Counted from the stretch's first letter, positions 1 through 47,624 are shown. The stretch: DNA of 47,624 nucleotides from Octopus bimaculoides (GCF_001194135.2 NC_068983.1:4521683-4569306), one strand, 5' to 3'. Notes: generated by a model not told the origin, from the sequence alone. Program-made: numbers and translations.

Positions 1-114
1 ACCAATTGTCGTCGACGGTTCCTCACTCAGATTTTCGGGTTTCATTGCAAAGTTTTGTCCCGCTCACTCGCTCTCGTTTCTTCCTGCGGCGACATGAATA
101 ACATTTTTTCTTCT

Positions 115-326
115 TTTTTTTTTTTACTCAAGGCACAAAGCCCCACATTTTGGGGGAGGGGGGCAGTCGATTAGCTCGACCCCAGAACGCAACTGGTACT
201 TAATTTATCGAGCCCGAAAGGATGAAAGGCAAAGTTGACCTCGGTGGAATTTGAACTCAGACCGTAAAGACAGACGAAAAACTGTGAAGCATTTCGTCCG
301 GTGTGCTAACGATTCTGCCAGCTCGC
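115..326 (-). mobile_element. tRNA-derived SINE, family A
   Basis: Head GCGAGCTGGCAGAATCGTTAGCAC...CTGAGTTCAAATTCC with body shared with 13439, 35667 and 46372. Confidence 0.85.
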
Positions 327-1544
327 TGTCTTGACATGTATAACTTATACGACATTAATTAGTTGGTCTGTGCAATATATAATTGTACGTTGGTTGATAG
401 TTAATTCATTAACACCCTGGGTGGGAATTAAACCATATCATTATCACAAAGAATGTGACACTGATCCATGCAAAATATGTAGCTCCTTCGATCTCTTTCT
501 CAACCATTTCTCAACTCAGCAGAGTAGAATGGCAAATGGTTGCCAATGACAGGAGGAGTCCATAACAACAAGGCTTGACTCCAGTTTTATGACGTCCATC
601 GAAGAAATTTATTATATTACTGAGATTGCAGTGATGTGCAGTCACATGTGTGTCTATGTGTAAGCCTGTATATGTGTGTGTGTATGTATGTATGCATGCA
701 TGTGTGTGTATGTATGTATGTATGTATGTATGTGTAGATTTGTATGTTTTGTTTTATGTATGTATTCTCATGCATATAGTTACATATCTAGACACGCTCA
801 TATATATTTAAATGATAAACTTCTGGAAAGTTTTACAGATTTTTACAGTTCCAGTGATGGATTGCATCTGTCTTCGAATTAGCTTTCTGCTTTCTGGTTT
901 TGAGAAACCTAATTTCTCAAGATTGGGATTTAGGTAGTGTGTTACATATCCCATACATGTATGTAACTTTAATAGGTTAGCAATTCACGTTTGTCTAAAA
1001 ACCTTAGTTCTCCGACATTGCCACATCGACAGGTACTAATTACAGATAAGTGCATCGCTAATTACTGGTACAAAAATAAATTTATAAACTGGATAGAGAA
1101 GCTCCTGGGCCCACTTGCTGCCTCGAGATCTCCCAGCCAATGTAATATCTGTGCGTGTGTATGTGTGTGTGCGCGTGTGTGTGGTGTAGCTGTGCCAAGC
1201 TAGAGACGCAATCTGCATAGACAATAATAGTTAACTTACTGTTAACATATTTAATGCAGAGATCATTAACAACGTAATTATATTAGAGATAATTAAGCGG
1301 AGAGGAAAATATAATTACTTTTACTTAGGTTTTAGTGCAAATTACATAAGATATTTTAATTTCACTATTGTTTATTTTATTTCTTTATTCATTTTATTTT
1401 ATTTACTTATTTTGTAAATGGTGTCCCTGGGAATTCATGTCAACGTTTTGTTATATTTTTCAATTTTAGTCCTATATTTAAGAGATGAGGAATTATGTAC
1501 GTTATTTACATTATTTACATTTGACGGATATTTGTCCTCATCTT

Positions 1545-1592
1545 AACACAACGTTTCGGCTGATATACCCTCCAGCCTTCATCAGGTGTCTT
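1545..1592 (-). ncRNA. Minimal type-I hammerhead ribozyme motif (copy A, intact core)
   Basis: Minus strand reads AAGACAC CUGAUGA A GGCUG-GAGGGUAUAU-CAGCC GAAAC GUU|GUGUU: stem I GACAC/GUGUU, stem II 5 bp, palindromic AACGUU stem III. Predicted cut between 1550 and 1549. Confidence 0.75.
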
Positions 1593-1747
1593 GGGCAGAC
1601 GGCGTAATGGTTAAGAGCGTACGCTACTAACCAAAAGATTCCGAGTTCGATTACAAGCAGTGACCTAAATAATAATAATAACAACAACAACAACAACAAC
1701 ATCGAAAAATACCTTAGGAATGAGAACCCAGGTTCGAAATTTCCCCA

Positions 1748-1794
1748 AGACACCTGAAGAAGGCTGGAGGGTATATCAGCCGAAATGTTGTGTT
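1748..1794 (+). ncRNA. Hammerhead motif copy B (CUGAAGA core; GAAAC changed to GAAAU)
   Basis: AGACAC CUGAAGA A GGCUG-loop-CAGCC GAAAU GUU GUGUU; the C-to-T change at a CpG breaks the AACGUU palindrome. Confidence 0.6.
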
Positions 1795-1869
1795 AACAAC
1801 AGATAAGATGAGGACAAATATCCGTCAAATGTAAATAATTTTTCAATTTGCTGCTAATTTTTCGCACGT

Positions 1870-2095
1870 GAAGACAAGAGGCTGCACACGCGATTGCAAG
1901 CTCTTGGTTTCGATTCCCGGTTGTGCACTTGAGCAAAACACTTCACTTTGTGTTAGTCCAGTCCATTTAGCTTTACTGGGGTAACCCCGGCACAGACTGA
2001 CATCCTGTTCAGTGGGGAATGTTGTGATCTCAGCCACTTATACATCATGGAAACTGTGTTTGCGACCCTATCGGTCCTAGGATTCGGAAGAATTT
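1870..2095 (+). mobile_element. Degenerate SINE (CORE-like centre)
   Basis: B-box-like GGTTTCGATTCCC followed by CACTTGAGCAAAACACTTCAC. Confidence 0.5.
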
Positions 2096-2611
2096 TTGTT
2101 CACCTCGTTAATTACAATGTTGTAACATTTATTTAGTGATTCTTTCGTCGCTGTTTTGGTAAATATAATAAGGTCCATGTTCTACTGAGGAGGGCTTAAA
2201 AGACTGAAACATCGACGAAGTTGTCTCCTTTACTTGCAGAAATTATTAAAATAACGGATTTCAATTTAGGTACAAAACCAGCAATTTTGCAGAGGGAGTT
2301 CGTTGAAGCCATTTACCTCCAACACTTGACTGGTGCTAGATTTCAGATGATAAGAATTAATCATAGAGCTATATGTGTATTTCTCATTATACAATGATTA
2401 AAATTGTTGACTACATGAATACCAATTAGCTTATTGTTGTATACAGTAAGCAGGTGAGCGACATCCCGTTGGAAAAGGTGAAACGTTCAAAGAAAGAAAG
2501 GACAGACGGCAGCAATAAGACAAGTAAAGAAAGACGGCTATGAAAACCCGATGGACACCCAAAGGGCTCAGAATAAAACGCGGAAAGAGAGAAGGGTGAA
2601 CATTATATTAG

Positions 2612-3150
2612 GTCGTCCGTCGTTGTCGACGATGACCACGGACATCAAATGGGAGAAGACGATGGGGAATGGTGTGTCCGGCGGTGGTCAGTCAGCCTGA
2701 TGTGTGCTCTGAAGCCTCTAATGTAGATTGGACACTGATGGTCAGTTGGGACTAAAGACAAGGAATTGGCTCTGGACTTGCATAGCTCACGTTTTCTTTC
2801 TGTCCCTTTTGTTTGGAAGTGGTGACACCTCTATTGGCGCAGCTTCGCCAAGCAGGGAGGTCCTGTGTTTGCATTCCCCAGGTGTCGGGGTTGATCTCAG
2901 GTTTCTTGCGTGAGGCTTTGAGCATATCCTTGAGGCACTTTTACTGTCCACCCTGGGTGCGCCTGCTTTCCGCTAGTTCACTGTAAAACAGTCTCTTGGG
3001 GAGTTGCTTGTCAGCCATTCGAACAAGGCAGCCTGTCCGTCTCACTGGCGCTGTTCTCAGCAATGTGCAAATGCTTGGCACAGTAAACGAGACATAAAGA
3101 CGAAAGGAGGTGAGCTGGTATGTTTCGAGAAGCATGGAATTTATGAAGGA
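2612..3150 (-). mobile_element. RTE-clade LINE, 3' fragment (decayed end of ORF and 3' UTR)
   Basis: Minus-strand translation VPSICTLLRTAPVRRTGCLVRMADKQLPKRLFYSELAESRRTQGGQ*KCLKDMLKAS...INPDTW matches the RTE C-terminal pattern (RWAGHVVRM..RLPK.LLYGEL..GKR..GGQKKRFKD.LK). It contains stops. Confidence 0.85.
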
Positions 3151-3605
3151 TGCAGTGTTCTGACGGTGGGTAATTCGAATTCGAATATACCAGTAAAGTA
3201 AATGTAGTAGATAAGTAGGGAAGGAAAAGTGACAATAACTTTTGCAAGAAAGAAAAAAAGCTCTAATTAGAGTTATTTCCCTTAGACTACATTTTTGAAA
3301 TAACTTACTACTGGGTTATTTCCCTTGGACTGTAAAATTTGCTTAAAATTCTAATCGTTTGGAAAGACATTTTTGATATATATCTCTATGCTTTGCTTGA
3401 CTCCCCAAATATACATGGTTACAGGTAGAAAAGATGCATTCAAAAGAGTAAATGTTTGCTTTCATAGAAAATATATAACTCAGGGATGTTATCTACATAA
3501 AAAAAACAATAATTAGGTGTTAATAAATTAACACCTAATGAATCCACTTCATTTCAATTATTTTACAAAATAATGAAGTTTAGTAAAATGTTCTGCTACT
3601 ACACA

Positions 3606-3768
3606 CCGTATTTTAACGTGTATAAGGAACCCTTTTTTGTCAAAAATTAGTTTTAAAAAATATAAGAGTTTCTTATACATGGATAGTATTATAATCCCTT
3701 ACAAAACCTTTTCTCCAATTTTCAAGCCCCAAAAATTAGGGGTTCCTTTTATACACGTTAAAATACGG
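3606..3768. mobile_element. pogo/Tc1-mariner-type MITE, 163 bp
   Basis: About 27-bp TIRs CCGTATTTTAACGTGTATAAGGAACCC / GGGTTCCTTTTATACACGTTAAAATACGG; TA on the right flank, CA on the left. Confidence 0.85.
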
Positions 3769-3894
3769 TAGATCTCATTCAGAGATTTAAAACTAGTTGT
3801 TTTTCTTCTTACGAGATCGACGACTGACAATCGCTTCGATAAGTATATACTGTAAGTAAGGTCAGCTGGCTGCTATCTCTAGCCAGATAATTGT

Positions 3895-3940
3895 CCAGTA
3901 CTGAAGAAGGGAAATTACCCAGAAACCACTGGTCTGCTAG
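3895..3940 (+). ncRNA. Minimal type-I hammerhead motif, unrelated family X
   Basis: CCAGUA CUGAAGA A GGG-AAAUUA-CCC A GAA ACCA-C-UGGU C|UGCUAG: GUC triplet, near-palindromic stem III, stem I with one wobble and one mismatch. Confidence 0.55.
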
Positions 3941-4270
3941 CACTGCTGATAGACCAGCTGGGAAAGATGTTTTCCTGGGGTTAAAAAGTAGTAACACATT
4001 CCTATTTAGGACTGCCACGTTATGTTGGCAAATAAACTTTACTGTCCAGTGCTGTTACTGATTTCATTCAGAGATTCAAAAATAGTTGTTTTTCTCCTTT
4101 AGTAAAATAATTTTGTTTTTAAAGTAGTTGTATACTGTCAACTTAGCGTGACAGTGCCAATAAGGGAATCATACTACTGCTATTTAGCCCTAGGAAGCTG
4201 GACTGCTTCCTGTCAGTCTTGACACATTTCCTGTGTCCTTATGTTTACAAGGGGGAGACAAGCACCCCCA

Positions 4271-4314
4271 CCCAGGGACATGTTTCTGAGTTTTTGCTCA
4301 TCATCAGCCTGAAG
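4271..4314 (-). ncRNA. Minimal type-I hammerhead motif, unrelated family Y (fully paired)
   Basis: Minus strand reads CUUCAGG CUGAUGA UGAG-CAAAAA-CUCA GAAAC AU GUC|CCUGGG: 6-bp stem I (4 Watson-Crick, 2 G-U), 4-bp stem II, palindromic ACAUGU, GUC triplet. Predicted cut between 4277 and 4276. Confidence 0.75.
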
Positions 4315-4419
4315 TAGCATCACTAGCTGGCTGAAGATGCCGGTGAGATTTATAATTAGATCATTTCTAATTTTTGTAATCAGTGAATGTGTTTCACTAG
4401 AAATATATGTTTACAAGAG

Positions 4420-4610
4420 CTTGACAAATTTTGGCACAAGGCCAGCAATGTTGAGGGAGGGGTTAAGGCAACAGCATTGACCCTTGTGCTCAACTGGCAA
4501 TTATGTTACTGACCCCAAAAGGATGAAAGACAAAGTCAACCTTGGTGGAATTTGAACTAAGAAAACAAAGATGGATGGAATACTGCTAAGCATTTTGGCA
4601 GCTTGCTGCC
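4420..4610 (-). mobile_element. SINE family A, degenerate
   Basis: AAAGGATGAAAGACAAAGTCAACCTTGGTGGAATTTGAACT is homologous to 115-326. Confidence 0.7.
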
Positions 4611-4660
4611 TTAAAAATAATTTAAATCGATTTTTGTGTTCTGGTCATGTGACAAAAGAT

Positions 4661-5032
4661 ATGGCTGTGTGGTAAGTAGCATGCTTACCAGCCACATGGT
4701 TCCAGGTTCAATCCCACTGCATGGCACCTTGGGAAAATGTCTTCTACTATAGCCTCAGGCCGATCAAAACCTTGTGAGTGGATTTGGTAGACGGAAACTG
4801 AAAGAAGCCCGTCGTATATATGTGTGTATATGTTTGTGTGTCTGTCCCCTCCAACATCGCTTAACAACCGATGCTGGTGTGTTTATGTCCCTGTAACTTA
4901 GCGGTTCAGCAAAAGAGACCGATAGAATAAGTACTAGGCTTACAAAGAATAAGTCCTGGGTTCGATTTGCTCGACTAAAGGTAGTGCTCCAGCATGGCCA
5001 CAGTCAAATGGCTGAAACAAGTAAAAGAGTAA
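4661..5032 (+). mobile_element. Bipartite tRNA SINE, family B (CORE-like centre, microsatellite linker)
   Basis: GGCTGTGTGGTAAG...GGTTCAATCCCACTGCATGGCACCTTGGGAAAATGTCTTCTACTATAG...(TG)n...CAGCATGGCCACAGTCAAATGGCTGAAACAAGTAAAAGAG; many copies in the window. Confidence 0.88.
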
Positions 5033-5069
5033 ATTCACAACAAACAAATCTGTTTTCGAATAAAAATGT

Positions 5070-5075
5070 TTTAAT
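5070..5075 (-). promoter_or_regulatory. Candidate polyadenylation signal ATTAAA
   Basis: Variant hexamer about 90 nt downstream of the stop codon on the gene strand; no transcript evidence. Confidence 0.3.
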
Positions 5076-5165
5076 AGAAATTTCATAACAAACATAACTT
5101 ATGAGCTGCTTATGAAAGTTTCCTGTTTTCATAAAAATCTGTCAGATTATGGAATTAAGATTATC

Positions 5166-5490
5166 CTAAAGTTTTGAAAGAGTGATATAATCTTTCAGTA
5201 TCTTTGGTAAAGGTAGGAACTGTGATTTGTACAGAATCTGAGAATGTAACTCTTGTCGAATGACAATGCGCGTGAGAGCTTGTAGAGTCATTGGAGAGGA
5301 ATAAATATTGGCCAACCAGTTCCTGATGTCTGCTTCTAAGATGAATGGAGTAAAACAGTTAATGATGACAGAAGCGGCAGACTGCTTGACCGAGTCAGTC
5401 GTTAAAGAAACGTCTTGGTTATCTTTGGACTCGAGTGGTTCTGCATAGTTACCGGAAAATATCAAAGTCTTCAACAATTTTGTTTTTTGG
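5166..5490 (-). CDS. ASB-like terminal coding exon with SOCS box
   Basis: Acceptor tttctaatttcag|CCAAAA; ends in TAG at 5166-5168. C-terminus SPMTLQALTRIVIRQELHSQILYKSQFLPLPKILKDYITLSKL has BC-box and cullin-5-box (LPLP) spacing. Confidence 0.92.
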
Positions 5491-7753
5491 CTGAAATTAG
5501 AAACAAAACATATATATGCATTTTGTTTGTAGAAAATAGAAAAATAACGGTAATAATGTCAGTGAAAAATAAATATTAAGTAAATTGCCTTTACATATTT
5601 ATCACTATCAGTTACAAGCCAGACATCACAAAATGCATCTGAATAAACATTGCTGGACAGCAAATAGAGACTTGGACATTGCTTAGAAAATATTTTTTAT
5701 TTTTAACCTCATATATAGTACGCACTAGGGATTTTGACCTTTAAATTTGGGGAACAAAATGCAGATTATACTCGAGGATTTACAGTATATCCATGCTTAG
5801 AATCAGGCGATAGTTGACTACAGAGAGGGCATCTAATCATAGAATATCTGCTTCAACAAATTTCCTCAAACCCATGTAAGCATAGAAAAATGGATGTTAA
5901 AAAGGCGAGGATGTTGAAATGCAAATCTAAGAAAATGAAAGTGATGTAGAAGAGACTTCAGTGTAGAATGTCCATCAGATTTACCTGAAAACTCTGATGA
6001 TGTTAAAATTGTGAAGAAGGCTTCTTTCCCAAGGCTCAATCATTTCAACCAACGGCCAACAACAATCGTCTTTTAACAGCACTAAAATGCAGTCGATAAA
6101 ATCTTTTTCAAACATTTCTCGAACAACAACTGTCCACATTCTGAAAAGATAACGAGAAAAAGGTGAGAAACAATTAGTTTTAGATATTATTCAAGTTTAG
6201 ACACAAACACACACATGAAGGCTTCTTTCAGTTTCCATCTACCAAGTTCACTTATAACGCTTTGGTCAGCCCAAGAATAGAATAGAAGAAAACTTGCTCA
6301 AGGTACCATGCAGTGGAACTGAACTTGGAACTGTATGTTTGGGAAGTAAAACTTCTTACCACAAAGCCATGTAGTTAAATTGCTTTCAAAAAACACCTGT
6401 TCTGGTCAAATGAGCAAAGGTAAATCACATGGAGTCCAGTGAGTACAAATTGACCACATGGGGATGGAAGGTGTGGTAAGCAAAACCATTGGTTAGACGC
6501 TGTTTAATGTCTGCTTTCCATGCTAGCATGGGTTGGACGATTTGACTGAGGACTGGTGAAACCAGATAGCTACACCAGGCTCCAATCTCATTTGGCAGAG
6601 TTTCTACATATGGATGCCCTTCCTAACGCCAACCACTCAGAGAGTGTAGTAGGTGCTTTTACGTGCTACTGGCAACAATCTCGCTCAAATGTCTTTTCAC
6701 GTGCCAGGGAGGCAACGTTGGCCATGTGGTAAAGTTATTTGCTTCCCAACCACATGGTTTGGGGTTCAGTCCTGGTGCATGGCACCTAAGGCAAATGTTT
6801 TCTACTATCATTCCAGACTTGAAAGAGAAACAGATGACCTCAGGTATGTTAGTAATTAATCTTTGATAGATCAGAGAGAATATCAAGCATTTTCTTGCAG
6901 TGCAAAGGTTAAAACATTACAAATGGAAAGACAATAAAATAAAATAAACAGAAACAATAAAAACAGAGATAACAGAGAGAGGTTGTTGGTGTGAAAAGTG
7001 AATCAGATTTCAAAAGGGTTGGCTTTTCTAGGAAAAGGAAATTAGCACAAACATTTTCTCATAATCTGAGAGGTCACAGAAGAAATCCAATAACAACACT
7101 CTCTCTCTCTTTCATATGTATGTGTGTGTGCGTGTGTGAGCCTGGTTATGTAGTAAGAAGTCTGCTTCCCAACCACATGGTTTCAGGTTCAGTCTACTCT
7201 ATGGCACCTTGGGCAAGTGACTTCAACTATAGATTTGACGGACGGAAACTGAAAGAAGCCCATTGTGTGTGTGTATGTGTTTGCCCACCACCACTGCTTG
7301 ACAACTGGTGTTAGTTTGTTTACATCCTTGTAACTTAGTGGTTTGGCAAAAGAGATTTACTGAATAAGTAAAAGACTTAGAAAAATATACTGCGGTTGAT
7401 TCATTCAGCTAAAAATCCTTCAAGGCAGTGCCCCAGCATGGCCACAGTATAATGGCTGAAACAAGATAAGATATATATACATATAGGATATGGTGGTGGT
7501 AGGGCTGTTGGTTCCTTAACTTCTGATGGAGGTACAGAAGTGCTGTTGCAACTTACAGTATGTTTTGACTATTTTAAATCAGGAAGAGACCCCACCACAT
7601 CCCTTTCCAGGTCCCGAGAGAGAGAGAGAGAGAGAGATTGACCCCAGTAATGGACTGGTATTTTATCTAAAGGATGAAAGACACGGCTGACTTAGGTGAG
7701 GTTTAAACTCAGGGCACAGAGTTGGAACAAATCTAATTCTCTACAGACTCTAC

Positions 7754-7788
<35 letters not shown>

Positions 7789-10700
7789 TTAACGTCCATT
7801 GTCCATGCTGGCATGGGTTGGACGGTTCAACTGGGGCGTCTGGGAAGCCAGGAGGCTGCACCAGGCTCCAATCTGATCTGGCAGTATTTCTACAGCTGGT
7901 TGCCCTTCCTAACGCCAATATATTGAATAAATAGGTTACAGTAAATATAGACATGTATAACTATGAAGCTTTCAAGCAACAAATGGCTAAAACCCTCACC
8001 ATATCCCCTAATCTGCTGTGGAAAAATTCCGACCACTCCCCTCCCCCCCAAGTAACTAAAATTGGACGACTGACACATTGCTATAAAACAAAGAACTGTG
8101 AGCAATTGATGGCAAGCAGTTCAGTGTGAGCTGTTGACAGAGAATGTTTAACCTCATGTAGTAGTAATCATATTGTGTCATGTGAATACTTTCTTTCCCC
8201 TTGCTTCATTAAATTATTTCTCTGACACTAGGATACAAACGTGGCAGTGAGTTGTTTGAAACTTGTGCTGGACATTTAGAATATTTCTTTTGTATGAAAC
8301 CAAAGAAAAATTCGTTTTAACATGGAAGACTTATTGGCCTCCGTGGTGCAGTTGCAACGACAACAGCAACTACAAAACCAACAGTTGCTGGAATTAATGT
8401 TGAAGAAGTCTGAAAATACTTCAGGTTTGTACTTGCCAGACAACATGGCAAACTCAGTTGAAGAATTCAATTATAATCCAAAAGAAGGGATTATATTTCC
8501 AAAGGTACAAAGAAATCTTCAAAGGAAGAATGTAAAAATTGGTCTGACGAGAAAAAAAGTACAACTGCTTTTCAGTAAGTGATAAGTGAGATTTGTTTTG
8601 ATGAAACAATATTTTATTGAAAATTTTCAGTGAAAGTAGTTCCCTGTTCAATACTCACTGGAAATGTTTGAATTTGGTTAAAAAAGATGAAGATTTCATC
8701 ACTTTATGCTGGGGTTGTTAACAGAGAGTGTGAAAATTTCAAATGAAATGAATTAACCCTAGACATGTTCAAAAGTCTAATTTTTGTTCAAGGACTTACT
8801 GAAAGCAAAGATGCAGATATACGTTCCCAGATATAAACAAAATTAGAACAGGATCAAAAACTGACTCTACAGACAGTAGCAGAAGAATGCGAGAGGATTG
8901 TAAATTTAAGACATGACAAAGATAAAATTGAAGGAAAAGATTGCTCTCACATTCATGCATGTCAACTGGTAACAGATAAGAAAAAAGAGAAAGAATGCCA
9001 AAACTGAATCTATGTTATGGTCTACATTCTAAAAGGAATTGTCTGTTTTGAAATATAAAATGCTTCAAGTGCAGTAAGATAGGTCTTAAAAAATCACATA
9101 AACAGGTTATCGGGGCCAAGAGATACGAATGAGCCTCAAAGAAAATGTGTGTGTGTAGAAATTAATAACACAAATGTAAAGTTACAATTGAATACGGGCA
9201 GTGATAGCTCGGTAATTAATACAAATACATGGGAAAAATTCAGGAGACCTTCATTAAAATAAACTTTGAAAATTGCACGTGATGCTTCAGGATAAAAATT
9301 ACATTTTAAGGGTGAAATGTTAAATGATATTATATTTTGTGGGAAAACCTTAAAAGCCAAAGTTTTTATGCTGAATGATATGATAAATTTATATATTATA
9401 TAAAGTGCATAAGTGTAATTCCGTGAAATATTCATGCTTATTTATGTGACAGATATATGCAATTTAATTAAAGGTTGTATCATATGTACGGGACATCTTT
9501 TTTTTGTTTATGGGGGAAATAGAAAAATATGAGTGAATATTTATGAGCGCTGTGTATTAAGTCTATAAAACTGTAATATAAAGTGTATATATGTATATAT
9601 ATATATATAAAGTGCATTAAGTAATCATTGTATTCCAATTTCTTTCACTTTTCAATGAGCAGCAGATGAGTGACTATCTTTTGGGATAAATTTTCCAGGA
9701 ATAACCCAACAGGTTTACTATTAATTTCGCGAAATATTCACAAGTCCCGCTAGTTATGAATATTTGTATAGTGGACATGTTTTGTGCAAGGCCAGTCTCA
9801 CCCTCTCGTCCTTCAAATTTGTATAGTTTGGGTGCATCAAGTGTCAGAAGCCCAGTGGTTATCAAGAAGCAGGACTTGTATGGAGTTACCTTCTCTTGGC
9901 TAAAGAGCTGAAAGGCTTCATCTACCTTGGGCCCAGTGGGGTACCTGTGAGTGACCTTCTACCAGAGATAATTCCATGACATGTTAATTAACCCAAAACT
10001 GGGACCATCACAGGTTTTACTAGCTCTGGGTCAGAGTAGACCGGAGAACAACGGCGGCCAAGAGAGGGTTCCACACTCTTTCAAACCCTGTAGTTCCTGA
10101 ACCAGGGTCCCACTGCTGGATGCAGGTGAAAGTCACCCAATAATGTGTGTGTGTGTGTGTGTGTACACAATATAGTCACAGGCATGACTATAGGGTAAGA
10201 AATTTGATTCCCGACCACATAGTTCCAGGTTCAATCCCACTGAATGACACCTTGGGCAAGTCTCTTCTACAATAGACTCAGACCGACCAAAGCCTTGTGA
10301 GTGGATTTGGTAGATGGAAACTGAAAGAAGCATGTCATACATACATATTTATACACACACATATCTATGTATGTGTGTCTTTATCTGTCATCCCACCACT
10401 TGACGACTGGTGTTGATGTGTTTACACCGCTGCAACTTAGCGATTCGGCAAATGAGTCCGACAGAATAAGTGCCAAGATTTAAAACAAAATAAGTAGTGG
10501 GGTCAATTCATTTGACTAAAAATTCTTCAAGGTGGTGCCCCAGCATGGCCACAGTCTAATGACTGAAACAAGATAAAAGAGAGAAATCTTTTGCATATAA
10601 CTGCAGACCAAATTATTGAAAATGGAATCAATCTGGAATCAATCTGGATTTCAGAAACTCTTTCAGAGGAAGATCTCACTTGGTCAGAATTATTAACCCA

Positions 10701-13700
10701 AAACCCGAGCTTTCCATTTGTTTTCTATATTTGGTAAAATCTGTTATTAAGGTGATAATGTTATAAGGTGAGGTTGTAATAAAGACACACAGCATAAAAA
10801 TCAATCATCTATTTATGGAAATCAATCACTTCTTTATTGATGGAGGATTTTAAACTGTTTCATCTTCTCAATATTCATCATTGGTAAAAATCAATAACCA
10901 AACACTTAAAAATCTTCAACAAAAACTATATTTCTTTGTCAAGTGATTCTAACAACAAAAAATTGAAGAATTTTATTATCATTATGGAATCGAACTCGGA
11001 ATCTTGGGGTTGGTAGCCTGCGCTCTTAACCACTACGCCATATGCCAATTATGGAGTGAATTTTAGGGCTTATAAATTTAATAATAAGGATTTCTTTTTC
11101 TTTTTTTTGGGGGGGGGGGGGTTATGTAGGCAGAAGTTCAGATATTTTAGTACTGAAGGATGAGTGGCTAAGTCCACCTCAGCAGGATCAGCAATCAGAA
11201 TGTGAAGAACTGTAAAAAAAAAAGTATTTTTTTCTGCCACTTTAATGATTCTGCCTAATTAATCAGCCCCAGGCATGAGAGTGTGGTTAAGAATTCACTT
11301 GAGGTTCGATCTTACGGGACAACTTGTTATGCAGATGTTTATCTACCGCAGGACCAGATGATGGTGTTAAACCAGACGAGAGATTAAAGTCAATGGAGAA
11401 ACAGGAATGGTTCTGCCAATGGGCTGCCACTGTGTTTCTGTTGACTAAATTTCACTCTCAAGGCTTTTTTGATAGAAAACCTTGCCCAAAGTTTAGTACT
11501 TTGGGAAAGTTTTTAAATACAAAGAATCATGATGCGAACTTCTTAACCACACAACCATGGCCTACACCAGTGGTTCCCAGCCCGTGGTCTGCGAAGGTAT
11601 TACTGAGGGTCTGTGGAAAAAATTCAAAATTTCATATATATACATGTACATAAGGATATGCATATTAAAAGGGGACGGTGGGAAAACTCATTTAAATAAA
11701 AGGGATCCCTGCGAGTGAAAAAGTTTTGGAACCACTGGCCTACACATTTAGGGTTGGGGAAAAGACATGCAATAATGATGATGATGATGATGATGCTCAT
11801 GAGCAGGTGGGGGAATTACAGGTGACTTACAGATCAGTTTTTCACTGACCCCAATTTCTCTCTAAATAAGTTATTGCTAGAAGGAAAAGAAAAAGGAAGA
11901 TAAAACAAAAATTATTTAAGAAAAAATTATATAAAAATAAAAATAAAGTAATTTGAAGCCATACCTCTCCATACTGTGAAAGCCTTTATGTAAATTAACA
12001 CCAATTTTGAGGTAATATTCTAAGACATGAGCACTACCAGAAAGTAAAGACACCTGCACAGGTGAGCGTTTTTTGTAATCTCGTACTTGAATTGAAGCAC
12101 CAGCTGAAAAATAAATAAATAAATTTTAACAGATGTCGCAGGCATGGTTGGGTGGTGACGAATCTCATTTTGTAATCCCATGGCTCTGAGTTCAATCCCA
12201 GTGCACAACTCCTTGGGCAAGTGCCTTCTTCTATAGTCCTGGACTGACAAATGCCTTGTGAGTAAATTTGGTAAATGGAAACTGAAGAAGACCTGTCCTC
12301 CACAGCAGAAGTGTTACAACCGCATCTCCTGGTAAAGAGGGATGCAACCTGCATGAGTCCTGTGCCAGTGCCATGGGAAAAGCACTCATGCTGGTGCCAA
12401 GTAGAGGACACTATGGCGGTACCATGTAAAAGCACTTGTGTTGTTGGCAAGTTTGAATGCACCTAGCACATACTGTAAGTGTGGTTGGCATGTTAGGAAG
12501 GGAATCCAGCCATAGAAACTAAGCCAAGTTAGACAGGAGCCTGGTGCAGCTCTCCAACTTGCCAGCTCTGGTCAAACCATCCAACTCATGACAGCATGGA
12601 AAATGGACACTAAAGGATGATGATGATGATGACACACACTACTTAACAACCGGTGTTGGTTTGTTTATGCCCCATAACTTAGTGTTTCAGCAAAAGAGGC
12701 TGACAGAACAAGTACCAGACTTAAAAAATAAATCTTGGGGCCAATATGCTTGACTAAACCCTTCATGGCAGTGCCCCAACATGGCTACAGTCCAATGTCC
12801 CAAACAAATAAAAAGATAACCAGAACTTCCTGCAAAACATTCTATCGGTCACTCAAAGACATTCTGCTAATCTGCTGCCAGCCAATGGCCATAAGTAGAA
12901 CACTAACACTTGAGAATGATTACAGTAGGATGTTTAAAGCAGAGCACTATTGATCTCGCTCTGGACAGTTTGAATGTTGCTAGTGATACAAATGTACTGT
13001 TAAACATGGAGAATTAGTCCACTGGTCTCTGGTGAACTATTCTATTTTTAGCTCTCTACAAATAGACATCATTCCCGCTCCATGGTTGCATAATTCATGT
13101 GAGTAAAAAGTCACTCAACAGTAAAATATAGATATGCCAACAAGTCTCAGAAAATGTTGGAATTATCTCTTGTCTAAATTAACATCAACAATAGATTGCT
13201 GGCATGTAATATATTGGAACGAATATATATTCACAGAACAAGGGTTGGAATGAATATATATTCACAGAACAGTGGTTGGAACGAATATATATTCACAGAA
13301 CAGGCATTATATATATTCACAGAACAAATATATATTCACAGAACAAATATATATTCACAGAACAAATATATATTCACAGAATGCTGGTATTCTTTTATAG
13401 GATCAAATGTCTTTTTGATGTAGAGAAAATCTAAGACAGTGAGCTGGCAGAACTGTTAGCACAGCAGACAAAATGCTTAGTGGCATTTCATCTGCCTTTA
13501 TGTTCTAAATTCGAATTCCACCAAGGTAAACTTTTCCTTTCAGGGGTCAATAACATAAGTACCTGTTGAACATTGGGGTTGATGTAATCAACTTAACCTT
13601 TTGCTTTTTTGTCAACATTTTGAATCCCAATATAAAACAAACCATTGTTGCTGAGTTGTTTTTATTAAGATAGAGGCAGGCAAAGTGTGTTCATGAATTA

Positions 13701-16091
13701 ACATTCCATTTGTTAATGTCGTTAAATAATTTACAAGTTAAAAGGACATTTGGTATTTATCTGCCATGATCTTGATGTCTCACTTTAATAAAAGACAACC
13801 AATGAAGGGTGAATGAAGAGGGTGAAGTAAAAGAGTCATCATCATCATCATCATCATTTAACGTCCGCTTTCCATGCTAGCATGGGTTGGACGATTTGAC
13901 TGGAGACTGGTGAAACCAGATGGCTACACCAGGCTCCAATCTGATTTGGCAGAGTTTCTACAGCTGGATGCCCTTCCGAACGCCAACCACTCCAAGTGTG
14001 GAATGGGTGCTTTTTTACGTGCCACCAGCATGAGGGCCAGTACGATGGTACTGGCAATGGCCATGCTCAAATGGTGTTTTTTATGTGCCACCTGCACAGG
14101 AGTCAGTCCAATGCTTTGTTCACATGCCACCAGCACAAGTGCCAGTAAGGCGAAGCTGGCAAAAATGTACAAGTTGATGAAACATGGTTATATGAAGGAT
14201 AGAAATGTGGTGGCCATTGTTGGCTGGGCCTTTTGACTTGCTTCAGTCATCAGAGAGTGGCCATGCTGGAGCACTGCCTTGAAGAATTTTTAGTCAAATG
14301 AATCGACCCCAGTAATTATATTTTTTTCTAAAGCCTGGTATTTATTCTATCAGTAGAGATGTAAACACACCAACACCGGTTATCAAGCAGCAGGGGGAGG
14401 GACAAACACACACANNNNNNNNNNNNNNNNNNNNNNNNNNNNNNNNNNNNNNNNNNNNNNNNNNNNNNNNNNNNNNNNNNNNNNNNNNNNNNNNNNNNNN
14501 NNNNNNNNNNNNNNNNNNNNNNNNNNNNNNNNNNNNNNNNNNNNNNNNNNNNNNNNNNNNNNNNNNNNNNNNNNNNNNNNNNNNNNNNNNNNNNNNNNNN
14601 NNNNNNNNNNNNNNNNNNNNNNNNNNNNNNNNNNNNNNNNNNNNNNNNNNNNNNNNNNNNNNNNNNNNNNNNNNNNNNNNNNNNNNNNNNNNNNNNNNNN
14701 NNNNNNNNNNNNNNNNNNNNNNNNNNNNNNNNNNNNNNNNNNNNNNNNNNNNNNNNNNNNNNNNNNNNNNNNNNNNNNNNNNNNNNNNNNNNNNNNNNNN
14801 NNNNNNNNNNNNNNNNNNNNNNNNNNNNNNNNNNNNNNNNNNNNNNNNNNNNNNNNNNNNNNNNNNNNNNNNNNNNNNNNNNNNNNNNNNNNNNNNNNNN
14901 NNNNNNNNNNNNNNNNNNNNNNNNNNNNNNNNNNNNNNNNNNNNNNNNNNNNNNNNNNNNNNNNNNNNNNNNNNNNNNNNNNNNNNNNNNNNNNNNNNNN
15001 NNNNNNNNNNNNNNNNNNNNNNNNNNNNNNNNNNNNNNNNNNNNNNNGCTGGAGCACCGCCTTTAGTCAGATAAATCGCCCCCAGAATTTATTCTTTGTA
15101 AACCTAGCACTTATTCTATCGGTCTCTTTTGCTGAACCGCTAAGTTACAGGGACGTAAACACACCAACATTGGTTGTCAAGCGATGGTGGGAGGGGACAA
15201 GCACAGACACACAAACATACACACACACACATATATATACGATGGGCTCCTTTCAGTTTCCGTCTACTAAATCCACTCATAATGCTTTGGTTGGCCTGAG
15301 GCTATAGCAGAAGACACTTGCCCAAGGTGCCACGCAGTGGGACTGAACCCGGAACCATGTGGTTGGTAAGCAAGCTACTTACCACACAGCCACACTTGCG
15401 CCTATATTGCAAAAAGAGAGATGGAGAGGGGGAGTGTCTGTTGGTCCTTCTGATTCTCTCAGGCCATCGATGTAATCAATGTTCAATCAGAACCTCTAAA
15501 ATATTGGGTGTTGCAGGATGAATAGTGGGGTACGTGGAGTAGATATATTGTGATGTTTGGTTTGAATTTTGTGTAGAGATTCTGAGTACAAGGCTGTACC
15601 ACAGGATATGTGTTGGTGTTGTATGTTAATATGATAACAAGTTTACTGTGTACAGTACTCAGGTGTACCACAACTTGTTGGAAAAGAACAAAAGAGAGGA
15701 CGGAAAACAAATATATAAATCATATAAATAAAGAAAGCAATGATAATAAAAATACATGCATAAGAATAACAAGAGAGAAGAGTGAACGTTTAAAGAGGAA
15801 CCATTGAGAGGAAAGGGTGCAGAGACATTTTCAGGAATCATGCTGGTGTATTTTGGGAAGAATGGAATTTTTCAAGAAGGATGCTATGTCCTCTTGATGC
15901 TGTGTGTTGATCTTGGTGTTGGGTGGTGTATTTTGGCATTGCTAAACAGGACAAAACTATTGGGTTCCCATTACTAGATGCTTTCAAAGTTTCGATTCCT
16001 AAGATTTATGGTTGCCTGGCGAGAAGTATTTTGGGTTTTATGTGGACAAGTTAACTGAGGTAATTGCATTCCTCTCTGGGTGAAGGTGAAG

Positions 16092-16137
<46 letters not shown>

Positions 16138-17554
16138 GTGGAGGGGAGACATGGAAGGATAGGATAAGGGTGGTTAATGCTTCAGCACGAATCAAACAGG
16201 ATGATTAACTGTCAGAGTGAAACTTGATCCAACCTTCTCGTCAGTATATCCCATACTATAATCTATCTATATTCCACACATGATTAACAAAGATATTTAT
16301 AAATATCAGAGAAAAATAACTGCACAGAGTGCATTGTTAAGTGCAGGACTTTGGTAAAGAGAGAGAGTGGAAAGGGGGAGTGTGCGTTAGGGGAAGACAG
16401 GGTGTAGCAGGGTAAATGGTGAGGGTGGTTTACAGTAGGTATGTTCTGAACGGAATAACTAACACCACAGCCAATGAAATCTAGAATCGTTACGATAAAG
16501 GTAAGGCTTCATGCATTAGTAGATCAATTATTGAGATAATTATAAATAAACAAGCCAACGTAAGTAGCTTGTATGTGGATGCTCAGTTAGCTAGAAATAG
16601 CTGTCACATCTTCCTTAAATTGCCCTCCACTGTATTAAAGAGAAAAAAAGAATGGATACATTAGATAATGCAGTGCTAGATGTCTGAGCAAGAAAAGAAA
16701 ATGATGGTTACGAAGATAAGTTTATTGAAACATGGCTGAACTAGAGCTAAACAACAACACAAGGTATGTGTATATGAGAGGGGGAGATGATGAGAGAAGG
16801 AGAGAGAGAGAGATGATGAGAGAGAGAGAGATGGGGGGAGAGGGAGAGAGAGATGGGGAGAGAGGGAGAGAGAGATGATGAGAGAGGGAGAGAGAGATGA
16901 TGAGAGAGGGAGAGAGAGATGGGGAGAGAGAGCAAGAATGGAAAACACAAGTGTTTGCTTTTTATGCTTCACCTGAAGGAAAACAAAAAAGATAAGACGT
17001 CATCACCCACCACTCAAGACACTTCACCCATGCCCACCACCACCGACTGGAACTACAGACGGTTTATTGCAATTAATCATAATCAAAATAATCAATCAAG
17101 ACAGACTAATTAAGAGTTAATAAAAGCATACGATCGTGTAAACAATCTTATAAACTGAACTCAATCATTAAACTTAATTAGAGCTAAGATTTAATTAAGA
17201 TGTTGTCGTTGCTGTTTAGCCTACAATCAGTCCTGACAGCAGAACTACAAGTAAAAGTATTCCAGCCACGCCCATCATGTTTGTTTTTTATATATACACA
17301 TATATACACATACATATATACATTGTGTATTTAGAACTAGATCATTCAATGCGCTCTTTTACTTGTTTCAGTCATTTGACTGCGGCCATGCTGAAGCACC
17401 GCCTTTAGTTAAGCAAATCGACCCCAGGACTTATTCTTTGTAAGCCTAGTACTTACTCTATCGGTCTCTTTTGCCGAACCGCTAAGTTACGGGGATGCAA
17501 ACACACCAGCATCTGTTGTCAAGCGATGTTGTGGGGACAAACACAGACATACAA

Positions 17555-17596
<42 letters not shown>

Positions 17597-18688
17597 GACG
17601 GGCTTCTTTCAGTTTCCATCTACCAAACCCACTCATAATGCTTTGGTCGGCCTCAGGCTATAGTAAAAGACACTTGCCCAAGGTGCTACACAGTGGGACT
17701 GAACCCAGAACCATGTGGTTGGTAAGCAAGCTACTAACCACACAGCCACTCCTTTACATTTCTTTCAGACAGCAGGGTGTAGTTTAAGAGGGATAAGGCT
17801 GCTATTTCTAGTGGGTTGAGCATCCATATAGAGGCTTAGAATTAACCTATAATTACAGTTAGGTTCTATGGGGGGTGAATATTTTGGCAATGACAAAAAT
17901 ATAAATCACAACATGTCTGCAAAGTGGTTTGCATAAGGAAGGGCATCCAGGTGTAGAAAGCTTGCCAGAGCAGACATTGGTATACGATGCTCATCCGATC
18001 TTGTCAAGCCATCCAAATCATGCCAGCATGGAACATGGATTCTAAATGATGAGGAAGATTATATGTGTGTGAGTGTGTGTGTAGGCGTGGCTGTGTGGTA
18101 GGAAGCTTGCTTCCCAACCACATGGTTCTGAGTTCAGTCCCACTGCATGGCACCTTGTGCCTGGAGTACAAAAGGAAGTTTAATGCAACACAATCAACTG
18201 TTGGGATCTAAGTTAAGACTTCATGTAATGATGTCACAGTTAGATAAAAACATAAACCAGGCCTCCTGACTTGTAACCATGTGGTTTTGGGTTCAGTCCC
18301 ACTGGATGGCACCTTGGATAAATGTTTTCTATTATAGCCACAGGGCTGACTAATGTCATGTGAATGAATTTAGTGGATAGAAACTGTACAAAGCCTGTTG
18401 TGCGTGTGTGTGTGTGAGTCCATGTCAGTGGTTACATTCTGCACTGAGCTGAGCTACGGATGGTGCCATTTGCTTACATTTTCCTTTCAACGAATTGTCC
18501 AGTAGCTCTGCACTTTCAACAAAAGACAAACAGATTAAAAAATCTTCCTGACTTGTAAAGCGAGGGTTAGTAACAGGAAGAGCATCCAGCTGTCAAATAA
18601 TGTCTCAATAATATGTATTCTTCTGACCCATGCCAGTACAGAGAAAGGGATGTAAAATTAACAAACAAACAAATGAATGGGTATGTGT

Positions 18689-18719
<31 letters not shown>

Positions 18720-20183
18720 CATACATATGTATGTGTATATGTTTGTGCCTCCTTGGCTTGACATAGTATGGTATTTATAAAGAAGTATTACTGTCATGCA
18801 ATCTTCCATGAAAACATGTCTGGCCATAGAGAAATATTACTTTGCTTGGGAACAGGTGAGTGTTGGCAACAGGTAGGGCATTCATCCATAGAAAATCTGC
18901 CTCAACTAATTCAGTCCGTCCTATGTAAGCATAATAACGTAAACACCAAAATGATGATCACACACAGGTGTAAATGCACACACACAAATACAACAGTTGA
19001 ACGACAGCACAACAACATACCTTTGAGAAGTAACTGTGTCGACTGAAGACAGTTTTTGGATGCCATAATATGCAGAGGTGTATTCTGGTACATATCACAT
19101 TTGTTGCTGTCCCAGCCTTTGTCTAGCAAGTGTTCCAAGATGTCTCTGAAATCTGAAAGCAACAACAAAGATTAAGGCCATTGCAACAAAAAATATGCAT
19201 CTTTGGGGGTTTGTTGAGTTTGTAAAGTGAGAAAAAGCAGATTTAGTGTTTTAACAATTTGTAGAAGGATACAACCCAAGAATGTGGAAAAAATGCTTAA
19301 CTGTCAGCGGGAAGTGAGGATGACTTTGGAGCCAGTACTACACTTTAACTAATTGGTTTAATGGGCCTACGTAGTCACGAGCAGACATTTAAATTCCTCT
19401 TCGCTTCACACACCCATGCTTGACTCAGCAGAAAATAAAGGATGTAACAACTGGAGCAAAGGGGGCAGTGGGGGGGGGGAAAGCAGCTGTACTGACAGTC
19501 AGCCGGTACACATTTACAGCGAAGAAGACTGGAACAAAATGACATGAAGTACCATGCACAAGGACACGACACACTGCTCAATCCAGGAAATGAACCCATG
19601 ACCTTATGATTGTAGAACCAACAGCCTAACCACCAGGCCATTCAATACTGATGAATAACTGAAGAACACCACAAGCATTTTGAAATCTTTAAGTTAGTGT
19701 CTGTAAAGAATGGCTGTTGGAAAAACTGGTGGTGACGGGGAGGGTGGTGGGGTGGAGATGGAATCTTAGGAAAATTTCTTTTTAAATTTCACTCCATCAG
19801 TTCTGTCAATGACTACTTACTGTTTATAAAAGAGGGAGTGGGGTTGATGGAGGTGGTGTGAGGAAGAGATAGAAATGATAGTGATGAGGGGTACTGTCCA
19901 TTCATAAAATTTGTTAGGTAGTCACCATTAAACTATAATCTATATCTATATTGATTTTTCTTTTGTTTCCTTATCGATTTCTCTAGTTATTGATTCCTGT
20001 AAATAAAATAACGAGTTGCTGTTGTTTAGCCCTAGGCAGAGTTAGATCAAGTAGACTTATGATCATATAGTGGTTCCCTTGTTGGCCCATAAAATATTGA
20101 GGCCTTAGACAAGTAACATGATGCACATACCCCACCATCAGCTTAACCACCGCCACTATTACAATCATCCTCATCCTTATCGC

Positions 20184-20217
<34 letters not shown>

Positions 20218-20232
20218 TTCATCATCATCATC

Positions 20233-20271
<39 letters not shown>

Positions 20272-22687
20272 TTCATCATCATGATTTTATGACCATCTTC
20301 CAGGCTGATATGGGTAGAATGGATCACCATGATTCAAGTCAGTTCTTTGAAGTCTCTTTGAGCCTAAACAGGTCGGGAGACTACATTTTGTTTAAACGAT
20401 TCATTTTGGAAATGGTTCCGATGCCTGGATGTCTTTCCAACCAGTTTTTGGAGCCTATTGAATGCATTTTCTTGTGGCAATGGCACTAAAGAGGCTGACA
20501 TGTCCTTAGACATACTAAAGGATCCTCTTGTCTCCAGACAATGTCTGTGTGGTTAGGTGATCGCAGGCACAGGCACAACCGTGTATTAAGAAGTTTGCTT
20601 CCCAACCATATGGTTCCAGGTTCAGTCTTACTGCATGGCACCTTGGGCCATTGTGTGTGTTTGTGCTTGCTCCCTTCACCAAATAATTCTTTCAAGAACT
20701 TACATAATTTGATGCCTTTGTAGTTGTCTCTACCCACCTCCCTCCCTGTTTAGTGCATCTCCTTTCCTCTTGTGACAATTTATTATGATACAGCTATACC
20801 AGTCATTGCGTGTGTCACCCCTCTGTACTACCTGACATCCTATACCAATAATTAGCACTTGACCTAATTTGCTAGACATTTTAAGCACTTTAACAACAAA
20901 GCTTTCCTACCCTGCTTTCATATCCTTAATGCATTTGCAAGTGTATATGTAAGTGTGCATCTGTGCACGTGTATGTTAAATTCAGGTTAATATTTTAAAG
21001 CTAGTTTAACCTTTCAACATTCAGATTTCTTCATCAAATGTAATGCTTATTGATCCACATAGTTTTTTAATTAATCATTCATTATCTGGTAGTCTTGAGA
21101 CTTCAATAATGGAGTTCTTTATTTTTGGACTGACATTGTAGGGTAGGTTAAGAGTCTGGTTTTGGCCAGTTTGAACATAAAAGGTGGAATATTTTGGCTG
21201 GATATGGCCAGTTTAAATGCTAAAGAATTAATAATAATAACCAAAGATTTAATAATAAGGTGACTCTATATTGAGAGAAGAGTTGAATTTATTGTGAAGC
21301 TCCAGTTATCTTGAACTTCACGATGTGTGTATGTGCGCGTAAATATATCCTGATTTGTAAAATAGTTACACTGCTTCTTTGTGTTTGGCATCAGCAAGAG
21401 CATCCACCAATGAAACACTAGCTTAAAATGTCTATGTCCACCTTGCTGGCATGACTTGGACGAGTCATTCTGATTGTGTGTGGATGATCTTGCCCTTTCA
21501 CCTTTCTGGGGTTGATTAAATAACTATCTGTAATTATACTGGAGGTGAATTCGGATTTCACTAATCCTCTTTTGCTTCAATTAACTCGTTATCAGAATAT
21601 TGAATATTGTCAAGGGATCAGCAAATTCATTAGTGTCAGTGGAATGAAAAAGCAGCGAGTATTTTCTGATGTGGTTGGTGTTAGGAAGGTCATCCAACCG
21701 AAGAAACTATGCCAAAGTATAGACTGGAGCTCAACATTGGATTCTGTCAAAACCATCTAGATCAGGGGTTCCCAACTGGAGGTTCCCGACCACCTGGGGG
21801 GTTGTTAAAGCCTTGGCAGTGGGGTCGCGTAGCCTTGCTAGAAGTGGCTTAAGATAATATTAATTTCAACTCATCAATTACATTTTTCATGCTCTGCTAA
21901 TAGTAGGGGGCCACATGGATTTCAAGCTTTTGGATAAGGGGTTGTGAGTGCAAAAAACATTGGGAACCGCTGACCTAGATGGATGCTAATGATGACGAAT
22001 TTTCGCACAAAGCAACAAATTTGGAAGATGGGGTATTGTTGATAATGTCAACCCCAGGACTTGATTGGATGTATATTTTATCAACCCTAACAGTGTCAGC
22101 TACAGCAGGATTTGAACTCGGAACATAGTCATTACCAAATACCAAAAGGTATTTTATTCCACATTTTTGCCAATCCATTTGCACTATCATAAGAAATCAT
22201 TATTTACTGTCCATTTTTTATACTGGCAGGGACTGGACAGATTGGACAGATTGATAGGATTCAGACAAGCCACAGGGCTGCATCAAACTCCAACGCCTGC
22301 TTGGTTTCTATGGGTCGATGCCTTTCCTAACCCTAACCACTTTACAGAGTGGATCAAGTATTTTTAATGTGGCACCAACACTAATAAGGTCGTCAAATAA
22401 CTTGCAAAACACAGTAGAGAAAGGAAAAGGAAAAAGCCTCATTGACTGAGTGGGGGAGAGTATCTGAGAGAGGGGGGAAGGCAGCTTTCTGACAAATGCT
22501 GGAAGTGGGGGTGGGGTGAAGTATGATAGAGGGACAAGCACAGATATACATTATTTACATTTGACAGATATTTGTCCTCATCTTGTTTGTTGTTAACGCA
22601 ACATTTCGGCTGATATATCCTCCAGCCTTCATCAGGTGTCTTAGGGAAATTTCAAACTTGGGTTCTCATTCCTAAGGTATTTTTCAA

Positions 22688-22743
<56 letters not shown>

Positions 22744-24944
22744 TCACTGCCTGGAATCAAACTCAGAGTCTTGGAGTTAGTAGCCCACGCTCTTAACCAC
22801 TGTGCCATATGCACAGATATCTCGCTATCTTCTGTATGAAATATCAATAATCTATCAATAAGCTATTAACATATTGACCTTTTATAGCTGCTTCATAAAC
22901 CGGAGTAACCCCATATTTGTTTGACACATCTTTCTGACAGCCAGCATCAGACAGAATCTGAAAACATGAAAAAGAAAAATTCATAAATTGAAATTCCACA
23001 TAAAAAGAAGAGTGAAGTCACTCTTTAGCAGTGGACTTAATGGTTTTGATGGCATGAACAATATTTTCTTTCCTCGAAAAATGTCTCAAAAAAATCACCT
23101 TGGCCCTATATGCAAAGGTGGACCTTCCATAAGTTTTAATACATTAAAAACAACGATCACGCTTGGACGGTGCTCTTAGCGCTCCACTGGTACAGGGGCC
23201 ATCACGATTTCGCTTTCACTTGCCCCAACAGGTCTTCGCAAGTTGAGTTTAGTGTTCAATGAAGGAGACGTTAGTATGGGTGCCAGTCGTCGAATTTAGT
23301 TTGATTTTGATTTCACTATATATATATATATATATATATATTCTTTTATTCTTTTACTTGTTTCAGTCATTTGACTGAAACAAGTAAAAGCACCACCTTT
23401 AGTCAAGTAAATCAACCCCAGGACTTACTTTTTGTAAGCCTAGTACTTATTCTATTGGTCTCATTTGCCGATCCGCTAAGTTACAGGGGACGTAAATACA
23501 TCAGCATCAGTTGTCAAGCGATGTTGGGGAGGGGGGACAAACACAGACACACAAATACACACACACATATATATAGATATAGATATACAATGGGCTTCTT
23601 TCAGTTTCCGTCTACCAAATCCACTCACAAGGATCCACTCTACTAAATCCACTCATGAGGCTATAGTAAAAGACACTTACCCAAGGTGCCACGCAGTGGG
23701 ATTGAACCCAGGACCATGTAGTTGGTAAGCAAACTACTTACCACACAGCCACTACTATGCCTATATATATATATATATATNNNNNNNNNNNNNNNNNNNN
23801 NNNNNNNNNNNNNNNNNNNNNNNNNNNNNNNNNNNNNNNNNNNNNNNNNNNNNNNNNNNNNNNNNNNNNNNNNNNNNNNNNNNNNNNNNNNNNNNNNNNN
23901 NNNNNNNNNNNNNNNNNNNNNNNNNNNNNNNNNNNNNNNNNNNNNNNNNNNNNNNNNNNNNNNNNNNNNNNNNNNNNTGCACACTAATCGACTTATACTT
24001 ACTTGTCCAAATTATTTGTATTCTTATTATTTTCCTTAACAAATTTAGACATTTATCCACTCCCATATATATTTTTTCTTCATGCACAAGCTTTCCCTTT
24101 TCTTCTCTCACACTGTGCTTTCCACACATTTTCAATCGAATCTCCTGTGAGTTAACATGGGATCCCTTCATTTGACTAAGGTATTTTAGGCTTGAAGAGT
24201 AGCTAGTGCAGTACACCCCTCATTTTGGGTAATTGCTATTTGTGAGGCTCTGCTGGGAAACACATGTAGCCTGGATTTTATTTACTCCATTCTCTAAATT
24301 TGGATATATATATATATACTTATATGTGCCCTATGATCACCATGTGGGAATGTATGTGTGTATGTGTGTGTTTGTCCTCTACTGCTTGATAACTGGTGTT
24401 GGTTTGTTTACATCACTGTAATCTAGCAGTTCAGCAAAAAAGAATTGATAAAAGAGGAACTAGATATTAAAGAAAAAAGTGGGGCTGATTTGTTAAACAT
24501 AACCTTTCAGGGTTATGCTCCAGCATGGTCACAACCCAATAACTGAGACAAGAAGGAAATAAGAGATAATCTAGGACTACATTATCCAATATTCCATTCC
24601 TTTATTTGGAGAAAGTAGGATTTGGTTTGAAAGAGATTTAACATCTATTTCTAGCACATACCTAGAGCCTCCCTTGTTATCTCAAATCACTCACGTGTAA
24701 CTGTAACAATGCATTTTATATTAAAGAGAAGAAACAAGAACGCTTATCCAAGAATGAACTGAAGCAGAAAATAGAAAACACATGTTTGACTTTGGCATCA
24801 AAAAGAAATGTGAAGAGCGTCTTGAAAGCTGCCCTGTATTCCTCCTCAGAATAAAAACACAAGTAATTGGTAAATGAAAGCAACACTAATTGTAGAGGAT
24901 GTCTACTAAAGATAGTTTGTGTAAACAAATATATAAATAAATAA

Positions 24945-24983
<39 letters not shown>

Positions 24984-26587
24984 TATTTCTCTATTTAGGT
25001 AAGTATAGCGAGGTTATTTAAGAAGAGGGAGATGTAAATCTGGGCTAAATACTTGTTGTGTGGGAATGTGCATGTCTGTCTGTCTGTATGCCTGTATACA
25101 CACACACACACACACATACATACATACATACATACATACTTTTTTTTGTATTCAGTTGTAATATAATCAATTTACATTAATTTGATGGGTTGTTGTGTAC
25201 TTTTGCGGAATGCAAATTTATTATCATTAAACAAAAATATTATTGACAGTGACTTCGAAGTTAAGTCAGGTTAGCCAGAGTCTGATGACGGCTTAATATG
25301 TAACCCATCTTTATATATAACTCAACATAAAAGCAAACATACATACAGACATATATACACACACATATACATATAGATACACACATATGTATGTATATGT
25401 GTGTATATATGCATATTCAATATATGTGGAGAGTGAGAGACATGGCTGTGTGCTTCCCAACCACTAACTAAAAATAAATCTATTGATTAATCTGATCGTT
25501 AATTCCAATATTCCAGCAAGTTGCATGTTAGAAATCACCAAAGAAAGCTTTCGTAAGACACACCAACTACTGACAAAACTGAATCAGCATGTCAAAATAT
25601 TCCAACAGGGTGGCTTCAATCTCGCAAACCTGAAATGGCCAAGAGGTCACATTCCCTTAGCTAGGACACAGCACACCATGGGTGCAAACGAAAAGAACCT
25701 CATGATACTTCAATCTTGTTCAGCACATCAGTCTCTTGAAAAAATGTTCTGATGTCCAGCAACTGACATGGTAGACATCTACAAGACTATCCACCATCTT
25801 TCCAACAGAAACCTTCGGCACCGTGCTGAATTTTATGTCTAACACTTGTGGACATGCTTAAAAAATATAAAAAACAACACACTACTCGTGATTTTCGGGA
25901 TAATTTTTCACACTCAGAATTGCTGAAGCATGAAATAAACTTCCCATATCAGTTGTTAGCTTTTGGGACACGTGTGAAAGTACATGGCTAAATGGTTAGG
26001 GTAGTTGGCTCAAGATCGTGCATTGGACACTTGGTGGCACATTGTGTCCTTGAGCGAGACGCTTTATTTCACATTGCTCCAGTCCACTACAGCTGGATGC
26101 TCTTCCTAATGCCAACCACTCTGAGAGTGTAGTGGTTGGCGAGTGCAGCTTTTTTATGTGCCACCGGTACAAGGACCAAAGGGGGCTGGCATCGGCCACA
26201 CTCAGATGGTGCTTTTTACATGCCACCGGCACGGGGATCAAAACTACAATTTCCATTTGATTTGATTTGATTTTGATGTACTTGACTCAATAGGTCTCCT
26301 CAAGCATGGCATGCCGCCCTACAATCCAAGGTACTTTTGAGGTACGCATTTGTTCATTTGTTTCACATCCAATTTTCTGTGCCAGTATGTTCCAGATGGG
26401 AAACTCGCCAATCAAATCCACTCACAAAGCTTTGGCCGGGTCAGGGCTATTGTAGAAGAGAAACTTGTCTAAGGTGTTACACAGTGGAACTGAACTTGAA
26501 AGGATAAGGTCGGAAGGCAAACTTGTTAACCACACAGCCACACCCACACATCTGATATACATTAAAATTAACCACACACATGCACAC

Positions 26588-26626
<39 letters not shown>

Positions 26627-29600
26627 TAAAGAAATAACTGAAATAATAACAATACAAATTAGATTCCAAAAACAAAAAATATAAAAATGAAATTCTACAA
26701 AATTTTGTTTGGGTTAATTTTAAAGGATAAATTGTACATTTATTGAAAAACGAAAAAAAAATGACTAGAATATACTGACCTTAACAATATCAAAGAGTCC
26801 AAGACGAGCAGCCAAAAATATCGGTGGATGGTCCTGACTACCAATATTAACATCACAGCCATGTTTTATGAGATTCTCCACAACAGTTTTATCTTTAGAT
26901 TTAATAGCAGCATATAATGGAGTCATGCCTATATTATCACGAACTTGAACACAAGCAGATGCCTCTAATAACAGAAGGCAGACATCGGTCTGGGCAGACT
27001 CTGCTGCCACAAATAGAGGAGTCTGTTGAGTACGTTTGTTCGGTTGTTCCAAACAAACCCCAGCATCTAGAAGAAGTCGACATACTTCGTAGTGTCCGTG
27101 TTTAGCAGCGTATACCAAAGGTGTGTTGCCGTCCTCATCGTAATCGCATTGGTAACAGTGACGACCACACTGAAGACACAGCATTACTTGGGGACGTAAT
27201 TCCTGAAACGTACAATAAAATCATACTATAATAATGCATGCATATACATACACAAATGCATATAAATATATTTATTATTTAAGAAAATAAGAAAATAGAG
27301 AGATAATTAAATTAATAATCATTCATTTATTATAAAATAGGACATCATCTCTTATCATCATCATCATCATCATCATCATCGTTTAACGTCTGTTTTCCAT
27401 GCTGGCATTGGACGGTTCAACTGGGGTCTGGGAAGCCAGGAAGCTGCACCAGGCTCCAATCTGATCTGGCAATGTTTCTACAACTGGATGCCCTTCCTAA
27501 CGCTAACCATTCCAAGAGTGTAGTGGGTGCTTTTATACATGCCACCGGCACTGGGGCCAGAGGAAGCTGGCATCGACCATGATCAGATGGTGCTTTTTAC
27601 GTTCCACTGGCACAGAAGCCAGTCAAGGCAGCGCTGGCATCGGCCACATTTGAGTGGTGCTTTTTACATGCCACCAGCACGGGGATCAAATAATAATTAT
27701 TATTAAATAATTATTAATTTAATTATATCTCTATTTTCTTTTTTTCTTAACGCTAAGAATGTTGCCCAGCATGCTAACGTTTCTTCCATCTACTGCCTTT
27801 CGTCTATCGTGCTATCGCTGATAGCTCCGCAAGATAATGACTTCATAACATCTACCTTGATGGTAACTTCAATTTGTACACATCACATAACTGACACTGA
27901 CTCCAACTGAGAAACTCGTACCACAAATCTACTACTACTGACTGACTTTGACTTCATAGTGGCTGAGTCATACCATTTTGCCACATGGGAAGGTGTGTAC
28001 CATTTCACGACAACAGTGAATATGGTAAATAAATTAGAAGAAGATTAACACAAACCACCCAACCATCAAATTACATGTGAGTATATAAAGTACATAAAGA
28101 GATATGTTTGTGTCTTTGAGTACAAGAGACTGTAGCCATGCTTGTTTCACTAACCTGGTCTACTTGTTTTGGTTTATTTTCTTTTTCTGGAGCCATCAGA
28201 CTCATATTAGCATTTACTTGGCTTCCATGGTATGTAATAAATTAGTAGAACATAACACAAACCATCTAACCATCAAGTTACATGTGAAGGCACATGGCTT
28301 AGTGGTTAAATGGTATTCGGTTCAAGATTGTAAGGTTGTAAATTCGATATCTGGCCATGTATTATGTCCTTGAGCAAGACACTTTATTTCACATTGCTGC
28401 AGTTCCACTCAGATGGCAAAAATGAGTAATACCTGTAATTCAAAAGGGCCAGCCATGTCACATTCTGTGTCATGCTGAATCTCCCTGAGAACTACATTAA
28501 AGGTATGTGTCTATGGAGCACTCAACCACTTGCATGTTAATTTCATAAGAGGGTTATTCTGCTTATCACATCAACTGGAACCCTCGTCAGCATAACCAAC
28601 GGAACGCCAGTTCACCCTGGCACCGTATCACCGTGACTTACCCTGGCACCCTATCACCATCAATATCCTTCTTCCAGTGCCACCCCACTTACACTTATAG
28701 ACTGTGAGGTAGTCGTGTACCTCCTCTACACCAAGAAACCTGTTATTGTTCTTTCTCTCAAACTTTGGTAAGTGGTAGGAAAGGAATTCAGCTATAAGAA
28801 CCATGCCAAAGCAGACAATGAAGAAAGACTCAGTACCCTCGACTCATCAGGTCCTGTCGGACCATCCAACCATGCTAGCATGGAAGACAGATATTAAATA
28901 ATAATCAAAATCAAATCAAATGGAAATTGTAGTTGTGAGCCCTGTGCCAGTAGCATGTAAAAAACACCATATGAACGTGGCCGATGCCAGTGCCGCTTTG
29001 ACTGGCTTCCATGCCGGTGACACGTAAAAAGCACCATCCAATCGTGGTCGATGCTAGTTCCTCTGGCCCTTGTGCCAGTGGCACGTAAAAAGCACCCACT
29101 ACACTCTCGGAGTGGTTGGCGTTAGGAAGGGCATCCAGCTGTAGAAACTCTGCCACATCAGATTGGGGTTTGGTGCAGCTGCTTGGCTAACCCCTGTCCA
29201 ACCCCGTACAACCCATCAGTATGAAAAACAGACATTAAATGATGATGATGATGAATGATGATGACGAGTTAATGTTAGGTGCCTTTATTCTGAAATTTAA
29301 ACAAGCTATGGGTTGATCTAATCGAATGGACTTTCACAAGGAACCTGCTGACACCAAAGGACAGCAGGACTGAAATTATGCAAAAGTGGGAGAAACTGTA
29401 CATACCAAAAGAGGTTGCATCAGGAGATATTGTACGATTTTTGTAAATCCATAATAACAGCTGATGCATAGCGGAGTCCATCCAGCCGAAGAACAGTTTA
29501 CATCAGCACCAGCCTCTACAAGAGTTTTCACTGTAGTATAGTCATTATTAGTGACAGCCTTCAGGAAATTTTTGTCAAAATTGCTCAAATGACAAATGGC

Positions 29601-29639
29601 ACTTTCTAGTTTCTTGCACTTCACCCAGGAACAGTCCAT
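5166..29639 (-). CDS. Spliced gene for an ankyrin-repeat and SOCS-box (ASB-like) protein, 495 aa; join complement(29406-29639, 26780-27202, 22879-22957, 19021-19152, 11965-12103, 5985-6140, 5166-5490)
   Basis: Seven exons with GT/AG ends and matching phases (0,0,1,1,2,2) sum to 1488 nt = 495 codons + TAG. About 9 ankyrin repeats (GWTPL, GNTPL, QQTPL, GMTPL, DHPPI, GVTPV, QNTPL, KRSPV) and a terminal SOCS box (TLQALTRIVIR...LPLPKILKDYI). The orthologue is not assignable without a search. Confidence 0.9.
5985..6140 (-). CDS. ASB-like coding exon 6 (156 nt)
   Basis: Acceptor atcttttcag|AATGTG, donor CAG|GTAAAT. Translation MWTVVVREMFEKDFIDCILVLLKDDCCWPLVEMIEPWERSLLHNFNIIRVF(S); stop-free and phase-compatible on both sides. 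Confidence 0.85.
6500..6715 (-). mobile_element. SINE family C
   Basis: Contains GGTTGGCGTTAGGAAGGGCATCC and the tail GTCCAACCCATGCTAGCATGGAAAGC on the minus strand. Confidence 0.8.
7143..7470 (+). mobile_element. SINE family B
   Basis: Co-linear with 4661-5032. Confidence 0.8.
7757..7918 (-). mobile_element. SINE family C 3' part with (GAT)n tail
   Basis: (ATC)n followed by the reverse complement of the family C tail. Confidence 0.8.
8322..9400 (+). mobile_element. Decayed Ty3/Gypsy-type LTR retrotransposon gag-protease remnant (intron 5, antisense to gene)
   Basis: Frameshifted peptides MEDLLASVVQLQRQQQ...NSVEEFNYNP, SLFNTHWKCLNL, YAGVVNRECE, FKSLIFVQGL..DADIR..KLEQDQKLTLQTVAEECERIVNLRHD; decayed zinc knuckle CFKCSKIG (9061-9099); protease motif LNTGSD, cf. 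LDTGSD (9188-9205). No RT or paired LTRs were found. Confidence 0.85.
10185..10580 (+). mobile_element. SINE family B
   Basis: Co-linear with 4661-5032. Confidence 0.82.
10995..11046 (-). mobile_element. Head-only fragment of the same tRNA SINE
   Basis: Reverse complement of GGCATATGGCGTAGTGGTTAAGAGCGCAGGCTACCAACCCCAAGATTCCGAGTTCGATTCC (A and B boxes). Confidence 0.7.
11568..11737. mobile_element. hAT MITE, 170 bp
   Basis: TIRs CAGTGGTTCC / GGAACCACTG and a perfect 8-bp TSD GCCTACAC (11560-11567, 11738-11745). Confidence 0.92.
11965..12103 (-). CDS. ASB-like coding exon 5 (139 nt)
   Basis: Acceptor ttatttttcag|CTGGTG, donor GAG|GTATGG. Translation (A)GASIQVRDYKKRSPVQVSLLSGSAHVLEYYLKIGVNLHKGFHSME(R); phase 1 in, phase 2 out. 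Confidence 0.9.
12140..12815 (+). mobile_element. SINE family B interrupted by a family C SINE (about 12300-12632)
   Basis: B head 12140-12295, C body ending in (GAT)n, then B tail 12640-12815. Confidence 0.8.
13215..13381. repeat. Minisatellite, 7 copies of ATATATATTCACAGAA
   Basis: Three about 31-bp units followed by units collapsing to 19 bp. Confidence 0.9.
13439..13598 (+). mobile_element. SINE family A
   Basis: GTGAGCTGGCAGAACTGTTAGCAC head and shared body. Confidence 0.8.
13836..14160 (-). mobile_element. SINE family C
   Basis: (ATC)n tail, AGGAAGGGCATCCAGC core, internal GTGCCACCAGCA repeats. Confidence 0.85.
14415..15047. other. Assembly gap (N)
   Basis: Run of N. Confidence 1.
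15048..15385 (-). mobile_element. SINE family B
   Basis: Reverse complement of the 4661-5032 type; its 3' end runs into the gap. Confidence 0.85.
16776..16933. repeat. GA-rich compound minisatellite
   Basis: Repeated AGAGAGGGAGAGAGAGATG[ATG/GGG] units. Confidence 0.9.
17354..17752 (-). mobile_element. SINE family B, full length
   Basis: Reverse complement of the 4661-5032 type. Confidence 0.88.
19021..19152 (-). CDS. ASB-like coding exon 4 (132 nt)
   Basis: Acceptor gttgctttcag|ATTTCA, donor AAAG|GTATGT. Translation (D)FRDILEHLLDKGWDSNKCDMYQNTPLHIMASKNCLQSTQLLLK. Confidence 0.92.
20150..20285. repeat. (CAT)n microsatellite with CTT interruptions
   Basis: Direct observation. Confidence 0.95.
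21010..21227. mobile_element. Degenerate piggyBac-like MITE
   Basis: TTAA on both sides; decayed TIRs CCTTTCAACATT / AATGCTAAAGAA. Confidence 0.5.
21763..21972. mobile_element. hAT MITE, 210 bp
   Basis: TIRs CAGGGGTTCCCA / TGGGAACCGCTG; 8-bp TSD ATCTAGAT / ACCTAGAT. Confidence 0.88.
22546..22815 (-). mobile_element. Second full copy of the hammerhead-tailed tRNA SINE, in intron 3, sense to the gene
   Basis: Head (TGGCACAGTGGTTAAGAGCGTGGG...GAGTTTGATTCC), (AAT)n, and tail co-linear with 1593-1838. Hammerhead at 22595-22642 keeps CUGAUGA but has GAAAU and a stem-I mismatch. Confidence 0.85.
22879..22957 (-). CDS. ASB-like coding exon 3 (79 nt; absent from the ORF track)
   Basis: Acceptor tttcatgttttcag|ATTCTG, donor AAAG|GTCAAT. 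Translation ILSDAGCQKDVSNKYGVTPVYEAAIK continues the ankyrin register between exons 2 and 4. Confidence 0.88.
23341..23760 (-). mobile_element. SINE family B
   Basis: Reverse complement of the 4661-5032 type, with a local AAATCCACTCA duplication at about 23617-23657. Confidence 0.85.
23781..23977. other. Assembly gap (N)
   Basis: Run of N. Confidence 1.
26780..27202 (-). CDS. ASB-like coding exon 2 (141 codons; ankyrin repeats 3-6)
   Basis: Acceptor tacgtttcag|GAATTA, donor AAG|GTCAGT. Translation ELRPQVMLCLQCGRHCYQCDYDEDGNTPLVYAAKHGHYEVCRLLLDAG...DHPPIFLAARLGLFDIVK. Confidence 0.95.
27355..27690 (-). mobile_element. SINE family C
   Basis: As above; in intron 1. Confidence 0.85.
28290..28610 (+). 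mobile_element. tRNA-derived SINE, family E
   Basis: Head GGCTTAGTGGTTAA...AATTCGATATC, CORE-like TGTCCTTGAGCAAGACACTT; partial homologue at about 25985-26090. Confidence 0.65.
28905..29262 (+). mobile_element. SINE family C
   Basis: AAAAAGCACC-type internal repeats, GGTTGGCGTTAGGAAGGGCATCCAGCTGTAGAAAC core, (GAT)n tail. Confidence 0.85.
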
Positions 29640-29650
29640 TCCAACACATC
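29406..29650 (-). CDS. ASB-like coding exon 1 (probable ATG at 29639; ankyrin repeats 1-2)
   Basis: Acceptor ttttattttcag|GATGTG, donor TTG|GTATGT. Translation MDCSWVKCKK...FLKAVTNNDYTTVKTLVEAGADVNCSSAGWTPLCISCYYGFTKIVQYLLMQPLL. The ATG is in GGAATGG context. The frame is open to the acceptor, so an upstream coding exon cannot be excluded. Confidence 0.9.
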
Positions 29651-29711
29651 CTGAAAATAAAAACAAAGAAAAAGGTGATCTTACTTAAAAATTAAAGTTC
29701 AAAATACAGTT

Positions 29712-30460
29712 TAGGAAGCTTGCTTCCCAACCACATGGTTCCAGGTTCAGTCCCACTGCATGACACCTTGGTCAAGTGTCTTCTACTATAGCAGTTTTTC
29801 CCAACCAATTTTCCCCCAGGCCCCAGTTAACTTTTCAGGAAAATATATGCCCCACCAGTGATTGGAAAACAACAATTTTATTTCTAATATTTTATCACAA
29901 TTATTTAATACAAAACAATCTACTGGTAATTCTTTTATTAAGTACTGAGTACAGAATAAATGTACATTATTGACTAAGAAAGGAATAACTTTTATGAGAA
30001 CCTTATGTCTGGCGACTATGGCACCATGCCTTACCACAATTGTCCCAGACCCCACCAGTAGGGTGTATGCCCCACTGGAATCACTGTACTATAGCCTTGC
30101 GAGTGGATTTGGTAGACGGAGACTGAATGAAGACCATTGTGTGTGTGTGTGTATGTGTTGTGCTCAAGAACACAATACATCATCCAGTCCAGGAATCGAA
30201 ACCACAATCTTACAATCATGAGTCCAGCACTCTAACCACTAAGACACGTGCATCCACTGCTTTCATCCTTTAGGGGGTCACTAAACAGGTGTTGGTGTGT
30301 TTATGTCCCCATAACTTAGCGGTGTAGTCAAAGGAACCAATAAAATAAGTACCAAACTTTAAAAACATTTAGTTGTGGGTTTGATTCATTCATCTAAAAT
30401 TTCTTCAAGGCGGTGCCCCAGCATGGCCGTGGTCTAATGTCTGAAGCAAACAATCAAAAG
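29712..30460 (+). mobile_element. SINE family B interrupted by a hAT MITE and a second SINE fragment
   Basis: Head 29712-29791, MITE, continuation 30095-30155, antisense SINE fragment, then tail at about 30285-30460. Confidence 0.75.
29792..30086. mobile_element. hAT MITE, 295 bp, inserted into a SINE
   Basis: Perfect 8-bp TSD TACTATAG (29784-29791, 30087-30094), degenerate TIRs CAGTTTTTCC / GGAATCACTG. The host SINE resumes after the TSD. Confidence 0.85.
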
Positions 30461-30816
30461 ATGAAAGGTAAAAAGAATTAAAATACAACTTCCCTATTTC
30501 AATCTTCTCACCTACATTTCCACACCACTCCTCTAATTGAATTAGTGAAGTTTACTTAATTAAAACACATTAAAGGCCACTTCAATTACAGCTAATAGAA
30601 TACTTATGTCCAGATTAACAGGTCTTTACAGATTAAAGTGTTACTAAAACAAAAAAAACAAAAAAAAAACACTGTAAAAATAAAATAGAAAGAAATTAAG
30701 TTAAGTGTTGAATGTTTTGTAACAAAACTTGTTGGATATCTGCAACTTATGACTAAAGTTAACATAAGATTAAAATGTGAGTACGTGGGTGGACATGTAC
30801 TTTACACAGATGCTAA

Positions 30817-31029
30817 CCCTTTCGTTACTGTAGTTCTGTTGAGATGCTCTGTTTTTCTCTCAATTGTTTTGAATATAAACAAAGAATTTGGTAAAATAAC
30901 TTAGTTGTTATTCAGCTAGTGTTAGGAACATAAATTGTAACTAAGGCTTGGTGGAAGATTTTAATTCAGAAAACAAGACATTTGTACTCAGAGCCAGAAG
31001 CAGTTTCAGCCGAGATGGTAACGAAAGGG
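30817..31029. mobile_element. piggyBac-like MITE, 213 bp
   Basis: TIRs CCCTTTCGTTAC / GTAACGAAAGGG flanked by CTAA and TTAA. Confidence 0.85.
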
Positions 31030-31867
31030 TTAAGGCTCTTCCACAACTTGTGATATATAATCCATGAATCCATAAAGTAGAGTGGATTATAATAAGATGG
31101 GCATCCAGCTATAAAATGGATGCTGGTAAGAAGAGCATCCAGCTTATAAAGCCATAGAAAAAGAAGAAAAAAAAGAGAAAAAAATTGAACAAATGAACAA
31201 AAGAAACATGGTTTCCATAAGCTGCACAGAGGCAACCTATCTAGAAGAATGGTGACTCTGAAATTAAGGAGAGGGAAGACTTTATTTATGGCACCAGCAC
31301 CAGAGATAGTCTCTAAAGGAACATGACAACAAGCAATGAGACGGTACGACAGTATGGAAAAACAAAAGCAAGATGTTGATATGTGTGTGTATGCATGTGT
31401 GTGTGTGTACATGAGAGAGCTCTGTGTATATTGTTGATGACAGAAATAGTCGCACAGAACACGGCTGGCCTCTTTCACAACTGGCTGACAGTATTGCAGA
31501 CACTATGGCTTAACAAGCTCTGCTGTGCCAGATGCAAGCGCTTAGTCCAAATACATTTTATCTCTCCTCATGGATACTTCATGAAGGAAAGACAAGTCAT
31601 GATATAGAAGAAACAGAACAGAGATGTAAATAGTAGTCTAATGTCAGAGAAATTCATTGTTCAGTTATATAATTAAGCAGTTGATTACTTTGAAGGAAAA
31701 GAAACTACAGTGTATATGGAAACTCCCCAAACCACCATTTACTTATAACTTCACACACACACAAATTTATGTATATATGTATGTAACATATGGTATAATT
31801 ATAAACAGGGCAAATTTTAGCCCATTTCTCCGCAGACTGAAAAAAAACATTATGAACAACCTTAATT

Positions 31868-31905
31868 GATTTTCGAACCTTATTGGGTTCTCATCAGAGG
31901 CGTCT
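31868..31905 (-). ncRNA. Truncated hammerhead core, family Z
   Basis: Minus strand reads GACGCCU CUGAUGA GAACC-CAAUAA-GGUUC GAAA AUC: perfect stem II, but stem III and the 3' arm of stem I are missing. Confidence 0.4.
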
Positions 31906-32326
31906 ACATCATTCTGACAGTCTCCAGAGAAACAAGCAGCTGAACTGTTTATATACTCAACAAATGCAGCAGTTCTCTATGAAGGATTTCCTAATTTGCA
32001 TACCGAAAGTGTTTAACACTCTATAAATACCAGTTCATTTATTTGTTTGTCGTTAGACTGCAGCCATGCCGGAGCACCAACTTAAAGGGTTTGGGTGAAT
32101 ATATCACCCCCAATACTTTTGTTATTTTTTAAAGCCTCATACCTATTTTATCAGTCTCTTTTTGCCAAACCAACACCAGTTTTAAGCAGTGGTAGGTCAC
32201 GCACACACAACGGGCTTCTTTTAGCCCCTGTCCCCCAAATCCATCCACAAAGCTTTGGTTGGACTGAACCTGTAATAGAAGACACTTGCCTAAGGATCTA
32301 CACAGTGGGACTGGTATATTATTGCT

Positions 32327-33089
32327 NNNNNNNNNNNNNNNNNNNNNNNNNNNNNNNNNNNNNNNNNNNNNNNNNNNNNNNNNNNNNNNNNNNNNNNNNN
32401 NNNNNNNNNNNNNNNNNNNNNNNNNNNNNNNNNNNNNNNNNNNNNNNNNNNNNNNNNNNNNNNNNNNNNNNNNNNNNNNNNNNNNNNNNNNNNNNNNNNN
32501 NNNNNNNNNNNNNNNNNNNNNNNNNNNNNNNNNNNNNNNNNNNNNNNNNNNNNNNNNNNNNNNNNNNNNNNNNNNNNNNNNNNNNNNNNNNNNNNNNNNN
32601 NNNNNNNNNNNNNNNNNNNNNNNNNNNNNNNNNNNNNNNNNNNNNNNNNNNNNNNNNNNNNNNNNNNNNNNNNNNNNNNNNNNNNNNNNNNNNNNNNNNN
32701 NNNNNNNNNNNNNNNNNNNNNNNNNNNNNNNNNNNNNNNNNNNNNNNNNNNNNNNNNNNNNNNNNNNNNNNNNNNNNNNNNNNNNNNNNNNNNNNNNNNN
32801 NNNNNNNNNNNNNNNNNNNNNNNNNNNNNNNNNNNNNNNNNNNNNNNNNNNNNNNNNNNNNNNNNNNNNNNNNNNNNNNNNNNNNNNNNNNNNNNNNNNN
32901 NNNNNNNNNNNNNNNNNNNNNNNNNNNNNNNNNNNNNNNNNNNNNNNNNNNNNNNNNNNNNNNNNNNNNNNNNNNNNNNNNNNNNNNNNNNNNNNNNNNN
33001 NNNNNNNNNNNNNNNNNNNNNNNNNNNNNNNNNNNNNNNNNNNNNNNNNNNNNNNNNNNNNNNNNNNNNNNNNNNNNNNNNNNNNNNNN
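32327..33089. other. Assembly gap (N)
   Basis: Run of N. Confidence 1.
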
Positions 33090-33139
<50 letters not shown>

Positions 33140-33328
33140 TGTGTGTTTGGCTCTTACAACTTTGCTATAATGCTGCAGATATCTGTCTATGTTATTAAGA
33201 AGGTTTGCTTACCAACCACGTTTTCAGTTCAATCCTGCTGTGTGGCACTTTGGACAACAAGTCTCTTATACGATAAACTCAGTATGACCATGTGGCTTTT
33301 ATAAATGGAAAGAGGAAGAAAGCTATGC

Positions 33329-33371
<43 letters not shown>

Positions 33372-33947
33372 AACGATGATGTTGATAATAATTACATGTG
33401 TGTATGTGTGCATATTTATTTGTTTACAGTTGTCCTTCTAAGAAAATTACTGAGCAACAAAGCAGTGATGTTGCTGTTATTCCCCCCTGTTAAATAATCC
33501 ACTGGTTTTATACCTTGTAAAGCCTGTGTGGAATATCAGTTCCCTTAATTGAACAACAGGAATGGGTTTATGAGAGGAAGGGCATCAAGCTGTTAAACAA
33601 TGCCTCAATATTTGTCTAACAACCTATTCTAGCATGGAAAAAAAAAAAACAAACATAGAAACAAACGAACAAGTTTTCAATTAAGTTTCACAACGATATG
33701 CAAATGGCTTAGCAAAATATTTCTAGAAGATATTGGCCAAATATTAGTTTTAAAATTAATACCCCAAAAAAAAAAAAAATTACTCAGTAGACTCTGTGAA
33801 ATGGTTGGCATAAAGAACGTGAAGAACTGCAGAAATCACGCCAAAGCAGACATTAGAGCTTAACACATAACAGAGTCCTCTGGGCCCACTGGATCTTGTC
33901 GAACCATCCAACCCATGCTAGTATGTAAAATAAATGTTAGCTGCTGC

Positions 33948-33992
<45 letters not shown>

Positions 33993-34706
33993 CCTACAGT
34001 ACTTAATATTTTAAAAGTCCCAAAGAAATCACAAACAATCATATATGCCGCCTGTTCTTTGGTAGTCTCAATCTCTCTATTCATTCTACAGAGAATTGCT
34101 TTGTATGTTATCATTCAATCCCTACCACCTTTAGAATGATTACTGCTACATGTGTACATTTAATTATTGTACCATTCCAAACAGACTTATCTCCAGGCCA
34201 TGGCACTGATTCAAACATTTCGCCACCTGATGAGATTTCTTATAGTTTACGTTAACATTGGTGCTTCCAACTGAATCTGTTATCGAAAGTGACACCGTTT
34301 TACTTCCTAAACTGAAGCCAACCAACAACATACTTCTCAAATAATTGGAATTTGTGTAACAAAAATACCTTCTTGTATTTATGTTTGAAACCTCACAGAC
34401 ATATGCATATTGGTGTGTGTATGTGTACATTTGTATGTATGTGAGTGTGTATGTATATAAATATATACATATATAATAATATAATATATAAATATATGCA
34501 TATATACATACATATATGTACATACCTACATATATATGTATATATACATGCATATATGGGTACAGGACATCAAAAAAACGTGAACAAAATGAGAAACGAG
34601 AACATAGAAAACAAACTTTTCAAACAATGAAAGAAACAAACAGAGAAATGAGACATGCAACACAAAGAACATTCTCTTCATCAGTTGTCCCCTGGTTTAT
34701 CTACCC

Positions 34707-35134
34707 CAATTGAATAAAGTTAAAACATGGTCTGGTTTCATATTTTTTATTATGGTATTTTAACATTTAAAAAAATATATTTTGTAATGTTCATAAAGTT
34801 CAATTAGTGCTTTCATACATTCATAGTAACCATATCTTTAACATATGAATATAAACAAATGACAGAATATCAGTGTGCCCAGCAGACCGTGACGTTTAAG
34901 CTGCATGCGGATTGGTCAAAGCTGTATTCCAAAAATTCAGCTTGTTCTAAGAGATACTACAGTTATCAACAACTCAACTGTCAGTTAAACACATTCTGAA
35001 ATCTGCTGATTACTACGAACATATGAAAGCGCTAATTGAATTTTATGAACATTACAAAATATATTTTTTAATCTTAAAATACCATAATAAAAAAAAATGT
35101 GAAAACCAGACCATGTTTTAATTTTATTCAACTG
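34707..35134. mobile_element. Tc1-like non-autonomous element with long (about 120 bp) terminal inverted repeats
   Basis: 34707 to about 34830 is the reverse complement of about 35008-35134 (CA[A/G]TTGAATAAA.TTAAAACATGGTCTGG...TTTGTAATGTTCATAAA.TTCAATTAG.GCTTTCATA). The TA TSD is not clean. Confidence 0.75.
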
Positions 35135-35167
35135 ATATATTATTCTATACACATCCACACAAATTTG

Positions 35168-35213
<46 letters not shown>

Positions 35214-35666
35214 CAGTCCTCAGTCAAATCGTCCAACCCATGCTAGCATGGAAAGCGGACGTTAAACGATGATGATGATGATGATGATATATATGCCTGT
35301 ACATATATACATACATACATACACACACATATATATATATATAGAAGCATACATACATATATGTATGCATACACACACATATATAGACACATGTGTGTAT
35401 GTGTCTTTGTTTTGACATCACATGATAGTTGTAAACAAACAGCAACATCATACAGGTAGTGACATTCATACCCAGCCTTCCATGAGAAACATGTCAGATC
35501 CATGGGTAAATATTAACTTGTTTGGGAACATGAGGGTTTGTGACATGAAGGACATCATGTGGTGGTGGAAAATCTTGCTCAACAACTTCGGCATGGCCAA
35601 TGCAAACATGGAAAAAGTCAACGTTAAAATGATGATGATGATGATGATGATGATATGCATATATGT

Positions 35667-35882
35667 GGAGAGCTGGCAGAAACGTTAGCACGCCGGGCGA
35701 AATGCTTAGCGGTATTTTGTCTGTCTTTATGTTCTGAGTTCAAATTCCGCCGAGGTCGACTTTGTCTTTCATCCTTTTGGGGTCAATAAATTAAGTACCA
35801 GTTGCATGCTGGAGTTGATCTAATTGACTAACACCCCCCACAAAAAAAAATTTCGGGCCTTGTACCTAGAGTAGAAAAGAAT
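35667..35882 (+). mobile_element. SINE family A, well preserved
   Basis: GGAGAGCTGGCAGAAACGTTAGCACGCCGGGCGAAATGCTTAGCGG...CTGAGTTCAAATTCCGCCGAGGTCGAC. Confidence 0.88.
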
Positions 35883-36159
35883 AATGATATGCATATGTAT
35901 ATTTGTGAGTATATATACATACATGTGTATATCTGATCATACAATAGACTGCATGCTTTCAGTGGAAGTGGAAGCAAAAATGACAATATACATCAACCAC
36001 ATTCTCATTTTCTCTTTCATTTTTAGCCGTTTCCAAATTTAGAACGATAATTTTTCAAATATTGAACTGAGGGCAGTTGAGGAGTTTCCAAGGTCACCTG
36101 AGCCTTTCTGTACCTTTTACATTATTTTTGGAAAATGGTTTACTAATTTAATCACACAC

Positions 36160-36407
36160 TCACATATACACATACACACACATATATATATACTTACATA
36201 TATATATATATATATATAATTATAAATATATATAACATAGATATACACACACACATATATACACACATATATATATACACACACATATATACACACACAT
36301 ATATACACACATATATTTATACACACACATATACCTATATATATATACACACATACACACATATATATACACTAATACACGTACACACAAATATATATAT
36401 ATACACT

Positions 36408-36443
<36 letters not shown>

Positions 36444-36445
36444 AA
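36160..36445. repeat. (TA)/(CA) compound microsatellite
   Basis: Direct observation; similar tracts at 34420-34560 and 25330-25420. Confidence 0.95.
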
Positions 36446-39083
36446 TTTTACATTTGACAAATGAGAAACAACCTCCATTTTTCTCTACTTTTTGTCTTAC
36501 TCCATTGACAGCAGTGTCAGCTCTGTTGATGTTTTTGTGGCAAATGAAATAAGTCAGTATCATATTTTCTGCACTTGTAAGTGCTTCAGCCATGGCTTTG
36601 TGGTTAACCACATGCTCTCAAAATTCAGTTACACCATATGGCACATTCAGCAAGTGTCTTCCTCTGTAACCCTAGGCCTTGTATAAGCATGGGAAAACGG
36701 ATGTAAAAATGAACAGATTCATCTAAAACATAGGTTTTGAAAGTGGGCACTACCGCTCCCTGGTGGTTGTTGAGAGAGTCCAGGTGGGCACTGGTGTCTA
36801 AAGGGATGGTAGAGAAAAAGGGGGCATTAGGAGAAAAGCTGTGGATTGGGAGATGCTTATGAATTTATATCATTATAGTATTGTATACAAATTATATAAT
36901 ATTATATTAAATATCAAATGATTCATAGTATATATAAATTAGTAAAATATAAAATTTTTATTTATACATAAAAATAGGGGTGGGGTGCTGAGGGTATTAT
37001 GTGGCCTGAGTTTCCAAATTCAATCCTACTGCCAGGCACATTGGGTTAGCATCTTCTACTATAACCATGGGTCAACCACAGCCTTGTAGATTCGGTAGAC
37101 AGAAACTGAAAAGAAAACATGTTGTATATGTGTGTATAAATGTGCATGTGGTGTTTGTGTACATCTTTCTCTTGACATGACATGTGGGTTGGCAACAGAA
37201 AGGACATCAGGCCAGAGAAGATTGTCTCAACAAATTCCATCTGACCCATGTAAGCATTGAAAAGTGGATGTTAAAACGATGATGATGATGATAATTAACA
37301 TGATAGAATTATGTCCCTCTCAGCTTCTGACTATAAACATAACACACTCTTTCTCAGACATCTAAAAACCATTCTCAGAAAGCTTTCAATTGCAAACAAG
37401 CACTGGTTCCTGAAATTAAGACATTTAGTTTGAACTTTATCGATCCAAATTTTCAAATTCTACATTTTCCTCAGAGCACCAATTAACATTTGTGTGCCAT
37501 TATGAATTTTTAATATTTTCATTCTCTTTCCCAGATTTTGATTAGCATGTTTTTCTCGGTAACAGACACAAAATAAAAAAAATCATCACCAGCACTTTTA
37601 TTTAATGTCCACTTTTCCATGCTTGCATGGGTCAGACAGAATTTGTCAAGGCAGATTTTTATGGCTGGCTGCTCTTCTTGCTGCCAACTCTCATCAGTTT
37701 CCATGCAAGGTAATATTTCCCCTAAGCCAAACTTATTTTTCAGGAAATTCAGGAAACTTACTTGCAGCCACCTGGACAACCAAAACATAAAAATCAGAAG
37801 GAATTCCAAGTACCAAATCTCTTATCCACCAACCTTGGGACCAGAGGTGGTCTGCATTTCTAGACACAGGCTAAATATATGCCGAAAATATAAAATAAAT
37901 AAAGGAAAGTAAAGAACAAAATTGTATAACATATACAAATTAATACATTTCTAAAGCAGGGTTTGTTTGATCTGGCATCATGTGGTGACGCATGTGCCAC
38001 AGAAACCAAAACAAAGTGGCTGCCCGGCGAACTACTTACAGCCCACAAAATTCAAAATTATTCAGTTTCAAAAATAGCTGTATTTCTGGTAATTCCAGAT
38101 TTCTGGATTCCAGATAAGAGGTTCAGTACCTGTATATGTATTTGCATAATAAAATAAGCATATGTAAAAAAAAACAAAAAAAAACTCTCTCTCTCTCTCT
38201 CGGTGATTCTCTTTCCTTGAGGGAAGTTTCTTCCCATCTTCAATTTCTTACCAAACCCTATTTCTCTCTGCCTCTCAGAATGCAACAGCAGCAACAATGG
38301 TGGTCACCAGTCAAATTTCAAACATGTATTGTGCTGAGTCAAAAGTCTTACAATATTTTGGTAACTTATTTGTTCGATTGGTTGAGTTACATAAAAAGCA
38401 GCCTAGCCTTCAAAGCAGAGGCCATTGTGTTGCAATGTCTGAAGGCACTTTCCTGTCATTTCTCTGGTCCTTTCCTGATATTAAGCTCTTGTTCTTCGAG
38501 GAGAAGAACTCTTTCACTGAAACTCCCGCTTCCTCTTGGTTGTGCAGGAAGTGAGCCATGCAAGACATCACAAGACTTCTTATCACTCAATACGACCCAG
38601 AATGTATTCCAGGAACTTGAGGGAATCAAACTATCTATTTATCACCCGATGAGATACGTCTGCACCACCGGATACTCCTGAACCAGTTTTTGTGTGTCCC
38701 ACAAGAGGAATCGATGCTAGATGAGTCGAAGCAATTGTTGTGATTAATAATAAATTCTCGTAAATTCCATATTCCGCCTCTCATTTTTTATTTACCTAAA
38801 CAAGTAGCCTTGCAACAAAATAGTCTTCCGATCAGGGGGAATGTGGCCCTGCTCTCCTAACCAATAGAGTGGCATCATTCAAAGGTTAAAACAAAGCACC
38901 CAGCCATAGAAAAATCTGCCACAATAAATTCCGTCTGACCCACACCAGCATGGAAAATTAGAATGACAAGCAGGGCCCATGAATATTTCACCAAATTAAT
39001 AGCAAACCCATCAGGTTGTTCCTGAAAACTTTATCCAAAAAACCTGAAAGGGCAGCCTGTGTTGTGTCTGTATCAAAGGGTGG

Positions 39084-39084
<1 letters not shown>

Positions 39085-39117
<33 letters not shown>

Positions 39118-39390
39118 TTAACGTCCGCTTTCCATGCTAGCATGGGTTGGATGATTTGACTGAAGACTGGCGAACCAGATGGCTGCACCAGGCTCCAATC
39201 TGATCTGGCAGAGTTTCTACAGCTGGATGCCCTTCCTAACGCCAATCACTCCAAGAGTGTAGTGAGTGCTTTTACGTGCCACCTGCATAGGAGCCAGTTC
39301 AGTGGCACTGGCAACAACCTCGCTCGAATGATTTTCTAACATGCCAGTAAGGCGACGCTGGTAACGACCATGCTCAAATGGTGTCATGCT
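39085..39390 (-). mobile_element. SINE family C
   Basis: Near-identical 3' part to 13836-14160. Confidence 0.85.
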
Positions 39391-39978
39391 TGGAATACGA
39401 TGATTACTTAATGCACTTTATATACATACCTTATGTACTTTATGCACAATTTTATAGACACAACACTCATAAAATATTTACTCTTATTTTTCCATTTTCC
39501 CCATAAACAAAAAAAAATATCCCATACATATGATACAACCTTTAGTTAAATTGCATATATTTACCTTCTAAATAAATGTGAATATTTCACAGAATTGTAC
39601 TTAAGCGCATCAGAACATCACCTCTCTGCTACAATTATTATGTTCCTCCTAGCTCACGTCATCAACGCTTCTCTCTCTTCCTTTTTTTCTTCCTCCTTCA
39701 GTCTCACTCTTTGCCTTATCCTCTCTTTCACTTCAACTAATCACATGAAAGCATGATCTAATGTCATGGATGCTTCTTCTCTCCCTCTTCTCCTCTAATC
39801 ACATGAAAGCGTTACAGTAACGTAATGACAAGCAAAATTATTATAAGATGATAATTAACTGTAACAAATCAATCTACGTGACATTATGTTGACTTAATAA
39901 TATAAAGATGAAGTTTTTGAATCCGGATATGTTTGTATGATGCTTGGAAGAAGAAGAATCTAACATAACTTTTCAAAT

Positions 39979-40011
<33 letters not shown>

Positions 40012-41099
40012 CAACTGCAAACTCTGCTATTATAAATGTGTCAAGAGAAAAATAACCAGACTACTTATCCTGCCAAAAATGGTTCATCTTCCATTTAACA
40101 TTTTATATCTATTAAGTGCAATAAAAATATATCTTTCCTTGTTATTTTCTTTTTATAGATTTATTTTCCTTCACGTGTTGGCCTTCACTAAACAATTATT
40201 CATATGTTCACAACTCAATTAAAATATTTTGCAAGTCACAGCTGGTCCAATCAATAAATTGTTGATCTACCAGCCAAAGAGTTAATGGACTCTTTTTATC
40301 ACCACCTCCTCCCCTCTTTCGCCTGCAACACTACTAAATTTGCAATGGCTAAGTTTATCTTGGTATACGTAGCTGTAATGAGAGAAGCACTGTTTATTGT
40401 TTATGAGTAATAGCCAATAGAACTGGTAAGTTTTAATAACGACTGATATAAATAATGTTTGGTTGGTTGGTCGGTCGGTCGGTGTCTCAGATTTGCTTTA
40501 CAGAGTACAAAGAGAGGGTAGAAATGAGTAAAAGAAAGATACAGAGAAAGTTGGATGAGTATACATGAAGCTTAGTGACAGGCAATGAGTAAGGGAACAC
40601 CACACATACTGAGAGGAGTTATACAAATGAGAAATGTGTTTCATTTAATTTTATTTTAATGAAATAAAAGTTTTTTCTTTTGAAAATTAGAATTCATTTC
40701 ATCATTTTGTATAAGCATCATGAAATTTGATAAAGATTAAATTATAACCATTATATGTATGCCATATTTCTTGACATTACCACTCATGGTGGCAAAAATA
40801 TACTTCAAAAGTTACCTGTCGTATATGTGTGTGTGTGTGTCTTTGAGTCCAAGTTTGTCCCCCACCACAGCTTGACAACTGGTGCTAGTGTGTTTACATC
40901 CTTGTAACTCAGTGGTTCAACAAAAGAGATCGATAGAATAAGTACCAAGTTTTACAAATAATAATACTGGGGTCAATTCATTTGATTAACAATTTGAGGT
41001 GGTGCCCCAGCATGGTCACAGTCTAATGACTGAAACAGCATACAGACATTTTGTCCCAAACAAGGCTTGAGGACACTGTAGCATAAGGGACTAGAAAGA

Positions 41100-41580
41100 A
41101 GGAAAAGAGGGGCCCACAAATTCATAAGATGTTGGCTTACAGAAGCATAAGGACTCTACTTGATAGACCAGAGGAAAAGAAGATGACTGTAGTGAGTTTC
41201 AGAGAGAAGAAGTGCAAGGAAAAGAAGTCATTGGAATAAAAGGATTTATGATTAAGGAGGAGCTCAATGGAGAAACAAAGCAGCTGGGAAGAGAAGTAGG
41301 GGACGTGTTTAAAGGTCATGATAAAAGGTACTTGATGAGAAACTTCATCAGAGCAATGTCCATGGAAATGACTCACCTCATGTAACATGGCTGGTGTGTA
41401 ACAGTTATAGCATGTGAAATAAAAAGGATTTATGACTAACGGGAAACTCAATGGAGAAGCAACACAGATGGGAAGAGAAGTAGGGGACATATTTAAAGGT
41501 CAGAATAAAAGGTACTTGATGAGAAACTTCATCAGAGCAATGTCCATGGAAATGACTCACCTCTATGTAACACAGCTGGG
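41100..41580 (-). mobile_element. CR1/Jockey-type LINE 3' fragment with internal tandem duplication
   Basis: Minus-strand FHGHCSDEVSHQVP...HKSFYSNDFF/PCTSSL*NSLQSSSFPLVY resembles the post-RT C-terminal motif (YFHGHCS.EL...P...FYSNSFFPRTS.LWNSLP..FP..Y) of these LINEs. Confidence 0.7.
41235..41580. repeat. 183-bp tandem duplication
   Basis: Units start at 41235 and 41418 and share a long identical block (ATAAAAGGTACTTGATGAGAAACTTCATCAGAGCAATGTCCATGGAAATGACTCACCTC). Confidence 0.92.
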
Positions 41581-42251
41581 AAGAGAAGTGGATGTCACTT
41601 ATGGAATGAAGTATTTCTACATGGAAACTAGGACAATATTTACATCACAATATTAGTGAGATTATTGAGATATTTAAGGTGGCAAGCTAGCTGAGTTGTT
41701 AGAAGATTGGGTAAGATGCTTCCTGCCATTTTGTCCATCTTTATGTTCTGAGTCCAAATTCTGCCAAGGGGTTGATAAAATAAGTACCGGTTGAATACCT
41801 GGAGTTGATGTAATCAGCTTATCTCCTCCCCTGAAATTGCAGGCTTTGTGCAAAAATTTGAAACCAATATTATATATATATCTTTTACTAATCCAAGACT
41901 GCTTCCAATGAAGTACCAGTAAGGTTTAAAGGGATTCCAATTATATGGAACTGCCTGGTTTTAATACCAACTTAATGATAGTTACAAAAAATATTCTGTA
42001 CTTTTAGTCCTTGGGAACATTCTCACGTTTATAGTTGTACTGGTGGTCGTGGGTCCGTTCATTGTTTCAGTACACAAGTTAATCCAGTCTAGAAAAATAG
42101 TTTCCCAGAATGAAAGAATTCTAGTGTTTATCTTTGGATGTTAAAACTCAGATTCTGTCATCACATGAAGACAAATAGCAAGAGGTCAGAAGCACAGACT
42201 GAAGTGCATTTGGTAAGCAGGTGGATGTAAGATAAATTGTAAAGCATATAT

Positions 42252-42290
<39 letters not shown>

Positions 42291-42442
42291 CACACAGACA
42301 CACAAAAATGTATATATGTGTGTGTGTGTGTGTGAAAATAGCTATTTAATTCTTTGAAGAGAAAGTAACTTGTAGAAATGAATGGAGTGTTCTGGTAAAG
42401 GAAAGTATTGTTAGCATTGAACAAGTCAAAAGGCAGCATGTA

Positions 42443-42843
42443 CAATAGAACCTCACAGTACGAGTGCCCCATTGTAGGAGTAATTTGCTGTACAATCCGT
42501 GACTCGTGTGAAATTTTGTCTTGAAGTACGAGCAGAAATCCGCAGTACGAGCAGAAATCCGCAGTACGAGCAGAAATCCGCAGTACGAGCAGACAAATCG
42601 TTAATAAAACGAGTTTACATATTTCTTTTGCATTCTCTTTTTTATATTTGTCGTCTTCTTTGTAACTACAACTTTCCTGTTTTAAAACCCATAAATAATT
42701 ATTTTTGAGTGGTTTTCGTGGGTTGGAACAGATTAATTATATTTTAGTTAATTTCAATGGGGAAAATTGATTTGTAAAATGAGTAAACCATAAGACAAGC
42801 TCGGTCATAGAACGAATTAAACTCATGCAGTGAGGTATCACTG
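42443..42843. mobile_element. Tigger/pogo-like non-autonomous DNA transposon, 401 bp
   Basis: TA on both flanks; imperfect about 23-bp TIRs CAATAGAACCTCACAGTACGAGT / ACTCATGCAGTGAGGTATCACTG. Confidence 0.7.
42525..42594. repeat. Perfect 19-bp tandem repeat, about 3.6 copies
   Basis: AGTACGAGCAGAAATCCGC at 42525, 42544, 42563 and a partial copy at 42582. Confidence 0.95.
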
Positions 42844-43119
42844 TATTTTGAGAACGGGAAGTGTTATGGACGCACCAGATGTGATTAATAGTTGGAAATG
42901 CAGGATTGGTGACCATCTCCTATCAAAAACTGGCTACACAAGCTACATGAAATTATACGGTAATTTATGAAATGGAGATGCATTTTTTTATGCATCTTGA
43001 TTTCTTTTTTAAAAAGTAAACAACTTCTGTGTAGATTGCAGAAAAAAACAATCAAAGTAAATCTGGTTTGAAAAGGTACATCAAAGGCCATAAGATTATC
43101 ATACCACATGTAAGGTAGA

Positions 43120-43432
43120 GGGGCTCCCAAAGGGGGTCTCAGGGAGTAGCATCTCTGCCTTCCTGAACCAGTTTTACACCACTTTTGTTAAAAATCATGG
43201 TAGAGGCCTTGGTCTCAGGACCACTCATTTCTAGAAACTGAGGTTGCAGGTAAGCAAGGGCATGCTCCCGTAGAAAATCCAGCTCCAAAAAAGCCTCATG
43301 GTTGCAGGGTAGAATGGGCATCAGCCAGCCCAAAGTTTGGGGTAGGCTGCACCTGCCTACCTTGGTTGCTATGGCATTGAGGTAGATCCAGCCACCCCCG
43401 TTAATGGGGACAAAACCCAGGATGATGATGAT
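43120..43432 (+). mobile_element. Short retroposon with (GAT)n tail
   Basis: GGTAAGCAAGGGCATGCTCCCGTAGAAAA resembles the family C core; ends GGGGACAAAACCCAGGATGATGATGATG. Confidence 0.5.
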
Positions 43433-44094
43433 GTAAGCTATATAAAGAAGTTTTGAATCTTATCTGCTACATGTATTTAAAGCCATGTAGATCAACCACT
43501 GGTCTGAAAAGTCACCCCAGAGGACACAAATACAATGGAGATTATAGAGATTAAGTAGACTGATTGAGACAGCTATCATCTTTCAAAATGAAGCTATTCA
43601 CATGTAAGTATTACTATATGTATGTACGTGAGAGAGTGCATTTGTTTACATTCTCCACTGGCATGGAATAAGGGATCCTTTATTTGAAAAACTGTTAAGA
43701 ATTAGCAACAGGAAGAGCATCCAGCTACAAACCATTACCACAACAGTATATTTGTCTAACCCATAACATAGAAAAACACATAAAACTGATTAAAAAATTA
43801 AATGTTAATACGTATCATCTAAGAGTCCATAAGTAAGAAAAAATATGCATTTATATATTTGTCAATAGAGTGGCGATATTAATCAAAGTGTACAGTATTA
43901 TAGATCCATTTTGGTCAATCTTACCAATATGCTAGATAACATACCAGATGCAAGATAACAGCACAGTTAAGTAATACTGTGTGTTGATCATAGCTGACAG
44001 GTATGGAGCAGTTGCCATACTTTCATCATACGGGCTGCATGCTAGCTCTGACAAACAATATTACTTAACCATACTGTTATCTAACATTTGTTTA

Positions 44095-44134
<40 letters not shown>

Positions 44135-44374
44135 GATTTCCCTTGGATGTACCAATACTAATAACTAGTTTTTAGAACTCAATATACATATACAAGTGTA
44201 CTTTCTGAAATAAACATTCACTTCATTTTAATGGTCCCCAAGGAAGCTATAAGATGTTGCACAAGCACTTAGCTCTGAGTGCACTGCTTCTTACAACAGA
44301 AACAGCTGTAAGCTAATGAAGTTGACTACATGATTCCTGTTCCCTTGTCAGTCATTAATTAAAATACATAAATT

Positions 44375-44412
<38 letters not shown>

Positions 44413-44864
44413 ACTAAAGCAACCAAGGCATGGGTTATAAATATATATATGTAACATATACAACACCATATTCATGTATGTCGTAAACAAATATTTAACC
44501 TCAATGTGAAAGTAGACACCAGTTAAATGACAATGGTTTTTAGCAGCTAGGAATGAATAATTGAACCAACTAGATTTAGTTTCCACTAAAGAACAATTGG
44601 GGATTACTTACTGTGTCATGTGTCTTCCAAACTGCCAAAGAAGAATCTCAAAGCTATTTATAGAAAATGTAAACAGAATTCTTTGTAGTATAACTTAACA
44701 GTCGTAATACATGGTTCTATAGTTCTTAAGTCTGGCAGCAAAGACAACAGAGGTATGTGATTGCAGGGGTTTGTTTAACGAAGGATAAAACTTGGTTTAA
44801 TTCTTGTGCAAAGTTGCTGAAGATCTCTGTGATTTAAAAATGGCTTCTGCTTTTACTTTGGTAT

Positions 44865-45310
44865 TCATCATCATCGATGTCATCGTCGTTTAACATCCGC
44901 TTTCTATGCTGGCATGGGTTGGACGGTTTGACTGAGGACTGGCAAGCCAGAAGGCTGAACCAGACTCCAATCTGATTTGACAAAGTTTCTACAGCTGGAT
45001 GCCCTTCCTAACACCAACCACTCAGAGAGTGTAGTGGGTGCTTTTACGTGCTACCAGCACGAGGTCCAGTCAGGTGGCACTGGCAACGACCACATTCAAA
45101 GGTGTTTTTTACGTGCCACCTACACTGGAGCCAGTCCGGCGGCACTGGCTACAACCACGCTTGAATGTTGTTTTTTCACATGCGAGTAAGGCGACACTGA
45201 TAACAATCACGCTCAAATGGTGCTTTTTACATGCCACCGGCACGAGAGCTAGCCAGCGGCCCTGGCAACGATCACGCTTGGATAGTGCTTTTAACGTTCC
45301 ACTGGCAGAC
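44865..45310 (-). mobile_element. SINE family C with expanded internal repeats
   Basis: Family C tail and core plus several GGCACTGGCAACGA-type units. Confidence 0.85.
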
Positions 45311-46371
45311 ATGCCAATCAGGTGGTACTAAATAAGTTTATTTAACAAAACAAATATAACATCACATATATACATAATACACACACACTTCAAAAGAAAA
45401 TAGACACTGCTCATTATGCCATTTTATCTGAGCAGATACAACTAACCAGTACAATACCCAAATGGGTTAAATGATTAAAAATTGCCCAAGGCACGTCTAC
45501 TAATTACTAGATTAAGTATTTAAATGCATCAAATGACATTATTTTGTTTCCAGAAATAAATCTTTCAAAAATGATTGTATCTATTTACATCTGAGATATC
45601 TGGGTCTGTGTGTATATAATATACATTCTTCATCATCAATATATACATTTTTATATAAACACACACATATATCACATGCGGGAGAGAAAGATTCTGATCA
45701 TGTAATCACAGTAATCTTGCAATATAAAAGGAATTCAATATAAGAGAATATATTCACTTATAATGTCTCCATGCAACATGGTCACATATTTCAACTCATG
45801 TCTCTACAGAGAAGACATGTGTATGTTCACAAAACCTGTGTTTGCTGACCATCTGCTGTCTCATTTGCAACATGAACAGGTGTTTCTTAGCATGCACAGT
45901 CTATCCAATAGACTCTATCAAGAACTTTAAAATTAAGGAAATAATTTGCTGCCATACATGTAACACACACACACATATACATGATTCAATGGTTTGTATG
46001 AACACTTCATGTGTGACTGTGTAGTTTGTGAAAGCCTTTGTGTATAAATGCTTTTTCATATTTTCCAGCCATTAGCCTGTTGTTGTTAAACTATATCTGT
46101 TAACCATTTCAAATTTCTGGCTACCTAAACTAAATTCTCAGATCAAATAAAATTAAGATTCAGAACCTAATAAGATAAAAATAATCTGAACAGGCAGGTA
46201 TGGCTGTCTGCTAAGAAGTTTCCTTTTCAACTACAAGGTTCTAGGTTAGTCTCTTTGCACAGCACCTTTGGTAAGGGTCTTCCACTATAGCCTTGGGCCA
46301 ACAAAAACCTCATGAGTGGGTTTCATAGAGAGAAACTGAAAGACACCCATTGTATGCATGTGTGTGAATGT

Positions 46372-46559
46372 CTTTACCCCCACCTCAAGGGGCTAAACAT
46401 AGAGTGGGACAGACAAGGACAGAAAAAGGGATTAAGTCGATTACATCGACCCCAGTGCGTAACTGGTACTTAATTTCTCAACCCCGAAAGGATGAAAGGC
46501 AAAGTCGACCTCGGCGGAATTTGAACTCAGGACGTAACGGCAGACGAAATACCGCCAAG
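46372..46559 (-). mobile_element. SINE family A nested in a family B SINE
   Basis: Homologous to 115-326; family B head at about 46195-46370 on the left and family B tail at about 46570-46665 on the right. Confidence 0.8.
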
Positions 46560-46806
46560 ACTAAAGAAGAAGAATAAGTATTGGGATTGATTTGTTCAAC
46601 TAAAATTCTTCAAGGAAGTGCCCCAGCATGGTCACAGTGTAATGAGTGAAACAAGCAAAAGAAAAACAGATAAAGGACACCATCAAATTCTTTAACAAAA
46701 TATACAATATCGAGAAGTGAAATTCAAATGAGGCTGAATATAGCTTTCGGTGAGGGAGAAGGTGGAGTGCTAAAAATACTGAAATACAATAATTAAAAAT
46801 ATCAGC

Positions 46807-46946
46807 NNNNNNNNNNNNNNNNNNNNNNNNNNNNNNNNNNNNNNNNNNNNNNNNNNNNNNNNNNNNNNNNNNNNNNNNNNNNNNNNNNNNNNNNNNNNNN
46901 NNNNNNNNNNNNNNNNNNNNNNNNNNNNNNNNNNNNNNNNNNNNNN
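46807..46946. other. Assembly gap (N)
   Basis: Run of N. Confidence 1.
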
Positions 46947-47249
46947 GTGACACCTACTCTTCCCTATATTCCCCCTTACTTATCATCACTCACCACTGGT
47001 TCATTATATTCACCCTCTCACCCATTCTCTGTCTCTCACTTTTTTTAAAACACTCTCCCAACCCCAACCCACCCATCCTCATGGTTCCTTTGCCTCTCAC
47101 TCCTACTCACTTTGTAACTTGGGGATAGGATCCACCCAGACATCTCATCACCACTAAGGTTATCCGTTTCCTGCTCTCACTTATCTCACACTTTAACTCC
47201 TCATCACATACCCTCTCTCTCTCTCTAATGTAGCTCAACTCAGTCAAAT

Positions 47250-47485
47250 GCTACATGGTAACCTCACTAGCACCAGTGCCATTAAAAAAAAGGCACCCAG
47301 TACATGCTGTGAAATGGCTAGCATTAGAAAGGGTATCCTGTTGTGGAAATCACACCAAAGAAGAAGACACTGGAGCAGAAGGCAGTTTCCAGACCCATTG
47401 GATCCAGTCAAGCTGATGATGCAAGCACTGAACATGGATGTGAAATGATGATGATGATGAAGATGATAATGATGATGATGATGAT
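47250..47485 (+). mobile_element. SINE family C, degenerate
   Basis: AAAAAAGGCACCCAGTAC...GCATTAGAAAGGGTATCC...ATGGATGTGAAATGATGATG. Confidence 0.65.
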
Positions 47486-47624
47486 TTTTCTTTCTTATTA
47501 GCAATGGTGATAATAATAAAAAAGAAATCAGTGATGACATGCAGAATAACATAGAGGAATTCATTTCAGGTAATGCACAGTGCTAATTATAGGCCTGGTA
47601 ATTAAATAGCTCAATATTGTAAAT

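What the first reader, a model, noticed from the sequence alone, without database searches (positions are those of the whole stretch)
4271..4314. Fully paired GUC hammerhead, sense to the ASB gene, about 890 nt past its stop codon
Seen: on the gene strand, CUUCAGG CUGAUGA UGAG-CAAAAA-CUCA GAAAC AU GUC|CCUGGG has all three stems and the optimal GUC triplet; ACAUGU is a perfect palindrome. By eye I found only one ATTAAA and no AATAAA on this strand between the stop and this site. Established: hammerheads in 3' UTRs can destabilise mRNA (rodent Clec2 genes). Inference: if the 3' UTR or read-through RNA reaches 4277, the motif could affect transcript stability or termination. Minimal motifs usually need dimers, so in cis activity may be low.
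Basis: partly seen in the sequence, partly recalled or inferred. Interest (0 to 1): 0.7.

Follow-up and report, generated by a model that had tools for sequence, protein, structure and literature searches.

The report
Hammerhead ribozyme relic in octopus repeat
The hammerhead ribozyme motif is really there, but it belongs to a roughly 300-base mobile-element copy that sits downstream of an octopus ankyrin/SOCS-box gene only in Octopus bimaculoides, so it is an ordinary transposon-borne ribozyme rather than a regulator of that gene.

Summary
On the minus strand at 4313-4271 there is an intact type I hammerhead core, with C17 at 4277, 889 nt past the stop codon of an Ank/SOCS-box gene of Octopus bimaculoides. 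Only one ATTAAA and no AATAAA lies between the stop and the motif.

It is not chance: I expect about 2e-5 such motifs per window. It lies in a 303-bp block (4122-4424) that belongs to a dispersed non-coding repeat family of about 280 bp. Other copies, in O. sinensis and O. vulgaris, carry a hammerhead at the homologous position, with compensatory changes in helices I and III and one in helix II.

The block is absent from the orthologous 3' flank in O. sinensis and O. vulgaris. The only canonical poly(A) hexamer (ATTAAA, 91 nt after the stop, followed by a GU-rich stretch) is conserved in all three species and lies about 790 nt upstream of the ribozyme.

Helix III is only the palindrome ACAUGU. 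That is the dimer-dependent architecture known from amphibian satellite and retrozyme/Penelope-like-element hammerheads, and no second same-strand copy is nearby.

Best reading: a solo retrozyme-like or PLE-related hammerhead relic, probably inert in cis. A role in ASB mRNA stability is not supported. This is a new member of a known kind, of low interest.

The parts
4271..4313 (-). Type I hammerhead motif: helix I UUCAGG/CCUGGG, core CUGAUGA, helix II UGAG/CUCA with loop CAAAAA, GAAA, palindromic helix III ACAUGU, C17 at 4277 (predicted cleavage between 4277 and 4276).
   Evidence: Sequence read. My descriptor hit at 4312-4272. Custom CM R1 gives 49.9 bits at 4271-4313; this sequence was in R1's training set. 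Rfam Hammerhead_HH9 gives 20.9 bits, below its gathering score of 52, over 4254-4325.
4314..4316 (-). UAC immediately 5' of helix I, at the position of the loop-1 UAC of canonical metazoan type I hammerheads.
   Evidence: Alignment to the Rfam HH9 consensus (UUAC-CUGCAG versus CUAC-UUCAGG) together with the identical loop 2 CAAAAA. That these nucleotides make a tertiary contact is inferred from established hammerhead structure.
4122..4424 (-). 303-bp copy of a dispersed non-coding repeat (retrozyme-like / PLE-related) that carries the hammerhead. Present in O. bimaculoides and absent at the orthologous site in O. sinensis and O. vulgaris.
   Evidence: Synteny breaks at 4425/4424 and 4122/4121. 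nhmmer finds homology to copies at L002 33447-33726, L002 40483-40783 and L003 8370-9057, 91282-91556 and 102100-102391.
3867..4043 (+). Older, internally shortened copy of the same repeat family in inverted (tail-to-tail) orientation, shared by all three Octopus species. It has a hammerhead-like motif at 3895-3940 (+): CCAGUA CUGAAGA AGGG-AAAUUA-CCCA GAAA CC-ACU-GG U C|UGCUAG.
   Evidence: Family HMM hits. Three-species alignment with 95% mean column identity. CM R1 gives 61.2 bits; this sequence was in R1's training set.
5070..5075 (-). ATTAAA, the only canonical poly(A) hexamer between the stop codon and the hammerhead, followed by a GU/U-rich stretch. It is the likely poly(A) signal of the gene.
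   Evidence: Hexamer scans. Conserved in O. sinensis and O. vulgaris within a 135-nt stretch that is about 98% identical. Actual use as a poly(A) signal is inferred.
5166..5477 (-). ORF covering the last coding exon (SOCS box) of the Ank/SOCS-box gene; stop codon at 5168-5166.
   Evidence: Pfam SOCS_box E=7.4e-8. Identical to the C-terminus of P0001 / XP_052821949.
4662..5033 (.). SINE-like repeat between the likely poly(A) site and the hammerhead element, with many copies in the window. It is not part of the hammerhead element.
   Evidence: Self-BLAST of the window.

Best explanation
The motif is a bona fide type I hammerhead ribozyme sequence carried by a solo, roughly 300-bp copy of a non-autonomous retroelement family. 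The family resembles a non-LTR retrozyme or a Penelope-like-element (PLE) derivative. The copy lies in the intergenic DNA downstream of an Ank/SOCS-box gene in Octopus bimaculoides.

In such elements the ribozyme's native job is to cut multimeric element RNA. Two copies pair through the palindromic helix III (here ACAUGU). The I-5'/core/II/GAAA part of one copy then acts on the GUC|helix I-3' part of the other.

This copy is alone. It sits about 790 nt past the likely poly(A) signal and is not conserved in sister species. It is therefore most likely a neutral relic: little or no self-cleavage in cis, and no function for the ASB-like gene.

Shown: the sequence, family membership by homology, covariation, absence from the orthologous loci, and the absence of a partner copy.
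Inferred: the mobilisation mechanism, the poly(A) site and the lack of activity.
For: 1. The core and helices are exact. The chance expectation is about 2e-5 per window, with 0 hits in 30 Mb of random sequence.
2. nhmmer aligns the 303-bp block, with the hammerhead in register, to repeat copies in O. sinensis and O. vulgaris. One of these, L002 33505-33549 = L003 91341-91385, has a complete type I hammerhead: UCUGUG CUGAUGA AGGG-AAAUAA-CCUG GAAA AU-CGCG-AU A|CACAGA.
3. Across 8 hammerhead copies, 81% of cells pair, against 19-38% when partners are slid. Eight of 13 pairs change on both sides, and the helix III palindromes covary: AUCGCGAU, AUUGCAAU, ACAUGU.
4. Copies occur as inverted and tandem clusters with precise 3' ends and no ORF. 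This is the insertion pattern described for PLEs (PMC8557442).
5. The architecture matches the published canonical metazoan type I hammerhead: 6-bp helix I, 4-bp helix II, and a 1-2 bp helix III with a small palindromic loop, working as dimers (PMC4209133; PMC7229834). Loop 2 CAAAAA and loop 1 UAC match the Rfam HH9 consensus.
6. The block is absent from the O. sinensis and O. vulgaris orthologous flanks.
7. ATTAAA plus a GU-rich element at 5075, conserved in three species, is the only canonical signal before the motif.
8. There is no tandem repeat and no second same-strand hammerhead nearby.
9. The hammerhead fold is not the predicted minimum-energy fold: -7.5 versus -13.4 kcal/mol as a monomer, and -19 for the double hammerhead versus -36 for an alternative dimer.
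Against: - I could not search the rest of the O. bimaculoides genome, so the subfamily that gave rise to this copy was not seen. The copy is only about 60% identical to the O. sinensis/O. vulgaris copies, and its helices I and III are organised differently.
- No PLE reverse-transcriptase/GIY-YIG ORF was found next to any copy, so the PLE link rests on arrangement and on the literature.
- O. sinensis and O. vulgaris have an unrelated 2.35-kb mosaic at exactly the same breakpoints. Without an outgroup, insertion in O. bimaculoides cannot be told from replacement in the other lineage.
- The core is fully intact, which might hint at youth or at constraint.
- No RNA data were available, so long 3' UTR isoforms reaching 4277 cannot be excluded.
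- Rfam does not call the motif at its gathering score.
Confidence: 0.8

Rival explanations
1. Exapted cis-regulatory ribozyme. The hammerhead cleaves ASB-like transcripts that extend or read through to 4277. This would destabilise long 3' UTR isoforms, or give an entry site for 5'-3' exonuclease that helps transcription termination.
For: It is sense to the gene, 889 nt after the stop, with an intact core and a GUC site. There is no AATAAA and only one ATTAAA before it. RNA polymerase II normally transcribes beyond the poly(A) site (established knowledge), so read-through RNA probably contains the motif.
Against: The block is not present at the orthologous position in O. sinensis or O. vulgaris. 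The ATTAAA and GU-rich element at 5075 are conserved and would end the mRNA about 790 nt earlier. The helix III architecture needs a second copy and none is nearby on this strand. The motif is clearly part of a repeat family. The hammerhead fold is not thermodynamically favoured.
Confidence: 0.05
2. The copy still takes part in ribozyme chemistry in trans. It belongs to a currently active O. bimaculoides retrozyme subfamily whose abundant RNAs share the ACAUGU palindrome and helix I, so transcripts through this locus could dimerise with them and be cut.
For: The core and all helices are intact. Helix I differs from the O. sinensis/O. vulgaris copies by compensatory changes, which suggests a separate subfamily kept under ribozyme constraint. 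Retrozyme RNAs can be very abundant in molluscs (PMC7229834). The block is lineage-specific.
Against: No other copy of this variant occurs in the 78 kb of O. bimaculoides DNA available. No exact match to the core plus helix II was found in the metagenome collection. Expression is untested.
Confidence: 0.13
3. Chance resemblance: a random sequence that happens to satisfy the hammerhead consensus.
For: About one such motif is expected by chance in a 2.7-Gb genome (my analytic estimate; one search gave no null hits to contradict it). Rfam does not call it at its gathering score. The fold z-score is -0.18.
Against: The expectation per window is about 2e-5. The flanking 300 bp are homologous to repeats that carry a hammerhead at the same aligned position. 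The helices covary. Loop 1 and loop 2 match the canonical type I consensus.
Confidence: 0.02

Closest known systems
Canonical metazoan type I hammerheads of non-LTR retrozymes (Cervera and de la Pena 2020, PMC7229834; Li et al. 2026 preprint, 10.64898/2026.07.22.740005)
   Same: Type I topology, 6-bp helix I, 4-bp helix II with a 6-nt A-rich loop, a very short helix III with a palindromic loop, a non-coding host element of about 300 bp with low GC, and occurrence in molluscs.
   Different: This is a solo monomer, not a tandem array. Helix II closes with U-A, and with A.G or A.A in the sister copies, instead of G10.1-C11.1. circRNA expression is unknown. The octopus family has not been described, as far as my literature searches show.
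Newt/salamander satellite 2 hammerhead (HHR_Amex1 type)
   Same: As a hairpin, helix III reduces to one base pair capped by a palindromic tetraloop (A-CAUG-U here). This type is described as nearly inactive as a single motif and active as a double hammerhead (PMC7229834; PMC4209133).
   Different: The amphibian motifs sit in arrays of tens of thousands of 330-bp tandem repeats, so the partner copy is in the same transcript. Here there is no partner.
Minimal hammerheads in the pseudo-LTRs of Penelope-like elements (Cervera and de la Pena 2014, PMC4209133)
   Same: Palindromic 15.x-16.x positions, dimer logic, high sequence variability with covariation between families, mostly dispersed solo motifs, and inverted/tandem insertion clusters.
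   Different: PLE minimal hammerheads typically have a long helix II (7-8 bp), a bulged nucleotide after A9 and a conserved G10.1-C11.1. The focal motif has the canonical 4-bp helix II. No RT/GIY-YIG ORF is adjacent. A motif closer to the PLE minimal type is at L003 27754-27800.
Rfam Hammerhead_HH9 (RF02275), the amniote intronic type I hammerhead
   Same: Best Rfam match. It has the same core, the identical loop 2 CAAAAA, UAC in loop 1 and a GUC site.
   Different: The score is 20.9 bits against a gathering score of 52. HH9 has a stable 3-bp helix III hairpin and a G-C closed helix II, and it is conserved at orthologous intronic sites. None of these applies here.
Discontinuous hammerhead in rodent Clec2 3' UTRs
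   Same: A hammerhead sense to a protein-coding gene and downstream of its stop codon.
   Different: The Clec2 ribozyme lies inside the mature 3' UTR, is split by a long insertion, is active in cis, and is conserved among orthologues. The octopus motif is beyond the likely poly(A) site, is contiguous, depends on a dimer and is lineage-specific.

Membership tests
Hammerhead ribozyme (type I) | Conserved core: C3 U4 G5 A6 N7 G8 A9, G12 A13 A14, A15.1-U16.1, H17 not G | tested here: met
   CUGAUGA ... GAAA ... U C, all in place.
Hammerhead ribozyme (type I) | Three helices around the core, with helix I open | tested here: inconclusive
   Helix I (6 bp, two of them G.U) and helix II (4 bp) form. 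Helix III is only the palindrome ACAUGU, which gives 1 bp plus a tetraloop as a monomer and 6 bp only in a dimer.
Hammerhead ribozyme (type I) | G10.1-C11.1 closing pair of helix II (highly conserved; PMC4209133) | tested here: not met
   U10.1-A11.1 in the focal copy; A.G or A.A in the seven related copies (pair 14-27).
Hammerhead ribozyme (type I) | Reaches the curated Rfam gathering score of a hammerhead model | tested here: not met
   No match at gathering scores. HH9 scores 20.9 bits against 52 when only 106 nt are searched.
Hammerhead ribozyme (type I) | Base pairs supported by covariation among homologues | tested here: met
   81.4% of cells paired versus 19-38% in slid controls. Eight of 13 pairs change on both sides; 0 of 500 shuffles reach the score. 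Caveats: only 8 sequences from about 3 lineages, and I extracted the sequences in register with the hammerhead model.
Hammerhead ribozyme (type I) | Site-specific self-cleavage | not testable with these tools
   Needs in vitro transcription of monomer and dimer constructs.
Non-LTR retrozyme | Short non-coding unit (about 170-400 bp) carrying a type I hammerhead | tested here: met
   A 303-bp block and a family HMM of about 280 bp, with no ORF.
Non-LTR retrozyme | Head-to-tail tandem repeats with a complete hammerhead in consecutive units | tested here: not met
   TRF finds no array at 3300-5200. The CM finds no second same-strand motif. The nearest thing to a tandem is L003 8443-9069, whose two copies have mutated cores.
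Non-LTR retrozyme | Expressed as small circular RNAs | not testable with these tools
   No RNA data.
Penelope-like element pseudo-LTR | Repeat flanks an ORF encoding RT plus GIY-YIG endonuclease | tested here: not met
   No such ORF was seen in open-frame listings of window 1-16.6 kb and 32.3-47.6 kb (the middle of that listing was cut from the output), of L002 32.5-41.5 kb, or among all open frames of 140 aa or more in L001-L003. The only RT ORFs I saw, judged by eye from the translations, are LINE-type; one matches proteins carrying Pfam RVT_1 and endonuclease/exonuclease domains.
Penelope-like element pseudo-LTR | Complex inverted or partial-tandem insertion clusters | tested here: met
   Tail-to-tail pair at window 3867-4043 (+) and 4122-4424 (-). 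Head-to-head pair at L002 40471-40796. Cluster at L003 8341-9069. The pattern is as described in PMC8557442.
3' UTR regulatory hammerhead (Clec2-like) | Located within the mature mRNA 3' UTR | tested here: inconclusive
   Sequence signals place the poly(A) site near 5050. No transcript data.
3' UTR regulatory hammerhead (Clec2-like) | Conserved at the orthologous position in related species | tested here: not met
   Absent from O. sinensis L002 and O. vulgaris L003.

The most novel reading that the evidence does not exclude
A lineage-specific insertion of a retrozyme-type hammerhead downstream of a poly(A) site has been co-opted in O. bimaculoides as a co-transcriptional cleavage element. Alternatively, it is cut in trans by abundant sister RNAs. 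Either way it would shape termination or long 3' UTR isoforms of the Ank/SOCS-box gene. This would be a first example of a transposon-delivered hammerhead acting on a host gene in a cephalopod.
Probability: 0.04. Interest if true: 0.6.

Novelty: new member of a known kind. Interest (0 to 1): 0.22.

Why it matters
It matters little for the gene. For annotation, it shows that octopus genomes carry hammerhead-bearing short repeats that Rfam's gathering thresholds miss. In about 215 kb examined I counted several loci, roughly one per 16-25 kb. That is a rough extrapolation from one genomic region. A hammerhead near a gene end is therefore expected background, not a signal.

The family is a modest curiosity for ribozyme specialists. 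It has an A.G or A.A (and once U-A) pair in place of G10.1-C11.1, three different helix III designs, and clear covariation. It would be a convenient entry point for describing retrozymes or PLE-derived elements in cephalopods, for which I found no dedicated description in the searchable literature. The only mention was a count of 235 Rfam hammerhead_1 loci in the giant squid genome (PMC6962438).

Tried and rejected
- Rfam at gathering scores over the whole window found nothing. With the E-value threshold over 1 kb it found no hammerhead. Only a 106-nt search gave a sub-threshold HH9 match. The intact O. sinensis copy gave no hammerhead match either.
- My first protein search, with the last exon alone, found nothing, although the identical protein is in the database. 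This is a limit of the word index.
- The 12-nt direct repeat CTTGTAAACATA (4418-4407 and 4250-4239) was considered as a target-site duplication or a trace of a tandem unit. It does not extend, and its alignment score (12) lies within the range of shuffles (mean 8.8, maximum 16). Rejected.
- I looked for a PLE ORF between the O. sinensis copies at L002 33.7-40.5 kb and found none.
- I tried to sample more O. bimaculoides DNA through a LINE RT query. No O. bimaculoides proteins came back.
- An exact-product look-up of the last-exon ORF, to find transcript or other-species contigs, found nothing on record. The O. vulgaris isoform P0120 was also not on record.
- Transcript contigs of a more distant cephalopod orthologue (L004-L009) end in a T-run about 147 nt after the stop. 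They are uninformative about poly(A) sites.
- A metagenome scan for the exact core plus helix II found 0 matches.
- An empty-site comparison for the O. sinensis intronic copies was not clean, because the surrounding sequence has turned over.
- Two null-model scripts failed to return. I replaced them with a faster one and an analytic estimate.
- No tRNA-like (SINE-type) part was found around the element.

Full report
**What is there**

The minus strand of the window at 4320-4262 reads GCUAC-UUCAGG-CUGAUGA-UGAG-CAAAAA-CUCA-GAA-ACAUGU-C|CCUGGG-UGG. Every invariant hammerhead core position is present: C3-A9 as CUGAUGA at 4307-4301, G12-A14 at 4286-4284, A15.1 at 4283, U16.1 at 4278 and C17 at 4277. 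Helix I is 6 bp (four Watson-Crick, two G.U). Helix II is 4 Watson-Crick bp with a 6-nt loop.

Helix III is only the self-complementary hexamer ACAUGU. As a hairpin that gives one A-U pair closing a CAUG tetraloop. As a duplex between two copies it gives 6 bp.
- Helix III is 'fully paired' only in a dimer.
- Helix II closes with U10.1-A11.1, not the highly conserved G10.1-C11.1.

**The gene and the organism**

The minus strand carries ankyrin-repeat exons at 29558-29421, 27187-26777 and 19144-19019. Its last exon has a SOCS box (Pfam PF07525, E=7.4e-8) and a stop codon at 5168-5166.

The joined exons match XP_052821949 of Octopus bimaculoides. The listed 83% identity reflects the exons I left out; the shared exons are identical. 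The window is 100% identical over 2.2 kb to the chromosome-level O. bimaculoides assembly (locus L001).

C17 lies 889 nt after the stop codon. No other gene was called within 10 kb downstream.

**Chance**

I used a descriptor with a 6-bp helix I, CUGANGA, a 4-bp helix II with a 3-10 nt loop, GAAA, a palindromic helix III of up to 8 nt, and UH. My analytic estimate is about 2e-10 matches per position at this base composition. That is about 2e-5 per window and about one per 2.7-Gb genome.

Thirty megabases of random sequence gave no hit, even with helix I relaxed to 3 bp. A relaxed form of the descriptor (5-bp helix I, one helix II mismatch allowed) recovered exactly this site and one independent site in O. 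sinensis/O. vulgaris. Taken alone the motif could be the genome's one chance hit. The next result excludes that.

**It is part of a repeat family that carries hammerheads**

nhmmer with window 4440-4100 as query found relatives of about 60% identity in the orthologous loci of O. sinensis (L002) and O. vulgaris (L003), with the CUGAUGA...GAAA segment aligned in register. A family HMM of about 280 positions then found further copies:
- L002 33409-33714 and its orthologue L003 91245-91550
- a head-to-head inverted pair at L002 40471-40796 (= L003 102098-102404)
- a cluster at L003 8341-9069
- an older, internally shortened copy right next to the focal one, in the opposite orientation, at window 3867-4043 (+); it is orthologous in all three species (95% mean column identity)

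The copy at L002 33505-33549 has a complete canonical type I hammerhead: UCUGUG CUGAUGA AGGG-AAAUAA-CCUG GAAA AU-CGCG-AU A|CACAGA. The old inverted copy has CCAGUA CUGAAGA AGGG-AAAUUA-CCCA GAAA CC-ACU-GG UC|UGCUAG at 3895-3940 (+).

Eight hammerhead segments were aligned in register. On that alignment:
- 81% of cells form standard pairs, against 19-38% when the partners are slid.
- Eight of 13 pairs change on both sides.
- No shuffle out of 500 reaches the observed covariation score.

The helix III palindromes covary (AUCGCGAU, AUUGCAAU, ACAUGU). Helix I differs between the three lineages almost entirely through compensatory changes.

The caveats are the small number of independent lineages and my model-guided extraction of the segments. 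The slid controls nevertheless make the signal clear. The focal hammerhead is thus a descendant of a ribozyme that was maintained at the level of the element.

**What kind of element**

The copies are non-coding. They have no tRNA-like part. Their 3' ends are precise and coincide with synteny breakpoints (window 4122; L002 33721). They occur in inverted or partial-tandem clusters.

That arrangement, and a type I hammerhead with a 6-bp helix I, a 4-bp helix II and a tiny palindromic helix III, is what has been described for two things:
- the canonical metazoan hammerheads of non-LTR retrozymes
- the pseudo-LTRs of Penelope-like elements, with which retrozymes are thought to share ancestry and machinery

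The sources are PMC4209133, PMC7229834, PMC8557442 and preprint 10.64898/2026.07.22.740005.

When only 106 nt are searched, Rfam's best model is Hammerhead_HH9, at 20.9 bits against a gathering score of 52. The alignment shows the identical loop 2 (CAAAAA) and the UAC of loop 1 at the canonical distance. These are the nucleotides that make the loop-loop contact in canonical type I hammerheads. That they do so here is inferred from established structure.

I did not find an RT/GIY-YIG ORF beside any copy, and the focal copy is not in a tandem array. I therefore file it as retrozyme-like or PLE-related, not as a proven member of either.

**Does it matter for the gene?**

Four results argue against it.

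1. The block is not conserved. Colinear alignment with O. sinensis runs from window 5517 to 4425 (89% identity) and resumes at 4121 (85%). The 303 bp between, which hold the hammerhead, have no counterpart. O. sinensis and O. vulgaris have instead an unrelated 2.35-kb mosaic of SINEs and unique sequence. Which state is ancestral cannot be decided without an outgroup.

2. The likely poly(A) signal comes well before the motif. The first 135 nt after the stop are about 98% identical in the three species. They contain the only canonical poly(A) hexamer before the motif, ATTAAA at 5075-5070, followed by a GU/U-rich stretch. The next AATAAA is at 2133. This predicts mRNA 3' ends near 5050, about 790 nt upstream of the ribozyme. 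Its actual use is inferred, not shown.

3. The helix III design is the dimer-dependent one. Published examples of this type are nearly inactive as single motifs. A covariance model built from the family finds no second same-strand hammerhead anywhere near; the neighbouring old copy is on the other strand.

4. Nearest-neighbour folding does not favour the active fold. The monomer hammerhead fold is -7.5 kcal/mol, against an MFE of -13.4 that pairs A6-U7-G8 with the CAU of helix III. The double hammerhead is -19, against -36 for an alternative extended dimer. Such calculations ignore tertiary contacts, so this is the weakest of the four.

**How common such motifs are here**

In the roughly 215 kb examined (window, L002, L003), the family model and my descriptor found several loci: three in the 47.6-kb window and five in the 115-kb O. 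vulgaris locus. They include a second hammerhead type with a long helix II and an ACAGCUGU palindrome at L003 27754-27800, and a decayed relative at window 44269-44316.

The giant squid genome paper lists 235 Rfam hammerhead_1 loci. Rfam thresholds missed every octopus copy examined here, so true numbers in cephalopods are probably much higher. Extrapolating from one genomic region is rough. Still, a hammerhead within a kilobase of a gene end is what one expects by position alone.

**Verdict**

The best explanation (confidence about 0.8) is a solo relic of a hammerhead-bearing non-autonomous retroelement, with no function for the gene. Remaining probability goes to participation in trans with an active O. 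bimaculoides subfamily (about 0.13), exaptation (about 0.05) and chance (about 0.02).

It is a new member of a known kind. Interest is low for the gene and modest for cataloguing cephalopod retrozymes.

Noticed in passing
L002 33505-33549 (+) = L003 91341-91385 (+): A complete canonical type I hammerhead sits in an intronic repeat copy of the O. sinensis/O. vulgaris orthologue: UCUGUG CUGAUGA AGGG-AAAUAA-CCUG GAAA AU-CGCG-AU A|CACAGA. Helix I continues after an internal loop. It has an AUA cleavage triplet and an A.G at the 10.1/11.1 position. Rfam does not detect it.
   Followed up: yes
window 3895-3940 (+), within 3867-4043: A hammerhead-like motif lies antisense to the gene in an old inverted copy shared by three Octopus species. 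It has a stable 3-bp helix III with a triloop and a GUC site. Helix I has one mismatch, and helix II has decayed further in O. sinensis and O. vulgaris.
   Followed up: yes
L003 27754-27800 (+); window 44269-44316 (+): A second hammerhead type has a 7-bp helix II flanked by A...A and an ACAGCUGU palindrome, resembling the PLE minimal hammerhead. The window holds a decayed relative (CUGAGUG core, GAAACAGCUGUA|AGCUAA) in an intron, antisense to the gene.
   Followed up: partly
window 5033-5168 (minus strand): The first 135 nt or so after the stop codon are about 98% identical between O. bimaculoides, O. sinensis and O. vulgaris, against 85-89% in the neighbouring DNA. The stretch includes ATTAAA and a GU-rich element and probably represents the whole 3' UTR.
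   Followed up: partly
window 4662-5033 and at least 15 other places (e.g. 15048-15392, 23345-23751, 17354-17748, 10215-10581): A very abundant SINE-like repeat (75-89% identity between copies) starts directly after the putative 3' UTR. A second repeat at 4475-4607 is also multicopy.
   Followed up: partly
window 2600-3315 (minus strand): A frameshifted 3' fragment of a LINE-type ORF (…LPKRLFYSELAESRRTQGGQ…, then a C-terminal Cys/His motif) lies downstream of the hammerhead element on the same strand.
   Followed up: no
L003 97623-100457 (-): An open 945-aa LINE ORF lies in an intron of the O. vulgaris orthologue, about 1.6 kb from repeat copies of the hammerhead family. Its database relatives carry endonuclease/exonuclease and RVT_1 Pfam domains. 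The closest database protein is 89% identical (a Logan contig).
   Followed up: partly
L002 43896-46243 = L003 about 105507-107825: Exactly where O. bimaculoides has the 303-bp hammerhead block, O. sinensis and O. vulgaris have an unrelated 2.35-kb mosaic of SINEs plus unique sequence. The two lineages share both breakpoints, which a single simple insertion does not explain.
   Followed up: partly
window about 14.4-15.0 kb, 32.3-33.1 kb, 46.8-46.95 kb: Runs of N (assembly gaps) lie next to CA/TG microsatellites. The window appears to come from a draft assembly version.
   Followed up: no
A search with the 103-aa last exon alone returned no homologue, although the identical C-terminus is in the database (P0001). 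A negative from the word-indexed protein search is not reliable for short queries.
   Followed up: yes
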